Source: Acidobacteriaceae bacterium (GTDB taxonomy: Bacteria > Acidobacteriota > Terriglobia > Terriglobales > Acidobacteriaceae). From it: 64,000 nucleotides of DNA. The notes below the pieces were generated by a model. The model saw only the letters and a list, made by a program, of their open reading frames with translations. It made no database searches and was not told where the DNA came from. The position numbers were made by a program, and so were the translations under genes. How positions within the stretch are numbered: position 1 is the first letter of the stretch; each line of letters begins with the position of its first letter. This document shows positions 1-64,000 of the stretch, piece by piece. The DNA is taken from positions 6,142-70,141 of the forward strand of contig DAHXNK010000001.1 in NCBI GenBank assembly GCA_027365415.1. Reading direction: 5' to 3'.

Positions 1-2
1 AT

Positions 3-878
3 GAAGACCCCCACGCGCATGTGCGGACGGAGTTTGCCTTTGATATCGACCAGTTAAGCCATCAGCGTTTTGCGCCTGCAAACTACCTGGAGCGTGTTGG
101 ATTGCAGGTTCCGCGCAAGCTGCTGGAACGCGCTTTTTTTGAGACGTATGGATTGACGCTGCGCTCCCAGCTCGGCCACGAAGCGCCCGCGATTCATAGT
201 TACCGCTCCTCGGTGCGACACTTCATCCCCCGGATTGCGTATGCGGAGGCGTTGATCCATAAAAATGATTTTCCTGCGGACAGCACCGGGCCGGAGTTTC
301 AGAAATACCAAGCCCGGCTGGCAAAGGCCGATACCGCGAGTGGCTGGAGCAAATATCGTCACAAGCCGGGCGTAGGCACGCATCTGATGGCCTTTGCCAT
401 TCGGATTACGCCAAAGATAGGCGTGTTTTCCATCCTTGCCATTCGCGGCCCAACTGCGGAAACTGAGGGTAAGTACGTGACCAGCCTCAACAATACCGAT
501 GATGCCTTCGATCAGATCCTAGGGCAACTTCGGATGCAGCCGCACAACCTGCTGCACTTGCCGAATCTCGATCTCGATACGGGTTCTGCGATTCAACCAG
601 GAACCTACCGCTTGACGGATGCAACGTATGCAAAGCTGCTGCATCGAATTACAACAAAGCCCACCCGGCTGGTTCCTGCTGGATTGAAGCGGAATCTGCT
701 GGATTTTTACTCCGATCCGAACGCGCCGATCGCAACCAGGAAAAATGCGCGGGCCTGGAGGAGTGTGCAGCGGGATCTGCCAATCCTGCAAGGCATGCAA
801 ACCGTAACGCGGCGCCAAGCGAAGCAGATTGCGGACGGGATAACGAGCGGAAACGAAGAAACGGATATTCTGAAATAG
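3..878 (+). CDS. hypothetical protein, 5' end cut by the window edge
   Basis: Frame 3 is open from nt 3 to TAG 876-878, so the GTG at 21 in the track is internal. The stop is directly followed by the ATG of the next gene (TAGATG). No motif I can name. Confidence 0.5.
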   Translation, partial: EDPHAHVRTEFAFDIDQLSHQRFAPANYLERVGLQVPRKLLERAFFETYGLTLRSQLGHEAPAIHSYRSSVRHFIPRIAYAEALIHKNDFPADSTGPEFQKYQARLAKADTASGWSKYRHKPGVGTHLMAFAIRITPKIGVFSILAIRGPTAETEGKYVTSLNNTDDAFDQILGQLRMQPHNLLHLPNLDLDTGSAIQPGTYRLTDATYAKLLHRITTKPTRLVPAGLKRNLLDFYSDPNAPIATRKNARAWRSVQRDLPILQGMQTVTRRQAKQIADGITSGNEETDILK

Positions 879-2183
879 ATGCTACGCGACTTATATGCAA
901 AATGGATGTTTGACTGGGAGACGCGTCTGACCACGCGCGACACCAATCGTCGGATTCGCCCGCTGGAGTGGGGTTTCGACTGGCTTGCCGACTGGATCGA
1001 TTCCCTGCCCGATGCGCGACGTGTGCCTATGCAACAGGACATGGCCTCCAAGGATCCGGCGCGCATGGAAGCGGCGATGCTGGCGGTGAATGACAGCATC
1101 CTCGCCTACAGTGACCGTTTCTACGGCTACAATCCACCCACGGATTTTCGTCTGGAGGAGCGGTATCCGCAGTTGTTTCCCACGAATGTGCGCCCGGAGA
1201 CGCTGCGCGAGGATGCGCGACTGAAGCGTCTGGCGGCGGAAGGTCGCCTGCCTCCCGCGCAATTTTTGCGCTTCACCTCGCCGATACGGACACCCTACCC
1301 GGAGAATAATCGGGTGAACGCGCGCTGGTATCCCGCGCCAGCAGAAAAACAGGCGGGCAAGCCCAAGCAGGCCATGATCGTGTTGCCGCAGTGGAATGCC
1401 GATGCCTTCAGCCACAATGATTTATGCAGCATCTTCAACCACTTTGGCATCTCCGCGCTGCGACTCAGCAATCCGTTTCACGACATTCGCCGCCCGGCGG
1501 AACTGGAGCGCTCCGACTACGCCGTCAGCGCTAACATTGGCCGCACCATTGCCACCAACCGCCAGGCGGTGGTGGACATTCGCAGTTGCCTAGACTGGCT
1601 GGAAACGCAGGGCTATGAGCAATTTGGCATTCTGGGCACCAGTCTTGGCTCCTGTTACGCATTTATTGCCAGCGCGCACGATCCGCGCCTGCGCGTGCAT
1701 GTCTTCAACCACGCCGCCACATGGTTTGGCGATGTCGCCTGGACCGGGCAGAGTACGCGCCACCTTCACACCGCCTTTGAGCAAGCCGGATTAACGCAGG
1801 CTCGCCTGCGCGCCTTGTGGTCGGGAATTAGCCCAATGGTCTATATGGATTTGTTTGCCGGAATCGCGCCGATTCGTCAACAAGGGGGCGATGCTCCGGC
1901 GGCATGGCCGCGCAAGCGGTCGCGTATGATTTATGCGCCGTATGATCTGACTTTTCTGCCGGAGTTCTCCTTGCAGGTCATCGAGCAATTTAAGCAGCAT
2001 GGCCTGGACTTCGACGTAAAAGTCCTGCCCTGCGGCCACTACACTACGGGGGAATTTCCGTTTAAGTACATCGACGGCTGGTACATGGGATCGTTTGTAT
2101 ATGCGGCCTTCAAAAGGCTGGCGAAAGAAGGCTGCGGAAGCACATCGCCGCCGCAAATGGAATGCGTTGCGCTATCGGCGTAA
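879..2183 (+). CDS. alpha/beta-fold serine hydrolase family protein
   Basis: 434-aa ORF with a nucleophile-elbow G-x-S-x-G ('ILGTSLGSCYAF') and a C-terminal His ('LPCGHYTTGEF'). Abuts the upstream ORF. Confidence 0.7.
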   Translation: MLRDLYAKWMFDWETRLTTRDTNRRIRPLEWGFDWLADWIDSLPDARRVPMQQDMASKDPARMEAAMLAVNDSILAYSDRFYGYNPPTDFRLEERYPQLFPTNVRPETLREDARLKRLAAEGRLPPAQFLRFTSPIRTPYPENNRVNARWYPAPAEKQAGKPKQAMIVLPQWNADAFSHNDLCSIFNHFGISALRLSNPFHDIRRPAELERSDYAVSANIGRTIATNRQAVVDIRSCLDWLETQGYEQFGILGTSLGSCYAFIASAHDPRLRVHVFNHAATWFGDVAWTGQSTRHLHTAFEQAGLTQARLRALWSGISPMVYMDLFAGIAPIRQQGGDAPAAWPRKRSRMIYAPYDLTFLPEFSLQVIEQFKQHGLDFDVKVLPCGHYTTGEFPFKYIDGWYMGSFVYAAFKRLAKEGCGSTSPPQMECVALSA

Positions 2184-2188
2184 CAGGA

Positions 2189-2355
2189 AGGGACGGCATC
2201 GCGACGTGATCGACATTCTGGCCTCCCGCGTGGTGGATCGCGCGGACAAGCCCACTGATGTGGCGTACAAGCTGCGCAGCCCAGACAATTTTCGCAGCAA
2301 CAGCCGGGAGTTGGAGATCGAAATTCTCGGCCTGCGCCCGACGAAGATGGAATAG
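2189..2355 (+). pseudogene. recJ: recJ relic: two fragments of the recJ 3' half fused in frame, with no start codon
   Basis: Hand alignment: 2189-2253 matches the reverse complement of 38546-38610 at 58/65. 2257-2381 matches the reverse complement of 37926-38050 at 116/125. The peptide RHRDVIDILASRVVDRADKP..DVAYKLRSPDNFRSNSRELEIEILGLRPTKME* parallels RecJ WHRGVIGILASRVVDRVGKP and its C-terminus. The 495 nt between the two blocks in recJ are absent. Confidence 0.85.
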
Positions 2356-2390
2356 ACGGCAGAGATGCAACCAGCATTCTCTGACCCTGC

Positions 2391-2431
2391 CCATTCAAGC
2401 CTGCTTTTGGCTTGAGTGGACGGGCCTTTTT
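2391..2431 (+). terminator. REP-type hairpin followed by a T-tract (putative terminator after the hydrolase gene and recJ relic)
   Basis: ccattcaagcc-tgctttt-ggcttgagtgg is an 11-bp stem with one G:U pair. It is followed 7 nt later by TTTTTTATT. The same element occurs at 37884-37916. Confidence 0.5.
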
Positions 2432-2435
2432 TATT

Positions 2436-2493
2436 CCCAGGTCTCAAAAGCGAGACCCTTCGACAAACTCAGGGCAGGCTCTGGGGCACCCGG
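2436..2493. repeat. REP-like intergenic element (core ggtctc-aaaagc-gagacc ... ggggcacccgg)
   Basis: 6-bp perfect stem at 2440-2457 plus a conserved tail 'ctggggcacccgg'. A related copy lies at 12133-12166 (gtcgcaaaagcgagacacggggcacccgg). Confidence 0.6.
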
Positions 2494-2498
2494 CACGA

Positions 2499-2930
2499 TC
2501 ACTCTACAGGCGCGTTGGGTGCGATTTCCCAGACTTTGAATCTTTCATATAGTTCGACTCTAATTCGTTCCTTCGGTGAGAGGTCGGGGGTAAGAAGGGC
2601 AGGGGTGTCAAGCCCAAAGATGTCGGTATGCGCTCGATTATCTGGCAACCCCTCAACATTTTGGGTAGGCGAATGGATTACTGTCAATCCTCTGACTTCT
2701 CGAACCTGTCCAGCAATCATTTTTAGAACAGCAAACCGTTCTGGTCTGCCCTGCCTTGCGCGGGTCTCAGCAGCGGTGCTGTACTTTCCCCAATCGGTGG
2801 ACATTGACCCTTTGTTCTCGCTGAAAATTCCTGTTGGCGGCCGTAAATGATTAGGCCCCAGCCATCCTACTGGAACCCTATAAAACAGCGCGTCAGCATC
2901 AGGAATTTCTTCTACTGGCCAATCGTTCAT
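2499..2930 (-). CDS. orphan protein C of the three-gene cassette (143 aa from ATG 2930; 149 aa if TTG 2948 is used)
   Basis: ATG 2930-2928 overlaps the TGA of the upstream ORF by 1 nt (TGATG). G+C is low relative to the flanks. No recognisable domain. Contains the string 'GLPDNRAHTDIFG'. Confidence 0.65.
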   Translation of the reverse strand: MNDWPVEEIPDADALFYRVPVGWLGPNHLRPPTGIFSENKGSMSTDWGKYSTAAETRARQGRPERFAVLKMIAGQVREVRGLTVIHSPTQNVEGLPDNRAHTDIFGLDTPALLTPDLSPKERIRVELYERFKVWEIAPNAPVE

Positions 2931-3487
2931 CAATTGTTCACCAGCCAAGAAACGAGTTCAGCCCCGGCTTCAGAGGGTTCAAACCTTCCTGATATCTCGC
3001 TCTTGGCTTTCTTTCCGTAGTAATTTGCGATGTCTTCCGCTGCTGGGAAGTTGATTAGCAGCATTCGGCCGCCCTTCTCCCAGAAGAGGTCAATACTACC
3101 GTGGTCTGCTGGTCCAATTTTTGGTATTCCCATGCCCACTACGTTTGCCTTATGCGCATGGAGCATGAGTCTTCGGAGAAATCCTGTAGCGCGATCCAGC
3201 GTTTCTTTCGAGTAAGGCTCGAAATCTTCTACTTCCATGTCGTTTTCGATATTCAACACGAAATCTGCCGCCGCAATTTCCGTCTCCATTGCGCGCCGTT
3301 CTTCTTCAATTGCAGCCGCCGGAGACGTTAATGTGGTGGAATACGACTTAACCTCTTCATTTAATTCAGGACTTGTGAAACCCAACTGCTCGTTTTTACG
3401 AGTACGAGTACGAACCTCATACGGGGGCCTGAATTTTCGATGGTTTGAATAACTATCCAACGATCTTGTAAACACGCTGTGTGCCAT
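2930..3487 (-). CDS. orphan protein B of the three-gene cassette (185 aa)
   Basis: ATG 3487 is preceded by AGGAG in the 11-nt gap after the stop of ORF A. The N-terminal third is basic and low-complexity; the C-terminal part looks globular. No motif recognised. Confidence 0.65.
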   Translation of the reverse strand: MAHSVFTRSLDSYSNHRKFRPPYEVRTRTRKNEQLGFTSPELNEEVKSYSTTLTSPAAAIEEERRAMETEIAAADFVLNIENDMEVEDFEPYSKETLDRATGFLRRLMLHAHKANVVGMGIPKIGPADHGSIDLFWEKGGRMLLINFPAAEDIANYYGKKAKSEISGRFEPSEAGAELVSWLVNN

Positions 3488-3498
3488 GTGGATGTCTC

Positions 3499-4188
3499 CT
3501 ATTTTTCAGCAGCAGGTGTCAAGATAGGTGTATTGGAACTATCGGCGAATTCCCTGAGCGCTTTCTCTTTCTTTATGGCCCGAGCGATCACATCACCTGC
3601 TGATACAAGGTCTTCTGTGTCCAGCGCGAAATAGATCGTGTCAGTCTTGCCGTTGTGAGATGCACGAATTGCAAGCTGATGAACTATGACCCCGGCAGCG
3701 ACCTTCAAATCGTCTCCCGAACAGATCGGCCTTAGGTCTGTAATTACCTTCGCTGAACGAAAAGTCCTATCATTTGCTCGCAATAGGATGTTTCCCTTTG
3801 CGATCAGTTCCAAGCACTTTGATTTCGATAGTCTCGCAAGCCTGCCTCTCAGAATCTCCTCGTCTGAGTCTGAGAGTTCGACGACACGGTCGCTTTTAAT
3901 CTCTTCCACTACGGCCTGTACGATCACGTCAGTGTCAACCTGCCATGAATAGCCCGTTCCAGCGAGGCTAACGAGCGAGCTAACAATGTTGTCTAAGTCT
4001 GAAACTTCAGCTAAATCAGGCTCTTTGCGCAGATGCGAAATCAATGCCTGTCTGTCCAGGGTCGGCATTGCTTCACTGAGCGCGCGTTCCAAGCCAGCAA
4101 GGGCCGGGTCTGTCAGCTTTAACAGGCTAGCAAGGGTGCCCTGCTCATCGGCAGGTATTTCGATTGAGTTGATTCGAGTCGTAGTCAT
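3499..4188 (-). CDS. orphan protein A of the three-gene cassette (229 aa)
   Basis: First ORF of the cassette, with ATG at 4188-4186. The upstream leader (4189-4290) is AT-rich. No motif recognised. Confidence 0.65.
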   Translation of the reverse strand: MTTTRINSIEIPADEQGTLASLLKLTDPALAGLERALSEAMPTLDRQALISHLRKEPDLAEVSDLDNIVSSLVSLAGTGYSWQVDTDVIVQAVVEEIKSDRVVELSDSDEEILRGRLARLSKSKCLELIAKGNILLRANDRTFRSAKVITDLRPICSGDDLKVAAGVIVHQLAIRASHNGKTDTIYFALDTEDLVSAGDVIARAIKKEKALREFADSSNTPILTPAAEK

Positions 4189-4291
4189 CTTAGTGGTAGC
4201 GCTTAAAAACAGTTCAATACAACATCAATAATAATAAATTCTGAACTTCGATATCCAGCCGTCCTGCTGATTCATACTCTATCAGGCTGAG

Positions 4292-4325
4292 ACAGGCGGG
4301 TGCCAAACACTAAGCTCCCGCCTGT
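4292..4325 (-). terminator. stem-loop just downstream of recA (9-bp stem, no U-tract)
   Basis: acaggcggg (4292-4300) pairs with cccgcctgt (4317-4325) around a 16-nt loop. It starts 8 nt after the recA stop. On the minus strand it is not followed by a T run. Confidence 0.45.
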
Positions 4326-4333
4326 AATTTCAT

Positions 4334-5422
4334 TTACTTCTTTCCGGCTTTGACGACCTCTTGGGCGGTTGCGGCTCCGTTGGTTGGCACCGCTGGAATC
4401 TCCGCCACGTCGCCCTTGTTGGCGATGCCGAGCTTCTGGCGCAACTGACTTTCGACGCGGGCAAAGGTCTCCTTGTTGTCCTTGAAGTGCTGGCGCACAT
4501 TCTCGCGGCCTTGACCAATCCGCTCGCCGCTAAAGCTGTACCACGCGCCGGACTTTTCGACGATATTGTGCAGCACGGCCAGGTCGAGTACGTCGCCCTC
4601 GCGGGAGATGCCCTCGCCGTAGAGAATGTCAAACTCCGCCTCGCGGAAGGGCGCAGCCACCTTATTCTTGACGATCTTGACCTTGGTGCGCGAGCCAACG
4701 ATAACATCGCCCTCCTTGACCGCCCCGATGCGGCGAATGTCCACGCGCACGGAGGAATAAAACTTGAGCGCGCGACCGCCCGTGGTGGTTTCGGGATTGC
4801 CGAACATCACGCCAATCTTTTCGCGAATCTGATTGATAAAGATCAAGCTGGTGCGAGATTTTGAGACCGTTCCCGTCAGCTTACGCAGCGCCTGCGACAT
4901 CAGGCGGGCTTGCAGGCCCATGTGCGAATCGCCCATTTCGCCGTCGAGTTCCGCCTTGGGCACCAGCGCAGCGACCGAATCGACAACCAGCACATCAATC
5001 GCTCCGGAGCGCACCAGCGCTTCGGTAATCTCCAACGCCTGCTCGCCGTAATCGGGCTGCGAGATGAGCAGGTTGTCGATATCGACGCCCAGCTTGCGGG
5101 CGTAGATGGGATCGAGCGCGTGCTCGGCATCAACAAAAGCGGCCAAGCCGCCGGCCTTTTGCGCCTCGGCGATGACTTGCAGCGTAATGGTGGTTTTACC
5201 GGAGGATTCTGGGCCAAAAATCTCAATGACGCGGCCACGGGGCAGGCCGCCGACGCCGAGCGCGGCATCGAAGGAGATCGATCCGGTGGAAATTACCGCA
5301 ATGGGAACGATCGCCTCTTTGCTGCCAAGGCGCATGATCGACCCTTTGCCAAACTGCTTTTCAATCTGAGCCAGCGCCAGTTCTACTGCGCGGGAGCGTT
5401 CTTTATCGTCTGCCATTGTCAA
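4334..5422 (-). CDS. recA: recombinase RecA
   Basis: 362 aa. Walker A 'GPESSGKTT'. Canonical RecA N-terminus '[18 protein letters not shown]' and L1/L2 regions. Confidence 0.98.
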
Positions 5423-5664
5423 CTCCAGTCAACCAGTTGCCAGCACGCCGGAGGTGCGCGCGGGGTGGGGGATATGCTGCATACGTTGCGGAATTTCCAA
5501 GATGCTTCAGGCCGGATTCTACCATCCGGCGCAGTTGCATGGTGAAGACCCGCCCTCTTCTGCCGATACAGAGGTTTGGCAGTGTTGTATCACAATCACT
5601 GCGGGGACTGGAATCTGAATGTGTTGATTTCTGCAATCGAGCTGAAAATGGGAGCCTACACGCT

Positions 5665-7386
5665 ATGTCGCACTGGACGTTAAGTCGAAAAATTTTGTTG
5701 ATCTGCCTGCTGTTGGTGGCGCTCAATGCCACCATTGGCATCGCATCCTACCTGAGCACGCGACACACGCAGCAGGCCATTGGCGTGTTGGTGCATGATT
5801 CACTGCCGGGCCTGTATATGGCCGGGCAGATGCAATCCATCTCCAAGGATCAGAGCAATGCCATGCAACTGCACATCGACGTGGTAGATCCCGACGAGAT
5901 GGCGGATCAGGAGAACTTAATCGCCCAGGACAATGCCAGCATTATGCAACTGCGCGAGCAGTATCAGAAGCTGATCCCCGCAGATGCAAACACTCTGATA
6001 CAACTGGCTCTAAAACAGCAAGATCTGATGGCCGCGTGGAAGCAGACTCGCGCTCTAAGCGAGGCGGGCCGCAAGCTGGATGCGTGGGACATGTACAAAG
6101 CGCGCGTGCTGCCGATTGTCGGACAGCGCGAGGTTCTGGAGAGTACCTTGGCCAGCAGCAGTCGTCTGCGCGGCGAACGCTGGGCGCAGGATGCGCTGCG
6201 TGCCGTCCATTTCAGCCAGCGCCTGCTTATCCTGATCCTGGCCTTGATGTGTATCGCCGGGTTGGGAGTCTCCTTCTGGTTTGCATACTCCATCCGGCGC
6301 AGCCTACATCCGCTGGAGTACGCCATGGAGCGACTCGGCGAGGGCGACCTGTCGCATCGCGTCAAGATCACCAGCTCTGACGATTTGGGGCAGATGGGGA
6401 AAATCCTGAATCACTCCCTAGCGCGGATTGCACAGACTTTGTCCAGCGTTATCCACAGTTCGCGGCAGGTGCTGGAAAGCGCCGAAGGCATCGCCGCCAT
6501 CGCGCAGCAATCGGCCACCAGCACGGAGACGCAGAAGCACCAGACCGCGCAAATGGCCGCCACCATGCAGGAGATGGCTGCCACCATTCGCGAGATTCGC
6601 GACAGCTCCCACCGCGCCGCCGAGCGCACGCTGGAAGCAGGCGAAGTGGCTCGCAATGGCGGCCTCATCGTAGACGAGGCGATTCATGTAATCCGCTCCG
6701 TTGCTGAATATGCGCATGAAGCCGGAGACAAGCTCTCCAGCCTGAATGAGCGCTCCGGCCAGATCGGCCACATTACCAGCATGATTGAGGAGATCGCCAC
6801 GCAGACGAATTTGTTGGCGCTAAACGCGGCCATCGAAGCGGCGCGAGCAGGCGAACATGGCCGGGGATTTGCGGTGGTCGCCGCAGAGGTACGCAAGTTA
6901 GCCGAGCGCACCGCGCAGGCCACCAGAGAGATCGAGACGATGGTACAGGCCATTCAACAGGAGACGCGTATGGCCGCCACCGCTATGACTTCCAGTGAAG
7001 AAAAAGTGCAGTTGGGCGTGCTGAGCGCGCAGCGGGCGGGCGAATCGCTGATGAAGATCATCACCTCTGCCGAGCAGGTGCAGCACATGGTCAGCCAGAT
7101 TGCCACCGCCGCCACGCAGCAGACCAGCGCCACGGAGGAGATCAATCGCAACATGGATGCCATCGCCAACACTGTGGCCGAAACTGCCGAGGGCGCGCAT
7201 CTCTCTGCCACGGCCTGCCAAAGCCTCAATTCTCTGGCCCTGCAACTGGACCGGATGGTCTCGCAGTTCCGGTTGGAAGAAGCTCCTAGCAATCCTCCAG
7301 AACGCCAGCCCAAGCCTGAGACCGTCGCCACATCGGAACCCAAAGGAGTTTCAGCGCAGCCACGCATCTTTGCTTCCACCGCGTAG
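5665..7386 (+). CDS. methyl-accepting chemotaxis protein
   Basis: Signalling-hairpin motif '[36 protein letters not shown]', a HAMP region and an N-terminal TM helix. I prefer ATG 5665 (GGGAG about 10 nt upstream) over the 5416 ORF start, which overlaps recA. Confidence 0.9.
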
Positions 7387-7564
7387 GAATCTGTTCTTCC
7401 GCCAATCTCTGAATGCGTCTATGTTTTGAGCGGACACCCCAAAAGTTTTGCCTTGGAGAATATTTTTTCTTGCGCTTGGCTGAATCCGCCGCGTTCGCCA
7501 TCCTTTTTCCCGCCAATGCCGATATAATCAAAGATTCCAGCCATACAGAAGGAGTCGCAACTTC

Positions 7565-8503
7565 ATGCCCATTCAGACGACGAAACATATCTGGCACAAC
7601 GGAAAGCTCATCCCATGGGAGCAGGCCAACATCCATGTCATGTCGCATGTGATCCACTACGGGTCCTCCGTTTTTGAGGGAATCCGCTGTTACCAGACCG
7701 AGATCGGCGCGGCCATCTTCCGCCTGTCGGAGCACATGCAGCGCCTGCTCGATTCCGCCAAGATTTATCGCATGGAGCTGCCCTACACGCTGGAGCAACT
7801 GAATGCCGCCGTGGTCGATCTGGTGGAGGCCAACGGCGTTGCGCCCTGCTACATTCGTCCCATTGCGATTCGCGGCTATGGCGAGATTGGCGTCAGTCCG
7901 ATTGGCAGTCCCATCGAGGTCTACGTCGCCAATTTTCCGTGGGGAAAATATGTTGCGGGCGACGCTGCCGATGTCTGCATCTCGTCGTGGAATCGTTTGG
8001 CGCCGAACACCATGCCGTCGATGGCCAAGGCCGGCGCGAACTACATGAATTCGCAGTTGATTCGCATGGAAGCCGCTGCCAATGGCTACTCCGAGGGCAT
8101 TGCGCTCGACGTGAACGGCTACTTGTCAGAAGGCTCCGGCGAGAATCTCTTTATTGTGCGCGGCGGCATTCTGTACACCACGCCGCTGGCCGATTCGATT
8201 CTGTCGGGCATCACGCGGGACTCGGTGATTACGCTGGCCAGAGAGATGGGTTACACCATCGTCGAGCAATCGCTGCCACGCGAGATGATCTACATTGCCG
8301 ACGAGGTCTTCTTTACCGGGACGGCGGCAGAGGTCACTCCCATCCGCTCAGTGGATCGCATTCTGGTCAAGGACGGACAGGTTGGGCCAATTACCAAACA
8401 ACTGGCGACGGAGTTTTTCGGCATCACGTCCGGCAAGCGCCCTGACCGCTTTGGCTGGCTGACCCCGGTCAAGGTCAAGGCCACGGAGACCATCCCAGCG
8501 TAG
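7565..8503 (+). CDS. ilvE: branched-chain amino acid aminotransferase
   Basis: Class IV aminotransferase signatures 'HYGSSVFEGIRCY' and 'EGSGENLF'. GAAGGAG lies 9 nt upstream of the ATG. Confidence 0.93.
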   Translation: MPIQTTKHIWHNGKLIPWEQANIHVMSHVIHYGSSVFEGIRCYQTEIGAAIFRLSEHMQRLLDSAKIYRMELPYTLEQLNAAVVDLVEANGVAPCYIRPIAIRGYGEIGVSPIGSPIEVYVANFPWGKYVAGDAADVCISSWNRLAPNTMPSMAKAGANYMNSQLIRMEAAANGYSEGIALDVNGYLSEGSGENLFIVRGGILYTTPLADSILSGITRDSVITLAREMGYTIVEQSLPREMIYIADEVFFTGTAAEVTPIRSVDRILVKDGQVGPITKQLATEFFGITSGKRPDRFGWLTPVKVKATETIPA

Positions 8504-8566
8504 CGGTGTTGGATCGCCACGTTGCCGCTCCGCTGCTACGGCGAATCCATCGAAGTATAGGAACCT

Positions 8567-9502
8567 ATGAGCACGCACATCCATGAGACTGTAATCCTCG
8601 GCTCCGGTTGCGCCGGACTGACCGCTGCCATCTACGCCGCGCGCGCCAACCTGAAACCCATCGTGCTTGAAGGCCATGAGCCGGGCGGGCAGCTCTCCAT
8701 GACCACGCTGGTGGAAAATTTTCCCGGCTGGCCAGAGGGCATCCAAGGGCCGCAGTTGATCGAGAACATGAAGCAGCAGGCGGCGCGCTTTGGCGCGGAG
8801 TTTCGTCTGGCTCACCTGGCGAGTGTGGATTTGCAAAAGCGCCCCTTCGCTCTGAACCTGGGCAAGGAGACGCTGCACGCGCGCACATTGATTATCGCCA
8901 GCGGAGCCAGCGCGCGATGGTTAGGATTGCCCAGCGAAAAAGCTTTGATCGGCCACGGTGTCAGCAGTTGCGCCACCTGTGATGGCTTCTTTTTTAGCGG
9001 CAAGGAGATTGCCGTAATCGGCGGCGGCGACTCTGCGATGGAAGAGGCTATTTTTCTGACTCGCTTTGCCAGCAAGGTCACGCTGATTCATCGCCGCGAG
9101 CATTTTCGCGCATCCAAAATTATGCTGGATCGCGTGCTGGCGCATGAGAAGATTCGCGTCCTGACCAACATGGCGGTGGAGGAAGTGTTGGGCGTCGAGC
9201 AGAAAGAGGTCACGGGCCTAAAACTGCGCAACGTTGCCAATCAGGAGACGAGCGTGCTGCCCGTTAGCGCCATGTTTCTGGGCATCGGCCATGTGCCGAA
9301 TGCGAAGATGTTCGCCGACCAGATTGATCTGGACGACGACGGCTATGTGCGCACGCGTGACAATGTTTTTACCCGCGTGCCCGGTGTCTATGCTTGCGGA
9401 GACGTGCAGGATCGCCGCTATCGGCAGGCCATTACCGCTGCTGGCTCCGGTTGTATGGCCGCGCTGGAAGTGGAAAAGTTTCTCGAAGAGCACGGACGCT
9501 GA
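8567..9502 (+). CDS. trxB: thioredoxin-disulfide reductase
   Basis: FAD motif 'GSGCAG', redox-active 'CATCDG', NADPH motif 'GGGDSAMEEA'. Confidence 0.95.
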   Translation: MSTHIHETVILGSGCAGLTAAIYAARANLKPIVLEGHEPGGQLSMTTLVENFPGWPEGIQGPQLIENMKQQAARFGAEFRLAHLASVDLQKRPFALNLGKETLHARTLIIASGASARWLGLPSEKALIGHGVSSCATCDGFFFSGKEIAVIGGGDSAMEEAIFLTRFASKVTLIHRREHFRASKIMLDRVLAHEKIRVLTNMAVEEVLGVEQKEVTGLKLRNVANQETSVLPVSAMFLGIGHVPNAKMFADQIDLDDDGYVRTRDNVFTRVPGVYACGDVQDRRYRQAITAAGSGCMAALEVEKFLEEHGR

Positions 9503-9547
9503 ACGCGCTGTACGCAGACAAGTGCGGGAGAAAATCTAAAAACATCT

Positions 9548-10282
9548 ATGTCCATTGCTGGCAACCTTGCGCGTGTACAAGAGCAGATGCGCGCCGCCTG
9601 TCGTCGTGCCGGACGCCAACCAGAGAGCGTGCAGCTTATGGCCGTCTCGAAAATGCAGTCGCCGGAGCGCATCGTCGAAGCGTATGCCGCAGGGCTGCGA
9701 CTCTTCGGTGAAAATCGCGTGCAGGAGTTTGCGGAAAAGCAGCCTGCGCTGGCAGCGGCAGGAATGTTTACAGGCAGGGCGGCTGCTTCCTTTCATCTCA
9801 TTGGCCCATTGCAATCGAACAAAGCCGCGCGCGCAGCGCAACTCTTCGATGCTATAGATACCGTCGATTCTCTGCGGCTGGCTGAAAAACTGAACCAAAT
9901 CGCTGCCGCTGCTAATGCAACGCTGCCAGTTTTGCTGGAGATCAAACTAAGCGCGGAGACCTCCAAACACGGCCTGCTGCCGGAGAGCGCGGAATTGGCT
10001 CTGCTGCTGGAATGCGCCCCAGATTGGCCGCATCTGCAAGTGCGCGGCCTGATGACCGTTCCGCCATACTCGGAGAATCTCGAAGCGGTCAGGCCGTATT
10101 TTCGCCGCCTGCGCCAGTTGCGCGATGTGCTGACGCAGCAATATCCTCGCCTCGCGCTCGACCAGCTTTCGATGGGCATGTCGCATGATTTCCCCGTAGC
10201 CATCGAAGAAGGCTCGACCTGCACGCGCATCGGCACGGCCATTTTTGGCACGCGTCCGTCGTTGGATACGCGGCAGGAATGA
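9548..10282 (+). CDS. yggS: YggS-family pyridoxal-phosphate homeostasis protein
   Basis: 244 aa with an alanine-racemase N-terminal-like fold pattern and PLP lysine in 'LMAVSKMQ'. Stop overlaps the next gene (ATGA). Confidence 0.88.
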   Translation: MSIAGNLARVQEQMRAACRRAGRQPESVQLMAVSKMQSPERIVEAYAAGLRLFGENRVQEFAEKQPALAAAGMFTGRAAASFHLIGPLQSNKAARAAQLFDAIDTVDSLRLAEKLNQIAAAANATLPVLLEIKLSAETSKHGLLPESAELALLLECAPDWPHLQVRGLMTVPPYSENLEAVRPYFRRLRQLRDVLTQQYPRLALDQLSMGMSHDFPVAIEEGSTCTRIGTAIFGTRPSLDTRQE

Positions 10283-10581
10283 CTTCCATCCCCATTCGCG
10301 ACACACCACAGGGAGCCAGCTTTCTGGTGCGCGTGCAGCCCCGCGCCCGCAAAAGTGCCGTGCAGGGCGTGATGGGCGAGGCGCTGCGGGTCGCGCTCTC
10401 CACGCCGCCCATTGACGGACGCGCCAATGACGCGCTGATTCTTTTTCTCGCGGAGTTGCTGAACGTGCCGCGTTCCAGCATCACACTCGCCTCCGGGGAG
10501 CGCGCCCGCAACAAGCGCATCTGCATTGCAGGCCGCAGCGCAGCGCAGATTCTGGCTGCGATGGAAAACATCTTGCTATAA
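10279..10581 (+). CDS. DUF167 (YggU) family protein
   Basis: 100 aa with 'VRVQPRARKSAV...PPIDGRANDALI' typical of YggU. Conserved yggS-yggU pairing. Confidence 0.85.
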   Translation: MTSIPIRDTPQGASFLVRVQPRARKSAVQGVMGEALRVALSTPPIDGRANDALILFLAELLNVPRSSITLASGERARNKRICIAGRSAAQILAAMENILL

Positions 10582-10659
10582 CGCGCCAAATTTCCCCACA
10601 ACTCCCTAGGTCGCAAAAACGAGACTGGGAGCACCCAGATTTTTCATTTTCTCTATAAG

Positions 10660-12102
10660 ATGAGCAGCATGATCTCGCTCTACGCTGTGGTGCTCGCTGT
10701 CGTTGTGCTCACCTTGCTGAGAGTTTCGCTGGCCCGCATACATACTGTAAAAACCAAAGCGGATTATCTGGTGGCAGGCCGTTCCCTGCCGACGTATGTT
10801 TTGATCTTTACGCTGCTCAGCTCCTGGATTGGCGCGGGTTCCCTGTTTGCTGGCGCGGAGAATGCCTACCGCAATGGATTCTCTGCGCTGTGGCTCTCGG
10901 CGGGCGGATGGGTGGGGCTGCTGTTGATTTATTTCATCGCGCCACGCGCCAGAAAATTTGCTCAGTTCACCATTCCCGACCTGCTCGAAGCCCGCTACAA
11001 CGCGACCGCGCGCGTGCTGGGCGTGATTGCGATTCTCTTTGCCTATACGGCCATCGCCAGCTACCAACTGCGCGGCGGCGGCGACATTCTGCATCTGATC
11101 TTTCCGGGCATCATTAGCAGCACGCTAGGCATGTATATCGTCGCGGCCTTTGTGATTTTGTTTACCGCGCTGGCTGGCATGTCCTCGGTTGCATATATGG
11201 ATGTGGCTATCGGGCTGCTCGTAACGGTTGCGTGTGTGCTGGCGGTGCCGATCCTGCTGCATCAGGCAGGTGGATGGGCCGGACTGCACGCATCCTTGCC
11301 CATCTCGCATTTTCAGATTCTCGGCCCGCTCACCTGGACGCGCGCAATGGAATTTTTCCTGCCAACGCTGTTGCTGATGCTGGGCAATCAGTCGATGTAT
11401 CAGAAATTCTTTTCGGCAAAATCGGAGAAGGCGGCGCGGCAGGCTGTCGTGGGCTGGGTCATCGGCACGGTGATTCTGGAGACGATTATTGTCGCGATTG
11501 CCGTGATTGGCTCGGCGCTCTATTCGACGGGAGAAGTAGCGCAGCATCCCCGCGAGATCATCGCCTACACGGCGCGGCATGGGCTGCCTGCCGTGCTGGG
11601 CGCGCTGCTGCTGGGAGCAGTCTTTGCCAAAGTGATCTCCACGGCGAACAACTATTTATTTTCCCCGGCGACGAATCTGGTCAACGATGTTTTTCTTCGC
11701 TACATCGAACCGAAGGCCAGCAATCCGCGCATTCTGCTGGTTTCGCGGCTGATGGTAGTGGGGTTGGGCATCTGGGCGCTGGCGCAGGCGGCGTATACGC
11801 AGTCGATTCTGGAGAAATCTCTCTACGCCTACACCATCTACTCCGTCGCGCTAACGCCGGTGATTCTGGCGGCCTTTTATTCGCGTCGCGCAACCGCTGC
11901 GGGCGCGGTGAGTTGCATCGCCGCAGGCACGCTGGTCACGATCTTCTGGGATACGAGCTTCGTCCATCGGCACCTGCCCACAGCAATTGCCCAGCGCGAG
12001 GCGCTGTTTCCTGCACTGATCGTTTCGCTGCTCTGCCTGGTCGTGGTGAGCGCGTTGACCACTCCGCCGCGAGAGGAACAGCTTGCGCCGTTTCGGGGAT
12101 AG
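10660..12102 (+). CDS. sodium:solute symporter family transporter
   Basis: 480 aa, polytopic (about 13 TM), with SSF-like N-terminus 'DYLVAGRSLP'. Confidence 0.85.
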   Translation: MSSMISLYAVVLAVVVLTLLRVSLARIHTVKTKADYLVAGRSLPTYVLIFTLLSSWIGAGSLFAGAENAYRNGFSALWLSAGGWVGLLLIYFIAPRARKFAQFTIPDLLEARYNATARVLGVIAILFAYTAIASYQLRGGGDILHLIFPGIISSTLGMYIVAAFVILFTALAGMSSVAYMDVAIGLLVTVACVLAVPILLHQAGGWAGLHASLPISHFQILGPLTWTRAMEFFLPTLLLMLGNQSMYQKFFSAKSEKAARQAVVGWVIGTVILETIIVAIAVIGSALYSTGEVAQHPREIIAYTARHGLPAVLGALLLGAVFAKVISTANNYLFSPATNLVNDVFLRYIEPKASNPRILLVSRLMVVGLGIWALAQAAYTQSILEKSLYAYTIYSVALTPVILAAFYSRRATAAGAVSCIAAGTLVTIFWDTSFVHRHLPTAIAQREALFPALIVSLLCLVVVSALTTPPREEQLAPFRG

Positions 12103-12132
12103 CGTAAACAGGCCCAAGGGGACGCTCTGCAT

Positions 12133-12166
12133 CCCAAGTCGCAAAAGCGAGACACGGGGCACCCGG
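12133..12166. repeat. REP-like element, same family as 2436-2493
   Basis: 'cccaagtcgcaaaagcgagacacggggcacccgg' shares the aaaagcgaga core and ggggcacccgg tail. Confidence 0.55.
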
Positions 12167-12179
12167 CGAAAACGCCAGA

Positions 12180-12217
12180 CACATTGGGGTATCTCCCAAA
12201 GGGGATACCCCAATGTG
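12180..12217. terminator. long perfect hairpin between convergent genes (putative bidirectional terminator)
   Basis: cacattggggtatctcc-caaa-ggggataccccaatgtg forms a stem of about 17 bp with a 4-nt loop. It lies between the symporter stop (12102) and the ribA stop (12233). Confidence 0.6.
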
Positions 12218-12232
12218 CATGTGCAACTATTT

Positions 12233-12895
12233 TTACTGCTCCGAAAGATGACCCATCTTGTCGCGCTTTACCTGCAAATACTTTTCAAATGTTGCCAAGG
12301 ATTCCACGCTCGCCGAGATGCGCTCAACCACGCGAATGCCAGCCAGCTCCAGCGCTGCGACCTTTTCCGGGTTGTTGGTCATCAGCCTTACAGCGGAGAT
12401 ACCCAGCAGCTTTAACACCTCTGCGGGCAGTTCAAACTCGCGGCAATCGGCCTTGAATCCCAGATACTCGTTCGCCTGCACGGTGTCCATACCTTCGTCC
12501 TGCAAAGCGTAGGCCTGCAACTTCGGCATCAGGCCAATCCCGCGCCCCTCCTGCATTTCGTACAGCAAAATTCCTGTGCCCGCTTCGGCAATGGTGCGCA
12601 GCGCCAGCTCCAGTTGCAAGCGGCAATCGCAGCGCAGGGAACCCAGAACATCTCCGGTCAAACATTGCGAGTGAATGCGCACGATGGGCGGCTGGGCATG
12701 GGGTAACTGGGCATGAATATCTCCCATGACCAGAGCCACCATTTCCTCCTCCGGACGCTGCCGTATCAGGCTCGCATCACAACCAGCGTCGCCAGATCTG
12801 CCATCCCATGCGCCGATGAAGCCGTGAATACGGAAATGCCCCCATCGACTGGGGAAATCGGCCTCGGAAATCTTACGCACACTTAGAAACGCCAT
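12233..12895 (-). CDS. ribA: GTP cyclohydrolase II
   Basis: 'RIHSQCLTGDVLGSLRCDCRLQLELAL' zinc/GTP-site motif and 'EGRGIGL'. Confidence 0.9.
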   Translation of the reverse strand: MAFLSVRKISEADFPSRWGHFRIHGFIGAWDGRSGDAGCDASLIRQRPEEEMVALVMGDIHAQLPHAQPPIVRIHSQCLTGDVLGSLRCDCRLQLELALRTIAEAGTGILLYEMQEGRGIGLMPKLQAYALQDEGMDTVQANEYLGFKADCREFELPAEVLKLLGISAVRLMTNNPEKVAALELAGIRVVERISASVESLATFEKYLQVKRDKMGHLSEQ

Positions 12896-12916
12896 ATCGC
12901 GATTATAGGACGCGGC

Positions 12917-14062
12917 TTACCGCGCAGAGTCGCGCAGCACGGATTCATAGAACCGCTCATAGCGGGGGATGATATGCGAGGCGCAGTAAGTTTGTTTCGC
13001 CACGCGGCGCGCCGCCTTCGCCATTGCCTGGATGCGATCGGAATTTTGCAGCAGCGCAATGGCTGCCTCGCTCATCTCATCGACCGCGCCTACAGGAAAC
13101 AGGAAGCCTGTCACTCCATGCTCGATCAACTCCGTCATACCGCCGACTGCCGTGCCAACGGTGGGAACCTCACAGGCCATCGCTTCGAGCGCTGCCAATC
13201 CAAAGGATTCCAACTCGCTGGGCATCAGCATCAGATCGGCGATCGGCAGTAGTTCATAAATGCTGTCCAGCTTTCCCAAAAAATGCACGCGATCATGAAT
13301 TTTTAGTTGCACGGCCAGCCATTCAGCCACGGAACGCTCCGGGCCGTCTCCGACCATCAGCAGGCGCGCCGGCATCTTGCGAGCCACGCGGGCAAAAATT
13401 TCGATCACGTCGCGAACGCGCTTGACGGGGCGGAAGTTCGACAGATGCACCAGCAAGAGCTCGTCTTTACTGGCATATTGCGCGCGCAATTGTTCTGCGG
13501 CAGCCTTGTTTCGCACATAGATATCGCAGTTGACAAAGTTGGGAATCACGGCAATTTCGCGTGTCGTGCCAAAGGTCTCCACCGTCTTCTGCCGCAAATA
13601 ATCGGAGATGGCCGTCACACCATCGCTCTCATCAATGGCATAGCGCGTGATGGGCAGATAGGCGCGATCCGCGCCGACCAGCGTGATGTCCGTTCCATGC
13701 AACGTGGTAACAAACGGCAGGCGGCGGCCTGCGCGGGCCAGCATCTGTCGAGCCAGCAACGCGCTGACGGAGTGGGGAATCGCGTAATGCACATGCAGCA
13801 AATCTAGGTCGTAATACTCGGCGACCTCCGCCATGTGCGTCGCCAATGCCAGGTCGTAAGGCGGAAATTCAAAAAGCGGATAGTTGGAGACCGGAACCTC
13901 GTGAAAATGAATCTTGCTCTCCCGACCCGCCAACCGAAAGGGTTGGGAGTAGGAGATAAAGTGAACCTCGTGCCCGCGTGTCGCCAGCTCAATGCCCAGT
14001 TCGGTGGCGACCACGCCGCTGCCGCCGTAGGTTGGATAACAGGTGATTCCGATTTTCATCAT
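12917..14062 (-). CDS. bshA: N-acetyl-alpha-D-glucosaminyl L-malate synthase (GT4)
   Basis: Near-collinear with Bacillus BshA as I remember it: '[21 protein letters not shown]', 'TTLHGTDIT', 'SNFRPVKRV', '[16 protein letters not shown]'. Confidence 0.88.
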
Positions 14063-14113
14063 GTCTCGCTTTCAAATTGGATGCGGACAACGTAACGCTG
14101 GCTGCAAGATTTT

Positions 14114-14983
14114 TTATTCTTCGGGCAAGTTCCCATAGTGAATGCGCTGCACGTTGGCGTGTCTTGCTGCGTCGCGCGACAACGTGGCCAGCAGCGCGGC
14201 AACTTCCACCTCCCTGGATGCGAGCAGCCGCGTGCGCGTTGCGTGCAACTCTGCATCCAGATAGGCAGGATGACAGACCATCTCCCATGTGCCTTCTGGG
14301 ATTTTTTTTAGAATCGCGTCGAGAGTCGCGGCGTCCAGCGTTCCGGTCGCTAAAACTCCTAGGCAGCCGTCGGTGGTTGTCATCGCGGCAGCGCGTGTTT
14401 TTGCAAGAAATTGCGCGCGCAGCGTACGCAAAAGATGTACCTCCAACCGCCGCGTGGCGCTAGCTTGCGGCGTTGCGCGAACGCTCCATCTCGGCTCGAA
14501 TGGATTGCGAATTTTCTGTACACCACACTGTTGCGCTGCGTGCAACACTGGCTCCAGTACATGTGGAAACATGTGCGTGTGCTTGTGCGTGTCGAGGTGC
14601 GTCACGGCCACGCCGCTTGTTTGCAGGCGTTGGACCTGCGCCGTAGCCTCCAGCAGAACATGTTGCGGATGAATGCGGCCCAGAACTAAATCCCGCACAA
14701 AGCTCCCCAGCGTGGGTCGAAAAGCGGGCACGCGGCTGTTGGAATCGAGAAGCGTGGAAATCGTGTGCGGTGGAGACAGCGGAATGCCATCAACCAGAAC
14801 AATGTGGCATCCGACGCCAAGTGTGGGATATTGCTGCGCCAGATCAACGGCCTGCTGGAAGCTGGGCGCGGCGGCCATCAGGGTTGTCGAGGTCAGCGCA
14901 CCGACGCGGTGCAACTCGATGACAGCCTGATTGATGCCCGGAGTCAGGCCAAAATCATCCGCGTTGACAATCAAGCGATGCAT
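14114..14983 (-). CDS. ChbG/HpnK (YdjC) family carbohydrate deacetylase
   Basis: N-terminal 'LIVNADDFGL', 'VGCHIVL' and 'HLDTHKHTH' metal-site pattern of YdjC-like proteins. Confidence 0.85.
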   Translation of the reverse strand: MHRLIVNADDFGLTPGINQAVIELHRVGALTSTTLMAAAPSFQQAVDLAQQYPTLGVGCHIVLVDGIPLSPPHTISTLLDSNSRVPAFRPTLGSFVRDLVLGRIHPQHVLLEATAQVQRLQTSGVAVTHLDTHKHTHMFPHVLEPVLHAAQQCGVQKIRNPFEPRWSVRATPQASATRRLEVHLLRTLRAQFLAKTRAAAMTTTDGCLGVLATGTLDAATLDAILKKIPEGTWEMVCHPAYLDAELHATRTRLLASREVEVAALLATLSRDAARHANVQRIHYGNLPEE

Positions 14984-15145
14984 CGGCTCAGTCTACCAAT
15001 TGCGCGGGTCGCAGCGTTGGGATCCAGTTTGAAAAGCCATCTCTCAAAGGGCTGCATTGACCGTCGCCGAACGCTTCCATAGACTGAGGACAGCACAACC
15101 CCAGCATGATGCAGCGCAATCTATGCGCGACGTATGCGCAACCGG

Positions 15146-15222
<77 letters not shown>

Positions 15223-15225
15223 TAT

Positions 15226-16413
15226 CTAGTGAATGTTCTTGAGTAACTGCTCCGCGTAATAGTTCACCACATGCGCCTGGTTCTGCATTACCTCAAGATA
15301 TGCCTCTTTCATGAGGCGCGCGCGGCTGTCGTGCAACTGCTGGCGAATCATCTGTTGCACGCGAGGATCGCTGAGTAGGTGCTGGCCTGCGGGTTCCACT
15401 GCGATGAGCTTGTAAATGACGTAGCCCATAACGGCATTGGAAGTTGGACTCTCATGGAGCGGCAGAATGGGAGTAATCTGTCCGGGCTTAAGTGTGGTGA
15501 TGGCAGCGTAGACGCCCGGATCGGCGCGCAACTGCGATTCGGGAGCAAAGCCCATATCCCCGCCGCTGGCTGCGGTGTCCGGCTGCTCGGAAAAGTTCAT
15601 GGCCAGTGTGGCGAAGTCTTCGCCGCTTTCTAGGCGGTTGTGCAGCGTCTGGATTTTCTTCTGGGCCTCAGCATCATTCTTGGCCTTGCTGTTCTGCAAA
15701 TTACCCGGTTTCTGATTCGGCATCGAGGTCACAACAATCTGCGCCAGATGATACTGCGGCTCAATCAAATTGAAGTCAGCCTTGTGCAAATTGTAGTAAT
15801 CGGCAATCTGCGCGTCCGTAATGTTGATTTTGGATTCGACCTCTTTATTGATGACCTTGCTGCTGGTTAGAGAACGACGCAAGTCGTGACGCAGATCGTC
15901 CAGCGTGAGATTCTTGGACTGGAGTTGGGCGTTGAACTGAGCTTCGGTGTAAGGAGCCTTCAATTCGGCGATCTTTGCATTCACCTCGGCATCGGTCGCC
16001 ACCAGATGGAGTTTTTCTGCCTGCTGGCGTGTAATTTCCTCGTCGATCAAGCTGCGGATAATTTCCAGCCGCATACGATCCGCTGCATCCTCCGTGGGTG
16101 GCTGCGGCGCGGAGCTGATGCGATTGTGATAATACTTCTCAACATCCGCGCGCGGGATGGGATGACCGTTGACCGTGGCCCAAACATCGGGATTGGGCGC
16201 GCGGTTGCACCCAGCCACGCTGAGGAACACCAGTGCCCCCACAACGACATGCGACAGCCGCAAACTGCGGAATGAGGCGATGCTCCGTTTCGGAGAAGTA
16301 TCGCGTGAAGTAGTTATTCCAGCCGATGGCTGTGTCAACGAAAATGTTTTCTGCATCGTGTCCATATTCGACTTATTCCTGTTCAACGCTTGATTCCATC
16401 TTGTACCAGTCAT
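15226..16413 (-). CDS. SurA/PpiD-like peptidyl-prolyl isomerase (parvulin domain), probable lipoprotein
   Basis: Lipobox 'LSVAGC', a SurA-N-like helical region, and parvulin motifs 'HLAQIVV' and 'GGDMGF'. Exact start uncertain. Confidence 0.8.
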   Translation of the reverse strand: MTGTRWNQALNRNKSNMDTMQKTFSLTQPSAGITTSRDTSPKRSIASFRSLRLSHVVVGALVFLSVAGCNRAPNPDVWATVNGHPIPRADVEKYYHNRISSAPQPPTEDAADRMRLEIIRSLIDEEITRQQAEKLHLVATDAEVNAKIAELKAPYTEAQFNAQLQSKNLTLDDLRHDLRRSLTSSKVINKEVESKINITDAQIADYYNLHKADFNLIEPQYHLAQIVVTSMPNQKPGNLQNSKAKNDAEAQKKIQTLHNRLESGEDFATLAMNFSEQPDTAASGGDMGFAPESQLRADPGVYAAITTLKPGQITPILPLHESPTSNAVMGYVIYKLIAVEPAGQHLLSDPRVQQMIRQQLHDSRARLMKEAYLEVMQNQAHVVNYYAEQLLKNIH

Positions 16414-16534
16414 GTATGCACCGTCGATCCCATATATTTAGGTTGGGCCTGCATCCTGTTACAGCCTACATTCCATGCATCCACACTAAAAACATACAGC
16501 AAGATAGACGATGCTGCCCTGTTTTCTGTTCTTG

Positions 16535-17611
16535 TCAATGAGCAGGCGCAGGCTTCGGGGCAGACGCAGACTTCGGACTGCTGCTGCTGCCCGTGATGGC
16601 GGCAGGTTTCTTTTCCTGCGGCGGAGGAGTTCCTCCCGCATCCACGATGGCCCGGTCAATGACGGCCCACAGCGTGGATTGCGAAACTACTCCCACAACG
16701 CGCTCACCATTGATAAACAACGTGGGCGTCCCGTCAATTTCAAGAGCCGTGCCAGCCTTCATGGAAGCGCGCACGGCCGTCTCATTCTGTTTGCTGATAC
16801 ACAGATCCAGCTTGGCGGCCTTCACGCCTTGCCGCTTGCCTTCCTCTCGCGTCAACTGATCCAGCCGGAGCATCGCGGCTTTCATGTCGGGATGGTTGGA
16901 TTTCCCCGTAATTTCATCTCCGTGCCCATGAATATAGTCCACCAGATTCCAATATCCTTTTTTGCTTTGCGCGGCCAAACAATTGACATCCACGGCAGCG
17001 TGCATCGCCCAGGGATGGATATCCGTCAAAGGGTAATCTTCATCGATGTAGCGTACCTGATCCTTATAATGCTCCTCTGTCGTGGGGAACAGCACCGTCT
17101 GCATAAGCGCGCAGAAGGGGCATTCCAGATCGTCGAAGTCAACGATGGTGACAAGGGCATGGTCAGAGCCGCGAACAGGTCTGCCCAGAAGGGAAACTCC
17201 AGCCAGCGGATTCTTGCTCAAATCAAATTTTTCCAAGTGCGCCAAGGTGTTGTTGTCTGTCGAAATCAGAAGATTCATCGTCTGCGCGCCCCCATCGTGG
17301 TGAAAGGTCACGGGCAACGTATCAAAGCCCGGGACAGCGCTCTTACTGCGTTTTCCAATTACGACAACATACTCCGGTGGCACATTGAACTGGGAGCGAA
17401 CCGTTAATTCGATGCGACGATCCAGCGCAGTTGGCTTCGCTTGCACAATTGGCTTTACCTGCGCGAGTGGTTTTGCCTGCGCAAGTGGCGGAGCTGCCTT
17501 TGCGGGGCTGACCGACGCTGTCTGCACATGGCAGCCGACCGTTACAACAGTAAATAAAAGGAGGAGCCAGAGACGTGAAATTCGCAAAAAACCCTCGCTA
17601 ATACGGTACAT
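16535..17611 (-). CDS. DsbA-family thiol:disulfide oxidoreductase, lipoprotein
   Basis: Lipobox 'TVGC', thioredoxin-fold active site 'CPFC', and an A/K/P-rich linker. Confidence 0.8.
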   Translation of the reverse strand: MYRISEGFLRISRLWLLLLFTVVTVGCHVQTASVSPAKAAPPLAQAKPLAQVKPIVQAKPTALDRRIELTVRSQFNVPPEYVVVIGKRSKSAVPGFDTLPVTFHHDGGAQTMNLLISTDNNTLAHLEKFDLSKNPLAGVSLLGRPVRGSDHALVTIVDFDDLECPFCALMQTVLFPTTEEHYKDQVRYIDEDYPLTDIHPWAMHAAVDVNCLAAQSKKGYWNLVDYIHGHGDEITGKSNHPDMKAAMLRLDQLTREEGKRQGVKAAKLDLCISKQNETAVRASMKAGTALEIDGTPTLFINGERVVGVVSQSTLWAVIDRAIVDAGGTPPPQEKKPAAITGSSSSPKSASAPKPAPAH

Positions 17612-17691
17612 CCATTATCACACGCGCTAGCTGCCAGAGATGGGGAGGCGCGTCGAGAATCGAGCAATCCTCCCGGCAGCGATGATCCGAT

Positions 17692-19119
17692 TTAGAACTC
17701 TTCTTCGGGTTGGTGGAAATACATGTTCCAGCCAAGGTAGTTGCTGGCAGCCTCGTAGACGGCGCTGGCGCTTTGCGAAAAGTTGGCGGCAACGTGATGC
17801 TCGAAGCCCTCTTCGCAAATGAAACGCAGCAGTCGCTGCATCTGCGGAATCTGCACCACGCCGGCGCCGCCGAAGGTCTCCAGCGGATCGTTGGTAAATC
17901 TCCCCTCACCGACATAGCCGCGTATTTCTCCATTGAGATCATCCGTGGAGAAACGGGCGTAGCTCATCTCCCCAGCTTTGACGCGGCCCACACAGGTACC
18001 GAAGGTATTCTCTTTGCCGACTGTGCCCGCGAGGATGGACTGAAAATCCATGACGACATCTTGGAAAAAATGTTTGGGAAGATTGGAGCAGTGGAAACAG
18101 ACAGCCTTGTCGGGGTCGTCGCCATAGTTGTTGTTCCAATCGAGCAGCGCGCTGGGAGTCTCGGAGGCTAGCGCCAGAGCGTGCATGCTCAGCGTGCCCA
18201 CCACATCAACCTCGCAGGCCGATGGAATCAGGTTTTCGCTCATCATGCTCATAATGGCGCAGGGCACCACGCCAAAGTATTCTTCAAGCGAAGTCCAGCA
18301 CTGGACGGCGCTGATGGTGGTTTGCGTCTGCTGCATCCACTCCTCGATCACCCAGCCCAGCTTGGCCATTTTGACCAGCGCAGGTTCGGGAACATTGTCG
18401 GTCTTGACGTATTTCTTGATCGCAGCCAGCTTGGCCTCGACATTGCTGTCACCGTTTTTGAGGCGCTCGATGCGACCCAAAATCTCTGACAGATCAATCG
18501 GCTCAACGGAGATGCCGTTAGCTTCAAGCAGCTTCTCACTGTAGCGAACGGTATTGAAGGCGGCGGGTCGCGCTCCAATAGAGCCGATGCGCAGGTTTGT
18601 CAGGCCACGCACAATGCGGCAGACTGCGGCAAACCAGGCCAAGTCTTTTTTGAAGGATTCCGAGCTGGGAGAAACCGTGTGCAGTCGGGTGAGCGAATAC
18701 GAAATGCCGTACTGCATCAGATTGTTGCAGGCTGACATCTTGCCGCAAAAACTGTCGCGGCGAAAGGCAATGGCCATTTTGGAGGTCTTGTCGGGCGTGG
18801 CCTGCACCAACACGGGAACTTGCAGCGTGGAGAGACGCAGCGCGTCGGCAATGGCGCGCTCATCGCCGAAGTTGGGCAGCGTGACAATAACGCCGTCAAT
18901 CTCATCGCGATGCTGGCGGAAAAGATCGCCACAGCGTCGCGCCTCGGCATGGGTTTCGACGGCGCCATACTTCGACTCTTCTAGGCCGAGCACAATGGCG
19001 CGAATGCCCGCAGCGGCCAACACCGTCAGCATCTCATCGCGGCCCTCCTGCGCCAGATGACCAGGGAAAAACCCACGATTGCCAACGATAACTCCCAAGG
19101 TAAGCGGATGTTTACTCAC
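17692..19119 (-). CDS. L-fucose/L-arabinose isomerase family protein
   Basis: 475 aa. The N-terminus 'LGVIVGNRGFFPGHL...' and overall length match the FucI-like family as I remember it. Last gene of a transporter operon. Confidence 0.7.
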   Translation of the reverse strand: MSKHPLTLGVIVGNRGFFPGHLAQEGRDEMLTVLAAAGIRAIVLGLEESKYGAVETHAEARRCGDLFRQHRDEIDGVIVTLPNFGDERAIADALRLSTLQVPVLVQATPDKTSKMAIAFRRDSFCGKMSACNNLMQYGISYSLTRLHTVSPSSESFKKDLAWFAAVCRIVRGLTNLRIGSIGARPAAFNTVRYSEKLLEANGISVEPIDLSEILGRIERLKNGDSNVEAKLAAIKKYVKTDNVPEPALVKMAKLGWVIEEWMQQTQTTISAVQCWTSLEEYFGVVPCAIMSMMSENLIPSACEVDVVGTLSMHALALASETPSALLDWNNNYGDDPDKAVCFHCSNLPKHFFQDVVMDFQSILAGTVGKENTFGTCVGRVKAGEMSYARFSTDDLNGEIRGYVGEGRFTNDPLETFGGAGVVQIPQMQRLLRFICEEGFEHHVAANFSQSASAVYEAASNYLGWNMYFHQPEEEF

Positions 19120-19177
19120 TGCATGTCTCCTGTCTCTCGTAAGTCTTCCACAACTCCAATCCGAACTTGCGGCGGTA

Positions 19178-19429
19178 TCAATGCTTGCTCGGTTTTCCAG
19201 ATTTCCCTGATTTTCCGGGCGCGAATTTTACGCAATAGAAAATGCCCAGAACCAGCAAAAGCGCTCCCCACCAGATCGGCGCGTGCAAATAGGCCAAGGC
19301 CACCGGCGCAACGCGTCCGACCATCCACGCATACACGCCATACCCACCAATCAACACCCCATACATGGTAAGCAGCACGCCAACAAAAAACCAAATCGGA
19401 ATCTCGGAGCTATGTTCGGAACGGTGCAT
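19178..19429 (-). CDS. small membrane protein (2 TM)
   Basis: 83 aa with two hydrophobic helices and a KSG-repeat tail. Lies between the symporter and the isomerase on the same strand. Confidence 0.5.
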   Translation of the reverse strand: MHRSEHSSEIPIWFFVGVLLTMYGVLIGGYGVYAWMVGRVAPVALAYLHAPIWWGALLLVLGIFYCVKFAPGKSGKSGKPSKH

Positions 19430-19480
19430 TCTGTTTTCTCCCTCTCGCGGCGCAACGGCTCTACGCTTGGTTGACCTGCT

Positions 19481-21313
19481 CTACCAGAACAGGATGTTCA
19501 GCCCTATGAAGATCAAGGACACGATTCCGGCCCAGAACCACTGGTTGCGATAGAACGGCACTGGCTCTTGGAAGGGAAGCGGCGTGGCTCCATACACCAG
19601 CCCATGTAGCTCCTCTATGGACTTTGGCTGGGTAAAGAGGCTGACCACCACCGTGACCGTTATCGCGATCAGGAAACTCCACAGTCCGCGATAGAGGTTC
19701 TCGGCCATGCTCTTGGCATCGGGAGAAAGCGCAACGATGGACAATGCCGTCGGCTCCAACTGAACCCATACGAACAGGCTCACCGAACTCAACATGCCGA
19801 TCAGCAGCCCCCAGAATCCTCCCGCTGCCGTGGCGCGCTTCCAGAACATGCCCATCAGGATCGTGGCGAAGAGCGGCGCAATAAAGAAGCTGAACAAGGC
19901 CTGCACATAGTCCATAATGCCCGCCGCGTGCATAACCAGATACGCTGCGCCGATGGATGCCGCCACAGCCAGCACCGTCGCCCACCGTCCCACGGAGACA
20001 TAGTGGTGGTCGGGGGCCTTCTTGCGGATCAGCGGCTGATAGATGTCATACGTCCAAACCGTGGCGAAGGCGCTGACGTTGCCAGCCATGCCGGACATAA
20101 AACCGGCCATCAGCGCGGTGATGCCTAGGCCCAGCAGTCCCGGCCCGCAGTAGCGCACCAGCAGCAGCGGCAGCACTTCGTTGTAGCTGTGCGGATTGGC
20201 GGCGCTAACCTGATTCTCTCCCACCAGATGCATCAACGTTCCGTTGGAGTTATGCAGCACCACCAGTCCCAGCAACCCTGGAAGAATCACGATGAACGGC
20301 ACCGCCATCTTGAAGAAGGAGCCAATGATGGGAGCCATCTGCGCTGCGCGCAGGTCGCGTGCCGCCAGCACCCGCTGCACAACAAGAAAGTCCGTCGTCC
20401 AGTAGCCAAAGGAGATGACGCAGCCCAATCCAAAGACGATGCCCGTCCAATGCACGCCCATCGGGTTGGCGCTGAAGTGCGCCGTATCGCGCCACAAGTG
20501 AACATAGTCCTGGTGCTGATAGTTGCTGGCGATTTTGGCGACCATCTTGTGCCAGCCTCCCGCCTCCACCAAGCCAAGGATGGGCACCAGCAGCGCTCCC
20601 GCCCAGATCAAAACAAATTGCAGCACCTCGTTATAGATGGCCGAGCGCAGCCCGCCCAGTCCCACATACACAGCCACAGCCAGCGACGACACTAGAATGC
20701 TGAAGGTGATGTCCCAGCCTAGAACGACCTTCATCACCACAGCCATCGAGAACATGTTCACGCCGCTCATCAGAATCATTTCTGTGGCAAAGGAGAAGGC
20801 CGCCAGAATCCGGCTGGATTCGCCAAAGCGCAGCTTCAGATAGCCAGGGACGGAGTGTGTTTTGCAAACGTAGTAGAACGGCATCATTACTAGGCCCAGA
20901 AACAGCATGGCCGGAATGGCTCCGATCCAGTACCAGTGCGTGGCCAGAATGCCGTACTGATAAGCCGACCCAGCCCAGCCCATCAGCTCCAGCGATCCCA
21001 TGTTGGCAGAGATGAAACTCAATCCAGCAATCCAGGCGGTCATCTCGCGCCCGGCCAGGAAAAATTCCTCACTGGTGTTGCTGAGCCGTTTCAGGTAAAA
21101 GCCGATGTAGAGCACCATCGCGAAGTACACCGCGATCATCACGACATCCAGCCCTGTCAGATGCGCCAACTGCGAATGCCCCGGCGCAGCCAAAACAATA
21201 GCCAGCGCGCGCGGCGTTGGAAATGTACTCCCTGTGCCGCGCAATCCGCTCCCAAGCCAGACATGCGTCGCGGGTAGAGCGCATAGCGTTGTTGCTACGA
21301 AATCCATTGGCAT
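19481..21313 (-). CDS. sodium:solute symporter (SGLT-like)
   Basis: 610 aa, polytopic, with 'EEFFLAGREM' SSF signature. True start may be internal. Confidence 0.85.
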   Translation of the reverse strand: MPMDFVATTLCALPATHVWLGSGLRGTGSTFPTPRALAIVLAAPGHSQLAHLTGLDVVMIAVYFAMVLYIGFYLKRLSNTSEEFFLAGREMTAWIAGLSFISANMGSLELMGWAGSAYQYGILATHWYWIGAIPAMLFLGLVMMPFYYVCKTHSVPGYLKLRFGESSRILAAFSFATEMILMSGVNMFSMAVVMKVVLGWDITFSILVSSLAVAVYVGLGGLRSAIYNEVLQFVLIWAGALLVPILGLVEAGGWHKMVAKIASNYQHQDYVHLWRDTAHFSANPMGVHWTGIVFGLGCVISFGYWTTDFLVVQRVLAARDLRAAQMAPIIGSFFKMAVPFIVILPGLLGLVVLHNSNGTLMHLVGENQVSAANPHSYNEVLPLLLVRYCGPGLLGLGITALMAGFMSGMAGNVSAFATVWTYDIYQPLIRKKAPDHHYVSVGRWATVLAVAASIGAAYLVMHAAGIMDYVQALFSFFIAPLFATILMGMFWKRATAAGGFWGLLIGMLSSVSLFVWVQLEPTALSIVALSPDAKSMAENLYRGLWSFLIAITVTVVVSLFTQPKSIEELHGLVYGATPLPFQEPVPFYRNQWFWAGIVSLIFIGLNILFW

Positions 21314-21607
21314 AGTGTGTCCAAAGTCCTCGTGTCAGATGCCGCCTGCCCTTGCGCGCGCAAGCGGATACGTCGCGTTTTGGCTGCTGCCATCAGAAGG
21401 CCCAAAGCTGCCGCAACCCAATATATCCAAAAAGTGATGGCTTGGGTCAAAAATGATTTCAGAAGGGAAATGTTTTCCTTTGCAGCAGCAACACTGCCCG
21501 CCTGCGTAGGGGGAAACTGTCCGCAATGGGAATCTTGCCCGCCGCTGCCGGTGCGCCTGTCCGCATTGTTTCAGTCCCAACGTGGTAGCATCAGTGTTTA
21601 CAGGATC

Positions 21608-23269
21608 ATGAAAGAAAATAAGCTGCAAATTATTCCGCTTGGCGGCCTGGGCGAGTTCGGCATGAACTGCCTGGCGATTCGCTGGCAGGACGACATCTTT
21701 GTTATCGACGCGGGCCTCATGTTCCCCGAAGAGGAACTTCTTGGTGTCGATATCGTTGTTCCCGACATCACCTACCTGATCGAGAACCGCAAGCATGTGC
21801 GCGCCATTGTGCTGACGCATGGGCATGAGGATCATATCGGTGGCCTGCCTTGGATTCTCTCCGAGTTGAACGTGCCCGTCTATGGCACCGAGTTCACGCT
21901 GGCCTACGTTGAAGGCAAGCTGGATGAACACGGCCTGTTTGAAAAGACCGAGTTGATCGAGATGCAGCCGGGCAAGCCATTTTCGCTCGGCCCGTTTGCG
22001 ATTACGCCTGTCCGCGTGACGCACAGCCTTGTGGATTGCGTGGCGCTGGCCATCGAAACTCCCGTCGGCCTGGTCATCCACACCGGCGATTTCAAGATCG
22101 ACCTGTCGCCGCCGGATGGCCGCGCCTTCGACCTGCAAGCCTTTGCCGAGTACGGCAAGCGCGGCGTGCTAGCCCTGCTGCAAGACTCAACCAACGTGGA
22201 TCGTCCCGGCTATACGCCCAGCGAAAAGGCCGTGATTCCCGCGCTCGATGAGGTTTTTTCCCGCGCTAAAAAGCGACTCTTCTTCAGTTGCTTCTCGTCG
22301 TCCATCCATCGGCTGCGTATCGCTGCGGATTTGGCCGTGAAGCATGGTCGGAAGGTGGCTATTGTGGGCCGATCGATTACGGACTCTTTTGAAATGGCAC
22401 AGGACTTCGGCTACGTCAGCGCGCCCGACGGCCTGCTGATTTCTCCGGGCCAGTTGCAAAATATGCCGCGCGAGAAGGTCTGCGTCTTCATCAGCGGCAC
22501 GCAGGGTGAGCCAATGTCCGCGCTCTCCCGCGCTGCGGTGAACAACCACAAGCACGCCAAGATCGACGCGGGCGACACGGTTGTACTCAGTTCGCGTGTC
22601 ATTCCCGGCAACGAAAAAGGCATCTTCCGCATGATCGACCATCTCTGTCGCCGCGATGCGCAGGTGATCTACGATGACGGCACGGCGGGCCTGATCCACG
22701 TCAGCGGCCACGCCAGCCAGGAAGAGTTGCGGATGATGCTGCACATCCTGAAGCCGAAGATTTTCATTCCCGTACATGGCGATTATCGACATCTGAAGCG
22801 TCACGCAGAACTGGCTGCGACCGTCAGCGAAATTAAGCAGACGATTTTAATTGAAGATGGCGATGTGCTGGAACTGGATCGCAATTCCGCCAAAAAAGCG
22901 GGCAAGGTTCCGGTAGGCCGCGTGTGCATCGATTCTGGTTCATCTGGCGATGTGGTTGAAGATCTGGTGATCCGCGACCGCCGCCACTTGAGCGAGGGCG
23001 GCATCGTGCTGCCGATTCTGGCCATCAACAAAACCACAGGCCGCGTGGAGAGTGTTCCGGAGATTGTGACGCGCGGTTTTGCCCCCACCGAACAATCGCT
23101 AATTGACGAAGCGCGACTCGTTGTCGGACGCACGCTGGATGCCTCCAGCGCCGAAGAGAAGGCCGACTACGGCGTTATCAAGGAAAAAATCCGCCAAGAC
23201 CTCAAACGCTATATTCAAAAAAATACCAGCCGCCGTCCGCTTATCATGCCGGTGATTCTGGAGATTTGA
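21608..23269 (+). CDS. rnj: ribonuclease J
   Basis: Metallo-beta-lactamase 'HGHEDHIGG' plus a beta-CASP region. Canonical N-terminus 'KLQIIPLGGLGEFGMNC' begins at ATG 21608. The 21317 extension looks spurious. Confidence 0.92.
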   Translation: MKENKLQIIPLGGLGEFGMNCLAIRWQDDIFVIDAGLMFPEEELLGVDIVVPDITYLIENRKHVRAIVLTHGHEDHIGGLPWILSELNVPVYGTEFTLAYVEGKLDEHGLFEKTELIEMQPGKPFSLGPFAITPVRVTHSLVDCVALAIETPVGLVIHTGDFKIDLSPPDGRAFDLQAFAEYGKRGVLALLQDSTNVDRPGYTPSEKAVIPALDEVFSRAKKRLFFSCFSSSIHRLRIAADLAVKHGRKVAIVGRSITDSFEMAQDFGYVSAPDGLLISPGQLQNMPREKVCVFISGTQGEPMSALSRAAVNNHKHAKIDAGDTVVLSSRVIPGNEKGIFRMIDHLCRRDAQVIYDDGTAGLIHVSGHASQEELRMMLHILKPKIFIPVHGDYRHLKRHAELAATVSEIKQTILIEDGDVLELDRNSAKKAGKVPVGRVCIDSGSSGDVVEDLVIRDRRHLSEGGIVLPILAINKTTGRVESVPEIVTRGFAPTEQSLIDEARLVVGRTLDASSAEEKADYGVIKEKIRQDLKRYIQKNTSRRPLIMPVILEI

Positions 23270-23330
23270 CCGACGCGCCTCCGGCTCATCAGGATATGCG
23301 CTACCTAGGCGGCTGGACGACTGGCCGCCA

Positions 23331-24002
23331 TCAGTCTATTGCGACGGAGAATTGATGGCGCACATCCGCGCCGCGCACCCAGAAGATGACATCCTCGGCG
23401 ATGTTAGTCGCGTGGTCGGCAATGCGCTCCAGATTGCGAGAAATGATGATGGTGTTCAGCGATTGCTGGCTCCATTCGGGGTGGGCCTGCATCACCTCCA
23501 CCAGCTTCTGATGCGTTTCGCTGTTGATGCGATCCACGTTGTCATCCATCGTGAGCACAGAGCGAGCCATGCCCGCATCGCCATCCAGAAGCGCCTGAAT
23601 CGCCACGCGAATCATCCATCCGGTCAACTCGCCCATCTGGCGCAAATCCACCGGCAAATCCACGGCGGGATACCGCAATAACTCTGCGGCGCGCTCGGCG
23701 ATATTTACCGACTGGTCGCCGATACGCTCCAGGTCGCCGTTGATCTTGATGACGGCCAGCAAGAAGCGCAGGTCGATGGCCATTGGCTGCTCCATTGCAA
23801 GCAGGTCGTAAGCCATTTCATCCACAGAGCGCTCCGCCGCGTTGATGGCTGTCTCGTTGTCGTGAACGTGATCCACCATCAATGCGTCGCGCTTGAGATA
23901 GGCGTCTAGGGAGCAGTCCAGCGCCTGTTGCGCCAGCGCGGCCATCGCAAGCAGTTTATCCTTCAACTCCGCCAACTGCTGCTGAAAATGAATGCGTGGC
24001 AT
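23331..24002 (-). CDS. phoU: phosphate signalling complex protein PhoU
   Basis: Two PhoU repeats ('ERIGDQSVNIAE', 'ERIADHATNIAEDV'). ATG 24002 gives 223 aa. Confidence 0.9.
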   Translation of the reverse strand: MPRIHFQQQLAELKDKLLAMAALAQQALDCSLDAYLKRDALMVDHVHDNETAINAAERSVDEMAYDLLAMEQPMAIDLRFLLAVIKINGDLERIGDQSVNIAERAAELLRYPAVDLPVDLRQMGELTGWMIRVAIQALLDGDAGMARSVLTMDDNVDRINSETHQKLVEVMQAHPEWSQQSLNTIIISRNLERIADHATNIAEDVIFWVRGADVRHQFSVAID

Positions 24003-24322
24003 GGGTCTCCTCCTATCTGAATTCAACACTGCGGTATTCCTTATTGTGCAACAGATGTTACCTTGCTGCGGCAACACTTTCGTTAAAAATTTCCTTTGGC
24101 ATTCCCATCGTCGATCTTGGGAATCCTCGGTGGAGACAGGCGGCTGTGTTTTTCATGGGCAATGGAAATTTGCGCCATCCGAAACAAATTCGCGTAACCT
24201 GTGTCTATATAAAGAAAATCAGGGAGAACTACAGAGTTCGCCGCTCCCGACACATTGACGATTCCTCCGTGTGCTCGCGTTTGATCGGCAGGGCTGCGCG
24301 AGGACAAGAAAGGCTTCAAATT

Positions 24323-25255
24323 ATGCATTCTCTTCGCTCCATGCGGACATTCCTGATTGCGCTTCCGATATTGTTCGCCGTGCTGTTTTCTTCTGCCCCA
24401 TCCTTTGCTGGCGTATTCATCTCCGTGGCCATTGCTCCCCCGGCCTTGCCGGTCTATACGCAGCCCATCTGCCCCGCGCCGGGTTATCTTTGGACGCCGG
24501 GGTACTGGGGCTATGGACAAGCGGGCTATTACTGGGTTCCCGGTGTTTGGGTTCGGCCACCGATGGTCGGCATGCTCTGGACGCCGGGCTATTGGGGCTG
24601 GGGTGGCGGCGCATATATATGGCATGGGGGGTATTGGGGGCCGCATGTTGGTTTCTACGGCGGTGTGAACTACGGCTTCGGCTACACCGGCGCGGGCTTC
24701 TACGGCGGATATTGGGCGGGCGGACGCTTCAACTACAACCGCTCGGTGATGAACGTCAACACCACCATCATCCACAACACCTATAACCAGACGATTATCA
24801 ATAACAGAACGGTCAATCGCGTCAGCTTCAACGGCGGACAGGGAGGAATTCGCGCCGTGCCCAACGCGCAGGAAATGGCCGCCAGCCGGGAACAACACTT
24901 TCAGCCGACATCCAACCAGATTGCGCACGAGCAGGCTGCCAGCGTGAATCGCGCCCAGTGGGCTGCGGTGAATCATGGCCGACCCGGCATACCCGCGATG
25001 CGCTCCATTAACGACCGCCGCTATAACCAACAGCAACGCATCTCGCAGGGCATTCGCCGTGGTCAGATGACCCCCGGAGAAGTCGCGCGCGCGGAAAATC
25101 GCCAACAGAACATCAACCGTCGCATCTACGCCGATCGCCAGGCAAATGGCGGCAGGCTGACGCCCCGACAACGGCGGAACATCAACCAGCGACAGAATGG
25201 AGCCAGTCGCCAAATCTATCGGGAGAACCACAACAACCAGAGAAGGCCAAGATAA
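24323..25255 (+). CDS. secreted YXWGXW-repeat protein with an Arg/Gln/Asn-rich tail
   Basis: Signal peptide from ATG 24323, repeats 'PGYLWTPGYWGY', 'YYWVPGVW', 'LWTPGYWGW', 'WHGGYWGP', and a basic RQN-rich C-terminus. Confidence 0.8.
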   Translation: MHSLRSMRTFLIALPILFAVLFSSAPSFAGVFISVAIAPPALPVYTQPICPAPGYLWTPGYWGYGQAGYYWVPGVWVRPPMVGMLWTPGYWGWGGGAYIWHGGYWGPHVGFYGGVNYGFGYTGAGFYGGYWAGGRFNYNRSVMNVNTTIIHNTYNQTIINNRTVNRVSFNGGQGGIRAVPNAQEMAASREQHFQPTSNQIAHEQAASVNRAQWAAVNHGRPGIPAMRSINDRRYNQQQRISQGIRRGQMTPGEVARAENRQQNINRRIYADRQANGGRLTPRQRRNINQRQNGASRQIYRENHNNQRRPR

Positions 25256-25332
25256 AACGAGGAATGCGCAGCGGAGCATGTGCGCGCGACTCTACCGATT
25301 TTTTATTCTGAATCGTGCCATGATCCGTCCGT

Positions 25333-27822
25333 TCAGACAATCAGGTTCAACGGGTAGGCGCGGCGCGGCGCATCGGGCGGATCCACAAATGGCTGGGACT
25401 GCCCTGCAACTGTAACCGAAGCGTAATACTCGACTGCCCGATCCTGCGTAGAAAATGGCCCCAGACTGGCCGTGTATACGCTTCGCCCGGCGTGCATGGC
25501 TGGCTGTGTTTCCCACTCGCTCTGGCCTTGCCGCCGAGTGTGGAACATCACCCCGCCCGCCTCTTGCACGCCGGGCGCAACGATAAAGAGACGCAGCGAT
25601 TCTCCGGGCTTCATCAGGGAGGGGCGCGTTGGAAGAAAGATTCGCGCCGGATTCGCCTGTGCAGGACGGATCGCCGTTTCGTATGCTTGATCCATCTCCG
25701 GCGGCAGATCGCCCACAAATTCCTGGATCGAGAGACGGAGACGCTCCAGCGATATCCGCACAAATTTATTTTGCATGGAGGCCAGTTGGCCCTGATCGTT
25801 GCGGGTTGCGATGATTGCCTGATACTCGATCATCCCTTGGCGCGCAAGAGGTGCAATCGAAAGCCAAAGCGGCACGCCTTGTTGCATCACATGAGCGCTG
25901 GCCTCCGGCTCCTTGCCCGCCACTCGCAACGTGACCGCATCTTCGAGTACAGCATTGAGTTTGTGCGCGGTCTCATACGCATCGCAGTACGGAACCATGA
26001 AGGCGATAAATCCCGCGAAGTAGCCGATGCGATTTTTTTCCAGCGGAGAGGTTGCCTCCGCCTGCAAATCCAGAAATCGCTTTGCGGTGGCGCGCTGGCT
26101 CGGCAGCACGGCGAGATCCGGCTCCGATGAGGCATAGAGAAATGCCTCGTCATAGTCCCCGGTAATCTCAATGCGGTTCGCGAAGCCCTCCTTGTTGTAC
26201 GTGCCCATAAACGTCGAAGAAATTGCGTGCTTGCTATCGCAATCGTTGAACAGGTCGGCAAGACGCCGCGCGCGATCTCCAGAAGCCATCGCCGCACAGA
26301 AGCTTCGGTAGTGCGTCGTCGCTGTCAGATGCTTGTTCCAACTGGCCCGCGCAAGGTAGGTTGCTGTGGGATCGACGATGCAGTGCCGCCAGTGGATTCC
26401 CATCACGCCCTGGCATCCAAAACTCCGCGCCCGCTTCATGTCCATCTCAAATCGACTGGCCCGGAACTGTGGAAGCCACATCGAAGGATCATCCTCCAGC
26501 CACGGGATGGGCCAGCGCTCACGTCCTTCGAGCTTTGCAAACTCTTCGCTGACGGGATCCCATCCCAGGGAGTCATTCAGCGCAGAAAATACAATGTCGT
26601 CGGGCAGTCTTTGGTGGAGAGACGTAAAATTGCGAACCACGCCGCCCCACCCGGCCAATACGAGCTTCTTATTGGGAGCATTCCTGCGCAAAAAATCATG
26701 CGCTTGCGCGAACGGGGTGATGGATAGCGGAATATTTTTCTTCCGGCTCTCCCAGTTCGCCTGTTCGTCCTCCCACAGCCAGACGTAATCGACCATCGGA
26801 TAGCGTTCGAGCAGGTCGCCCAAGCGGCGCTCCAGCAGGGCGCGCGCGGTGCGCGACTCAATAAATCCGCCGGGGCAGGACAGCGCCTCTGGCGGAAGCG
26901 CGCGCGCGATCTCCACCGGATTTTGATATGGCTCAAAGCCGATGCCAGTGCGGATGCCCAAGTCTGCGGCGAAGTTGAAGGCTGTGCGCATCATCTCTGT
27001 CGTCCGTCCGGCGATATCCCAGATATCTGCGCCGCTCCGCGTCGCATCCGCCCCAAATGTCTCCTGATCAAAGAATTGTGCCGCGCCCATCTTGTAGCCT
27101 GATGTGCGTTGTGGCAGATATCCCCAGCTTCGCATCGTGGTGTCTTCAAGGGCGGCGCGATGGCCAGCGCCAGCGAACTCAAACGAGAGATACGACTCTG
27201 CCAGCGGATCGTTCTGTGTATACACATGCATGCCAAACATGTTGAACCGCATACGCAGCATGGAGGCAAAGTATGCCTTGTAATCCTCAGGATTGTAGAT
27301 GCTGATGCAGTTGAGAAAATCCGGCCAGGGCAGCAGCCCGCGCGCGGCAAACTGCGGCGTTCCTATCCAAGGTTCCGAAGCCGCAGGCAACAGAAATGGC
27401 GCACGATCAATGGGAACCGTAATCCCATCAATCCCGAAGACCAGCCCCTGCCGTTCCAGAAAATCGAACACGGCGTAGAGCAATGCCTGTTCGCTGGATG
27501 CTTTAAAAATTGCGCCATTCTTGGAGGCAGATATCTTATATTCCTGATCGTTATTGAATGAGGAGCGGTCGATACGCAGCGTCAACACTACGCTCCCAGC
27601 AGCCTGCTGTCCACGGGACTCCACAATTTCTGGGGCGCTATCCAGGGAACGCAGGCCTGTAAGTACCTCCAGCGTGGCGAGCCGCACCTTCTGACTCGAA
27701 GCCGCCTGTGTCTCGATTGCAATGCGGCGTGGCCTTGGGACTTGGGCCACGCCTTGCGGTAGCTGTATAAGTCCACTCGCCGCCGCAAGCGCTCCCGACT
27801 TCATGAAGTCTCTGCGGTCCAC
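25333..27822 (-). CDS. TAT-exported putative glycoside hydrolase (family not assignable by eye)
   Basis: Twin-arginine signal 'MDRRDFMKSGALAAA'. 829 aa. N-terminal region resembles GH20b/GH67N-type domains. Backbone-like G+C. Confidence 0.6.
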   Translation of the reverse strand: MDRRDFMKSGALAAASGLIQLPQGVAQVPRPRRIAIETQAASSQKVRLATLEVLTGLRSLDSAPEIVESRGQQAAGSVVLTLRIDRSSFNNDQEYKISASKNGAIFKASSEQALLYAVFDFLERQGLVFGIDGITVPIDRAPFLLPAASEPWIGTPQFAARGLLPWPDFLNCISIYNPEDYKAYFASMLRMRFNMFGMHVYTQNDPLAESYLSFEFAGAGHRAALEDTTMRSWGYLPQRTSGYKMGAAQFFDQETFGADATRSGADIWDIAGRTTEMMRTAFNFAADLGIRTGIGFEPYQNPVEIARALPPEALSCPGGFIESRTARALLERRLGDLLERYPMVDYVWLWEDEQANWESRKKNIPLSITPFAQAHDFLRRNAPNKKLVLAGWGGVVRNFTSLHQRLPDDIVFSALNDSLGWDPVSEEFAKLEGRERWPIPWLEDDPSMWLPQFRASRFEMDMKRARSFGCQGVMGIHWRHCIVDPTATYLARASWNKHLTATTHYRSFCAAMASGDRARRLADLFNDCDSKHAISSTFMGTYNKEGFANRIEITGDYDEAFLYASSEPDLAVLPSQRATAKRFLDLQAEATSPLEKNRIGYFAGFIAFMVPYCDAYETAHKLNAVLEDAVTLRVAGKEPEASAHVMQQGVPLWLSIAPLARQGMIEYQAIIATRNDQGQLASMQNKFVRISLERLRLSIQEFVGDLPPEMDQAYETAIRPAQANPARIFLPTRPSLMKPGESLRLFIVAPGVQEAGGVMFHTRRQGQSEWETQPAMHAGRSVYTASLGPFSTQDRAVEYYASVTVAGQSQPFVDPPDAPRRAYPLNLIV

Positions 27823-27894
27823 GATCGATCCTTATCCTTTTATCCACACAAAGATGTACAAATATCAAGGACTCTACGGCATGGGGAAAAACTC

Positions 27895-28827
27895 CTAACG
27901 CTTGAGGAGACTACTACCTTTTTCAGAACGGGCCAAGGCTGCCTTTTGATCTTGTAGTATCTTCCACATGGTTCCGCTGAAAATCATTTCTTGCGCATGT
28001 TGGGAAACGGAACAGGCATCGAGGAGCTGATGATACCGCGCCAGCTCGGTATCAAATTCCGCAACATCGCCATTGAATACATCGGATCCAAAGACAAGTT
28101 TTTCAAAAGCACTGGCATCGCTCGCCGGGGTATGGAGGCTTTTTACTCCTGTCCACCAGAAAACAGATTTGAAATAGGCATAATTGTCTTTCATCTTGAT
28201 GAGCGTGGAGCCAGAGATATCAAAATACAGGTTTGGATCCCATCGGGCAATTTCTGCTGCTTCCGAGTAATCGGGATTACCAAGATGGGCACCGATGATG
28301 ATTAAATTGGGAAATCTTCTGGCAATCAAATCAAGCCTGCTCGCCCGCATCCGATCAAAGCTGACGTCTTGTGCCTGCTCTGGATCCTCACGAAGGACAA
28401 CCCCCGTGTGAAAATGCAATATCATGTGATATTTTTGCGCGCGCTCATAAATTGGCCAGTAAGCGCGGTCATCGTAGTTCCTTTTCGTCGATGAAATTTC
28501 CCCAAGACCAAGGAACCCGTCCCGATGCAGGCGATCTACTTGTTGCAAAATGTCCCGATCATCCAAGTGAACATCTCCGAACCCTATAAATCGGTCTGGG
28601 TGCTGCTGGATAAATTTACGCGCTTCTGGAAGACCTTTTGGGGTGACGCATAAGATGGCCAATCCATCCACTTGATCCATTTTCTCCAACATTTTCTGTA
28701 ACACACCGGGTTCACCATTGTAGTGAACCATCGTATCAATCAACTTGGGCTGATGATCCTGCGCCGGAACACTCCAAGAGGCCACGGCTAGCAATACGGC
28801 GACAACTGCGCTCTTATAGAAATTCAT
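27895..28827 (-). CDS. exported amidohydrolase-2 (TIM-barrel metallo-hydrolase) family protein
   Basis: Signal peptide, 'IDTMVHY', 'HFHTG' and 'GSD' pattern. Very low G+C (33% in line 28141). Confidence 0.65.
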   Translation of the reverse strand: MNFYKSAVVAVLLAVASWSVPAQDHQPKLIDTMVHYNGEPGVLQKMLEKMDQVDGLAILCVTPKGLPEARKFIQQHPDRFIGFGDVHLDDRDILQQVDRLHRDGFLGLGEISSTKRNYDDRAYWPIYERAQKYHMILHFHTGVVLREDPEQAQDVSFDRMRASRLDLIARRFPNLIIIGAHLGNPDYSEAAEIARWDPNLYFDISGSTLIKMKDNYAYFKSVFWWTGVKSLHTPASDASAFEKLVFGSDVFNGDVAEFDTELARYHQLLDACSVSQHAQEMIFSGTMWKILQDQKAALARSEKGSSLLKR

Positions 28828-28854
28828 ATCTGCGTTTTTTCTCCTTCTTGTCTA

Positions 28855-30960
28855 CTACCACTGGACGGAAATCATCGCATACGCTTTCATATCCGGCACG
28901 GTAAACTGTGTGCTAGAACTGTCGTTGGTAAAGTCGAGCGATCGCGCACCCTTTGCGCCGGGAGCATAGAGCGTTACCTTTTGCGCCTTCTTATTCTTTG
29001 GCAACACCACTCGAACTTTTAAGTTGGAGAGAGTTGGCGTCTTCACCACGTCGTAGTTCACCAAATGGACAAGGAATCGTTGACTCCTTGTCTGGCGCGT
29101 ACAATTTGCGACCAGAAAATCCGGGCCATCCAACGTAAGAGGAATCTGATCCTCCGCAGCCCACTGGACGGCGTCGGTGATGTCCTTCCAGTTCTTCGGA
29201 CGTTTCCAGAAGATATTGGAAACCCAGAAGTAAGGTTCGGGAGGAGGCATAACTCCGTCAAACTGTATGGCTGGGAGATACGCTACTTTCCCGGAGCCAA
29301 CCTTGTTCCGGGTCGGAGTCCCGGTGTCTTTCGCATGGGCTTGCACATCCTGCTGATAGGCTACGCCAGCGGTCTGCCCTTCTACCAGCCCACTCAGTCC
29401 AGGCTGTACGCGTACCCGTCTCCAGTTATCATAAAGCCCAGACTGCTCTGTGACCACCAACCCACCTCCACCCTCCACATAGCGGCGGATGAGAGCGATC
29501 TGCTCGTCGGAGAGGCATTCGGAATTGGGGAGGACAAGAACCTTATACTTGGATAGGTCGTGAAGATGCTCATCGAAGATCAGTGCAAAAGGAATTCTCG
29601 ATTGAATCAGAGATTGCTCGACCAGAATCGCGCTTAGTTGCGCGCGGGAGTTATGGTAGGTCAGCGAAGCGTAGGATCGCAATACCGCGACGGGAGTTAC
29701 ATCTTCGCTATCCAGATACAGATCTTTGTTCTCGCGATAAAAATCAATATAGCGCAGTGTTGCCGGAGAAAGTACATTGCTTCCCACAAAACCAAGTGTC
29801 TGGTTGAATGCGAGCGCCTCGGCCATCCCCACAGGGTCATGATTCGCATAAGTCAACAGGACATTGTTGTAGATTCTGGCAAGTTTGTAACTGCGGATTT
29901 TTGAAATTAACCGACCATCGGGATTGTAAGTTGGCATATCCCGCTCCTCACTCCAGAAGGATTCCGTAAATTTCAAAAGCCTGGAATGATCGACCCCGGA
30001 TGTCCACGGATGATTCTCTCCGTTGATGCCCCCCGGATTGATCTCGATAGCGACTTCGGAGTTGAGAGACTTTGCATATTCAGAAACCTGCTGTAGTGCG
30101 TCAGCCATTGTCTGGCAGCGAAAATCAATCCACTCCTGAAAGGCGGGATCGTAGATGATTTCCATATCCTCTGGAAGGTTGTCGCTGTTCCATTGTGGGG
30201 GATTGATGAAGGAAACATTTTCAAAGCCGAACCGCTCCCGCAATTGCTTTGGACTGTACTTCGTTCTGAGATACTTCCGAAATCCGTTGACGCACCACGG
30301 ACAGTGGCAGGAAGATGGCTCGGCATTGAGGTTGAAATTATCGAAATGAATGAAATCCGTTTTCACTTCTACGATCGCATAATGCACGACTTTTTTGAGG
30401 TAATTGAGATAATCCTGATTGGTAAAACATGGCATGTAGCGGAAGGATTGCTGGTAGCCATAGGTGATGAGAATGGGCAGCCCTGAGATATCCCGCTGGA
30501 TCCATTGCGTAGCGCGTGGCTCCTCCGCAAAAAACGTCTCATACATCATGGATCCCCATTGAACGTAGGTGTCCACCTTCATGCCATAGCGATGGGCGAT
30601 GGCCACGGCATCCCGTGTGCCCTCCATTTCTGATTTTTCAGCCGCCATTCCAAACCCTTTGTAGAGATGGGTGTGAAAGACTTCGACTCCCTGATCGTGG
30701 AGTTTCTTGATGAGCGCTTCGCTCTGCTCATACTTGCTGATTTGAAGCGCATCCAAGCGCTGCCCGCCACGGCGCACGATGAAGATGTACGGCTCATGGC
30801 CGCCGCCTGCGTCAATCATGCCGTTCCGCAACCATTCTCCCTGTCCACTCTCTGGCCCAGCCAAGGAAACGGACATGGCCGATGCAGCCGGGATTCCAAG
30901 TTGCGTTAGCGAGGCCGACGCAACCATAGCGCCGATAAAGTCTCTGCGGTTAAGTGCCAT
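28855..30960 (-). CDS. TAT-exported GH42-like beta-galactosidase family protein
   Basis: Twin-arginine 'LNRRDFIGAM'. GH42-type Cys cluster 'SCHCPWCVNGFRKYLRTKY'. C-terminal GATase-like 'VLVLPNSECLSDEQIALIRRYVEGGGGLV'. G+C about 38-43% by line counts. Confidence 0.65.
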   Translation of the reverse strand: MALNRRDFIGAMVASASLTQLGIPAASAMSVSLAGPESGQGEWLRNGMIDAGGGHEPYIFIVRRGGQRLDALQISKYEQSEALIKKLHDQGVEVFHTHLYKGFGMAAEKSEMEGTRDAVAIAHRYGMKVDTYVQWGSMMYETFFAEEPRATQWIQRDISGLPILITYGYQQSFRYMPCFTNQDYLNYLKKVVHYAIVEVKTDFIHFDNFNLNAEPSSCHCPWCVNGFRKYLRTKYSPKQLRERFGFENVSFINPPQWNSDNLPEDMEIIYDPAFQEWIDFRCQTMADALQQVSEYAKSLNSEVAIEINPGGINGENHPWTSGVDHSRLLKFTESFWSEERDMPTYNPDGRLISKIRSYKLARIYNNVLLTYANHDPVGMAEALAFNQTLGFVGSNVLSPATLRYIDFYRENKDLYLDSEDVTPVAVLRSYASLTYHNSRAQLSAILVEQSLIQSRIPFALIFDEHLHDLSKYKVLVLPNSECLSDEQIALIRRYVEGGGGLVVTEQSGLYDNWRRVRVQPGLSGLVEGQTAGVAYQQDVQAHAKDTGTPTRNKVGSGKVAYLPAIQFDGVMPPPEPYFWVSNIFWKRPKNWKDITDAVQWAAEDQIPLTLDGPDFLVANCTRQTRSQRFLVHLVNYDVVKTPTLSNLKVRVVLPKNKKAQKVTLYAPGAKGARSLDFTNDSSSTQFTVPDMKAYAMISVQW

Positions 30961-31013
30961 GTTCCATGCTCCTTTGGATGTTTTGGTGGCTTTGGGCGAA
31001 CTTGCCCCTTATA

Positions 31014-31676
31014 CTACGACATCGACGCGCGGCGGTCGATCCCATGCGCAGCAACGACCTGAACGATGCGCTCCTGTATCTCTTCGATCGGCAGATCGCC
31101 TTTGATCGCGACAACACGGGTCGCCTCTCGTGCGGCAATCTCGCGATACTTGGCAAAAACTTTTTCGTGGAAGGTTCGTCTCTCGCGTTCAAAACGATCC
31201 GCAGCGTCGGTCTGTGCGTTGGAACTACGGCTGCGTGTGCGGGCCAGACTGATTTCCAACGGGGGCAACAGCAGAATCGTCAGGTCAGGTTGCAGGTTGC
31301 CGCAGAGTACACGGTGAAGCGCCAGAACAGCATCGCTGCCCAGCTCGCGTCCGCCGCCCTGATACGCTTCGGTGGAGTCGGTAAAGCGGTCGCAGAGAAC
31401 GATCTTGCCCGCCTCCAGCGCGGGGGAGATGATCTGCTGGATCGACTGAGCGCGGTCGGCAAACATCAGCGCCATCTCGGTCATCGGGGCGACCCCGGTA
31501 GTCTTTGCGTCGAGTAACAATGCGCGAATGCGCTCGCCAAGCGCAGTATCTCCCGGCTGGCGCGTAACCAGAATCGGCAGCCCTTGCTGCTCCAGCGCTT
31601 CGGCCAGAAGGCGCAACTGCGTGGTCTTGCCAGAGCCGTCGAGTCCCTCAAAGGTAAGAAAAAAACCGCGCCGCAT
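31014..31676 (-). CDS. tmk: dTMP kinase
   Basis: P-loop 'FEGLDGSGKTT' and 'TRQPGDT'. Confidence 0.93.
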   Translation of the reverse strand: MRRGFFLTFEGLDGSGKTTQLRLLAEALEQQGLPILVTRQPGDTALGERIRALLLDAKTTGVAPMTEMALMFADRAQSIQQIISPALEAGKIVLCDRFTDSTEAYQGGGRELGSDAVLALHRVLCGNLQPDLTILLLPPLEISLARTRSRSSNAQTDAADRFERERRTFHEKVFAKYREIAAREATRVVAIKGDLPIEEIQERIVQVVAAHGIDRRASMS

Positions 31677-31731
31677 GGCGTGAGTTTACCATCGGGCTGT
31701 CTGTCATGCAGTGTGAAATTGACACCGCCGC

Positions 31732-31744
31732 GCTGCATGAAAAC
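31732..31744. repeat. 13-bp direct repeat, left copy (GCTGCATGAAAAC)
   Basis: Identical 13-mer at 33571-33583. The two copies bracket the Mrr-like gene exactly; the left copy ends on the first base of its stop codon. Confidence 0.8.
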
Positions 31745-33531
31745 TATTCGATTGTTAATTTACTTAATAGTTTTGCTTCCTGTAAATCGATTTTCGCCTT
31801 GTGCCCATGCGCAGCGAGCAAGCCAAGAAGTTCATTCCCACTCAACAGGGTTAGCGGTTTCCCTTTGGCGAACTCGTAGGCATCCGGGCCATAGGTAGAC
31901 GTGGTGACAAGGATGCCCTTATTCGCCCCTTCGTTATGCACTGTGCCGAAAAGGTCACGTACCGCAGCTACTCCCACGACGTTGGTATACCGCTTGGCCT
32001 GAATGATGATCTTGCCACCACGAATCGGATCAGGATCAAAGGCGATTGCATCAACGCCACCATCGCGGCTGGCCTGTGTAATCTTGACCTCTCCACCGTT
32101 TTTGCTGAATTCCTTTTCAAATATTTCCCGAACCAAATTCTCAAAATCGACCCAATCCATTGCGGCCAGGTTGGTGCGATCATCCAGTGTTTCGGCTACG
32201 GCATACGAATCCACAAAACGAGGGTCTTCTTTGTTAATCGTTAAAATTGGGCGTATTGGGGCTAATTCTGTGAGTTTGCTGCTCGCTACGCCCTTGAGCT
32301 TGCGAAAACAGGCTTTGGGTTCTACTTGGCTCAGGTTGATCTGAAGAAATTCCTCGCGTTCAGCCTGTACGGAGAGTATGCAGCCGTGAGTCTCTATTCC
32401 TGTGGCCTTGTCAATGCTACGAACCCAACCGTTAAAAACGATGCTTTTCAATGTCTCTGACTCATCCGCAGCGAAAAGTTCGTGGAGCGTTCTGAGGGCA
32501 ACCTGATAGAGCACATCGTCATACGTGCGTTTCATCCACGCTTCAGACATGGGTACTTTTTGATGTTGATTGCGGGCGGCAATATATTTGACTTCTTTGA
32601 TTTTAGGAAGGGCTGATTGATTGGGAAGTTCAAAGTCCACAACCAAAACCCTATTGCTTTGATTGAAACTTACAGTGCTGTCTTGCGGGAAGTTGTCTGG
32701 ATATGACGAATGGTTTAAGACCTCGGAGCAGAAGAATTCCACGGCCTTAACATCGCCTTCAGTAAATTCGTTTTTCAATTGATCGATATGCGTGTGCTGT
32801 TCTTTTACGGTTGATTCATAGCATGCTCGATTTTTCTCCCATGCAGAAAGCTGTTTAGAGTACGCAGACATAGCTGCTTGAAAGCCTGTCTCGATAGAGG
32901 CGCAGTCCCTATTCCACTGGGTCAACGCGGACTGATAGGCCGTTTCAATGGACGCACAGTTTTTACTCCACTTTGCCAACTCAGATTGATAGGACGTTTC
33001 CAGTGACGCACAATTTTCTCTCCATTGCATCTTTGCAGATGCAAGATCGCTTGCAGCCTTCATTGCTTTTATACGGCGCATGCCAAGAAATGTATGAATA
33101 AAGGTAATAGCTGGAAGAAACTGACTCCCGTTTGGCTCTGGTGGCATAACGGGAACATCTGGTTTTAATGGAATTACAGAGATGCCTGGCTTTATGGGTT
33201 TTACGCCAGCCATAGGTTTTCGAGGATGGTTTTCACTGAAGGTTGTTTTATCTTTCAAGCAATCCCAGCCGAGAGGAGGCTGCTGAAGGCTTGATTTAAG
33301 GAGAGTTCCGAGCGCGGTCACATGTTCTTGTATTTCTTCTGTGAGGCTGCTGGCAGTCTCTTTGCCGAAAGATAATAAGTCTGTCTTTTTTTGCTTGACC
33401 AACAAAGAGTTCCAGCGCTCATCCCACTTTGCTAGCTGCAACCCAGCCTTAAGTTCTGCTTCTTTCTGGGTAGAACCTCGAACCACTCTATAAGCTCTCA
33501 ATCCTTTATGCTGAATTGTTACTTCCCACAT
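31744..33531 (-). CDS. restriction endonuclease (Mrr-cat, PD-(D/E)xK) domain protein with a large uncharacterised N-terminal region
   Basis: C-terminal 'ASRDGGVDAIAF...GGKIIIQAKRY...GILVTTSTYGPDAYEFA' fits the Mrr catalytic-domain pattern (D...D/E-x-K). No Mrr_N-type N-terminus. About 43-47% G+C by line counts. Confidence 0.85.
   Translation of the reverse strand: MWEVTIQHKGLRAYRVVRGSTQKEAELKAGLQLAKWDERWNSLLVKQKKTDLLSFGKETASSLTEEIQEHVTALGTLLKSSLQQPPLGWDCLKDKTTFSENHPRKPMAGVKPIKPGISVIPLKPDVPVMPPEPNGSQFLPAITFIHTFLGMRRIKAMKAASDLASAKMQWRENCASLETSYQSELAKWSKNCASIETAYQSALTQWNRDCASIETGFQAAMSAYSKQLSAWEKNRACYESTVKEQHTHIDQLKNEFTEGDVKAVEFFCSEVLNHSSYPDNFPQDSTVSFNQSNRVLVVDFELPNQSALPKIKEVKYIAARNQHQKVPMSEAWMKRTYDDVLYQVALRTLHELFAADESETLKSIVFNGWVRSIDKATGIETHGCILSVQAEREEFLQINLSQVEPKACFRKLKGVASSKLTELAPIRPILTINKEDPRFVDSYAVAETLDDRTNLAAMDWVDFENLVREIFEKEFSKNGGEVKITQASRDGGVDAIAFDPDPIRGGKIIIQAKRYTNVVGVAAVRDLFGTVHNEGANKGILVTTSTYGPDAYEFAKGKPLTLLSGNELLGLLAAHGHKAKIDLQEAKLLSKLTIE
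32883..33044 (-). repeat. three diverged 54-bp (18-aa) tandem repeats inside the Mrr-like ORF
   Basis: Protein repeats WRENCASLETSYQSELAK / WSKNCASIETAYQSALTQ / WNRDCASIETGFQAAMSA, followed by a degenerate WEKNRACYESTVKEQ. Confidence 0.8.
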
Positions 33532-33570
33532 TCGCAGATCCTCTCAGCCATACAGCGCCATTGTATTGAT

Positions 33571-33583
33571 GCTGCATGAAAAC
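33571..33583. repeat. 13-bp direct repeat, right copy (GCTGCATGAAAAC)
   Basis: Lies 40 nt upstream of the Mrr-like gene start (minus strand). Identical to 31732-31744. Confidence 0.8.
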
Positions 33584-33671
33584 ATACAAATCTAAAATTG
33601 TTGATATACGCAGCATGTTTTAACTTTTCTCCTCGCTCTGCATTACACTGGTCTGTCATTCCATCGCTCCA

Positions 33672-35606
33672 ATGCTTCGGAGGAATATGCGTCGGAAATC
33701 CTTGCTTCTCCCCTGTCTCGTCTCGATTCTTGCTATCTCAACCAGCCACGCGCAAACAGGCCAGCCTGCGCCTACCGCTCCCAGCGCGGCCACGCCCATC
33801 ACGGTTGCGGTGGACGCGACTGACGCGCCGCGCAAGATGCTGCACGCGCATCTGACGATCCCCGTGCATCCCGGCGATGTGACGCTGCTCTACGCCAAGT
33901 GGATTCCCGGTGAGCATGAGCCGAGCGGCCCCATCGACAATCTTGCAGGCTTGGTGATTCAAGCCAACGGCCAGACGTTGTCATGGGTGCGCGACAGCAT
34001 CAATATGTGCGCCATTCATCTCCATGTGCCTGCCGGGGTCACGGTGCTTGATGTGCGCGATGATTTTCTGGCGACCGCAGCGGCAACGGGCTTTTCTGCC
34101 GGAGCCTCCACCAGCGACAATCTGGCGATGATTAGCTGGAATGAAGTGATGCTCTACCCGCAGGGCAAGGTCGCTGCCGATATTCCTGTCACGGCCTCGG
34201 TGACGCTGCCTGATGGCTGGCAATATGGCACGGCGCTCACCTCCACAGGGCATGAGGGAAATACCACGCGCTTTGCCACCGTGTCGCTGGAGCAACTGAT
34301 CGACTCACCCGTGCTGAGCGGGCGGTACTTCAAAGAGATTCCGCTGGCTCCAGAGGTAACGCCGAAGCACTATCTCGACCTAGCCGCCGATGGGCCAGAG
34401 GATTTAGATCTTCGACCGAAGACCGTGGCCGCCTTCAACAATCTGGTGCGCGAAGCGGGCGCGCTGTATGCCTCGCGCCATTACACCAGCTATCACTTTC
34501 TGGTGACGCTCAGCGATCAGGTAGCGCACTTTGGGTTGGAGCATCATCAATCCAGCGACGACCGCGTGCGCGAGAAAACATTTTTACAGCCCGACCTGTT
34601 GCTGCTGGAAGGCGATTTGCTGCCGCATGAGTTCACGCACTCCTGGAATGGAAAATATCGTCGCCCGGAAGGGCTGCTCTCCCCGGATTACCAGACTCCG
34701 ATGCGGGATGATTTGTTGTGGGTCTACGAAGGTCTGACGGAGTATCTGGGGGGCGTGCTGGCCACGCGCAGCGGCATCTGGACGGAGCAGCAGTATAGAG
34801 ACGCGCTGGCCAACACGGCGGCAATGCTCAATGCGCGTCCGGGCCGCACCTGGCGCAATCTACAGGACACGGCGACGGCGGCGCAGATTCTCTACGACAG
34901 CAGCGACCAGTGGGATAACTGGCGACGCGGCGTGGATTTCTATCCTGAGGGCGAACTGATCTGGCTCGACGTGGATACCACGATTCGGCAGCAGAGCCAC
35001 GGCAGAAAGTCGATTGACGATTTCACTGCGCGCTTTCATGGTCTGGGCGGGAACACGCCGCCCAAGGTGGTGCCGTATACCTTCGATGATGTCGTCAGCA
35101 ATCTGAACGCGGTGCAGCCCTATGATTGGGCAAGCTTTCTCCGCGAACGGCTGAATGCCAAATCGCCAAACGCGCCAATGGGCGGCATTAAGCACGGCGG
35201 CTACCAACTGATATATACCGACACGCCGAATGAAATGATGCAGGCGCGCGAATCCCTGAGTGGCGTGAATGCCTGGTTCTCCCTAGGCCTGCTGGTTGCG
35301 CCGGATGGCGGCATTCGTGATGTGTTGATCGACTCGGCAGCGTACAAAGCGGGCCTGGGGCCGGGGATGAAGATCGTTGCCGTCAACAGCCGCCAGTATG
35401 ACGACAGTCGAATGCGCGCTGCGATCCGCGATTCCAGCGGCAGCAAAACGCCGATCCAGATGATTGTCGAGAACACGGGATATTTCCGCGTGATCAACAT
35501 CGACTATCACGGCGGAGCGCGCTACCCCTCGCTCCAGCGCGTAAGCGCCACGCCGAATTTGCTGGATGAAATTCTGACACCGAGAACAGCGCCACCGAAG
35601 AATTAG
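33672..35606 (+). CDS. M61 family glycyl aminopeptidase with C-terminal PDZ domain
   Basis: Signal peptide, zinc motif 'HEFTHSWNGK', and PDZ-like 'AAYKAGLGPGMKIVAVN'. Confidence 0.88.
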   Translation: MLRRNMRRKSLLLPCLVSILAISTSHAQTGQPAPTAPSAATPITVAVDATDAPRKMLHAHLTIPVHPGDVTLLYAKWIPGEHEPSGPIDNLAGLVIQANGQTLSWVRDSINMCAIHLHVPAGVTVLDVRDDFLATAAATGFSAGASTSDNLAMISWNEVMLYPQGKVAADIPVTASVTLPDGWQYGTALTSTGHEGNTTRFATVSLEQLIDSPVLSGRYFKEIPLAPEVTPKHYLDLAADGPEDLDLRPKTVAAFNNLVREAGALYASRHYTSYHFLVTLSDQVAHFGLEHHQSSDDRVREKTFLQPDLLLLEGDLLPHEFTHSWNGKYRRPEGLLSPDYQTPMRDDLLWVYEGLTEYLGGVLATRSGIWTEQQYRDALANTAAMLNARPGRTWRNLQDTATAAQILYDSSDQWDNWRRGVDFYPEGELIWLDVDTTIRQQSHGRKSIDDFTARFHGLGGNTPPKVVPYTFDDVVSNLNAVQPYDWASFLRERLNAKSPNAPMGGIKHGGYQLIYTDTPNEMMQARESLSGVNAWFSLGLLVAPDGGIRDVLIDSAAYKAGLGPGMKIVAVNSRQYDDSRMRAAIRDSSGSKTPIQMIVENTGYFRVINIDYHGGARYPSLQRVSATPNLLDEILTPRTAPPKN

Positions 35607-35867
35607 AGCGAATCCCCCAGATGATGAAATACAAATCCGAAGGATGTCATTCTTCAAGGTGCACACTTCGTCGATGCATCTAACATTCTCTGGATTCTTC
35701 ATCGGGTGCCCATCCTCGCCGCAGCGAGTGTGGGAGGAAAAATCTAAGGAAGCTCTGAACAAGTCAGCGTCTTGAAGGGGCGGGGCTTTAGCCCCTGAGG
35801 GACAGCAGTGGAACTTGATCAGAGTTTCCCTACATTCAATCCGAGGCAGTTGTATCGGGAACGTACC

Positions 35868-35913
35868 GCACCCATCCCACCCTTCGCAAAAAACACGAAG
35901 GATGGGGCACCTG
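35868..35913. repeat. REP-like hairpin element (ccatcc..ccttcg-caaaaaaca-cgaaggatgg ggcacctg)
   Basis: Imperfect palindrome with the 'ggggcacc' tail shared with 2481-2493 and 12156-12166. It replaces the 3' end of the transposase relic. Confidence 0.5.
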
Positions 35914-35914
35914 T

Positions 35915-36404
35915 CTTGTGGAAATTCATCGCGGCGGCTGCCAGGATCGCGTTGATCGCATTTCCAGCGTCGCTCTTCAGCCGATTGCCTTCCAATCGGT
36001 GTTCGCTCTTCAAATGTCCGATGCGTGGCTCCACTGCGGCGCGCCGTTTCATCCATTGCCATAGCGCTCGTGGAGTTCTGCCTCTTCGCCGCTTATCGAC
36101 ATGTGCGGCGACCGCACCGTCATAGCCATGGCCTTGATAATCTATGTCCACGTGCGCTTCGCCGACCTTGGCACCGACGAATCATCCACCGCGACTGCTG
36201 ACCGCTACACTGACCTTGTTGCCGAACTCGTACTGCTTGCCCGCCCTGGCTGGGATGATAGGTGCTGCCCAGAGTCTGCTCAAACGACGACCAATCACGG
36301 CAAAGAGCGAGTCGAACCAATGGATGGCTCCTGTCGATCAACTGCTCCAAATCTATCTGAAATAATTCCAGATGTGGCTGCCCAGCTTCGCGCTTGGGCC
36401 GCAT
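35915..36404 (-). mobile_element. IS5-family insertion-sequence relic (transposase gene with large internal deletion and frameshift)
   Basis: N-terminal piece 'MRPKREAGQPHLELFQIDLEQLIDRSHPLVRLA..' and C-terminal piece 'DYQGHGYDG...MKRRAAVEPRIGHLKSEHRLEGNRLKS..NAILAAAAMNFHK' resemble IS5-type DDE transposases. About 300 central codons are missing and the pieces are in different frames. Confidence 0.75.
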
Positions 36405-36567
36405 CCTTTTTCCCCAGAAAACTTCGTCGATTTACATTACACGCCTTCGGAGAAATTATAGACCGCCCACTATCAAGAATCATCTGCTTTATAGGCCTTT
36501 TGCAAGTTTTTCAGGATCAACTAGGGTAGCCTGTCTTCTGCTGGCCGATGTGAACTTTCTCCGCCGC

Positions 36568-37821
36568 CTATAGTGCAGCCGCATGTGCCTCTTGCCCAGA
36601 CACGGATGGATGATCCTCTACCAGCCTGGCAATATGCGGTAAAAGAACAATGTCGAGGGGGAATTGATAGCGGGGATCTACTGCCGTCAAGAGGAATGGC
36701 AGGACGTAGAGGAATGCCGCCGCGATGAAAACTTTGTCATACAAATCCAGCCCCCGCCGCGCCTTTAACATCAGCAGGACAAGCCAGATAGGAATGACCA
36801 GAGCCATCGCGACAACAGGAATCGTCCACAGGCTTAGCCCTCGATGGAGACGCCTATATGGAGACAGAAAAATATAGAGCTTGACCGCCGTAATTTTCAG
36901 CTCATTGATTGGATGATTTCGTATATATTCCAGACCGTGATGGATGAAGTATCGCTGTAATTGGGGGGTATATCCCTGTAACTTAGGATTGGCGATGATG
37001 TCCACGTCCTGATAGTTGAGACCTTCTGCCTTCATGAACAGCGACACAGACTGTTCTGGTGTTTGGTTTTGCAGCATGGCTTTGATGGTGAACTCATTAT
37101 GTCCCTGCACAAAATTGTAAGGGCCGTCCTGGGGAAGAAAAAAGCTGCCATGTGCGAGGGTGTTGATGGATATCAGCGTTCCGGCGCTGACGACTCCACC
37201 AACGATGAGTGCAAGCACTTTCCTGCGCCACCGAGCAGGGGAAGCAAAGATGGCATATACCAGCAGGGGCAATAGAAGAAGCATATTGGGGCGCTCTGCC
37301 ATGCCGCATCCAAAAACAATTCCCGTGCCGATTACTAAAGAAATTCTGGAACCCATCTGGACGATCAAAACGAGACACAGTAGCAGAACGACCATTACAA
37401 AAACCGAGAAATCGACATCCCAGAGCTTGACGACGGAAGCTGGAAGCTGCGGATATACCGCAGTCACCAAGCCTGCCATAAGAGCATACCGACTTCCGAC
37501 CTCGATCCTCCGCGCAAGTTTCCACACGGAAACGACCGTGAGGACATACATGGCAGTCTGCAAAATCTCCATGCCATGCCGCCCTAACGCCTGGATGCTC
37601 AGCCCCACCAGCCATGTGTATTCAATCGGAAATGCAACCTCCGCAATATGGCCAGTACGTAGGTATTCCTGTACATATTCGTAAAAGGCCGGCACTGGAA
37701 TGGCCGCTTGGGTCGCAAGCAAAGCGGCAAGAGCTGCAACAAGCGGCGTGCCCAGAAGCAGCGCCCAGTAGCCGAGGGAACGATCATCGTCGAGCCATGA
37801 ATGAACATAAGATGCATGCAT
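36568..37821 (-). CDS. polytopic membrane protein, GT39/ArnT-like glycosyltransferase (PMT_2-like)
   Basis: 417 aa, about 10 TM helices, loop pattern like 4-amino-arabinose/mannosyl transferases. G+C lower than the backbone (38-47% by line counts). Confidence 0.55.
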   Translation of the reverse strand: MHASYVHSWLDDDRSLGYWALLLGTPLVAALAALLATQAAIPVPAFYEYVQEYLRTGHIAEVAFPIEYTWLVGLSIQALGRHGMEILQTAMYVLTVVSVWKLARRIEVGSRYALMAGLVTAVYPQLPASVVKLWDVDFSVFVMVVLLLCLVLIVQMGSRISLVIGTGIVFGCGMAERPNMLLLLPLLVYAIFASPARWRRKVLALIVGGVVSAGTLISINTLAHGSFFLPQDGPYNFVQGHNEFTIKAMLQNQTPEQSVSLFMKAEGLNYQDVDIIANPKLQGYTPQLQRYFIHHGLEYIRNHPINELKITAVKLYIFLSPYRRLHRGLSLWTIPVVAMALVIPIWLVLLMLKARRGLDLYDKVFIAAAFLYVLPFLLTAVDPRYQFPLDIVLLPHIARLVEDHPSVSGQEAHAAAL

Positions 37822-37883
37822 TTTTTTTGCTCCTGTGCATTCTATCGCGCACCTTGATTTTTACGAAGTACTTTGCAGGTGCC

Positions 37884-37916
37884 CCATTCAAGCCTGTTTT
37901 CTTTTGGCTTGAGTGG
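37884..37916. repeat. REP-type hairpin, second copy of the 2391-2419 element
   Basis: ccattcaagcc-tgttttctttt-ggcttgagtgg has the same orientation on the plus strand as the copy at 2391, although the adjacent recJ sequences are inverted. Confidence 0.6.
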
Positions 37917-37951
37917 GGGGAACCGGAGAATGCTGGCTGCATCTCTGCCGT

Positions 37952-39784
37952 CTATTCCAGCTTCGCCGGGCGCAGGCCGAGAATTTCGATCTCCAACTCC
38001 CGGCTGTTGCCGCGAAAATTGTCCGGGTCACGCAGTTTGTACGCCACATCGACGAGGGAATTCTCGCCGAGTTCCATTGCCGCCAGTTGCTCGGCCCAGT
38101 TCCAACCGAGGGCTGTGTATTGCGCTCCGGTTGGCCCCTGCGCCAGCCGCAGACGCACATGGCGCTCCTTCATAATGCGTGGCGCGGCGCTGATGCGAAC
38201 ATGACGCGCCAGAAAAATCGGCTCAGGATTGTCCATGCCATGCGGAGCCAGACGCGCCAGCCAGGTTGCCAGCGCGGGTGTCAGGCGGTCGAGTGGCAAC
38301 TCCAGTTCGCAGACAAGTTCGCTGGCAAAGGCATCGGGAGTCATCCGTTCTGCGGCGTAGGCGGCAAGGCGCTGGCGCAGCTCCGGCACGCGGGCCGAGG
38401 GAAGCGAGAAGCCCACAGCGTGCGCGTGGCCGCCATAGCGCGTAAAAAGATCGTTGCAGGTGGCGAGCGCGCCGAGCAGATGAAACGAAGGAATCGAGCG
38501 CCCGGAGCCATACGCCTCGCCCGCCTCATGCGTCAGCACCAGAGCGGGCTTGCCCACGCGATCCACCACGCGAGAGGCCAGAATGCCAATCACGCCGCGA
38601 TGCCATCCCTCCCCGTCCAGAACCAATAAAGCGGAGTCTGACAGCGAGGCATCGTCGCGCAAACGTTGCTCAATCTCGTTGAGTGCCTGCAACTCGATAT
38701 TGCGGCGCTCCGTGTTCAGGCGATGCAGTTTTTCTGCTAGCTGGCGCGCATGGGCGGGATCGCGCGTGGTGAAAAGATCGACGACATCGCTGGCAACATC
38801 CATGCGTCCGGCGGCGTTGAGTCGGGGAGCGATACGGAAGGCAATGTCGCGCGCGTTGAGACGGCGGCTGGAATCAATCTCCGCCAGTTCCAACAATGCG
38901 CGCAGGCCGGGATGCACGGGGTTCGCCAATTGCTCAATCCCCAGCGCAGTAACGACGCGATTTTCTCCCAGCAATGGAACCGAATCGGCAATGGTAGCCA
39001 GCGCCAGCAATTTAAGAAACGACGGCAGTAGCTTGGCGCGCGCGCGCTCCCGATCATTGGCTTCGAGCAGCGCCTGCGCCAGCTTGAAGGCCACGCCCGC
39101 GCCGCAGAGATGTTTGCAGGAATAGGCGCAGCCGGGCTGGTTGGGGTTCAGCACGGCAATGGCTGCGGGAATGCCCAGCGTTGCGTCGGCCAGATGATGA
39201 TCGGTAACGATCAAATCCAGTCCCAGCCGCTGCGCCTCGCTCGCTGCGGCAAAGGCGCGGATGCCATTGTCCACGCTGATGACTAGTCGCGCGCCATCGG
39301 CTGCCGCCTGCGCCATATACTCCGCCTGCATCCCATAGCCATCGCGCAGTCGGTGGGGAACGTGGAAGCGACAGATGCCGCCGAGTGTTTCAATGGCCGT
39401 CTTCAGCAGCACCACGGCAATAGTGCCGTCCACATCGTAATCGCCGTAGATCAGAACGGGTTGCTGCTGCGCGATGGCTTTCTGGACACGCGCCACGGCT
39501 GTCGTCATGCCAAGCATGGCATACGGGTTCAGCAGATGATCGAGATGCGGCGAAAGGAATGCTTCGGCCTCTTGCGCCGTGCGCGCGCCGCGAGCGCACA
39601 GCAATTCCGCAATGATGAGAGGCATCGCCGCTGCTCGCGCCAAAGTCTCTGCGGCAGCATCGGGCGCGCCAACCTTCCAATGCTGGGCCGAGGTAACGGC
39701 ATTCTCTGCACGGCTCGCAGGAGGAGGCGCAGCGCTGGCAACTGCGGGAAGTTCTCCCATCTCTGCCGCAGGAGAAAGACTCAT
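37952..39784 (-). CDS. recJ: single-stranded-DNA-specific exonuclease RecJ
   Basis: DHH motifs 'IYGDYDVDGT', 'LIVTDHH' and 'VDNG', and DHHA1 'GGHAHAVG'. ATG 39784 overlaps the stop of the upstream ORF (ATGA), giving 610 aa. The 39877 extension is unlikely. Confidence 0.93.
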   Translation of the reverse strand: MSLSPAAEMGELPAVASAAPPPASRAENAVTSAQHWKVGAPDAAAETLARAAAMPLIIAELLCARGARTAQEAEAFLSPHLDHLLNPYAMLGMTTAVARVQKAIAQQQPVLIYGDYDVDGTIAVVLLKTAIETLGGICRFHVPHRLRDGYGMQAEYMAQAAADGARLVISVDNGIRAFAAASEAQRLGLDLIVTDHHLADATLGIPAAIAVLNPNQPGCAYSCKHLCGAGVAFKLAQALLEANDRERARAKLLPSFLKLLALATIADSVPLLGENRVVTALGIEQLANPVHPGLRALLELAEIDSSRRLNARDIAFRIAPRLNAAGRMDVASDVVDLFTTRDPAHARQLAEKLHRLNTERRNIELQALNEIEQRLRDDASLSDSALLVLDGEGWHRGVIGILASRVVDRVGKPALVLTHEAGEAYGSGRSIPSFHLLGALATCNDLFTRYGGHAHAVGFSLPSARVPELRQRLAAYAAERMTPDAFASELVCELELPLDRLTPALATWLARLAPHGMDNPEPIFLARHVRISAAPRIMKERHVRLRLAQGPTGAQYTALGWNWAEQLAAMELGENSLVDVAYKLRDPDNFRGNSRELEIEILGLRPAKLE

Positions 39785-40263
39785 TCCATCCCTTCCTCGC
39801 CAGAGGAGGAATGGGGATCTAAGACATCCTGCATATAGTCGATGGCCTCCACCAGATGGCGGTATTGGCCGTACCACTTCGTCACCGTTTCATGCACGAA
39901 GAGAAATCCCTGATGCGCGAAGGCCAGCTCAATATGCCCGATCTTGCCGATGTGTTGCAGCAGCTTGTGCGCTTCGTCAATGTCGGCGGCCAGATCATTC
40001 AGGCGGGTCAGCTCCTGCAACTCTTCGAGCAGCATTTCCAGCGTGGCCGCCTCCAGTTGATCCTCGCCGATCATGATGAGCGGGACATTCACGGTCTTCG
40101 CCATCTCGACGAAATCCTTCCAGCTATCCATGTTGTCGGGGTCGTTCCACCAGACGCGGGGCGCATCCTCTGGAATCAGCGCGGGGAAGTGGCGAATGCC
40201 GTGGCCTTCAATAAAGGCAATCATGTCGTCTTTCAGAAAAGTTAAATTGTCGGATTCAGTCAT
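39781..40263 (-). CDS. hypothetical acidic protein translationally coupled to recJ
   Basis: 160 aa with backbone G+C. Its stop TGA overlaps the recJ ATG. No motif recognised. Confidence 0.6.
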   Translation of the reverse strand: MTESDNLTFLKDDMIAFIEGHGIRHFPALIPEDAPRVWWNDPDNMDSWKDFVEMAKTVNVPLIMIGEDQLEAATLEMLLEELQELTRLNDLAADIDEAHKLLQHIGKIGHIELAFAHQGFLFVHETVTKWYGQYRHLVEAIDYMQDVLDPHSSSGEEGME

Positions 40264-40331
40264 CTCAATTGGTATTCTCGCAGACTGCTTTAGGATGGGA
40301 GTAGAAGAATTTTCTCAGGAGAGCAACGAGA

Positions 40332-40721
40332 GTGGCAAAGTTTGAGCGGCATATATTTGTTTGCACCAACCAGCGAGAGCCGGGAAGCGCCCGCAGATGC
40401 TGCAATCCAGAGGGTAAAGCGGAGCTGCACGCGCTGCTGAAACAGGCCACGGACGCGGCGGGACTCAAGACCACGGTGCGCGTGAACAAGGCAGGATGCC
40501 TAGATCAGTGCGAGCACGGGCCAACGGTGGTCGTGTATCCAGAGGGCATCTGGTACGGAGGAATCCTAGCGGAGGATATCGCGGAAATTGTGCAGTCGCA
40601 TCTGGTCGAAGGCCGTCCGGTGCAGCGATTGGTGCTGGACGATGCCTGCGTCAATACCGCATCGTGCGCGCATAAACCGCGCGCATCTGGCACATCCACC
40701 ACATTCACCCAATCCGCATAA
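40332..40721 (+). CDS. thioredoxin-like [2Fe-2S] ferredoxin domain protein
   Basis: GTG start after GGAGAG. 'HIFVCTNQR...RCC...GCLDQCEHGP' cysteine pattern. Confidence 0.85.
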   Translation: MAKFERHIFVCTNQREPGSARRCCNPEGKAELHALLKQATDAAGLKTTVRVNKAGCLDQCEHGPTVVVYPEGIWYGGILAEDIAEIVQSHLVEGRPVQRLVLDDACVNTASCAHKPRASGTSTTFTQSA

Positions 40722-40766
40722 ACGGGCGGCCATGACCGCCGCGTATGCTATATTTCAGAGAGAATC

Positions 40767-41045
40767 ATGATTTTATCGAGAGACTACGTTGGATATCTGG
40801 CGCGCCAGACGGTCAAGAGCTTGATGGATGCGAAGCTGATTCGCACCGACAAGGTCGCCGTATTGCAGGAGCGCGTGCAGGCCGGGCTGTTGGATGAGCT
40901 TGCGCTGGAAGATCGCATCAACGAGGAAGTACGCGTGATTCTGGAAGCGTATCAGGAAGACATGCTCCGCAGCGGAGCCAGCTACCCGGAGATGTTCAAA
41001 AAGGTCAAGATGGAATTGGCCCGAAAGTACAAGGCTATCCTGTGA
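40767..41045 (+). CDS. DUF507 family protein
   Basis: 92 aa with 'LSRDYVGYLARQTVKSL' typical of DUF507. Overlaps the next paralogue by 4 nt. Confidence 0.8.
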   Translation: MILSRDYVGYLARQTVKSLMDAKLIRTDKVAVLQERVQAGLLDELALEDRINEEVRVILEAYQEDMLRSGASYPEMFKKVKMELARKYKAIL

Positions 41046-41317
41046 GAATCTCGCGCGATAAAGTCAATAAACTCGCTCATGTAGTAGCCGATACGCTGGC
41101 TGAAGTCAACGAGTGCGATTTTCTGGAAGACCGCAATACCATTCGACAGAAGGCCCGCGACATCCTGGAAAAACTCCTGACCGAGGAGATGCGGATCGAC
41201 ACGGCGGCGCGCCTGAAGGTGCAGTCGCATAAACGCGATATTCCCGAAGGCAGCCAGGAGTGGGATATTCTGTACCGCAAATACTACAACGACGAAGTGA
41301 AAAAGCTCGGTATCTAG
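41042..41317 (+). CDS. DUF507 family protein (paralogue)
   Basis: 91 aa with 'ISRDKVNKLAHVVADTL'. The usual tandem DUF507 pair. Confidence 0.8.
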   Translation: MRISRDKVNKLAHVVADTLAEVNECDFLEDRNTIRQKARDILEKLLTEEMRIDTAARLKVQSHKRDIPEGSQEWDILYRKYYNDEVKKLGI

Positions 41318-41402
41318 GGCGAGACCACACTCCCCTAGGAGCGGAAGCCTGCGCTGCTTGTGCAGCGGTTACGGACGGGATGAAGCCCGTCCCCTTCAAA
41401 TC

Positions 41403-42221
41403 TCAGACCGTGGTGTAGATTACTGGATTCAGGGGCGACGCAATCACTTCGCCTTCCTGAACGCCCGGACACCAGCGCGCGATATCAGCCACTTGATTTT
41501 TATTCTTGGGTTTCACCAGGCGCATGTCCTCATCCATATAGATGACCGTCATTATTTCCCGGGGACGATCCGTTGTGTTTTTTCCAGCCCGATGAAATGT
41601 CCAGCCAGCATGGAAGCTGACATCTCCAAGCGCGAATGGACTCTCTTCAAGTTGGAACGTCTCAAGCGCCTGCTTCAACGTCAACTCGCTCTCATCGCTG
41701 ATTTCAAGGTCTCGGCCAAGCTGGAAGCGATGACTTTTTTCGCAGAAGGCAAGTGGCCCCATTGCAAGCGGCGTGTCTTGTAACGGAATCCATGCGGTGA
41801 CCATGTTGTCGTTGGAGACGGGCCAGTAATACTGATCGGCGTGCCACGGGGTGATGCCACCACCCGGCTCCTTGTAAAGAGCCTGATCGTGATACATCCG
41901 CACGCCACGACAGCCCATGAGTTCCGTCGCGATCCGGGCGAGGCGTTTTCCAAAAACAAACTCCCGAATTAAAGCATCCTCCTCCCACAGATTCATGATT
42001 TGTAAAAAAGCCTTGTCGTATGTGGAGCGCTGATCGAGCGGCAGCCGCTGCGTATTCAACTTCTTAACCTGCGCCGCGATCTCTCGTCGATAGCGTTCGA
42101 TCAAATCCGCAGAGAGGACGTTCCGCAGCTTGACATAGCCATTTTCCCGATAGAAATTTACTTCATCCTTCGTGAGCTTATATGGCAGGTCAAGTTCTTG
42201 TTCAATCGATTTTGTAGCCAT
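41403..42221 (-). CDS. phytanoyl-CoA dioxygenase (PhyH) family Fe(II)/2-oxoglutarate oxygenase
   Basis: 272 aa with 'WHADQYYWP' (H-x-D) and distal 'SFHAGWTFHRAGKN'. Confidence 0.8.
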   Translation of the reverse strand: MATKSIEQELDLPYKLTKDEVNFYRENGYVKLRNVLSADLIERYRREIAAQVKKLNTQRLPLDQRSTYDKAFLQIMNLWEEDALIREFVFGKRLARIATELMGCRGVRMYHDQALYKEPGGGITPWHADQYYWPVSNDNMVTAWIPLQDTPLAMGPLAFCEKSHRFQLGRDLEISDESELTLKQALETFQLEESPFALGDVSFHAGWTFHRAGKNTTDRPREIMTVIYMDEDMRLVKPKNKNQVADIARWCPGVQEGEVIASPLNPVIYTTV

Positions 42222-42373
42222 CGTGAAAGCATCTCCTTAACGCCGCAAGACAGGTCTTGAACTGAATCCGTGGGTTCCTTGTTCCTTGGGCAGAGCTTCT
42301 CCAGGCGCAATTCTCTTAGCGGAAGCGTTCCATTGTCAAGCGGAACAGCGGTTGTTGCCCGAAAGCAAACGCG

Positions 42374-45300
42374 CTAAAAGATCACTTTTCCGCCCAATTG
42401 AAAGACGCGGTTCCCCGGCAGGTTGGAGGCAGCGGTGAGCGTATTTCCATAGGAAGAATTGTACTTGTTGGATAAAAACGGATTGACCGCCAGCGCAGAA
42501 TTGTATGCATTTAGGCCGGGGTTCGGCGTGCCTAGATAGTCGTGGTTGAAGACGTTATAGGCGTTGAGCTGTAACTGGACGGAGACCCGTTCGGTGATGC
42601 AGATGGTTTTGAAGAGATTGGCGTCGATATTGTAAAAATTCTGTCCGCGCAGAATGTTGCGACCTGATCCCGGATAGGGATTGCCTAAGGTCACAGCTTC
42701 ATTTTGATTGTCCACAATCCAGTGCGTGCTTGCCGGGTTTACCTGAGTTGTTGTGCCATAGGCAACATATCCATTGCCGGGGCCAGCGTTGTACGCCACC
42801 GTGTTGAGCGGAGCATGTACGTTGGAAAGCACCATGCGGCAGGTATCCACCTGCGAATACGATTGGTTGAAGCTGCTATCGCACATGCTGGACTCGGTCG
42901 CGCTAGTTACCGGGTTGGTAAAGGAAAGCGGCTGGTAGGGGTTATAGGGCTGCCCGGTGTTGTAGGTATAGACACCATTAAAACTATAACCGCCGAATAA
43001 CTTGTTCTTCCAGTTGGACTGGTGGGCATAGAATGGCAGGTCGTAGGTCAACCCAAGAGCGGCAACACTGGGGTACGAGTTACCACTGAGGCCACGCTCC
43101 GCTCGATTCGTGTGGAGCGGATTTTGCGCGTAGGCCACGGTTGTTCCGCCCGAATAGGTTCCGAAGACTTCACTGACATTATCGATGGTGCGGCTGTAGG
43201 TGTAGGCAAAGTTGGCGGTCAGCCCATGTAGATTGCGCGTGATGATGCTGGTTTGCAGGCCGTCGTAGAGCGAGAAGCCGCCGTTGGTCTCCAGCCCAAG
43301 GTTGGACTTGGCGCAACTGGGACGTCCATAACCAGGCTGGGTCGCGTCCGCGCACAAAGAACTGGGCGAGACGACATTGGGAAAGACCTGCGAGACGGGA
43401 AGCAAATCTGGGTTGGCATCCACGGATTGAAAATTATGCACCGTATGGTTTCCGACATACCGTATCGACAGCAACACGTTGGGGCCAGCTTGATATTCCA
43501 CTCCAAGAGAAAAAGTCTCGGCATAGGGATTCAGAAATGGGGACGAGACGTAGGTTTGGTTGTTGAAGGCCGGATTAGCTCCCGTGGGCAGGTAGTGCAG
43601 GTCGGCGGCGCGTACATCGCCTCCGGTAAAGCCGCCGCTGGATGGCAAGCATGCGCCGCCGCCGCAGGTGAAGAGATTCTGATTCACGACCGGGCTGGCA
43701 ATCGCGCCCAGCAGGAACATATTGTAGAACGCTGGATCGAAGTTGATGGCAAAGCCGCCGCGCACCACCAGTTTGTGATCGAGAATGCCGGGATTCCAGG
43801 AAAATCCAAGTCGGGGCTGATAGTTCTTCCAGTTGCGGGGAACCTTGGGCGCGATGGTGACGGAGAGCGGCAGGCTGGTATTCCAGAAGGGATTTGGCCC
43901 GGTCTGCTGCGCCAGGCTGGAGGCGTGCAGCTCATTGACGGCCTGACCGAAATACTCCCAACGCAGGCCCAGGTTGAGCATCAGATCGGGACGAACCTTC
44001 CAGTCATCCTGAAGGTAGAGAGCCGCATCCGCTTCCGTGAAGGGAATCACCGGATTGCCATTGGCCAGCTCGACCGCGCCAGTGCCGTGGGAGTCATTCA
44101 AAAACGCGTTCATATTGCTATACAGAAAGACGCCGTTGTACGTGGGCAAAAAGACGTTGGGGGAGTTCTGATAATCCCATTCTCCGCCAAAGGCAATGCT
44201 GTGGTTGCCGCGCGTCCAGTTGGCATTGTCCTGTACCTGTGTAACCTTTACCGTTCTGCCCTGCGGATAGCCCGCGCTCAAGCCGAAGCTGGAGTCGGTG
44301 GTGCCGCCGGTGTAGAAAAGCTCCGAGGGACAGGCGGTCATGTTGGTCGTGGTGCAGCTTGTGTTGGATCCGCCTTCAAAATCCAGCTTGGATTCCTGAA
44401 AGCTGTAGCGAAGCTGGTCGATCCAGTGCGGAGAAAAAGTATGCGTCCAATCGCCGCCAACGGAGTAGTTGGTGTCCGGGATGTTGACGTACTCCCCCTG
44501 GGCAATGGAGGGCGCAGCATAGCCAGCCGTGAGTTCGGACTGATAAAAGAAGCGCAGATAAAAGCGATCCTTTTGCATCGGCTGCCAATCAAGACGTCCT
44601 AGGTCTTCCTGATCTGTAAAGGGCGTTGGGATCGAGCGCTGAAATTGCGCTACCTGAATCGCCACCGGGCCACCGGGAGAAGTGACGGTCTCCGTTGTCG
44701 TGGTGCCGGGGATAACGGATGGGTTTCCTGCCGTTTCTCCGAAGGGGCCGTTGTTGGTAAGGACGCCAACGGCGGGATTGCCGGGGAAGGCGGAGGCCAG
44801 TTGTTGCAGTCCAAGCGGCGTGGGCGTCACCGCTCCTTGGGATGAGGAAGGAACAACGCCGGTAAAGGCGCGCTCCGCATAGGTGCTGCCGAAGAACCAG
44901 AGCTTGTCCTTCAGGATGGGGCCGCCGAGTGTTCCTCCAAAGCGATTATCGACAAGATTGGGCAGGGTCGGCACGATGCAGCCAGTGAGGGAGGGATTCT
45001 GGTGCGGCAGGCAGAATCCAAAGAGCGGAGATTTCTGCTGATTCTCCAGTGAGCTGAGCCAGGAGCCGGTGTAAAACTCAAAGCCGCTGCCATGCAAGGT
45101 GTTGGTGCCGTTTTTGGTGACGTAGTTAACCACGGAACCCATGTTCCGGCCATATTGGGCACTGTAGTTGTCGGTGATGACTTGTATCTCCGCCAGCGCG
45201 TCCTGATTGCCAAAAAGAATCTGTGGCCCGGCGACGGAGTTGTCATTGTTCGACTGACCATCCAACTCAAAGTTATTGGCGCGACCGCGCTGACCGTTAG

Positions 45301-45934
45301 CGGAGAAGCCCGCGCCATTGGTGTTGCTAAAGTTGTCGTCCAGCGTGCGGGCGACGCCGGGAACTAGCAGCGCGACAGAGTCAAATCCATTGGCAAAGGG
45401 CAAATCCTGCAATTGCTGCGAGGAGAATGTGGTGGAGACCTGCGACTGGGTTGTATCCAGAGAAACACCGTTGTTCTCATGCACGGTGACGGTGGAGGAT
45501 GTTCCCAGGGCCAGCTTCTGTTCGCCAAGCGCGGCCACGCCTCCTGTCACCACGCGCGCGCCGCTGAATCGAAGCGGGCGAAAGCCAGAGGCGACAATCG
45601 AGAGCGTGTAGACGCCGATGGGCACATCGTGGAATGCGTAGTCGCCGTTGCCTTGCGATGTGGTTGCGAGAGTGGCTCCGGTGCTGGCGTTGACGGCGGT
45701 CACGGACGCGCCGGGAATCACCGCTCCCCGTGGATCAACGATGGTGCCAGTGATCGTTCCGGTGATGATGCCTTGCGCGACGGCCTGGCGTGCAGCCAGA
45801 GCCAGAATGACGATGGAGCAAAACAGGCAGAATCGAAGCAAAAGACAATTCCCAGCCCGCACCGTAACCTCCGTGTGGCACTGCCGCATCGGTCGGATAC
45901 GGCCTGCCGATGTTGTTCTTGCGTAGGGTCTCAT
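42374..45934 (-). CDS. TonB-dependent receptor with N-terminal carboxypeptidase-regulatory-like domain
   Basis: 'GTITGTIVDPRGAVIPGASVTAVN', a plug and a long beta-barrel, C-terminal '...QLGGKVIF'. The more likely start is ATG 45889 (signal peptide). Confidence 0.88.
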   Translation of the reverse strand: MRPYARTTSAGRIRPMRQCHTEVTVRAGNCLLLRFCLFCSIVILALAARQAVAQGIITGTITGTIVDPRGAVIPGASVTAVNASTGATLATTSQGNGDYAFHDVPIGVYTLSIVASGFRPLRFSGARVVTGGVAALGEQKLALGTSSTVTVHENNGVSLDTTQSQVSTTFSSQQLQDLPFANGFDSVALLVPGVARTLDDNFSNTNGAGFSANGQRGRANNFELDGQSNNDNSVAGPQILFGNQDALAEIQVITDNYSAQYGRNMGSVVNYVTKNGTNTLHGSGFEFYTGSWLSSLENQQKSPLFGFCLPHQNPSLTGCIVPTLPNLVDNRFGGTLGGPILKDKLWFFGSTYAERAFTGVVPSSSQGAVTPTPLGLQQLASAFPGNPAVGVLTNNGPFGETAGNPSVIPGTTTTETVTSPGGPVAIQVAQFQRSIPTPFTDQEDLGRLDWQPMQKDRFYLRFFYQSELTAGYAAPSIAQGEYVNIPDTNYSVGGDWTHTFSPHWIDQLRYSFQESKLDFEGGSNTSCTTTNMTACPSELFYTGGTTDSSFGLSAGYPQGRTVKVTQVQDNANWTRGNHSIAFGGEWDYQNSPNVFLPTYNGVFLYSNMNAFLNDSHGTGAVELANGNPVIPFTEADAALYLQDDWKVRPDLMLNLGLRWEYFGQAVNELHASSLAQQTGPNPFWNTSLPLSVTIAPKVPRNWKNYQPRLGFSWNPGILDHKLVVRGGFAINFDPAFYNMFLLGAIASPVVNQNLFTCGGGACLPSSGGFTGGDVRAADLHYLPTGANPAFNNQTYVSSPFLNPYAETFSLGVEYQAGPNVLLSIRYVGNHTVHNFQSVDANPDLLPVSQVFPNVVSPSSLCADATQPGYGRPSCAKSNLGLETNGGFSLYDGLQTSIITRNLHGLTANFAYTYSRTIDNVSEVFGTYSGGTTVAYAQNPLHTNRAERGLSGNSYPSVAALGLTYDLPFYAHQSNWKNKLFGGYSFNGVYTYNTGQPYNPYQPLSFTNPVTSATESSMCDSSFNQSYSQVDTCRMVLSNVHAPLNTVAYNAGPGNGYVAYGTTTQVNPASTHWIVDNQNEAVTLGNPYPGSGRNILRGQNFYNIDANLFKTICITERVSVQLQLNAYNVFNHDYLGTPNPGLNAYNSALAVNPFLSNKYNSSYGNTLTAASNLPGNRVFQLGGKVIF

Positions 45935-46081
45935 CTTAAAGGCAATGAAGGTTGCTTTGTCCAGCTTTTTCTTTCAGGGGTATTCCTGATGTAGACGCAG
46001 AGGCGCGTTCGTTCCATTTTGGAAACATTGCCCCAAGCTGGGGAATGGAAGGATGCAGAGAAATCTTGGGAAAATCGCTTT

Positions 46082-46804
46082 TTAGTGTGCGTGCAAAACC
46101 AGAGACGATCCCTTGTCGAAGCTGACGGTGATCTGAAATTTGCGGCGCAGCTTCCACTGCTGCTGCGTAATGGGATAGTTGAAGACCACCAGCCCCTCTG
46201 CGGTCTGCCCCGGCGGAATCACCTGATGCCGCAGCAGCGGTTGCATCCGCACCGAAGCCAAATCGGGAAATCCCTGAAAAAGGCGGTCGATATCTGTGGG
46301 GCTGGCCCCTAGGCTGCTCTGCTGCTCCTGCGGCAGCGTGAGCTGCGCCGACAGATCGAAAATATCCAGCGGGGCTTTGGAGATGTTTTTCACCTGCACC
46401 TGTCCGAGTACGATTACCTGATCCTGATCGAGCGGCGCTCCGGGCATTCCCGGCCCAGGAGTACCGGGATCCGAATCGGCGTTGGGGTTAAAAACAGGAT
46501 GGATGGGATACATCGTCAACCGCACCACGGATCCGGAGGCGACCGGAGCAACACTGCCAACACCCGTGTAGAAGAGCACCATGCCAATGCTGGTGATGGC
46601 CAACGCGATCAGAATGGGCAGGCCGTATTCCTGAAGCAACGGGCAGGGCAGCAAGCGGCATACCCGCGAACGAAACGAATCAGCGCTCGCCGAGTCTGGC
46701 TCAGAGAAATTAGGCGTTGGGGAAGAAGGCGTATTCATGGCTGCCAGCATTCTAGCGCGAAGAGCCATTGTCAGGATTCCGCGCCGCGTTTTTTGCACGC
46801 ACAT
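46082..46804 (-). CDS. hypothetical membrane-anchored protein
   Basis: One TM helix ('LPILIALAITSIGMVLFY') followed by a beta-rich ectodomain. Start uncertain. Confidence 0.5.
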   Translation of the reverse strand: MCVQKTRRGILTMALRARMLAAMNTPSSPTPNFSEPDSASADSFRSRVCRLLPCPLLQEYGLPILIALAITSIGMVLFYTGVGSVAPVASGSVVRLTMYPIHPVFNPNADSDPGTPGPGMPGAPLDQDQVIVLGQVQVKNISKAPLDIFDLSAQLTLPQEQQSSLGASPTDIDRLFQGFPDLASVRMQPLLRHQVIPPGQTAEGLVVFNYPITQQQWKLRRKFQITVSFDKGSSLVLHAH

Positions 46805-46991
46805 CCGCGAAACATGTCATCCCCCCGTTCCAGAATGCTCCCAGGGTCTGTTCCAAAGCGCGCATATGAGACACTGCGGCCAACGCAAACACCCGCGCCC
46901 ACCTGCAAGGCGACAGATCTGCCTTGGGTGGTTAACATGGGCACGCGCATGCCCTGTGAGCGCTTCAGCTTAGAACGCTTTGGTTGTACGT

Positions 46992-47210
46992 CTAGACGGC
47001 TTGGTTCAGGCACACCACCGCATCGGCCTGCGGTCCCTTGTCCCCCTGCACGATGTCAAACTCGACATCATCGCCCTCTTTTAGGCTTTTGTAGCCATCG
47101 GTGCGGATCGCGCTGTAATGCACGAACACATCCGGCCCGTCCTCTCGACCAATAAATCCGAATCCCTTCGAGTTATTGAACCACTTCACTTTTCCTTTGA
47201 ACTGAGTCAC
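46992..47210 (-). CDS. cold-shock protein (CspA family)
   Basis: RNP1 'KGFGFI' and RNP2 'VFVHYS'. The 110-aa ORF is over-extended; GTG 47210 gives a normal 72-aa Csp. Confidence 0.88.
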
Positions 47211-47403
47211 GAAGAAACCCTGCCTTCCATACAAATTGGAACCGCGCGGTTGCAGCGAGCGGACTCCCTGAGGATATAGACGCAGGATTGCGGTTTTGGT
47301 TATGCGGGGGTACGCGGCGGACATGAAGAAAAGATCGCGCGGGGGGATGTGCCTATTCTCTTGAAAATACGAACGAAGCCGGAGTCGGTCTTTGCTCCCT
47401 CCG

Positions 47404-48096
47404 CTATGCGCGGGTGCGGCGCAGACGATCGTAGAGCAGCAGGGCGATCATGCTCTTCCCGTCGATGATTTTATTGCGCTCCACCCAGCGCAGCGCCTCG
47501 GAGAGCGGCACCATCTGGCACTCAATGAATTCATCTTCCTCCGGCTGCGCCTGGCCCGCCGTGAGTTCCTCGGCCAAATATATCTGCATCCACTCGCCCA
47601 GAAATCCTGGACTGGGGTAGAAGCGAATCAGCTTGCTCCAGCGACGCGCGCGATAGCCCGTCTCCTCGATCAGCTCACGTTTGGCCCCGGGCAGCGGAGC
47701 TTCGTTCGGCTCTTTGCGTCCGGCGGGCAGCTCCCACAGATATTGGCCTGCGGCGTGGCGATATTGCCGCTCCAGCAGCACCAGCGGGTCTTTTTTTCTT
47801 TTGCTGTCATCGACGGCCAGAATCACCACCGAACCGGTGTGGCGAATCACATCGCGGCGCGAGGCAACGCCCCCCGGCTCGCGCACGTATTCCGAATGCA
47901 CGTCGAAGAGCGGGCCGCGATAGGCCACCTCAGAAGAAATCAATACAACCTTCTCGTCTTTGGACAAGCCCTTGGACTTGTTTTTGAGCAGAGATGACGG
48001 CGCAAGTTTGTCTTTGGATTGTGTTTTTTTTGAAGAAGTCTGCGGTTTCACGGTCTGTTTTCTGGGTGTCATCGGTGAAGAATGTCCTATCTGCAA
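47404..48096 (-). CDS. NUDIX hydrolase (ADP-ribose pyrophosphatase-like)
   Basis: Nudix box '[23 protein letters not shown]'. Lys/Ser-rich N-terminal extension. Confidence 0.85.
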
Positions 48097-48169
48097 GATA
48101 CCATTCTCTGACGCCAGCGGCGATCCGGCAGCGAATTTCTTAGAAGGAAGAGCTTTGGAGATCGCTGTT

Positions 48170-49009
48170 TTACCGCTGCAGAAAATCCAAAGCGCGGATC
48201 AGGTAAGGCTTCAACTCTTTGCGTGGCACCACGGCGTCCAACATGCCATGCTCCAGCAAAAACTCCGAGCGTTGGAAGCCTTCGGGCAATTTCTGTCGCA
48301 GGGTCTGCTCAATCACACGCGGGCCAGCAAAGCCAATCAGCGCGCCCGGCTCGGCGACATTCAGATCGCCCAGCATGGCAAAGCTGGCCGTCACGCCGCC
48401 AGTGGTGGGATCGGTGAGTACGGAAATATACGGAACCTTGGCATCATCCAACTGCGCCAACCCCGTAGAGATTTTTGCCAGTTGCATCAGGCTGGCGACA
48501 CCCTCCATCATGCGCGCGCCACCGGAGGCAGCCACGATGATGAGCGGATGGCGCGTGGCCAACGAACGATCCACAGCGCGGGCGATGGTCTCGCCCACCA
48601 CGCAGCCCATGCTGCCGCCGATAAAGGCGTACTCCATGACGCTGAGCACTACGGAGTGCGGCCCCAGCTTGCCCAGCGCATTGATGATCGCATCGTTCAG
48701 GCCCGTATCCTGCCGCGCCTTCTGCAATCGCGCCTTGTAGGATTTTAGATCGGAAAATTCCAGTGGATCGGTGGAGCGCAACTCCAGATCGACCAGAGCG
48801 TAGCCCGACTCCAGCAGGCTGTCGATGCGCTCCCGCGCCGATAGGCGAAAGTGCCGCCCGCACTTGGGGCAAACATTCAGGTTGGCTTCAAGTTCTGCCT
48901 TCCAGACAACTTGGCGACAGCCCTCGCACTTGATCCAAAGACCCTCCGTGCGGACGCTCTTCTCGCCATTGGCCATAATTTCGTTCTCGCTTCGCTTAAA
49001 CCAGGACAT
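48170..49009 (-). CDS. accD: acetyl-CoA carboxylase carboxyltransferase beta subunit
   Basis: Zinc ribbon 'CEGCRQV...CPKCGRH' and 'GGSMG', 'GGARMMEG'. Confidence 0.95.
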   Translation of the reverse strand: MSWFKRSENEIMANGEKSVRTEGLWIKCEGCRQVVWKAELEANLNVCPKCGRHFRLSARERIDSLLESGYALVDLELRSTDPLEFSDLKSYKARLQKARQDTGLNDAIINALGKLGPHSVVLSVMEYAFIGGSMGCVVGETIARAVDRSLATRHPLIIVAASGGARMMEGVASLMQLAKISTGLAQLDDAKVPYISVLTDPTTGGVTASFAMLGDLNVAEPGALIGFAGPRVIEQTLRQKLPEGFQRSEFLLEHGMLDAVVPRKELKPYLIRALDFLQR

Positions 49010-49185
49010 GCACTTCCTATCCTACCTGTTCTGTCCGCCGAGCAGCACCTCCACCACGCGAGCCGGGTCTAACATGCCGTAGCCGATGGTGTTTATCGGG
49101 ATGGATCCGCGTCGCGCGTCCGTCATATAAAAACAAGCTATCAGCTATTCGCTCCTGGCTGGTAGCTGAATCAATTTAGATCAAT

Positions 49186-52083
49186 TTAGAAAGAAGTGCT
49201 GATCGTTACGCGGAAGGTTTTCCTTGGCTCCCAGATAAAATACTGCGAGCCGTAGTAGGCCAGAGCCTGCTGATATGTAAAGTCTCCCGCGCCCCCTTGC
49301 GGAAACATGCTGCGCGTAAAGATGATCTGGCGGCCCTGGTTTTGATGCAGACGCACCGGATTGTAGGCGAAGTAAATCTCAATCGGAGCATTGATAACAG
49401 GAGCCATCAGGGATATATACGGCCCCACCGACATGCGCGGCTGGATGTTGGTTCCAGGCACGGCACCCAGGCGGTTGGCGAAGGTAAACGGAATCCCACC
49501 CTGACAAGCGCCGTTGGTATAGATGGGGCAGCCGTAAAGTCCGCTGCTCATCGTTGCGGAAGCCTGTGGATTCTCCAGCAATTGGTTATGGTTCAAGGCC
49601 ATGTTCAAACCCAAGTCGTCATAGAACGCAAAGGTGACTGGCCCGGCGATGGGGATGCGATATTCCATGTTGCTGGTAATTTCTGTATCGCCACCGATCG
49701 GCGAGAGCGCGTAGATCGGCAGCGGAATCTGCACCGAACCCAGGCTTGGATTTGTCGGGTCTTTAGGCACCAGCGTGCCGTCGGGGTTGGTCAGATTAAA
49801 GAGCACCTTGGTGGGAATAAACGCATACGGGGTCACAGAGCGAATGTCGAAGCCGCGCAAGTCGTTTTCGCCGCCCGTGAAGAAGCGGTCGAAGGGCGGG
49901 GCAACCAGTCCGGCGATTCCCTGCACATACGATGCCTGGATGCGATAGCCGAAGATATTGCGTCCGTCGGGATCGAAGTGAAACATGTGGATCGGCCTGA
50001 AAAACTTATATTCCACCGTCGGATTGATGAAGCTGACATTGCCGCCCAATCCCGAACCTTGCAGCACGAATGAAAAGCTTTTTCCCGTGCGAGGCCGATA
50101 AGGGTCGCCGATGGTGTCATACATGAAGCTCAACGACAACTGGCTGGTGACAATGCCATTGAGTGCCGTTTGTCCTGTGGTTCCATGACGGAAGTTCAGG
50201 AACTGAAACAGATTGGACGTAGCTGGACTGAATGCCTGAACGTTGGAGGTATTCAGCGAGTATGTGGCTCCGATACGCTTGAAGGTACGCCGAATCGGGT
50301 AGCCTGCGGAGACGGTAAGACCCGTCTGCGACTGGTTGAAGCTTTGGATTGTCGATTGCTGCGCGGTATCGAAGTTTGCGTTGCCGCCGCCCAGCGCGTG
50401 GTAGCTCTTGGTGGCGTTGTAATCCGTATTTTGATGGACAATCTGGAAGCCTAGGCTCAGCGGGCGATTGCCGAAGTATGGCTCGGTGAAGCCGAAGGTG
50501 ATGTTGCGCTGCAAATCGCCGATAGATGCCTGCAGGCTGAGCGTTTCGCCGAGTCCCAAAAAGTTATTCGTCTGATAGTTGGCGCCGAGGAATGCTCCCG
50601 ACAGACCGCTGAAACCACCGTTCAAGCCGATGCTGTTTTTGCCCTTTTCGTGAACCTTCAACAACAGATCAACCGTGCCATTATCGGCATCCTGATGTGT
50701 CTCTGAATCCTGATCGGCCTTCAGGGGATTGAAATAATTGAGCTGATTCAACCGCAACAAACTCAACTCCCAAAGGCGGCTGTTGTACACCTGGCCTTCC
50801 TCGACCAGCAGCTCGCGGCGAATCACGCGATCCCGCGTGATGGTATTGCCGCGGAATTCAATGCGGGAGATGTAGTACGGTTTCCCCTCATCAATATCAA
50901 TGTTCAAAAAGACCAGCTTCTTGGCTTCGTCTATGCGCGGCGTCGGCACGGCGGTGAAATTGATATAGCCCAGGGTGCCGTAAGCCTTGCGCATATTCTC
51001 CAGCCCCTTGCCGATCAACGTCGAGTTAAAGATATCTCCGTCCTTCAGCTTGAAGAGAGCACGCAGCGCCTTCGCATTGCTGACGGCCTTGTTTCCGGTG
51101 AAGGTGATGCCGCCCAGCCGATACCGCTCTCCCTCTTCGATCGGCATGGTAATGTCCATAACCTTGCCCTTGCGCGGGCGTAAGGTGAAAATGGAAATAC
51201 CGCCCTGATTGCGAATATGCGTCTCCGGCTGATCCACGCTGGCCTTAAAGTAGCCGCGGTCGCGCAGAGCCTGACGCACGCGCTCGGTATCTTCTTCGAG
51301 CTTGGCCTCATCGTAGGTGCGCGCGAACAGATTTTCCAGGAAAAAGGAATCCGGGATGCCAATCGGCTTGAGGTTCTTCATGGCGCGGCGCAGTACGCGG
51401 CTGGGGACATCCGTGTTGCCCTCAAATCGGATGTGTCCCACCTTGACCGTCGGCCCTTCCTTGATGATGAAGTTGACGGAAACGGAGGCCGGAGGAATCG
51501 TTTTCACTTCTGTCCGAATGGTGGCGAATTGATGCCCATGCTCAGCCAATAACCCCTTCAACACCGTTTCGGCCCGCTTGATCTTGGTGGGATCGTACTG
51601 GCTCTCCACGGTGAGGCCCACCTTTGCCTTCTTGAAACGCTCCAGCACGTCGGACTGGGAGACGGCGTTGAGGCCCTTGTAATTAATTTCGCGGATGGTG
51701 GGACGCTCGCGAACAATCACCGTCAGAATGATGCCACTGGGCGACTCTTCCTTGTCAATCTGCACATTCTCAAAATAACCCGTGTTCCAAAGCGAGTTGA
51801 AATCACGCTCGATGGTCTGCGGGTCATAGGTGTCGCCTACCTTGGTAAACATGCGCGCAAGAATGGTCTCTTTGGGAATGCGGCGGTTGCCGATGACGCG
51901 AATTTCGCTGACGACATTCAACTGCGCCAATTGCGCCGACTGCGCCCAAAGCGTACAGGCAGCACCCAGGATGACCAGCAGCAACGCCAGAAACTTGGCC
52001 GCTCTGCGTGCCCGGTGGCGCACAGTCGTGGACGGTTGGGTTGGGACGCAAAAGCCCCCTACGCTGACGGGAAAAATAAGCAC
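49186..52083 (-). CDS. bamA: outer membrane protein assembly factor BamA
   Basis: 965 aa with POTRA repeats ('IRVIGNRRIPKETI', 'IRFEGNTDV', 'ITFTGNKAV', 'IEFRGNTITRDRVIRREL') and an Omp85 barrel ending in F. Confidence 0.9.
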   Translation of the reverse strand: MLIFPVSVGGFCVPTQPSTTVRHRARRAAKFLALLLVILGAACTLWAQSAQLAQLNVVSEIRVIGNRRIPKETILARMFTKVGDTYDPQTIERDFNSLWNTGYFENVQIDKEESPSGIILTVIVRERPTIREINYKGLNAVSQSDVLERFKKAKVGLTVESQYDPTKIKRAETVLKGLLAEHGHQFATIRTEVKTIPPASVSVNFIIKEGPTVKVGHIRFEGNTDVPSRVLRRAMKNLKPIGIPDSFFLENLFARTYDEAKLEEDTERVRQALRDRGYFKASVDQPETHIRNQGGISIFTLRPRKGKVMDITMPIEEGERYRLGGITFTGNKAVSNAKALRALFKLKDGDIFNSTLIGKGLENMRKAYGTLGYINFTAVPTPRIDEAKKLVFLNIDIDEGKPYYISRIEFRGNTITRDRVIRRELLVEEGQVYNSRLWELSLLRLNQLNYFNPLKADQDSETHQDADNGTVDLLLKVHEKGKNSIGLNGGFSGLSGAFLGANYQTNNFLGLGETLSLQASIGDLQRNITFGFTEPYFGNRPLSLGFQIVHQNTDYNATKSYHALGGGNANFDTAQQSTIQSFNQSQTGLTVSAGYPIRRTFKRIGATYSLNTSNVQAFSPATSNLFQFLNFRHGTTGQTALNGIVTSQLSLSFMYDTIGDPYRPRTGKSFSFVLQGSGLGGNVSFINPTVEYKFFRPIHMFHFDPDGRNIFGYRIQASYVQGIAGLVAPPFDRFFTGGENDLRGFDIRSVTPYAFIPTKVLFNLTNPDGTLVPKDPTNPSLGSVQIPLPIYALSPIGGDTEITSNMEYRIPIAGPVTFAFYDDLGLNMALNHNQLLENPQASATMSSGLYGCPIYTNGACQGGIPFTFANRLGAVPGTNIQPRMSVGPYISLMAPVINAPIEIYFAYNPVRLHQNQGRQIIFTRSMFPQGGAGDFTYQQALAYYGSQYFIWEPRKTFRVTISTSF

Positions 52084-52361
52084 ACCCTCACTGCAAAAAA
52101 TCGATTCCTGAGGAAAAGACGATTATACGGGACGAAGCCGCAGCTTCCCAAGGCGCACCGCATTGTCCTCAATTTCTCTGGTTTGGCGCTACCCAATTTC
52201 ACTTGTCTTGCTTCCATGCGAACCCTTCGCAACTCCGTGAAAATGGCGGCTCCGTGAAAATTATGAACACATAGGTACACAACTACCGCCTGCAAAAAGG
52301 CCGCTCCTCAAAAGGAACGGCCTTGGCCGCTGGCGGCAAGAAACTCTGCTCCCCCGCGTAA

Positions 52362-52970
52362 TCAGACCTGCATGACTTCCTTTTCCTTGGCCTTGCACAT
52401 CTCTTCCATACGCTTGATCTCTTCATCGGTCAGCTTCTGCATCTCATCGAGCGAACGCTTCTCTTCATCTTCAGAGATTTTCTTTTCCTTGGCGGCTTTT
52501 TTGATCAGGTCATTGCCGTCCCGGCGGATATTGCGGACGCCCGTGCGATGGTCTTCCAAAACCTTATTGAGCTGCTTGACCACTTCGCGCCGCCGCTCCT
52601 CATTCATCGGGGGAATCGGCACGCGAATCACCTTGCCGTCATTTTGCGGATTAAATTCCTGTTGCCCGACGCGCAAACCCTTTTCGATCTCCGCAATCAG
52701 GCTGGGATCAAAGGGCTGTACCAGCAGCATCTGCGGCTCTGGAGCGCTAATCTGCGCCACCTGATTGATCGGCATCTCCGTGCCATAGGCCATCACCTTT
52801 ACCTGCTCCAGCATGTGAACCGAGGCGCGCCCCGTGCGCGTAGAGGCCAGATTGAAGCGAAAATCCTCCACCGCCTTGTCCATACGGAGCTTGAGTTGTT
52901 GATACACATCTTTCAACGCCGGAATACCAGCCATCGCCGAGCCTGCCATCATCGTTTTCCTTTCCTGCAA
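52362..52970 (-). CDS. frr: ribosome recycling factor
   Basis: 'RTGRASVHMLEQVKV', 'NIRRDGND', 'KISEDE'. True start is probably a few codons internal. Confidence 0.93.
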   Translation of the reverse strand: MQERKTMMAGSAMAGIPALKDVYQQLKLRMDKAVEDFRFNLASTRTGRASVHMLEQVKVMAYGTEMPINQVAQISAPEPQMLLVQPFDPSLIAEIEKGLRVGQQEFNPQNDGKVIRVPIPPMNEERRREVVKQLNKVLEDHRTGVRNIRRDGNDLIKKAAKEKKISEDEEKRSLDEMQKLTDEEIKRMEEMCKAKEKEVMQV

Positions 52971-53084
52971 GGGCTAATTGTAATGGCTCCACGAGCGAAG
53001 AACCAACTCCTGCTCATGCCCACGATCCAAACATCCACAAAAAGTCCATACACAACGAACGCTTTTTAACGCACAATAGATCTG

Positions 53085-53432
53085 ATGTTCTCTTCTTCTT
53101 CATCTGGAACGCAGACCATGTTTAGCTGCTCCGTATGTACAGCGGCACAGAGCAGACGTGAGGCATTTTTTCGCGCCGGAATACGCGGCTTCTATCGCTG
53201 CTCCAGTTGTAACAGCTACCTCCAGGTCAGCGGTCGCATTACTTCGGCCATTGTCGCAGCCATTGTCGCGCTTGGCTTTGTTGTCCTCAACTGGATTGTT
53301 CCCGTCTATCCGGGCAACACCGCGCTCTGGATTGCCTTTCAGGTGGTCACCGTTCTGTTGGTATATTTCGGCTTGCTGGCGTGGTTGATGAGCGTGGATC
53401 GTCGCCAGCCCATGCGCCGCTTTATGCTGTAG
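53085..53432 (+). CDS. hypothetical zinc-ribbon membrane protein
   Basis: 'CSVC...CSSC' followed by 2 TM helices. No clear SD. Confidence 0.4.
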   Translation: MFSSSSSGTQTMFSCSVCTAAQSRREAFFRAGIRGFYRCSSCNSYLQVSGRITSAIVAAIVALGFVVLNWIVPVYPGNTALWIAFQVVTVLLVYFGLLAWLMSVDRRQPMRRFML

Positions 53433-53434
53433 CG

Positions 53435-53623
53435 CTATTTGATCTCCTGCGCTTGCGCCTTCTGCAGGAGTTGCGTGTATTTTGCCGGGCGCGGGTCGCA
53501 TAAAGAATCAGCAATGGCCTTGCGATAGCCGCCAGTGTAAATGGAATACATCACGGCTAGCGCGCATCCGACTCCGAGAAATATCCCGAAGAAAAACCCC
53601 ATTGCGATGTTCAAAGGTGTCAT
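53435..53623 (-). CDS. small membrane protein (62 aa)
   Basis: Strong SD (GGAGGAGG) 6 nt upstream of the ATG. One TM helix. Confidence 0.55.
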   Translation of the reverse strand: MTPLNIAMGFFFGIFLGVGCALAVMYSIYTGGYRKAIADSLCDPRPAKYTQLLQKAQAQEIK

Positions 53624-53807
53624 TGGCCTCCTCCGTCCACACAGAAAATCCTGTCACCCCGACCCCTTCGCTCCGCTCAAAACAGGCTCCGCTCGCGGTG
53701 GCGGATGCAGTGGAGAAGCCTAGGGTCTCATGTATTCGTATCGCAGATGTTACGGCAAAGGATCGCATTCCACAACACGCGGGCAAACGGCCATCCGCCA
53801 TATGCGC

Positions 53808-54725
53808 TCAGTGCTGTACCATCAATCCTGTCGATGTGGCTTGCTCATGCGCGTGGTACGACGAGCGCACCAGTGGGCCACTCTCCACATGTCGAAAGCC
53901 CATCCGCAGCGCCTCTTCTTTCATCCAGGCAAACTCCGCCGGAGTATAAAGTCGCGTCATCGGCAGATGATCCTTGGACGGACGCAGGTACTGCCCGATG
54001 GTTAGAATGTCCGTACCCACACGCGCCAGATCGCGATAGACATCAAGCAGCTCGTGCATCTCTTCGCCCAGACCCACCATCACGCCCGATTTCGTGACCA
54101 GCTTGGGATCGACTTCTTTCGCATACTCCAGCAGCCGCAGCGTGCGCCCATAGCGCGCCCCGGAGCGCACGGCGCGATAGAGTCGCGGCACGCTTTCCGT
54201 GTTGTGATTCAGGATTTCTGGCCGTGCCTCGACGACAATGCGAATGGCCTCTTCGTTGCCTTGAAAATCCGGGATCAGCACTTCCACCTGGCAGCCAACG
54301 GCCTGACGATGAACTTCCTCGATTACCAGAGCAAAGGCGCGCGCGCCGCCGATCACATCGTCGTCACGATTCACGCTGGTGATAACGGCGTGCTTCAACT
54401 CCAGCTTGGCGACGGCCTCGGCCACGCGGCGCGGCTCGTCAAAATCAATCGGCTCCGGGCGGCCCTTGGGCACGGCGCAAAAACCACAGCGGCGCGTGCA
54501 AAGATTGCCCAGCATCATAAAGGTGGCCGTCTTGTGATTCCAGCACTCGCCAATGTTGGGGCAGTGGGCAGATTCGCAAACCGTGTGTAGGTTCAGATCG
54601 CGGGCCAGCTTTTTCAAATTGTGATACGTCTCGCCCATCGGCGCGCGCGCCTTCAACCACTCCGGTTTTGGAGCGGGGCGCTTGGGCGAAAGATCAATCT
54701 GGATCAGATCAGTAGCTGTAGCCAT
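53808..54725 (-). CDS. lipA: lipoyl synthase
   Basis: Auxiliary cluster 'CESAHCPNIGEC' and radical-SAM 'CTRRCGFC'. Confidence 0.96.
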   Translation of the reverse strand: MATATDLIQIDLSPKRPAPKPEWLKARAPMGETYHNLKKLARDLNLHTVCESAHCPNIGECWNHKTATFMMLGNLCTRRCGFCAVPKGRPEPIDFDEPRRVAEAVAKLELKHAVITSVNRDDDVIGGARAFALVIEEVHRQAVGCQVEVLIPDFQGNEEAIRIVVEARPEILNHNTESVPRLYRAVRSGARYGRTLRLLEYAKEVDPKLVTKSGVMVGLGEEMHELLDVYRDLARVGTDILTIGQYLRPSKDHLPMTRLYTPAEFAWMKEEALRMGFRHVESGPLVRSSYHAHEQATSTGLMVQH

Positions 54726-54815
54726 AGCGAACTCTCTATTGTAGCGGTCAAAACACTCCTGCGTTTGCGCACAGCGAAGCTACGCTGTTTTTGCCTCGAA
54801 CTATAATCCGTAGGC

Positions 54816-55769
54816 ATGACGGCCGAGCGTGCACCGCAGATGGTTCAAGCCATTACCAAGGTTGATTTTGCGCCAATCCTACCGAAGCTCAAAGGTCTTT
54901 TCTTCAACCTGGAGCGAGAGATGGAACGAAAGGCAAAGAAGAATCCCGGTCATCGTTGCTTTAATCAAGCAACGATCTTTCTACAGGTCTCCACATTGAG
55001 CATCTACAACTGCTACGAATCCATCCTCTGGCTTGGCTTAGATAGGGAGGAAACCGGGAAACGGCCTAAGAACACACTCCTAACAGTTCCATCCATAACG
55101 CGCACTATGATCGACAATCTGTTTACGGTCGTCTTCATGTTCGATCAAGGAAAATTTCTACAGAATTATCTATGGTATGCCAAATCTTCCTACAGGGAGG
55201 CATGGGAGGAGTTGCAAAGGTATAAAAAAGATTTTCCTCAACACTCGGACTACATCATTTCTTTTGAAAAAAGCTTGCAAGAATATGCAGAAGGTCTCAA
55301 GAAACATCTACAAGTGTCAGATGCAGAACTATCGAATCCGAACAATTTGCCGTATTGGCCAACACTCACGCAAGCCATAAATCCCAAAAACACCAATACC
55401 AGCAACCTCACCGCCGACTGCAAAAAGTTTCTCGTGTGGCTCAATGATTGGTCGTACCGAGAAATCTCCCAAATCGCGCATCACTCGGCATGGGGTGTCA
55501 GCAAAATTGGAAGCTTTTTATTGAGAGATACGCTGAGCAAGAAAATGCAAGATCAGATTGACGGGGATAGTATTGATCGTTTTCGATTTGGCCAGATATT
55601 CAACGCCGTAACCGCGCTTTTGTGTTTCGCTACCGAAATCAATCAGCATTACAAGCTGAATCACACTGATGTCTTGCTCCTGATTTGGAAGCATCTCGAT
55701 AATGTGCCTGTAATCCAGGAGGCATGGGATGTACGTTACAAGCAATTTCTCTCGACGCAATCGCCGTAA
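54816..55769 (+). CDS. orphan all-helical protein, strongly AT-rich (possible HEPN/DUF5677-like fold, hypothesis only)
   Basis: 317 aa at about 37-38% G+C in two counted lines. TATAAT at 54802-54807 lies only 8 nt before the ATG. 'SYREISQIAHHSAWG' fits R-x6-H. Confidence 0.6.
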   Translation: MTAERAPQMVQAITKVDFAPILPKLKGLFFNLEREMERKAKKNPGHRCFNQATIFLQVSTLSIYNCYESILWLGLDREETGKRPKNTLLTVPSITRTMIDNLFTVVFMFDQGKFLQNYLWYAKSSYREAWEELQRYKKDFPQHSDYIISFEKSLQEYAEGLKKHLQVSDAELSNPNNLPYWPTLTQAINPKNTNTSNLTADCKKFLVWLNDWSYREISQIAHHSAWGVSKIGSFLLRDTLSKKMQDQIDGDSIDRFRFGQIFNAVTALLCFATEINQHYKLNHTDVLLLIWKHLDNVPVIQEAWDVRYKQFLSTQSP

Positions 55770-55816
55770 AATCTGCGGGTGAGTCAGATAGAAGAAGAAC
55801 ACGAAGTTCACCCCAG

Positions 55817-57001
55817 CTAGACTGGCGTGTCGCCTTCAGTGCCCAGAGTTACCGGCACATCCATGCGTTTCGATCCACGGAAAATGGTGATCGTAATTTT
55901 TTCACCCGACCTGTGACCATCCATAATCCCGGAAACATCCTGCGTATTCGTCACCTGCTCGCCGTCGATGGCCACAATCAAATCTCCGCCCACATAAATC
56001 GGCGTGTTGCCGAGATATGCCTTCTGCGTGCCGCCATGCAATCCAGCGCGGTCTGCCGGGCCGCCGGGAATCACGCGCTCAATCAACACGCCATACTCGG
56101 CGGGCAGGCCCATCTGGGTGGCAAGGTCAGGGCCGATAGACAGCGACACAATGCCCATCGTAGGGCGCAGCACTTTTCCGTATTGAGCAAAATCGCGCAG
56201 CACGGCCTTGGCCGTGTCGATGGGAATCGCAAAGCCAATGCCCGCATTTTGATCCGCGCCACCACCGGTGGCGATCATGGAGTTGATGCCAATCACCTCG
56301 CCGCGCGCATTCAGCATCGGTCCGCCGGAGTTGCCCGGATTGATGGCCGCATCGGTCTGGATGGCACCTTCGATCAAGTTGCCCAGCGGGCCGCGCACGC
56401 TGCGAATGGAACTGACGATGCCGCGCGTCATCGTCCCACTCAACCCAAAGGGATTACCGATGGCAAAGACCACCTGCCCCACCTGCAAGCTGCGGGAATC
56501 GGCGAGCGTGGCTGGTTGCAGATTCGGCGCATCAATCTGCAACAACGCCAGATCGTGCGCTTTGTCGGTGAGCAGCACGCGAGCCTTGTACTGGTGCTTG
56601 TCGTAGAGCGTAACCTCCACCTGGCGCGCGCCAGAGACAACGTGCAGGTTGGTCAGGATGTGCCCCTGCTTGTCCAGAAGAAATCCCGATCCCTGCCCCT
56701 GTTGCGGCACCGGGCCGTAAAAAAAATCAAAGGCCATCGTGGTGGATGTGATGTTGACCACTGACGGCAGCGCCCTCTTGTAGACAGCAACGTTTTCCTG
56801 CTCCTCCGGCGTAAGCGCGGGCGCGGCCTCGGCCTGTGTTGGGAGTGTGGTGGTGGACAAATCGCGCAGCAAATGCTGGTCAACGTTCGACAGGTTGGGA
56901 TGCAAACGCGCCGTCCATCTGCCCGTGGTTGCCGTGTGCGTTGTCACAACGTAGAAGCCGCCAAGAATGGCGATGGTCAAAAGAAGAAGACGTGCTTTCA
57001 T
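55817..57001 (-). CDS. HtrA/DegP-family serine protease with PDZ domain
   Basis: Catalytic 'TNLHVV', 'DLALL' and 'GNSGGPM', plus a C-terminal PDZ. Confidence 0.92.
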   Translation of the reverse strand: MKARLLLLTIAILGGFYVVTTHTATTGRWTARLHPNLSNVDQHLLRDLSTTTLPTQAEAAPALTPEEQENVAVYKRALPSVVNITSTTMAFDFFYGPVPQQGQGSGFLLDKQGHILTNLHVVSGARQVEVTLYDKHQYKARVLLTDKAHDLALLQIDAPNLQPATLADSRSLQVGQVVFAIGNPFGLSGTMTRGIVSSIRSVRGPLGNLIEGAIQTDAAINPGNSGGPMLNARGEVIGINSMIATGGGADQNAGIGFAIPIDTAKAVLRDFAQYGKVLRPTMGIVSLSIGPDLATQMGLPAEYGVLIERVIPGGPADRAGLHGGTQKAYLGNTPIYVGGDLIVAIDGEQVTNTQDVSGIMDGHRSGEKITITIFRGSKRMDVPVTLGTEGDTPV

Positions 57002-57040
57002 ACAAAAACGTTCCTTGCCTTCGATTGTAAAGCTGCCTGA

Positions 57041-57739
57041 TTATGTCCGCCATGCCCGCGTGATGCGTTCCACGGCGGCCTCGGTCTGCTCCAGCGGGCC
57101 GGAGTTGTCGATCACATGATCGCAACGCGGAATTTTTTCTACATCGGGAATCTGCGCGGCGATGCGGCGGCGCGTGTCTTCTTCTATGGAAAAAATCTCC
57201 GCCGGATTCAGCTCGCGTCTCAGCTCGCGCTCCCGCTCCCGGCGGACGCGATCCAGTGTGCGAGCGATTCGCAGAGTCTCCGGCGCGGTCACAAGCACCA
57301 ATTGGTCGAATCGCCGGGACAATCCTGGCGCAGTGCCGGCACGGTCAGCCTCAAAGATCAGGGCCGACTCCACCATCACAATCGCGTTGGGATCTCGCGC
57401 AAAGATTACCTGAGCGCGGCGCTCCTGTTCCGCAATCACTGGCGGATGCACGATGCGACTCAGCGCATCGATGTGGCCTGCCTTGTCTTCGCCCTGCGGC
57501 GCAAAGACATATCGAGCCAGAGCTGCGCGATCCAGTTGTCCATCTGGGTGCAGCAGCGCAGGCGCATCAAACAGCGCAGCAAAATGTTGCAGGATGGCCG
57601 CATACACGGGTTGGCCTGGCTGCATCAACTCGCGGCCAATGGCATCGGCCTCCAGCAGATGCGCGCCGCGCGCGGCAAACATGGCGGCAACGGTACTCTT
57701 GCCGCTTCCCAATCCTCCAGTCAAACCAATGCGCAGCAT
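57041..57739 (-). CDS. coaE: dephospho-CoA kinase
   Basis: 'IGLTGGLGSGKST' P-loop at the N-terminus. Confidence 0.9.
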   Translation of the reverse strand: MLRIGLTGGLGSGKSTVAAMFAARGAHLLEADAIGRELMQPGQPVYAAILQHFAALFDAPALLHPDGQLDRAALARYVFAPQGEDKAGHIDALSRIVHPPVIAEQERRAQVIFARDPNAIVMVESALIFEADRAGTAPGLSRRFDQLVLVTAPETLRIARTLDRVRRERERELRRELNPAEIFSIEEDTRRRIAAQIPDVEKIPRCDHVIDNSGPLEQTEAAVERITRAWRT

Positions 57740-57763
57740 GGCAGCTTTCTTGTTCTACAGCTT

Positions 57764-58699
57764 CTACAGCGGAAGGCCGCGCCGCAATCGGGCAGCGCGG
57801 ACGGTGTTGGCCATCAACATGGCGATGGTTAGTTTGCCCACGCCGCCGGGCACGGGCGTGTACGCTCCAGCCACTTCAAATGCCTTCGGGTGTACATCAC
57901 CGACGATGACGGAACCCTTCTCTCGAAAAGCCGTTTCGCGCTTCACCTTCCCGGCAAAGAAGCGGTCGAAGTCCTTCTGCTCGGTAATGCGATTGATGCC
58001 CACGTCGATGATGGTTGCGCCGGGCCGCACCATCTCCGGGGTCACAAATCCTGGCCGCCCGATGGCCGCCACCAGAATATCGGCGGCGCGAGTGTGCTGA
58101 GCCAGATCGCGTGTCTTGCTGTGGCAAATGGTCACTGTCGCGTTTTCGTGCAACAGCAGCATGGCTGCGGGCTTGCCCACAATGTCGCTGCGGCCAAGAA
58201 TGACCGCGTGTTGTCCGGCGATGGGCAGATGGCTGCGCTTAAGAATTTCGAGAATTCCGGCAGGCGTGCAGGGCGCAAGCGCGGGCTGGTTGGACTGCAA
58301 GCGTCCCATGTTGATGGGATGGAAACCATCAACATCCTTCTCCGGCAACACGGCTTCCAGCAGCCGCTTGGTATCCACATGCGCGGGCAGGGGCAGTTGA
58401 ATCAAGATGCCGTCGATGTCGTCACGCGCATTCAGTTGCGCCACCAACGCCAGCATCTCTTCGGTGGTGACGGTATCCGGCGGCGCAATCATCTCACTGT
58501 ATAAACCGAGTTCTTTGCAGGTCTGCACCTTGCTACGCACATATATCTGCGAGGCGGGCACACTGCCCACCAACACGGCGGCCAGTCCGGGACGAATGCC
58601 CTGAGCCGCCAGTTGCTGTACCTGCATGGCAACCTCGGCCTTGATCGCGTCGGCGATGCGTGTGCCATCCAGAACTGTGGGAGAAAGCGTGGAAGTCAT
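57764..58699 (-). CDS. folD: bifunctional methylenetetrahydrofolate dehydrogenase/cyclohydrolase
   Basis: 'YVRSKVQTCKELG', 'GRSDIVGKP' and 'TPVPGGVG'. ATG 58699 gives 311 aa; the upstream extension is unlikely. Confidence 0.93.
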   Translation of the reverse strand: MTSTLSPTVLDGTRIADAIKAEVAMQVQQLAAQGIRPGLAAVLVGSVPASQIYVRSKVQTCKELGLYSEMIAPPDTVTTEEMLALVAQLNARDDIDGILIQLPLPAHVDTKRLLEAVLPEKDVDGFHPINMGRLQSNQPALAPCTPAGILEILKRSHLPIAGQHAVILGRSDIVGKPAAMLLLHENATVTICHSKTRDLAQHTRAADILVAAIGRPGFVTPEMVRPGATIIDVGINRITEQKDFDRFFAGKVKRETAFREKGSVIVGDVHPKAFEVAGAYTPVPGGVGKLTIAMLMANTVRAARLRRGLPL

Positions 58700-58796
58700 A
58701 TTGCCCCTCGATCTCATGGTACAAGATCGATTTGGAGCGATGGGTAGGTCGGCGGCGGCATATCTTCCAACACGCTCACTGGAATACACTGCGCTT

Positions 58797-59033
58797 ATGG
58801 CTGCAAAAAAGTGGCTGTCTACTGAAGAGTGGCGATCTACGGAGGCATGGCACACACTGGCCGACACGCTGGCTTGTCCGGTATGTCGGCAGCGAGGATT
58901 GTCGGTCATCTCCAATCCAAATCCAACCCGTCCAAATCAGCCGGAGAGTTTGGATTGCCCAGGCTGTCATCGGAGGTATCCGATCATGGAGGGGATTCCT
59001 GTGATGCTCGCGAATCGCGCCGTGCAAAAGTAG
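58797..59033 (+). CDS. Trm112-family (DUF343) zinc-ribbon protein
   Basis: 'LACPVCRQ...LDCPGCHRRYPIMEGIPVML' pattern. Confidence 0.7.
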   Translation: MAAKKWLSTEEWRSTEAWHTLADTLACPVCRQRGLSVISNPNPTRPNQPESLDCPGCHRRYPIMEGIPVMLANRAVQK

Positions 59034-59411
59034 TCGCGCGGGGTAGAAGTAACCTCTTTGATATCCCTAAAATAACGAGAATCCAGCTTGCCATCATATT
59101 GCCCAAAAAACAGTGCAGTCCTCTCAGCGCTCCCAAGGCTCCGCGCTTCCCTCCCAAAGACAGCAGTAACCTAACGGCATTACCGAAGATTTCCCTCGTG
59201 GTGTACCTCAAACTGCCGAAGAATCTGTTAAATAGAGGGGAAGCTTCCCGGGTATGCCGGGCTGTTTCCCCATCGTTGGCTGTGAAGAGAATGCAGGACA
59301 CAGGCAACGATTCTCCCCCAGATGGGTCTTACTGAGTGGGAGCTGTTGCAGGGGTTCAGGAAAAGGCAGACAGGGAAGCGGTACTCAACTCTACGAGGAG
59401 GGGGCAACACA

Positions 59412-59654
59412 ATGACATCACAGGGCATGGTTGAGAAGTTTCCCATTGCGGAGTTGCAGGATTTGCGAAATGGCCTGCTGCAAAGTGGCTTGGATTCCTG
59501 GCAGGCGGCAGAATTGATCAGCAGCTTTTTAAGCGGTCGCGGCTATGGCGTCTCCCGCCAGCGCGCCCGCGACGCGGTGGCGCACTTGGATGGGGTTCGC
59601 TGCTCCCTGGAAAACATGCAGAAGGAATTGGAAAGTTTGGCGCTGGTCATGTAA
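59412..59654 (+). CDS. small hypothetical protein (80 aa)
   Basis: GAGGAGGGGG SD 6-7 nt before ATG 59412. Followed by a strong terminator. Confidence 0.5.
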   Translation: MTSQGMVEKFPIAELQDLRNGLLQSGLDSWQAAELISSFLSGRGYGVSRQRARDAVAHLDGVRCSLENMQKELESLALVM

Positions 59655-59770
59655 GCTGCGGGCGCAAGGTTGCGTTTTCGGGGATAGCAGCACTCCGGCC
59701 TCGTTATGGGTGGAACTCAACTCCATAACCGCGAACATTCGGAATACATCCCCAGAGAACGGCAGAGCCA

Positions 59771-59807
59771 AAGGCTGAGCAAAACTTGCTCAGCCTTTTC
59801 TGTTTTT
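59771..59807 (+). terminator. rho-independent terminator
   Basis: aaggctgagcaa-aac-ttgctcagcctt is a 12-bp stem followed by TTCTGTTTTT. Confidence 0.8.
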
Positions 59808-59909
59808 GCGCGCGCGGAAACAATGCCCCGACTTACGGCGGAACTAAAGTCCCGCCCCTTTAAAACGCTGCCACGCGCAAAGATTCCTTAGGGGTTTCGT
59901 CCCGGCGCT

Positions 59910-60587
59910 TTACCCGTGGACGGCAATGCTGGTAAAGGAGAGTACGGCGTGGCTGGCGACGGGCTGACCGTAAAAGCGCGCCGGAGAAAAAACGCTCAGC
60001 AACAGCAGATTATTCAACTCCGCCTGCACCTCTGGAGCGACCGGGCCGGAAACAATACGGTAGTCATACACCCGTCCGTCGTTGCTGACGCTGGCCTCCA
60101 CCACGATGGGTTCAGGAGTGGCAAGGGGAAGATCGGCTCCCGCCAGCGAGTAGAGAAATTTTGGCGCGCTGACGCTATCGACGGTGGCATCGTTGGCAAC
60201 CAGCGGTTCAGGAGCGGCAAAGGTTCCGACCAACAGGATCACCGTGCCTAGGAAAATCACGGAGCTGGCAAACCCCGCAGAGGCGAACATCAAAAATGGC
60301 GCGATGGCATTCTCCCATCGCATCTGCCAGCGATCCAGACGGCGACGCACCCTGCTGCCGCTGCGCTCCCGCGAGAGGGCAACGCGCAGGCGCACCTCCA
60401 TCCCTTCCGGCGCTCTGGCTGGCCCTGTGGCGGATAGCAGGCGCTGCATGTCGCGCCAGGCATCAAATTCTTTTGCGCAGGCGACGCACTGCTCCAAATG
60501 GGCGGCAATAGCCTGCATCTGCGTGCCCCGAATCGCTCCGTCCAGATACCCGGAGAACTGCGCTTGCATGGATCGACAGGTTTTCAT
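59910..60587 (-). CDS. anti-sigma factor (zf-HC2), membrane-spanning
   Basis: 'HLEQCVACAKEF' zinc motif and one TM helix. Start overlaps the sigma-factor stop by 4 nt. Confidence 0.8.
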   Translation of the reverse strand: MKTCRSMQAQFSGYLDGAIRGTQMQAIAAHLEQCVACAKEFDAWRDMQRLLSATGPARAPEGMEVRLRVALSRERSGSRVRRRLDRWQMRWENAIAPFLMFASAGFASSVIFLGTVILLVGTFAAPEPLVANDATVDSVSAPKFLYSLAGADLPLATPEPIVVEASVSNDGRVYDYRIVSGPVAPEVQAELNNLLLLSVFSPARFYGQPVASHAVLSFTSIAVHG

Positions 60588-61288
60588 CCAACCTCCTCGC
60601 GCAAGCCATGCTCAATGGATGTCGCGCTTGTCCTGCTTGGCCGCCGGAGCGTGGTCATAACAAAATTAGCCAGATTTTCTTTCAAAACGGCTCGTCCACG
60701 CGCCAGCCGCGACTTGACCGTGCCCATACGCACATGCAAAATTTCGGCAATCTCCTCATACGCTAGACCTTCCAGATCGCGCAGAACCACGACGGAGCGG
60801 AATGGCTCCGGCACTTGTCGAATTGCGGTCTCCACGCGCAGACGAATCTCTGCCTTCGCCGCAGACTCGAAGGGGGAAATCCCTTCATCCTCAAAAGTAT
60901 CTTTCAGGCAGAGCGTGGGCTGACCGGAGTCCGCGCTCTGCTGCGCTTCCATCGTGACCTCTCGGCCCTTGTGCCGGAACCACCAGCGACGCTGGTTGGA
61001 CGCCTCCCGCAGCGCAATACGGTACATCCAGGTGCGTAGGCTGGATTCACCATGAAAATTTCGGATATGGCGAAATACCTTGAGGAAAACATCCTGGGTC
61101 ACGTCGGGCGCGTCCTCTGGATCGGTCAGGACGCGGGCAACCACGCCGTAGATGGGCTGATGGTACTGGGCAACGAGCGAGGCAAAAGCATCCTCCGAGC
61201 CAGCCTTCAGCGCAGAAACCAAGTCGGCCTCTTCGGAGCGGATTTCAACGACGCTTGCCAGATTTCCCAAAGCAAATCCCGCAGACAT
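60584..61288 (-). CDS. ECF-type RNA polymerase sigma factor
   Basis: Region 2 'PDVTQDVFLKVFRHI' and region 4 'EEIAEILHVRMGTVKSRLARGR'. Confidence 0.9.
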   Translation of the reverse strand: MSAGFALGNLASVVEIRSEEADLVSALKAGSEDAFASLVAQYHQPIYGVVARVLTDPEDAPDVTQDVFLKVFRHIRNFHGESSLRTWMYRIALREASNQRRWWFRHKGREVTMEAQQSADSGQPTLCLKDTFEDEGISPFESAAKAEIRLRVETAIRQVPEPFRSVVVLRDLEGLAYEEIAEILHVRMGTVKSRLARGRAVLKENLANFVMTTLRRPSRTSATSIEHGLREEVG

Positions 61289-61509
61289 GCGGTCACCCCC
61301 ACACTATCAGCAGCGTGCCAAATCCTCAACCCTCCCTCCCGCATTGAACGCGGGCAACGCCTCTTGTGGGCATTGGGATGAGCATTTCTGAACACCGCAA
61401 CCCACACCCAGTTAGACACGGCGCGATGAGGAAAGGTTCCCCCAATTTACAGAAAACAGGAGTTCTTTTTGCAGAGTTTTGACGCGGCCCGCCCGCGTAG
61501 TGGAACCTA

Positions 61510-62310
61510 TTATTTCCCCGGCGGGGTGGCGCTTGTTGCTGCGGATGGTTTACTTACGGTTGATTTGCTTGCAGATGATTTGCTTGCAGGTAGCTTGCTG
61601 CCGGAGAGTTTCCTTGCGGGAGCCGCAGTTCGGAGGGGTCGGCGCGCTTTTTTCAAAGGAGGCTTGGGGCGTCGTGGCGTACCATCTTCGACAATGATTT
61701 TCTGGGAGCGGGCGGCCATCTCCGCTGCGGTCATCGCCAGCAGTCGGGCATGCAGCATCGCTAGGTTTGTATCTTGATTGCCCGTCGCAGCCACCAGTTG
61801 CTCGGTCAGATTTTTTCGAGCTGCGGCCAGTTGATCTTCCGTTTCCGCTAGCAGGGCTGCCTCCGGGCGCGAGGCCACCAGCGTTGCCGTCGTCGTTACG
61901 CGCACCAGCACATCGTAGAGAGCATTGACGTTCTCTACCACCGACCATTGCGGCGCAAGCTCGGTCGGCTTGGCCTTTGCCTGATCCAGCAAGGTGGGCA
62001 AGGGGCCGGAGATATCCCGCTGAATGGAATCTATGTCGCCCTGGATTTCACTCTTTCCTTGACGCGAGAGCTTCCAGTGGCCCACGTTGACCACATTGAC
62101 TGCGGATGCAACCACGGCGGACACCGGACGCAACGCTTCACAGGGAGCGGGCGTGGATGCGGGACTTGAAGCAGGAATCGCATTGGTTGGCGCTACAGTC
62201 GGCGCTACAGTCGGCGCTGCGGTTTGCGCGGAGATCGCGAGCGTTCCTGCGATAACGAACAGCGCTGCACTGTACAGAACGTAGGCATGAATTTGAAGAC
62301 GCACAGGCAT
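61510..62310 (-). CDS. secreted hypothetical protein with Lys/Ser-rich tail
   Basis: Signal peptide, 'TVAPTVAP' repeat, helical core, and C-terminal 'SKLPASKSSASKSTVSKPS'. Confidence 0.6.
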   Translation of the reverse strand: MPVRLQIHAYVLYSAALFVIAGTLAISAQTAAPTVAPTVAPTNAIPASSPASTPAPCEALRPVSAVVASAVNVVNVGHWKLSRQGKSEIQGDIDSIQRDISGPLPTLLDQAKAKPTELAPQWSVVENVNALYDVLVRVTTTATLVASRPEAALLAETEDQLAAARKNLTEQLVAATGNQDTNLAMLHARLLAMTAAEMAARSQKIIVEDGTPRRPKPPLKKARRPLRTAAPARKLSGSKLPASKSSASKSTVSKPSAATSATPPGK

Positions 62311-62411
62311 ACTTGGTGAGTATACGTTGCAGGGGATAGGGTCGCAAAAAGTTGAAGGGAGAATTTAGGGTCGCGCAAATGTTTGATACACTACAATCTG
62401 TCCACACCTGT

Positions 62412-62487
62412 GGGCCTGTGGCGCAGCTGGGAGCGCGCTTCCATGGCATGGAAGAGGTCGTCGGTTCGATCCCGACCAGGTCCACCA
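62412..62487 (+). tRNA. tRNA-Ala (anticodon GGC), CCA encoded
   Basis: Acceptor GGGCCTG/CAGGTCC with G3:U70, anticodon loop AT-GGC-AT, T-arm GTCGGTTCGATCCCGAC. Confidence 0.93.
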
Positions 62488-62617
62488 ATCTATCAACAAT
62501 TCAGGCAGAGAGAATGTTTCCAGGCTAGGAACGCGCGCCGCCGCCTACATCCCTATGGAAAGAGAATGGTGCGGATCCCGGCCATCCCGTTCCATGCTAG
62601 ACTGCGCTTGCGTCCGT

Positions 62618-63370
62618 ATGCATCCAGAACTTGAAAAACTCGTTCACTTGCAGCACACTGAACAGCGGATTCTCGCGCTGGCCGGACAGATCGCCGCATG
62701 TCCCAAGCGGGTCAAGGAGCGCGAGCTGGCGCTGGTTGCTGCGGAGCGGGAACTCGCCGCCGCCACGCAATCCATTGCCTCCGAAGAAAAAAATCGACGG
62801 GGCATGGAATCTACCGTCGAAGATCTCCGGCGTAAGGCCGCGCGTTATCGTGTCCAGATGGATGCGGCGCAGAATGAATCCCAGGTGCAGGCTCTCCAAC
62901 ATGAGATTGACTTCTCCGAACAAGAGGCCAGTCGGCTGGAGGATGCCGCCATCGAAAGCATGATGCGCATCGAAGCGCTGGAGCAGCAGCAGCGTGCCTT
63001 GCAGACTGCCGTCGAACACCGCAAGCAGCAGCTTGCCGACGAGAAGGTCGAGGGGAAACAATCCATCCAGCGGGATGATGCCGAGCGCAGCGCTCTACAG
63101 CAACAGTGCCGGGAGATACGCGCCACCATTGAGGAAGCGATGCTTTCGATCTATGACCGTCTGGCTGCCTCGCGCAAAACCGCCGTCGCCGAAGCCGCCG
63201 ATCAGCGCTGCTCCGCCTGCCAGATGATGGTGCGCCCACAAAAGTGGAATGAGCTGCAAAACGCCGCCATTTTGTATTGCGACTCCTGCGGACGCTTGCT
63301 CTACTTCAGCGCTCCCGTCGATCTGTCGCAGGAGATTGCTCGACCTACCCAAAAGTCCGCAGGCGCGTAG
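62618..63370 (+). CDS. coiled-coil C4 zinc-ribbon protein (COG1579-like)
   Basis: Long heptad-rich region followed by 'CSACQMMVRPQ...CDSCGRLLY'. ATG 62618 preferred. Confidence 0.75.
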   Translation: MHPELEKLVHLQHTEQRILALAGQIAACPKRVKERELALVAAERELAAATQSIASEEKNRRGMESTVEDLRRKAARYRVQMDAAQNESQVQALQHEIDFSEQEASRLEDAAIESMMRIEALEQQQRALQTAVEHRKQQLADEKVEGKQSIQRDDAERSALQQQCREIRATIEEAMLSIYDRLAASRKTAVAEAADQRCSACQMMVRPQKWNELQNAAILYCDSCGRLLYFSAPVDLSQEIARPTQKSAGA

Positions 63371-63408
63371 ATCGTCCGACACGCGCTTCATGCTAGGCTG
63401 AACATCGC

Positions 63409-64000
63409 ATGGAAATTCGCGCTTGGCATCGCTTCGACTCTCGCTGTTGCTCTTCGCGATGGCTGGCCGCAACCGTTGCATCTGTCGCAACGCTGCTGAC
63501 GGCGGCGGGGTTGGGCTGTGGCTTGGCGGCAGCGCCGCAGCCTCCGTCGCTGCATATCCCCAAGCCTGTACGCGATCTGAAGGCCGCGCGCACTGGCAAT
63601 CAAGTCGCGTTGACGTGGACGATGCCCAGCAAAACCACCGACGGGCTGAAGCTGAAGTCGCCTATTCCTGTGCGTATTTGCCTGCAAACCACCAGCCGCG
63701 TCTGCGATACCGTCGGTAACATGCAGGCGCTTCCCGGCAAGCCAGCCACATTTACGCATCTTCTGCCGGAGTCTCTAACGCAGGGGTCGTTGCGGATCAT
63801 CACCTATCAGGTCTTTACGCAGAATACTCGCGCCCAGGCCGCTGCCGCCTCCAACGACGCGCCCGCGCTGGCAGGCATCGCGCCGTTGCCGATAACGGGC
63901 CTGACTGCCCAGGTCGTTCCTCAGGGAGTGCTGCTCCATTGGCAACCTGCGTCGTTGCAACGCGGCACCGTGTTTGAAATTCAGCGAACCCTGCTGCGCG
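63409..64000 (+). CDS. putative lipoprotein, 3' end beyond the window (absent from the ORF track because it has no stop)
   Basis: I translated frame 1 by hand from ATG 63409 to nt 64000 and found no stop. Lipobox-like 'LTAAGLGC'. 'VALTWTMP' and 'LHWQP' suggest Ig/FN3-like beta domains. Confidence 0.55.
   Translation, partial: MEIRAWHRFDSRCCSSRWLAATVASVATLLTAAGLGCGLAAAPQPPSLHIPKPVRDLKAARTGNQVALTWTMPSKTTDGLKLKSPIPVRICLQTTSRVCDTVGNMQALPGKPATFTHLLPESLTQGSLRIITYQVFTQNTRAQAAAASNDAPALAGIAPLPITGLTAQVVPQGVLLHWQPASLQRGTVFEIQRTLLR

What the first reader, a model, noticed from the sequence alone, without database searches (positions are those of the whole stretch)
2189..2381. In-frame recJ relic in inverted orientation to the intact recJ about 35.5 kb away
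2189-2253 and 2257-2381 are the reverse complement of two separate pieces of the intact recJ: 38546-38610 at 58/65 identity and 37926-38050 at 116/125, including the stop codon and 26 nt downstream. They are fused in frame, and the intervening 495 nt are lost. The relic starts 6 nt after the stop of the alpha/beta hydrolase gene, marking a breakpoint. The two recJ-derived copies are inverted repeats bracketing about 35.5 kb that includes recA, and both copies border low-G+C accessory DNA. This is the footprint expected of an old duplication or inversion, and the repeats could still mediate inversion of the segment. The REP hairpin next to each copy (2391-2419 and 37884-37916) keeps the same plus-strand orientation, so it is not part of the inverted duplication.
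Basis: seen in the sequence. Interest (0 to 1): 0.6.

Follow-up and report, generated by a model that had tools for sequence, protein, structure and literature searches.

The report
Dead recJ fragment at a rearrangement scar
A short, decayed, non-functional copy of the end of the DNA-repair gene recJ sits right after a hydrolase gene in this soil acidobacterium; it marks where the chromosome was once re-joined, but the 35 kb between the copy and the real recJ has not been flipped.

Summary
Window 2183-2256 and 2257-2401 are the reverse complement of recJ 38543-38616 (64/74) and 37906-38050 (129/145), with 492 nt (164 codons) missing between them. They are the only long inverted repeats in the window, and the genome has no other copy. 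An independent JGI assembly of the same population reproduces both loci.

The fragment evolves neutrally. Of its 14 private changes, 11 fall at codon positions 1 or 2, and dN/dS against recJ is about 0.8. It dates to about the split from the sister species.

The sister clade lacks the fragment. Its homology stops exactly at 2189, and at the same spot it carries a relic of another gene, the ETF-QO 5' end.

Three outgroup genomes show recJ directly followed by the M61 peptidase, as here. So recJ sits at its ancestral place and the 35.5-kb interval is not inverted. The relic is therefore an inserted, inverted partial copy at a lineage-specific junction that joins the hydrolase to the accessory slot downstream of recA. 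One edge of the junction is a microhomology (GACGGG-A) and the other is a REP palindrome.

This is ordinary in kind, though a tidy example.

The parts
879..2183 (+). alpha/beta hydrolase (ABHD18-like) gene. Its stop codon and about 6 nt after it are the last bases shared with the sister species.
   Evidence: Pfam PF09752. G001 homology covers window 1-2189 at 93%.
2183..2256 (+). relic piece A: copy of recJ codons 422-445 (DHHA1 region), 64/74 identical to rc 38543-38616. Its left edge overlaps the microhomology GACGGG(G/A)A.
2257..2355 (+). relic piece B: copy of the last 32 recJ codons plus the stop (TAG 2353-2355). It joins piece A after a 492-nt in-frame loss.
2356..2388 (+). copy of the recJ 3' flank: 9 unique nt plus the half REP-type 'tail' ATGCARCCAGCATTCTC. 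Homology to recJ fades out here.
2389..2419 (+). REP palindrome in canonical + orientation (not inverted with the relic). With 2409-2426 and the T-run it also forms a terminator-like site for the hydrolase transcript.
2435..2494 (+). second REP-type repeat (REP2), multi-copy across the family
2499..4290 (-). low-G+C three-gene accessory cassette downstream of recA. It is absent from G001, which has a Fic gene in this slot.
4334..5422 (-). recA. Its 3' flank is variable in every genome compared.
33672..35606 (+). M61 peptidase, the ancestral convergent neighbour of recJ
36568..37821 (-). GT39/PMT_2 glycosyltransferase, inserted between recJ and M61 relative to the outgroups
37884..37916 (+). 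REP palindrome downstream of recJ, canonical + orientation. It is present at the same place in G001.
37906..38050 (-). recJ 3' end and flank, the source of relic piece B
38543..38616 (-). recJ internal stretch, the source of relic piece A
37952..39877 (-). intact recJ (DHH, DHHA1, RecJ_OB) at its ancestral locus

Best explanation
The 2183-2388 stretch is a dead, neutrally drifting partial copy of this genome's own (or a same-genus) recJ 3' region. It was pasted in inverted orientation into a lineage-specific junction that joins the hydrolase 3' end to the REP-bounded accessory slot downstream of recA. The intact recJ stayed at its ancestral locus next to M61, so the template was copied and not moved, and the 35.5 kb in between was not inverted.

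The copy was made near or just after the split from the sister species.

Most likely mechanism (inferred): break repair or replication template switching that copied from recJ. One edge formed at a short microhomology right after the hydrolase stop. The other edge formed at a REP palindrome, which can pair in either orientation. The 492-nt gap is either a template jump in that same event or a later deletion from a once larger duplicate.

The relic has no function of its own. It is probably carried in the 3' UTR of the hydrolase transcript, up to the REP/T-run terminator.
For: Shown:
- Alignment and uniqueness of the copy.
- The same sequence in an independent JGI assembly, and the same recJ-GT39-M61 side there.
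- The sister species G001, and all 11 other members of the hydrolase 90% cluster (several MAGs), lack the relic and instead have the hydrolase followed by etfA.
- Homology to G001 breaks at window 2189.
- Neutral pattern: 14 relic-private changes in 171 nt, 11 of them at codon positions 1 or 2, including W>R and three G>D in the DHHA1 motif. dN 0.11 and dS 0.13 against recJ, compared with dN/dS 0.13 for recJ between G000 and G001.
- Timing: the G000-derived states at codons 430, 616 and 640 are absent from the relic. One state (codon 445) is shared with G000. The genus-specific TTG at codon 628 is present.
- recJ-M61 adjacency in outgroups G062, G130 and G158.
- The hydrolase and recA are about 520 kb apart on one contig in G062, so their adjacency here is derived.
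- The microhomology GACGGG(G/A)A is seen by comparing the G001 hydrolase flank with recJ.
- Both REPs are in + orientation, and the REP family is dispersed, with 24 canonical copies.
- A terminator-like site at 2409-2426.
- Parallel scars: an ETF-QO 5' relic at the same hydrolase junction in G001, while etfA-ETFQO adjacency is ancestral; and a dnaG 5' relic with an in-frame stop elsewhere on this contig.
Against: - The mechanism is inferred from end-products only.
- No microhomology is visible at the piece A / piece B junction (sequences).
- Templated insertion in one step cannot be told from duplication followed by deletional decay.
- The ancestral neighbour of the hydrolase 3' end is unknown, because every genome compared differs there.
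- A same-genus foreign source for the fragment is not excluded.
- With only 171 coding nt, the dating rests on fewer than 10 informative sites.
- No transcript or read data could be examined.
Confidence: 0.8

Rival explanations
1. Staggered-break (or repeat-mediated) inversion of the whole 35.5-kb interval. The inverted recJ duplicate would be the by-product, as at Drosophila inversion breakpoints, and the arms might still flip the segment.
For: Inverted duplicates of a unique gene end lie at the two ends of an interval. Synteny with G001 breaks at both 2189 and 37930. The model is documented in PMC1885836. A 44-nt perfect run could in principle support rare RecA-dependent exchange.
Against: recJ-M61 adjacency is shared with three outgroups. 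The interval therefore has its ancestral orientation next to recJ, and the break at 37930 is a derived state of G001, which has an IS and a restriction-modification island there. The model would need an inversion followed by an exact re-inversion. Both available assemblies show a single isomer. The arms are now only 86-89% identical.
Confidence: 0.06
2. Hitch-hiked flank. The mobile low-G+C cassette sat downstream of recJ in a same-genus donor and was transferred, or moved within the genome, together with a piece of the donor's recJ. It was integrated next to the hydrolase by illegitimate, microhomology-guided joining.
For: The relic directly adjoins REP-REP2 and a cassette that is absent from G001 and found in an unrelated context in a Terracidiphilus MAG. 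The recJ 3' flank is itself an insertion hotspot, holding GT39 here and an IS plus a restriction-modification system in the G001 clade. The relic branches near the G000/G001 split rather than clearly inside G000. There is microhomology at the left junction.
Against: No genome was found with the cassette next to recJ. The REP beside the relic is flipped relative to the recJ-derived flank, which a one-piece transfer does not predict. Most of the relic's divergence is post-inactivation change, so no diverged donor is required.
Confidence: 0.12
3. The open frame (86 aa from TTG 2095, or 49 aa from GTG 2206 as called by JGI) or its RNA is functional. It could be a RecJ C-terminal mini-protein, or a sense/antisense RNA that acts on recJ mRNA.
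For: The fusion is in frame and the frame is open to the original stop. The JGI gene caller predicted a 49-aa gene. Read-through from the recA operon would give an RNA antisense to recJ.
Against: dN/dS is about 0.8 and conserved DHHA1 residues carry radical replacements. There are no Pfam hits and no Rfam hits. The relic is absent from the sister clade. An in-frame loss has a 1-in-3 chance expectation.
Confidence: 0.02

Closest known systems
Inverted duplications of unique genes at inversion breakpoints (staggered-break model; Ranz et al. 2007, PMC1885836)
   Same: A partial, inverted copy of a single-copy gene end lies at a synteny breakpoint, and the parent gene is kept intact. Breakpoint re-use is also seen here, since the same hydrolase 3' end is a junction in both sister lineages.
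   Different: The segment between the two copies is not inverted relative to the ancestral order. This is a bacterial genome, and a REP palindrome lies at one edge.
Templated insertions / microhomology-mediated template switching at rearrangement junctions (MMBIR/FoSTeS; e.g. PMC5120786, review PMC12426944)
   Same: The filler at the junction is copied from a nearby locus that itself stays unchanged. Two separate template pieces appear in one insertion, and there is a short microhomology at the outer junction.
   Different: Only one of the junctions shows microhomology. The two-piece structure could equally be a later deletion. The event is ancient, so the junctions have since drifted.
REP-mediated duplication join-points in enterobacteria (from memory: Shyamala, Schneider & Ames, EMBO J 1990; not checked here)
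   Same: A dispersed REP palindrome lies exactly at the edge of a duplicated segment.
   Different: Those are tandem direct duplications between two REPs. Here the copy is inverted, dispersed by 35 kb and heavily truncated.
Duplicated gene 3' ends at attL/attR of integrative islands
   Same: A copy of the 3' end of a housekeeping gene, including its stop codon, lies next to accessory DNA.
   Different: The repeats here are inverted, not direct. The interval is core, syntenic DNA (recA, bshA, tmk, M61) and not an island. The copy carries an internal 492-nt loss and starts far inside the gene.

Membership tests
Non-functional gene relic (pseudogene fragment) | Clear nucleotide homology to an intact parent gene in the same genome | tested here: met
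   64/74 and 129/145 identical, E 4.6e-19 and 2.9e-49
Non-functional gene relic (pseudogene fragment) | Truncated so that catalytic parts are missing | tested here: met
   Only codons 422-445 and 610-641 of the 641 remain. The DHH domain and the GGH-bearing part of DHHA1 are gone.
Non-functional gene relic (pseudogene fragment) | Substitution pattern without purifying selection | tested here: met
   11 of 14 private changes are at codon positions 1 or 2. dN 0.11 and dS 0.13.
Non-functional gene relic (pseudogene fragment) | Lineage-restricted presence | tested here: met
   Absent from G001, from 11 other hydrolase-cluster members and from 40 relatives
Inversion flanked by inverted duplications (staggered breaks) | Inverted duplicate of unique sequence at both ends of the segment | tested here: met
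Inversion flanked by inverted duplications (staggered breaks) | The enclosed segment is inverted relative to the ancestral gene order | tested here: not met
   recJ-M61 adjacency is shared with G062, G130 and G158
Inversion flanked by inverted duplications (staggered breaks) | Alternative isomers or junctions exist in the population | not testable with these tools
Two assemblies show one isomer.
Templated insertion by template switching (MMBIR-like) | Microhomology at each junction | tested here: inconclusive
   GACGGG(G/A)A at the hydrolase/recJ junction. None is evident at the A|B junction. The third junction lies at a REP palindrome.
Templated insertion by template switching (MMBIR-like) | The template locus is left intact and in place | tested here: met
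   recJ is intact and at its ancestral locus
Island att-site duplication | Direct repeats flanking a non-core element with an integrase | tested here: not met
   The repeats are inverted. The interval is made of blocks syntenic with G001 and outgroups. An integrase was not specifically searched for.
REP elements (hairpin 2389-2419 and 37884-37916) | Short imperfect palindrome, many intergenic copies, conserved across relatives | tested here: met
   24 canonical copies in G000 and dozens of hits across the family
REP elements (hairpin 2389-2419 and 37884-37916) | Cognate RAYT (Y1/HUH transposase) in the genome | tested here: inconclusive
   One Y1_Tnp match of 27 bits with an HVHLLL motif at C132:4401-4634, but no REP found beside it

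The most novel reading that the evidence does not exclude
In this genus, palindromic REP elements may act as entry points for break repair or template switching that copies the ends of nearby housekeeping genes into distant junctions. That would give a recurrent, REP-linked 'copy-paste scar' process. Three independent gene-end relics fit it: the recJ 3' end, the ETF-QO 5' end and the dnaG 5' end. Two of them lie within 8 nt of the same hydrolase stop codon in sister lineages, which could point to a fragile or site-specific break point there.
Probability: 0.15. Interest if true: 0.5.

Novelty: new member of a known kind. Interest (0 to 1): 0.27.

Why it matters
By itself the relic is a harmless scar. 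It is useful in three ways:
- As a dated, base-resolved record of how gene order changes in small, REP-rich Acidobacteriaceae genomes, where synteny blocks are only a few kb long.
- As a caution for annotation. JGI called a 49-aa gene in the relic.
- As one of three gene-end relics in two sister species, which together suggest that duplicative junctions, not clean cuts, are how rearrangements inside or beside essential genes survive.

It gives no evidence for a programmed or reversible inversion around recA.

Tried and rejected
- Metagenome pattern scans: the A|B junction pattern gave 0 hits. The hydrolase 3' end pattern gave 2 chance hits unrelated to this genus.
- recJ ancestrally downstream of the hydrolase: rejected. 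No recJ lies near the hydrolase in 10 family genomes or in G062.
- Assembly chimera: rejected by the independent JGI contigs.
- Known RNA: no Rfam match in 2000-2700 at E up to 1.
- Protein function of the ORF: no Pfam hit.
- G024 as an outgroup for recJ: its syntenic recJ is only 31-35% identical, so it was unusable for polarising sites.
- Full reconstruction of the rearrangement path between G000 and G001: the block order +1+2+3+4+5+6 against +4+1+6+2+5-3 needs several events, and contig ends hide some joins. I left it unresolved.
- Cassette next to recJ in another genome: the only homologous locus found, in a Terracidiphilus MAG, has neither recJ nor recA nearby.
- Exact look-up of the window's hydrolase in the contig index returned nothing. 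Cluster members were used instead.

Full report
**1. The observation**

The window is C110:6142-70141 of a 2.09-Mb, 203-contig MAG. Names attached to close homologues place it in the Acidobacteriaceae.

A computed local alignment lengthens both pieces until they abut:
- 2183-2256 = reverse complement of 38616-38543 (64/74).
- 2257-2401 = reverse complement of 38050-37906 (129/145).

The missing recJ stretch is therefore 492 nt (164 codons), which is still in frame. These are the only inverted repeats of at least 40 nt in the window. Within the genome the relic matches only the two recJ pieces, with E 2.9e-49 and 4.6e-19.

recJ (37952-39877, minus strand) has DHH, DHHA1 and RecJ_OB domains. The gene ending at 2183 is an ABHD18-like hydrolase.

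A JGI metagenome assembly (3300024473) contains two contigs of the same population:
- One is 99.98% identical to the window over 8183 nt and includes hydrolase-relic-cassette-recA-MCP.
- The other carries recJ-GT39-M61-Mrr.

The relic is therefore real, and both ends show the same arrangement in a second assembly.

**2. Is it alive?**

No. I compared the 171 coding nt three ways, using the relic, recJ of this genome (G000) and recJ of the sister species G001. The counts were 14 relic-private changes, 4 G000-private and 5 G001-private.
- Eleven of the 14 relic-private changes fall at codon positions 1 or 2 and change residues. These include W>R and three G>D in the conserved DHHA1 stretch.
- dN is 0.11 and dS is 0.13 against recJ. 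Between G000 and G001, recJ itself has dN 0.030 and dS 0.227.
- The 86-aa ORF has no Pfam match, and the region has no Rfam match.
- The in-frame fusion has a one-in-three chance expectation.
- A terminator-like hairpin with a T-run at 2409-2426 suggests the relic simply rides in the hydrolase 3' UTR. This is inferred.

**3. When and from what**

I polarised the variable sites with closer outgroups: RecJ 79%, 71% and 68% identical, plus a second G001-clade strain.
- The relic keeps the ancestral state at codons 430, 616 and 640, where G000's recJ has since changed.
- It shares one possibly derived state with G000, at codon 445.
- It carries the genus-specific TTG at codon 628.

The relic branch (0.082 changes per site) is about 0.7 of the per-lineage dS between the two species. 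So the copy came from a recJ of this genus and was made close to, or just after, the split of the two species.

**4. Relatives**

G001 is the same genus, about 90% identical in DNA. It matches window 1-2189 and then stops. It matches again from 37930 onward. It has no recJ relic, and its only recJ-like DNA is its own recJ.

All 11 other members of the hydrolase's 90%-identity cluster come from several MAGs and metagenomes of the G001 clade. They show the hydrolase followed by the convergent etfA-etfB.

In G001, the 81 nt between the hydrolase stop and the etfA stop contain a diverged fragment of about 70 nt. It derives from the 5' end of the ETF-QO gene. Intact ETF-QO is elsewhere in G001, at C12. 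In G000 and in outgroups G062 and G130, etfA is followed directly by ETF-QO. So that relic is a second, independent scar. Its junction lies within about 8 nt of the junction in G000.

**5. Was the interval inverted?**

In G062, G130 and G158, recJ is followed by the convergent M61 peptidase, with gaps of only 56-178 nt. G000 has the same order and orientation, with a GT39 gene and a small ORF inserted. The intact recJ therefore sits at its ancestral locus with its ancestral neighbour.

The break at 37930 relative to G001 is G001's own derived state. G001-clade strains carry an IS (rve) and a restriction-modification island there.

A staggered-break inversion (PMC1885836) predicts that the enclosed segment is flipped, which would put M61 next to the hydrolase. 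That is not what is seen. Only an inversion followed by an exact re-inversion would fit.

By contrast, the hydrolase-recA adjacency is derived. In G062 the two genes lie about 520 kb apart on one contig. The 3' neighbours of both genes differ in every genome compared.

**6. Anatomy of the junction**

*Left edge.* After the hydrolase stop, G001 reads TGACGGGAAAA and recJ reads GGACGGGGAGGGA. The join lies within the shared GACGGG-A. This is a microhomology junction; that reading is inferred.

*Right edge.* Homology to the recJ flank covers the stop, 9 nt and a half REP-type 'tail', and it fades at about 2381-2388. The REP palindrome follows immediately.

The REP family has 24 canonical copies in G000 and many more across the family. 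Its polarity is defined by a T.G wobble, a T-rich loop and a TGC prefix. Both REPs, beside the relic and beside recJ, are in + orientation. The REP beside the relic is therefore not part of the inverted copy, and the junction lies at or in the palindrome.

*Inner junction (A|B).* No microhomology is visible.

Taken together, the template was copied and left in place. The result is an inverted partial copy. One edge is a microhomology and the other is a palindrome able to pair in either orientation. This fits ectopic copying during break repair or a replication template switch. It also fits a larger duplicate that later decayed by deletion. I cannot separate these two.

A same-genus donor fragment that hitch-hiked with the mobile cassette remains possible. 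The flipped REP argues against it, and so does the absence of any genome with the cassette next to recJ.

**7. Can the arms still recombine?**

The longest perfect runs are 44 and 22 nt in piece B and 16 nt in piece A. Rare exchange is conceivable.

**8. Context**

G000 and G001 differ by many block moves over this contig, and block edges coincide with REP-type repeats.

A further relic lies on the same contig, outside the window at C110:84231-84367. It consists of the first 45 or so codons of dnaG primase, is 91% identical to the real gene on C55, and has an in-frame TAG. A REP2-like repeat follows it. Its orthologue in G001 sits about 190 nt downstream of recJ. Gene-end relics beside REP-type repeats are thus recurrent in this genus.

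**Verdict**

It is an ordinary kind of feature, a pseudogene fragment at a rearrangement junction, and a clean, datable example of one. Interest is low to moderate.

Noticed in passing
G000 contig C110:84231-84367 (about window coordinate 78090-78226, beyond the window end); G001 C74:2029-2099 (L017): Another gene-end relic. It consists of the first 45 or so codons of dnaG primase, is 91% identical to the intact gene at C55:16800+, has an in-frame TAG, and is followed by a REP2-like repeat. An orthologous relic in G001 shares derived bases and the upstream TTCCAC, and lies about 190 nt downstream of G001's recJ.
   Followed up: partly
G001 C22:4550-4625 (L016), between etfA and the hydrolase: A diverged fragment of about 70 nt from the ETF-QO 5' end sits at the hydrolase 3' junction of the sister clade, within about 8 nt of where the recJ relic starts in G000. 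Intact ETF-QO is on G001 C12. etfA-ETFQO adjacency is ancestral (G000, G062, G130).
   Followed up: yes
window 2183-2355: 10 of the 14 relic-private substitutions are G>A on the + strand, and none are C>T (binomial p about 0.008 given the G/C content). This is a strand-asymmetric mutation pattern in neutrally evolving DNA.
   Followed up: partly
window 35607-37951: The GT39/PMT_2 gene plus a 77-aa ORF is an insertion into the otherwise tight recJ-M61 gap. G001-clade strains carry an IS (rve) plus an N6_N4 methyltransferase/BsobI-like restriction system in the same slot. The recJ 3' flank is thus an accessory-gene hotspot.
   Followed up: partly
window 4290-4334 region and G001 C20:3225-4857 (L022): The slot downstream of recA holds different cargo in each genome: a COMMD-like three-gene cassette here, and a Fic-domain gene (HPFEDGNGR motif) plus a small gene in G001. 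G062, G158 and G024 each have other neighbours.
   Followed up: partly
G024 C7:37196-38866 (L061, L064): The recJ at the syntenic position of G024 has conserved upstream neighbours but is only 31-35% identical to this recJ, whereas neighbouring genes are 55-74% identical. This may be a xenologous replacement of recJ.
   Followed up: no
G000 C132:4401-4634: This is the single Y1_Tnp/HUH-type transposase-like gene in the MAG (27 bits, HVHLLL motif). It is a candidate RAYT for the REP families, but no REP copy was found beside it.
   Followed up: partly
window 37917-37942; G000 C126:43450-43540 and five other sites: The 'unique' 26 nt after the recJ stop are mostly the left half of a third REP-type element (AATCCAGAGAATGCTGGCTGCAT...CTGGATTCTTC). 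Only 9 nt after the stop are truly recJ-specific.
   Followed up: yes
G000 C55:6613-6777 and C136:19022-19186: A 165-nt, 87%-identical duplicate covers a tRNA 3' end plus downstream DNA, next to a P4-type integrase N-terminus on C136. This is an ordinary att-site pair of an integrated element.
   Followed up: no
window 25400-27853: The 829-aa ORF (25333-27822) is missing from G001, whose flanks join directly at C33:15260-15280. This is a presence/absence difference inside an otherwise collinear block.
   Followed up: no

Follow-up and report, generated by a model that had tools for sequence, protein, structure and literature searches.

The question raised by this locus is what three small, tightly packed genes lying beside recA on a contig of an Acidobacteriaceae bacterium encode, and whether they form, as a preliminary description made from the DNA letters had proposed, an undescribed defense- or toxin-antitoxin-like module. 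The window analyzed here is the whole 64,000-nt stretch of that contig, in which the three genes, designated A, B, and C, occupy the minus strand with exactly the boundaries given in that description (Table 1). Direct reading of the sequence bears out the reported coupling: 11 nt separate the TAG stop of A from the ATG of B, with an AGGAG motif present, and the stop of B and the start of C overlap by one base in TGATG (positions 2932 to 2928). An in-frame TTG is also found for gene C at position 2948, and its homologues begin at the ATG. On the recA side, the terminator hairpin of recA was located at 4292 to 4325, in agreement with the hairpin flank described earlier; on the other side, a terminator scan returned a terminator-like site consisting of a stem at 2409 to 2426 and a T-run, which reads as the terminator of a convergent plus-strand hydrolase gene. 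As intact homologues of all three are many, A, B, and C are real genes. The same layout was seen again in an independent JGI sample, and the assignment of A-B-C to one conserved operon is supported.

TABLE 1 Positions of the three genes and of the associated sites in the 64,000-nt window
Feature	Position	Strand	Basis
Promoter-like site (TGGATA-18-TATTAT), AT-rich leader preceding gene A	4228..4257	-	Consensus scan only; no indication of function
Gene A, COMMD-like (229 aa)	3499..4188	-	phmmer and profile match to PDB 9q6a
AGGAG ribosome-binding site for B	3496..3500	-	Direct sequence read; overlaps the A stop; 8 nt before the B ATG
Gene B, orphan family, proposed adaptor/neutralizer (185 aa)	2930..3487	-	AF2 model, adjacency to C, fusions
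Gene C, orphan family, proposed effector (143 aa)	2499..2930	-	AF2 model, conserved polar residues
Two stem-loops downstream of C, likely operon 3' end	2380..2498	-	RNA fold -50.2 kcal/mol, z = -2.9

The earlier observation that none of the three proteins carries a recognizable signature holds for B and C, both of which are orphans, but not for A. Scans of A with Pfam, NCBIfam, PADLOC, and PHROG models returned nothing significant; phmmer matched it to PDB entry 9q6a, "COMMD-like protein MBK5214510" (E = 1.1e-10), and the family profile A2 matched the same chain at an E value of 2.4e-21. As profile positions 10 to 213 pair with residues 24 to 229 of the 240-aa chain, the alignment spans both the HN and the COMM regions; in this family, a helical HN domain is followed by a C-terminal COMM domain of three beta strands and a long helix, and A itself is about 230 aa long. 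The homologues of A (n = 55) share conserved motifs that include TDLRPI, HQLA, and LDxxD, and an A-type gene occurs in a single copy in the window. Judged by this homology, A is a prokaryotic COMMD-like protein, related to the ring-forming COMMD proteins of the eukaryotic Commander complex.

Prokaryotic COMMD-like proteins form rings, and their function in bacteria has been stated to be unknown (Liu et al., Nat Commun 2026, PMC13392464). Structures have been determined (PDB 9q6a, 9q6c, and 9q6d), homo-oligomeric rings of 8 or 10 subunits have been shown for MBK5214510 and others, and the family has been described as the likely ancestor of the eukaryotic signature complex (PMC13392464). By homology, A is predicted to assemble likewise into a ring of eight or ten subunits, its HN domains facing outward. 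The same study reported VgrG, PAAR, and DUF2169 genes near COMMD-like genes of Myxococcota, found COMMD-like genes outside Myxococcota to lack conserved operon partners, and saw no link of COMMD-like proteins to defense (PMC13392464). The present locus differs from the published cases in its tight A-B-C operon and in the B and C families, which are absent from that study. Literature searches on COMM with anti-phage and on COMMD with toxin-antitoxin found nothing relevant.

Co-occurrence of the three genes in other genomes, which had been named as a check on the module, proved to be widespread and reaches as far as A proteins with about 30% identity. At that level of divergence the triad is retained in L022 and L024, and it is present in L018 as well; this marks it as an old association. 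The conserved core, though, is the B-C pair rather than the full triad. A B-like gene lies immediately upstream of C in 50 of 51 non-redundant loci (a first count had given adjacency in 60 of 63 loci, all 3 exceptions being ORF-call artefacts), and we conclude that the B-C linkage is obligate. The first gene, on the other hand, is exchangeable: of 30 non-redundant loci, 12 (~40%) have a COMMD-like gene in this place, and the others a TIGR04255 protein, some different gene, or no gene at all. TIGR04255, an NCBIfam family of unknown function on which the literature offered nothing relevant, holds the first-gene position in tight coupling to B-C in L019, L032, and L054, and in L104 by virtue of 53% identity to the L032 partner; unlike A, it is not detectably related to COMMD-like proteins, and none is encoded in this window. 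The protein upstream of the pair in L046 was considered as a divergent COMMD-like protein and dropped (probability of 3%, not significant). B-like and C-like regions are moreover fused in two proteins, P0219 and P0256 (hhalign probability of 96 to 98%, with E values of 3e-9 and 1e-13). Among decayed modules, five loci keep an intact B next to a truncated C and two have a split B, a difference that is not significant.

B appears to be built of a disordered and variable N-terminal segment of about 55 aa, two helices, and a conserved beta-rich core of about 125 aa. In the AF2 model from which this architecture is taken, pLDDT falls below 50 at residues 1 to 53 and reaches 85 to 94 at residues 95 to 175. 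Conserved residues of the core are essentially structural only, and a universal motif was sought in the N-terminal tail, where only clade-specific motifs were found. The tail measures 43 to 106 aa where A is present and is often just 15 to 25 aa in stand-alone pairs, a trend that is noisy because starts were taken from the longest ORFs. Sequence scans found no relatives of B in Pfam, NCBIfam, PADLOC, or PHROG, profile searches of the PDB with narrow and broad profiles gave chance matches only, and a lax-threshold Pfam scan of 51 B-family members showed no weak matches converging on one family. Family scans also returned no helix-turn-helix, RHH, or AbrB-type DNA-binding match.

The AF2 model of C is a compact alpha/beta fold (pLDDT of 90, pTM of 0.85) for which Foldseek found no match in the PDB or BFVD. 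The same kinds of search that were applied to B gave no Pfam, NCBIfam, PADLOC, or PHROG match, no convergence in a lax-threshold Pfam scan of 67 C-family members, and chance matches only when narrow and broad profiles of the family were searched against the PDB. The family is nevertheless large, comprising 1,027 clusters at 50% identity, whose names are uninformative. Its invariant or near-invariant polar residues are R18, S44, D46, W47, Y50, H86, N98, and H101. As the fold of C matches nothing in the PDB or BFVD, it is residue conservation that makes the case for an enzyme; the Arg, the Ser, the Asp, and the pair of His in this set suggest activity on phosphoesters, nucleic acids, or nucleotides. 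Two more specific assignments were considered. Similarity of LFYR followed by GSxSTDW to the R and STS motifs of ADP-ribosyltransferases was rejected, given that no catalytic Glu or Gln is conserved, position 103 varies, and no ADP-ribosyltransferase fold was matched. An HNH or His-Me-finger reading of H86-x-P followed by N98-R-A-H101 is unproven, the spacing being noncanonical and the fold lending no support. When C was compared by Foldseek with the PDB and BFVD, and B with the PDB, the weak matches to "RNA 2'-phosphotransferase," p32, and CdiI were unusable, with nothing below an E value of 0.06.

Composition and genomic context bear on how the module came to be where it is. The low G+C content noted earlier was confirmed, and a foreign composition is supported: the cassette has a G+C content of 0.496, versus a window mean of 0.563 and a value of 0.589 on the recA side, only 2.4% of 1,690-nt windows are as low, and the module is lower in G+C than its flanks in 21 of 21 loci. 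Its surroundings differ in each of the genomes compared, an IS lies within the cassette in L003 to L006, and close relatives of A occur in only five species-representative genomes, all Acidobacteriaceae. The module is horizontally mobile. The rearrangement scar in which it had been placed, with a recJ relic and REP elements on one side, found no support. The ORFs of the region from 2039 to 2850 are devoid of any RecJ/DHH signal, and the hairpins at 2380 to 2500, which fold well, occur only once in the window, so that the REP label is unsupported.

Taking these observations together, we tentatively propose, at a probability of about 0.4, that the genes constitute a self-contained three-gene module of a toxin-antitoxin-like or abortive-defense-like kind. 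C would be a small enzyme-like effector, and B, made just ahead of it by coupled translation, would bind C through its beta-rich core and so hold or regulate it. The disordered tail of B would dock the B-C unit on the product of the first gene, and the ring of A, a multivalent scaffold or sensor, would govern the timing of C release or activation. Other lineages have a TIGR04255 protein or a different one in the place of A, or the B-C pair stands alone. Within this scheme we infer the physical binding, the enzymatic activity and toxicity of C, any trigger, and any connection to phage. The three genes matched no housekeeping pathway and no phage structural gene, either of which had been named as grounds for abandoning the module. 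Against the proposal stand the neighborhoods, in which housekeeping genes predominate and defense genes are sporadic, and the near absence of the module from collections of phages, plasmids, and viruses.

Known systems resemble this scheme in part. Type II and tripartite toxin-antitoxin systems, among the latter the toxin-antitoxin-chaperone systems, likewise consist of small translationally coupled genes with a nonenzymatic partner upstream of an enzyme-like one, and they share with the module a sporadic distribution, variable location, low G+C content, and an optional third gene. B and C also conform to the type II pattern in being small, adjacent, and co-directional and in traveling together. 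However, they have no homology to known toxin or antitoxin families, and B, unlike most type II antitoxins, has no detectable DNA-binding domain; further, where those systems have a regulator or a SecB-like chaperone as third component, a ring scaffold would stand here, and the toxicity is putative. Similarity to known toxin, antitoxin, or defense families was not found for the module in Pfam, NCBIfam, PADLOC, or PHROGs, and PADLOC-DB v2 gave zero matches to any of the three proteins at E values up to 1. CapRel(SJ46) is a fused toxin-antitoxin defense protein, and P0219 and P0256, in which a single polypeptide joins a B-like to a C-like domain, are similar to it in a way that would fit an auto-inhibited effector, but the domain order and folds are unrelated.

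The same fusions are equally typical of enzyme-subunit pairs, and this leads to a rather unlikely competitor, in which the genes encode a nontoxic accessory enzyme complex. C would then be a benign enzyme (e.g., for modification or repair of RNA, nucleotides, or small molecules) with B as its obligate noncatalytic subunit or chaperone; the COMMD-like ring would provide a platform for assembly, and the whole would be niche-adaptive cargo instead of a conflict system. The lack of any matching toxin or defense model, the missing antitoxin-type DNA-binding domain of B, and the published lack of a defense link for COMMD-like proteins (PMC13392464) are consistent with such a complex, as are the neighbors of the module, which are mostly housekeeping or metabolic. 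Defense or mobile-element neighbors (a Type ISP restriction enzyme, TIR, HicAB, Type II restriction-modification, and TnpB) are sporadic. Against an accessory complex, no family recurs more than two times among the 113 flanking proteins, so that there is no co-occurring gene family that would define a pathway. The sporadic distribution, differing insertion sites, and consistently low G+C content also weigh against it, and the exchangeable first gene and frequent truncations of C suit selfish or conflict modules better.

The same mobility could instead reflect the remnant of a prophage or integrative element whose genes serve the element (e.g., in superinfection exclusion or anti-defense) rather than the host. 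An integrase and TnpB genes adjoin the triad in L018, the G+C content is low everywhere, and one IMG/VR viral contig carries the B-C pair. That single contig, however, compares with 193 confirmed metagenome matches of the same pattern, and tblastn searches of 50,697 phage and 72,556 plasmid records came back empty; an origin from phage or plasmid was rejected on these grounds. As most loci, including this window, have no further mobile-element gene nearby, and no direct or inverted repeats flank the cassette, we consider an element remnant improbable. Slightly more improbable still is an effector-immunity pair that is cargo of a secretion or contact-dependent system: B or C would be the secreted antibacterial effector, its partner would confer immunity, and the COMMD-like protein would serve as an adaptor for loading. 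The T6SS-like Myxococcota neighborhoods with VgrG, PAAR, and DUF2169 genes (PMC13392464) point in that direction, and Foldseek paired the B model with a CdiI immunity protein in the PDB, but at a probability of 0.6 and an E value of about 1 the match is not significant. No VgrG, Hcp, PAAR, Rhs, or LXG was found in the annotated Acidobacteriaceae loci or among the families listed for the 113 flanking proteins, and family scans detected no trafficking domains or signal features in B and C. In typical effector-immunity pairs, the toxin gene comes first and the immunity gene second; a binding protein upstream of an enzyme-like protein is the reverse of that order.

Gene order and domain fusions tie one COMMD-like lineage to a compact operon with two specific partners, and the function of bacterial COMMD-like proteins becomes directly testable through the A-B-C locus. 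B and C represent two orphan families, that of C exceeding 1,000 clusters at 50% identity and lying outside Pfam, NCBIfam, PADLOC, and the PDB, and the B-C pair is a candidate for a new effector-keeper pair. If the toxin-antitoxin-like or defense-like reading is true, another machinery of eukaryotic cell biology would be traced to bacterial conflict systems. A more specific version of it, which we regard as unlikely, is that the COMMD-like ring serves a mobile conflict module as its docking hub, with the peripheral HN domains capturing the tail of B while B carries the effector C. Such a hub would provide the first function for prokaryotic COMMD-like proteins and would follow the same scaffold-plus-threaded-adaptor logic as the eukaryotic COMMD ring with CCDC22 and CCDC93; it would suggest that Commander took over one of its core pieces from a toxin-antitoxin or immune module of bacteria, and it would make B and C two new families, C possibly with a new effector fold. 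In Commander, the HN domains hold the N-terminal regions of CCDC22 and CCDC93 (10.64898/2026.02.02.703414). B shares no homology with the CCDC proteins, but it too has an N-terminal tail that is predicted to be disordered, and in L056, a single contig, an HN-like domain is fused to the B core (93%, E = 3e-7).

Next to recA, the window carries three co-directional minus-strand genes, A, B and C, whose coordinates match those of the preliminary description exactly. Its reading of their tight packing also holds: the TAG stop of A is followed after 11 nt by the ATG of B, with an AGGAG (read from the sequence) that overlaps A's stop and lies 8 nt ahead of that ATG, and B and C overlap in TGATG, where one base is common to the TGA of B and the ATG of C. 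The G+C content of the cassette is 0.496; the window as a whole has 0.563 and the recA side ~0.59, and values as low as that of the cassette occur in only 2.4% of the window's same-length stretches. No flanking repeats were found around the cassette. A recJ relic and REP elements had also been proposed beside it; no ORF within 2039-2850 gives a RecJ or DHH signal, and each of the two stem-loops beyond the 3' end of C is unique in the window, so nothing identifies them as REP elements. The hydrolase gene convergent with the cassette resembles those for RcgR-family putative quorum-lactone hydrolases (NCBIfam, E = 1.6e-42; 145.8 bits, below the cutoff of 182) and has a weak ABHD18 match in Pfam. 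On the far side of recA lies a methyl-accepting chemotaxis protein (MCP) gene, and the identical gene in the homologous contig L107 has precomputed Pfam matches to 4HB_MCP_1, HAMP and MCPsignal. The MCP-recA-A-B-C-hydrolase layout recurs in an independent JGI sample.

Coordinates of features in the window and in homologous loci (L handles)
Locus	Feature	Coordinates	Strand	Remark
Window	Gene A	3499-4188	-	ORF, 229 aa
Window	Gene B	2930-3487	-	ORF, 185 aa
Window	Gene C	2499-2930	-	ORF, 143 aa
Window	recA	4334-5422		
Window	recA terminal hairpin	4292-4325		
Window	Alpha/beta hydrolase gene	879-2183	+	
Window	MCP gene	5416-7386	+	
Window	Lowest-G+C stretch	31744-33531	-	contains 595-aa ORF
L003-L006	IS256-family transposase gene	~8700-10240		Transposase_mut
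L018	TnpB/IS605 OrfB gene	6922-8532	-	
L018	Split phage-integrase genes	6434-7462; 8581-8967		
L046	Gene coupled to B	3459-4238		259 aa
L056	HN-B fusion	4258-4998		one ORF, 247 aa
L107	C missing from public gene calls	4259-4834		

The A protein is not recognized in family libraries (Pfam, NCBIfam, PADLOC and PHROG). Against PDB sequences, however, its family profile matches 9q6a, "COMMD-like protein MBK5214510," over nearly its full length (E = 2.4e-21), and the window protein alone does so with an E value of 1.1e-10; judged by sequence, A joins the COMMD-like family as a new member. The source of the 9q6a structure is Liu et al. (Nat Commun 2026, PMC13392464), where the function of prokaryotic COMMD-like proteins is stated to be unknown, as it is for the bacterial ones in a follow-up preprint; an operon of the A-B-C kind is absent from both.

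An exhaustive profile search placed 1,027 clusters (50% identity) in the C family with an E-value limit of 1e-3, of which 654 reach 1e-10 or better. Most are stand-alone proteins of 120 to 150 aa, and 67 diverse members gave no Pfam match at lax thresholds. C is modeled as a compact alpha/beta protein (AF2 pLDDT 90, pTM 0.85), for which Foldseek found nothing significant in PDB and BFVD. S44, W47 and H101 are invariant family-wide, and R18, D46, Y50, H86, P88 and N98 are kept in at least 90% of sequences, a pattern as would be expected for an active site. C is missing from public gene calls in some records (L107 and L012), JGI gene calls leave a gap at its position, and a Logan assembly was the only place where the exact 143-aa sequence turned up; C is therefore probably under-annotated or annotated with a TTG start. 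In the model of B, residues 1 to 53 are disordered; then come two helices and a beta-rich core of ~125 aa, which is predicted well. Its broad consensus (DDWDxEGS...PGPxGSIDxxW...LLINxP...FYGDD...WL) keeps mainly structural residues; no significant relatives were found in Pfam, PDB or Foldseek, and family scans found no DNA-binding domain.

From metagenomes we took 80 loci covering diverse members of the C family and scanned the ORFs of each with A, B and C HMMs. Of the 51 non-redundant loci with enough upstream sequence, 50 have a B-like gene directly ahead of C, usually with an overlap; the seeming exceptions of a first count were artefacts of ORF calling. B is preceded by a COMMD-like gene in 12/30 non-redundant loci; the triad is complete in L018, and also in L022 and L024, where A shares only ~30% identity with the window protein. 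In L019, L032 and L054 the tightly coupled first gene belongs instead to the NCBIfam family TIGR04255 (E = 1e-33 to 1e-39), and the first-gene protein of L104 is 53% identical to the L032 partner; the remaining loci have another unknown protein first or no gene coupled to B. B and C form the core as an obligate pair, and their upstream partner is exchangeable. Two relatives, P0219 and P0256, fuse a B-like to a C-like domain (hhalign 96 to 98%, E = 3e-9 and 1e-13), and in the single contig L056 a domain like the N-terminal helical domain of A (HN; aligned to A residues 8 to 128, 93%, E = 3e-7), without the C-terminal COMM domain, is joined to the B core, and C comes next. The B core is always preceded by 43 to 106 residues when partnered with a COMMD-like gene and by only 15 to 25 in several stand-alone B-C pairs, a suggestive, if noisy, trend. 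Among naturally damaged loci, five have a truncated C beside an intact B and two have a split B, too few to weigh. In L046, the C terminus of a protein coupled to B resembles a COMM motif (FYFQGTENDLDLL…AKKELQAL); the protein aligns with A in collinear fashion, though not significantly (hhalign 3%), and is possibly a COMMD-like partner that has diverged very far.

A, B and C are real genes, each with intact homologues by the dozen, mainly from Acidobacteriaceae (Terracidiphilus and Granulicella, for example) in peat and bog metagenomes. The A-B-C order is kept in all long contigs examined, and the flanks differ every time: NicO with a lactate permease; a Type ISP restriction enzyme, where an IS256-type element separates A from a shortened B; rpoD with a kumamolisin-type peptidase; NT5C with CT398; a region containing a TIR-domain gene; and, in the window, recA with the RcgR-like hydrolase. 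Module G+C lies below flank G+C in 21/21 long loci (mean difference, 8.8 points). The three genes make up a discrete, horizontally mobile cassette. In L003 to L006, the transposase gene separates A from a B shortened to 150 aa; the B core and C are intact downstream of the insertion in L004, and unrelated genes replace the B-C pair in L003. Directly beside the complete triad of L018 are split phage-integrase genes and a TnpB/IS605 OrfB gene that also matches Cas12f-like models.

The reading with the best support, to which we assign a probability of about 40%, is that the genes form a module of the conflict type, resembling either a toxin-antitoxin or an abortive-defence system. The effector, enzymatic and possibly toxic, would be C, with B as its putative binding partner and adaptor and the predicted COMMD-like ring as a multivalent scaffold or sensor, engaged via B's disordered tail and perhaps responsive to a trigger; we treat the gene linkage, the fusions, the homology of A and the mobility as established. 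Several observations argue against a conflict module. Its proteins resemble no known toxin, antitoxin or defence model, B has no recognizable DNA-binding domain, and the module is near-absent from the phage, plasmid and viral collections searched. Neighbourhoods consist mostly of housekeeping genes, defence or mobile genes being only sporadic, and among 113 flanking proteins no family occurs more than twice. Since homology places the module in none of the known toxin-antitoxin or defence families, the likeness to them is one of organisation only.

A benign accessory enzyme complex is an unlikely alternative, although one we rate well ahead of the other two. Cargo of a secretion system is improbable in our estimation; T6SS-like genes near Myxococcota members are the sole context clue given for COMMD-like genes (PMC13392464). 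We attach similarly little weight to a mobile-element function.

In the literature searched, the operon itself, both partner families (B and C) and the tie of a COMMD-like protein to a two-gene effector-like pair appear undescribed. A bolder possibility is that this compact mobile multi-gene module may reveal an ancestral scaffold-adaptor role of COMMD rings.

Elsewhere in the window, G+C falls to its lowest, reaching 0.457 where the window mean is 0.563, in a stretch containing a 595-aa ORF. A phmmer search of PDB with this ORF found nothing; its C terminus (…DGGVDAIA…IIIQAKRY…) reads like an Mrr-type restriction-endonuclease domain.

Follow-up and report, generated by a model that had tools for sequence, protein, structure and literature searches.

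The closest described counterparts of the nuclease analyzed here are E. coli Mrr and the other type IV enzymes, in which a C-terminal Mrr_cat domain with a D...QxK site is combined with an Mrr_N winged helix and the solitary gene is not accompanied by a methyltransferase. Another Mrr-family nuclease, Sll1429 of Synechocystis, is reportedly the subject of a 2025 article in Microbiol Res whose title links it to mitomycin C resistance as well as to phage resistance. The type IIM modification-dependent enzymes MspJI and AspBHI (PDB 4F0Q and 4OC8) join a similar nuclease domain to an N-terminal SRA-like domain that binds 5mC. Upx (Gao_Upx), a nuclease that acts against phages as a single protein, is regulated through its middle domain and activated by a phage protein (PMC13099982).

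A 64-kb stretch of DNA from a member of the Acidobacteriaceae, referred to here as the window, encodes a 595-aa nuclease that shares features with each of these systems. Like Mrr, it has a C-terminal Mrr_cat domain with a D...QxK site, is encoded by a solitary gene without a methyltransferase, and matches the PADLOC mREase_IV model, but the winged helix is replaced by about 455 aa that form a hairpin, a helical stalk, and an alpha/beta domain. MspJI and AspBHI have a similar nuclease domain and provide the best full-length fold matches, but their SRA-like domain has no counterpart in this protein. The plan of Upx, in which an N-terminal part and a middle domain precede a C-terminal PD-(D/E)xK nuclease in one polypeptide (PMC13099982), is shared as well, but the nuclease does not match the PADLOC sequence model of Upx, and the likeness is one of analogy only. 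The reading that we favor, with a probability of roughly 60%, is that this is an acquired stand-alone Mrr-family nuclease residing in a hotspot between tmk and an M61 peptidase gene and acting in restriction-like defense, that the direct repeat around it is not an insertion footprint, and that the present arrangement arose via deletions on the tmk side.

A foreign gene between two conserved genes

The nuclease gene, identified from the ORF list, Pfam, and PADLOC, occupies positions 31744 to 33531 on the minus strand (ATG start; TAG stop codon at 31744 to 31746). Its neighbors are the core genes tmk, encoding dTMP kinase (31014 to 31676, minus strand; Pfam Thymidylate_kin, E = 1.5e-47), and an M61 glycyl aminopeptidase gene (33672 to 35606, plus strand; Pfam Peptidase_M61, E = 3.6e-34), and neither a methyltransferase nor a partner gene adjoins it. 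The G+C content of the nuclease gene is 46.7% (GC3 of 47%) compared to 60.8% for tmk and 59.6% for the M61 gene (GC3 of about 70% in the flanks). An earlier note on this DNA, which had described a single gene of low G+C content between the backbone genes tmk and M61, was correct on both counts. Because the G+C content is atypical and the tmk/M61 pair is conserved, often without cargo, the data support the horizontal acquisition of the nuclease gene as foreign cargo between conserved backbone genes.

The ORF list contains no integrase or recombinase within the nuclease unit, and no tRNA gene was found near it in the 20-45 kb scanned. The statement of the earlier note that no transposase is present applies to the unit itself but not to its surroundings, as an IS481 element adjoins the same island in relatives and a DDE transposase fragment is found at 35819 to 36151, 2.2 kb from the unit.

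The tmk-M61 slot in relatives

The divergent tmk/M61 pair is conserved across the Acidobacteriaceae (about 50 loci compared). The gap between the two genes is empty or near-empty in about 25 of these loci, while the remainder contain varied cargo, including RelB/ParE, a HigB-like toxin, a DinB-like protein, a methyltransferase, and other small genes. Among closer relatives, L170 carries RelB/ParE, L221 carries a HigB-like toxin, and L166 retains a ParE remnant. The nuclease gene occupies the slot only in L001 to L006, the closest relatives among the loci compared, where it is followed by RelB/ParE, HTH, and IS481. The protein P0270 is a Tmk sequence 100% identical to that of the window. The closest Tmk relatives (86 to 88% aa identity) have toxin-antitoxin modules or a rearranged flank and none has an empty site, and a scan of JGI metagenomes with tmk for a near-identical empty site returned no match above 75% identity. 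The comparison of empty and intermediate states uses relatives no closer than about 90% DNA identity to the window. The earlier note had proposed a search for an empty site with a single GCTGCATGAAAAC (the 13-mer discussed below); about half of the loci are indeed empty or near-empty, so that carriage of the gene is far from universal among relatives, but no near-identical empty site with one copy of this sequence was found.

Judged by gene content, the tmk-M61 slot is a hotspot of cargo turnover that gains and loses small defense and toxin-antitoxin genes. It follows the pattern of other defense and toxin-antitoxin hotspots flanked by core genes, with conserved flanks (tmk and M61) and alternative cargo in relatives, but it is small (0 to 3 kb, one to three genes) and without an integrase or tRNA.

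The 13-bp direct repeat and the junctions

The two perfect copies of GCTGCATGAAAAC reported in the earlier note, at 31732 to 31744 (copy 1) and 33571 to 33583 (copy 2), do bracket a single gene; the 1,839-bp unit that they delimit consists of the 13-mer, a 39-nt leader, and one ORF. Copy 1 abuts the stop codon, with its last base being the outermost base of that codon, and copy 2 ends about 40 nt (39 to 40) upstream of the ATG. The sequence occurs exactly twice in the 64-kb window, both times on the plus strand, and still only twice when up to one mismatch is allowed.

Comparison with L170, which lacks the nuclease gene but carries RelB/ParE and is thus not a truly empty site, places the boundaries of homology elsewhere. 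Homology to L170 stops at 31695, which leaves 37 nt to copy 1, and starts again only at 33638, a further 54 nt past copy 2; the M61-proximal spacer of L170 contains neither the 13-mer nor a similar sequence. Copy 2 therefore lies 54 nt inside the upstream segment specific to the nuclease gene and not at its boundary. This 106-nt segment (33532 to 33637, minus strand) is 93% conserved in L001 and L006 and absent from L170, while the M61-proximal segment that follows (33638 to 33671, plus strand) is common to all three. The position of copy 2 reads GCTGCATGAGAAT in L001 and L006, with two mismatches relative to GCTGCATGAAAAC, in a comparison that is unrooted with regard to the ancestral state of the 13-mer. 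Copy 1 is absent from relatives with the same nuclease gene, where no match between the flanks exceeds 8 nt; in the window it lies at the junction (31740) from which homology to the nuclease gene of these relatives extends. The hexamer TACAAT at 33560 to 33565 (minus strand) is a possible -10 element of the nuclease gene, in which case copy 2 would fall in the spacer of the putative promoter; a promoter and terminator consensus scan of both spacers made no call.

On the tmk side, the segment at 31677 to 31695 (minus strand) is common to L166 and L170 and contains TGGTAAACT, possibly an extended -10 element. Between this segment and copy 1, positions 31705 to 31728 match a sequence that in relatives makes up the 3' end of an HTH gene and the 3' flank of ParE, with 19 of 24 nt identical to L001 (reverse-complement coordinates 5371 to 5394), a score reached by 0 of 500 shuffles; the element is also present in L006. 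As the spacer holds this remnant, the tmk-side junction is, on present evidence, a secondary one made by deletion, that is, a deletion scar. The ancestor would have been a larger island like that of the relatives, with HTH, ParE-RelB, the nuclease gene, and M61, from which deletions on the tmk side would have produced the present order of tmk, nuclease gene, and M61. Copy 2 belongs to the nuclease gene's own upstream region, and copy 1 lies at the deletion scar and 3' flank.

Another candidate role of the 13-mer, that of a regulatory motif conserved in spacers between tmk and M61, was rejected. It was not found as a consistently placed motif in about 50 related spacers with up to three mismatches, and its degenerate form, GCNGCRTGAAAA, was not enriched in 219 loci.

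Domain layout of the nuclease

The Mrr_cat PD-(D/E)xK domain spans aa 456 to 571 (31819 to 32166, minus strand; Pfam PF04471, E = 2.7e-31), and D494, Q511, and K513 of the D...QxK site are invariant in 71 homologs. About 80 further positions are also invariant in these homologs and the ORF is intact; the invariance of catalytic and other positions indicates purifying selection on the nuclease. No Mrr_N or other domain was found in aa 1 to 455 with Pfam or NCBIfam, and a PDB sequence search of this region gave no match. The C-terminal Mrr-like domain and the lack of the Mrr N-terminal DNA-binding domain noted earlier are both confirmed by these searches.

The N terminus consists of a beta-hairpin (aa 2 to 19) and a long helix (aa 22 to 75) that are conserved across the family (33304 to 33531, minus strand). 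The 18-aa repeats seen in the earlier note are real: three tandem copies at aa 170 to 223 (32863 to 33024, minus strand), with the pattern W-x-x-N/D-C-A-S-I/L-E-T-x-Y/F-Q..., are 39 to 61% identical to one another and lie in a predicted 107-residue helix (aa 152 to 258). Their number varies from 1 to about 7 in homologs. Tandem Repeats Finder detected nothing in the nuclease gene because the repeats are too diverged at the DNA level (52 to 76% identity).

A conserved alpha/beta middle domain follows at aa 261 to 425 (32257 to 32751, minus strand; AlphaFold2 pLDDT of 80 to 95) and is covered by a PADLOC model and phrog_38135. Residue conservation counts identify a conserved D299...E313-x-K315 on adjacent strands, which may point to a degenerate second site of nuclease type. 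The idea that the middle domain is a duplicated Mrr_cat was rejected, as hhalign found no profile similarity between the two (probability of 0.1%). In Foldseek searches, the nuclease domain matched AspBHI, MspJI, and AF1548. AspBHI and MspJI were the best matches of the full-length model (E = 6e-8 to 1e-7; TM-score of 0.19 to 0.28), and these two matches hinted at an SRA-like reader in the middle domain. This candidate was rejected because the domain alone does not retrieve AspBHI or MspJI and the profile-to-PDB search aligns only the nuclease part, for which AspBHI residues 273 to 373 are the sole match. The middle domain alone had no significant match in the PDB (best E = 3.6e-3, TM-score of <0.3). 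The N-terminal region contains no known methyl-DNA reader by Pfam, PDB sequence search, or Foldseek of the middle domain, in line with the earlier note, which had recognized no domain there. With no match between the middle domain and any known reader of modified DNA, the type IV label is best treated as an annotation and not as a demonstrated property. The noncatalytic two-thirds of the protein match no known fold.

We infer a defense function, the role of the middle domain, oligomerization, and the order of events at the locus from sequence comparison and structure prediction. The nuclease would act as a single-gene, restriction-like defense enzyme whose middle domain and helical stalk select or sense foreign DNA, with the stalk as a probable oligomerization element, and the C-terminal D...QxK site would then cleave that DNA. 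A methyltransferase would not be needed, as in type IV enzymes.

Alternative explanations

The earlier note had interpreted the 13-mer as the signature of a target-site duplication or of a microhomology-mediated insertion. Insertion of the 1,839-bp unit into an empty tmk-M61 spacer could have been a transposition-like or site-specific event, or a circular intermediate could have recombined at a core of 13 bp, with the copies serving as a target-site duplication or as attL and attR. Such an event would account for the clearly foreign gene, the exact 13/13 repeat with only two copies in 64 kb, and the placement of one copy at the stop codon and of its partner 40 nt ahead of the start codon. Fusing the flanks with one copy leaves about 157 nt between tmk and M61, a length also seen among empty sites. 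It would also fit the scarcity of such repeats: among 924 long ORFs of the window and related loci, the upstream 150 nt and downstream 100 nt share an exact match of at least 13 nt in only two, the nuclease gene included. We consider this insertion unlikely. Copy 2 falls within the gene-specific segment, nothing like the 13-mer is present in the M61-proximal spacer of L170, the relatives that share the gene differ at two positions of copy 2 and have no copy 1, and the HTH/ParE flank remnant beside copy 1 marks that junction as secondary. The ends of the unit have no terminal inverted repeats, no recombinase or tRNA accompanies it, no flank repeats were seen around other members of the family, and the 219 loci show no enrichment of the degenerate motif. 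It is quite improbable, too, that the repeat is pure coincidence around a decaying or domesticated passenger, for instance a nuclease related to DNA repair with no current role in defense. Direct pairs of 13-mers no more than 3 kb apart are common (the window has 7, versus 3.7 ± 1.8 in Markov shuffles), one unrelated ORF of the other 923 has a 14-nt flank match, an imperfect third copy lies within the nuclease ORF at 32873 to 32885, deletions have eroded the island, and the title on Sll1429, a candidate relation of this family, names mitomycin C as well as phage resistance. Intactness of the ORF and purifying selection argue against decay, and coincidence is uncomfortable as an explanation of the repeat because a perfect 13/13 flank match is uncommon, at about 1 to 2 per 900 genes. 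Under the favored reading of an acquired defense nuclease reshaped by tmk-side deletions, the repeat is probably not an insertion footprint, and its copies are identical either by coincidence or because the repair event behind the scar made them so. The case illustrates how little a short repeat, even a perfect one, says about the mechanism by which the foreign gene between its copies was inserted.

The same location and history would be compatible with abortive infection, in which the hairpin, stalk, and middle domain sense a phage protein or DNA structure and unleash a nonspecific nuclease. We regard this as a tentative possibility, by analogy with auto-inhibited single-protein nucleases such as Upx, which is regulated by its middle domain and triggered by a phage protein (PMC13099982). 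The sensor-plus-nuclease layout of the earlier note is plausible; the same N-terminal/middle module is fused in other proteins to TerB_N/TerB/TerB_C in place of Mrr_cat, to an N-terminal RNase_T with HEAT repeats, or to HIRAN. The variable number of stalk repeats, the carriage of the family by prophages, and the lack of a known DNA-modification reader fold also fit, but effector swapping is confined to a minority of family members, the data indicate no trigger, and the PADLOC matches are to restriction-enzyme models and PDC-S02 only. The mREase_IV model PDLC03663 covers aa 242 to 579 (E = 3.6e-69, profile positions 196 to 530 of 544), mREase_II and PDC-S02 match the C-terminal part, and a coiled-coil match to JetC is weak (E = 1e-3); models of Upx, other Abi types, and Lamassu gave no match, and there is no SMC-like LmuB partner gene. 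A broader proposal, somewhat doubtful at present, is that the hairpin, 18-residue-repeat stalk, and alpha/beta domain together are a novel module, a sensor or a scaffold, with interchangeable effectors (Mrr_cat, TerB_N/TerB/TerB_C, and RNase T). If so, proteins with this module would be immune receptors of a widespread single-protein class that is now mislabeled as type IV restriction enzymes, stalk length (1 to 7 repeats) would tune geometry, and a cryptic second site, either nuclease-like or for a ligand, would be located at D299...E313-x-K315.

Distribution of the nuclease family

The rarity of the architecture implied by the earlier note was not upheld. The whole 595-aa layout of beta-hairpin, long helical stalk, alpha/beta domain, and Mrr_cat, which defines this subfamily, is common to more than 100 clusters at 46 to 81% identity, and the N-terminal 440 aa alone match 2,606 representative clusters; a literature search found no description of the architecture. 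More than 5,000 homologs, thousands of them full length, are found on chromosomes, plasmids, and prophages. The nuclease is most likely an ordinary member of a large uncharacterized family of single-gene defense nucleases, and its gene is an ordinary case of the very common annotation "restriction endonuclease." A family of thousands on plasmids and prophages is a reasonable, if not urgent, target for study.

The homologs elsewhere are also solitary, without partner genes or a methyltransferase, and occupy unrelated loci, often amid housekeeping genes and not in obvious defense islands. They are present on plasmids of several phyla and in 41 IMG/VR contigs, in one of which the gene is a moron with an Ant gene next to it, in the interval from the portal gene to the head-protease gene.

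The nuclease gene is acquired cargo in a variable tmk/M61 slot

The nuclease ORF (31744..33531, minus strand, 595 aa; TAG stop at 31744-31746) is the sole long ORF between the two copies of the 13-mer and is flanked by tmk (31014..31676, minus strand) and the M61 peptidase gene (33672..35606, plus strand), as the earlier note had described. Its low G+C content was also borne out: 46.7% (GC3 of 47%) compared to 60.8% for tmk and 59.6% for the M61 gene, where GC3 is about 70%.

Eighty genomic loci around M61 orthologues were collected, and tmk was then located in them. Throughout the Acidobacteriaceae, tmk and the M61 gene are kept as a divergent pair. Little or nothing separates them in about 25 of about 50 informative loci, and in the remaining ones a gap of 0.6 to 2.9 kb holds unrelated small genes (DinB-like 182-aa protein, SAM methyltransferase, small membrane protein, and RHH protein). 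L170, a locus lacking the nuclease gene (tmk 85% and M61 83% identical to the window in DNA), has the order M61, RelB-ParE, tmk. L221 (tmk 88% identical in amino acids) has a HigB-like toxin gene upstream of tmk, and L166 to L169 and L220 (tmk 89% in DNA) have a ParE remnant alone beside tmk, followed by pyrG. L001 to L006 (M61 90% in DNA, nuclease 79 to 81% in amino acids) carry M61, the nuclease gene, RelB-ParE, HTH, and IS481. Among the loci compared, only L001 to L006 have the nuclease gene next to M61. Therefore, we conclude that the gene was acquired as cargo, in a slot where defense and toxin-antitoxin genes repeatedly replace one another. To this extent the earlier interpretation is supported: by its composition, its solitary ORF, and the changing cargo in relatives, the nuclease gene is foreign, stands alone, and occupies a variable site. 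No tRNA gene was found within 20 to 45 kb of the locus.

In close relatives, the position directly upstream of tmk holds differing toxin-antitoxin modules (HigB-like toxin, L221 233-529; RelB/ParE, L170 7310-7944). Directly downstream of tmk, the window has two low-G+C genes (27895-30960, minus strand), one for an amidohydrolase (47.7% G+C) and the other for a 701-aa protein containing a Glyco_hydro_42M domain (51.6%). The latter gene also follows tmk in L166 to L169 and L220, and the L170 gene at this position is holB, for DNA polymerase III delta'. Because this neighbor differs among loci, genes have been replaced on the other side of tmk as well.

The 13-bp repeat is probably not an insertion footprint

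GCTGCATGAAAAC occurs on the plus strand at 31732-31744 (copy 1) and 33571-33583 (copy 2, 39 to 40 nt from the nuclease ATG), and both copies of the direct repeat are exact. These are its only two occurrences in the 64-kb window, with none further even when one mismatch is allowed; a third, imperfect copy (11/13) lies within the nuclease ORF. Direct pairs of 13-mers within 3 kb are not rare (7 in the window versus 3.7 ± 1.8 in Markov shuffles), and it is the position around one gene that stands out. For 924 long ORFs taken from the window and from related Acidobacteriaceae loci, 150 nt of upstream sequence was compared with 100 nt of downstream sequence; 2 of them, the nuclease gene and one unrelated gene, had an exact match of at least 13 nt. 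A flank repeat at roughly 1 in 900 per gene is uncommon, yet expected occasionally when many windows are scanned.

The repeat had been taken for a target-site duplication or other insertion footprint, and comparison with relatives argues against this. The M61-side homology with L170, which has RelB/ParE at the site and is hence not a truly empty site, begins only at 33638, so copy 2 is not at the insertion boundary. A 106-nt upstream segment (33532-33637; 93% conserved in L001/L006) accompanies the nuclease gene, and copy 2 falls 54 nt within it. Copy 2 appears as GCTGCATGAGAAT in L001/L006, where the sequence 3' of the nuclease stop is unrelated past a few bases (homology to the window starts at 31740), and the longest flank match around the gene is 8 nt. 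More distant homologues at other loci were searched for flank repeats and had none; they have hairpin terminators of their own.

The 67 nt that separate tmk from the nuclease gene form a patchwork spacer. Its tmk-proximal segment (31677-31695) is common to the window, L166, and L170, and 31705-31728 (CATGCAGTGTGAAATTGACACCGC) matches the 3' end of the L001/L006 HTH gene and the 3' flank of ParE 7 nt away at 19 of 24 positions, a score reached by 0 of 500 shuffles. As a gene fragment cannot predate its gene, the window lineage would once have had HTH/ParE-RelB beside the nuclease gene and then lost it by deletion. The tmk-side junction is therefore best read as a deletion scar, with copy 1 exactly at the scar. 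The identity of the two copies could be a coincidence, at about 1e-3 per gene, or could have arisen by short templated synthesis when repair produced the deletion; both are possible. A duplication or att-like origin of the pair, judged against compared genomes that reach about 90% identity at the closest, is improbable.

The unit has no inverted repeats at its ends, and its single ORF does not encode a recombinase, consistent with the integrase and transposase having been reported absent. On these grounds, a transposon-like element was rejected.

An AT-rich imperfect palindrome around copy 2 (33578-33623; GCTGC...GCAGC and GAAAACAT...ATGTTTT) sits in the nuclease/M61 divergent promoter region, is kept in L001/L006, and could be a candidate operator.

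A catalogued nuclease family without a detectable reader domain

The Mrr_cat domain is C-terminal, as had been claimed (aa 456-571, E = 2.7e-31), and the PADLOC mREase_IV model PDLC03663 covers aa 242-579 (E = 3.6e-69). D494, Q511, K513, and about 80 further positions are invariant among homologues. The full-length search returned 5,264 proteins at E <1e-3. More than 100 clusters share the full-length architecture (46 to 81% identity, about 99% coverage, mostly Acidobacteriaceae; annotated "restriction endonuclease" or "restriction system protein"), and the N-terminal 440 aa alone matched 2,606 representative clusters (50% identity), 535 of them with E <1e-30. The rarity that the earlier note implied for this architecture does not hold; the gene belongs to a kind known and catalogued before, although experimentally uncharacterized.

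An AlphaFold2 model built from 71 homologues was confident (mean pLDDT of 86). It predicts a beta-hairpin (aa 2-19), a 54-residue helix, a Pro-rich linker, a 107-residue helix holding the 18-aa repeats, an alpha/beta middle domain (aa 261-425), and lastly the Mrr_cat domain. Three such repeats are present, as described (aa 170-223); most homologues have one, and the homologue P0047 has about seven. The repeats (window 32863-33024; also in P0001, P0002, and P0047) fall within one long predicted helix. Eighteen residues equal five alpha-helix turns, and the predicted stalk length shifts about 27 Å per repeat.

Foldseek with the full model retrieved AspBHI and MspJI at E of about 1e-7, a signal that comes from the nuclease domain; the family profile aligns to AspBHI residues 273-373 only. 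The middle domain modeled alone (pLDDT of 80) had no significant match in the PDB (best E = 3.6e-3, TM <0.3), and its BFVD matches were limited to uncharacterized phage proteins. The protein showed no detectable reader domain, whether Mrr_N, SRA, or another type, upholding the reported absence of the Mrr DNA-binding domain and leaving the N-terminal region without a match to known methyl-DNA-binding modules. In the middle domain, D299-x-E301 and K312-E313-x-K315 are nearly invariant and fall on neighboring predicted strands (aa 299-315, window 32587-32637). The D299...E313-x-K315 spacing resembles a PD-(D/E)xK motif, and the domain has no similarity to the Mrr_cat profile (hhalign probability of 0.1%). 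From these motifs one might speculate that the domain holds a second site, nuclease-like but degenerate.

Distribution of the family and a proposed mechanism

Plasmid-borne homologues occur in Alphaproteobacteria, Clostridium, Streptomyces, Xanthomonas, and others; at differing chromosomal loci, homologues are solitary genes amid housekeeping genes, and 41 IMG/VR contigs carry them. One prophage (L181, IMG/VR UViG_2585428147_000001) encodes a full-length 607-aa member (5986-7809, 43% identity) in opposite orientation, with the portal gene on one side and the head maturation protease gene on the other, beside the anti-repressor Ant gene, a typical moron position. This distribution fits a mobile, self-sufficient defense gene.

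The intact Mrr catalytic domain, the lack of a methyltransferase or partner, the foreign composition, the hotspot shared with toxin-antitoxin genes, and the plasmid and prophage carriage lead us to infer a single-gene restriction-like enzyme. In the mechanism we propose, the helical stalk probably mediates oligomerization, the middle domain would recognize the target or trigger, and the Mrr_cat domain would cut DNA. The trigger could be modified DNA (type IV-like) or another infection cue (abortive-infection-like), the two being roughly equally likely. The protein resembles Mrr-family/type IV enzymes in its catalytic domain, solitary gene, and family-model match but differs in having no detectable reader domain. 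Upx (PMC13099982) offers an analogy for the abortive-infection-like reading. Protein-model and partner-gene tests ruled out Lamassu, and Upx as the identity of the system.

In four of the longer relatives of the N-terminal/middle module, TerB_N/TerB/TerB_C takes the place of Mrr_cat; another two lack Mrr_cat and carry an RNase_T exonuclease at the N terminus (one of these also with HEAT repeats), and one has an extra N-terminal HIRAN domain. The fusion relatives of aa 1-440 are P0140, P0248, P0253, P0267, P0135, P0186, and P0225. A less likely reading takes this module for a new sensor scaffold whose effectors can be exchanged.

The region immediately 3' of the M61 gene holds fragments of an IS5-type transposase (35819-36404, minus strand), apparently the remains of a degraded insertion sequence. 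The similarity of ORF 35819-36151 to DDE_Tnp_1 is confined to the C-terminal part of that domain (E = 2.4e-5), and the adjoining ORF 36120-36404 has no Pfam match. A noncoding 50- to 90-nt element downstream of M61 (35743-35832), in whose window copy no internal inverted repeat was found, recurs twice in the 13-kb L001 locus (reverse-complement coordinates 739-865 and 9984-10109) in opposite orientations at 85 to 92% identity and is possibly a MITE-like sequence or a small dispersed repeat.
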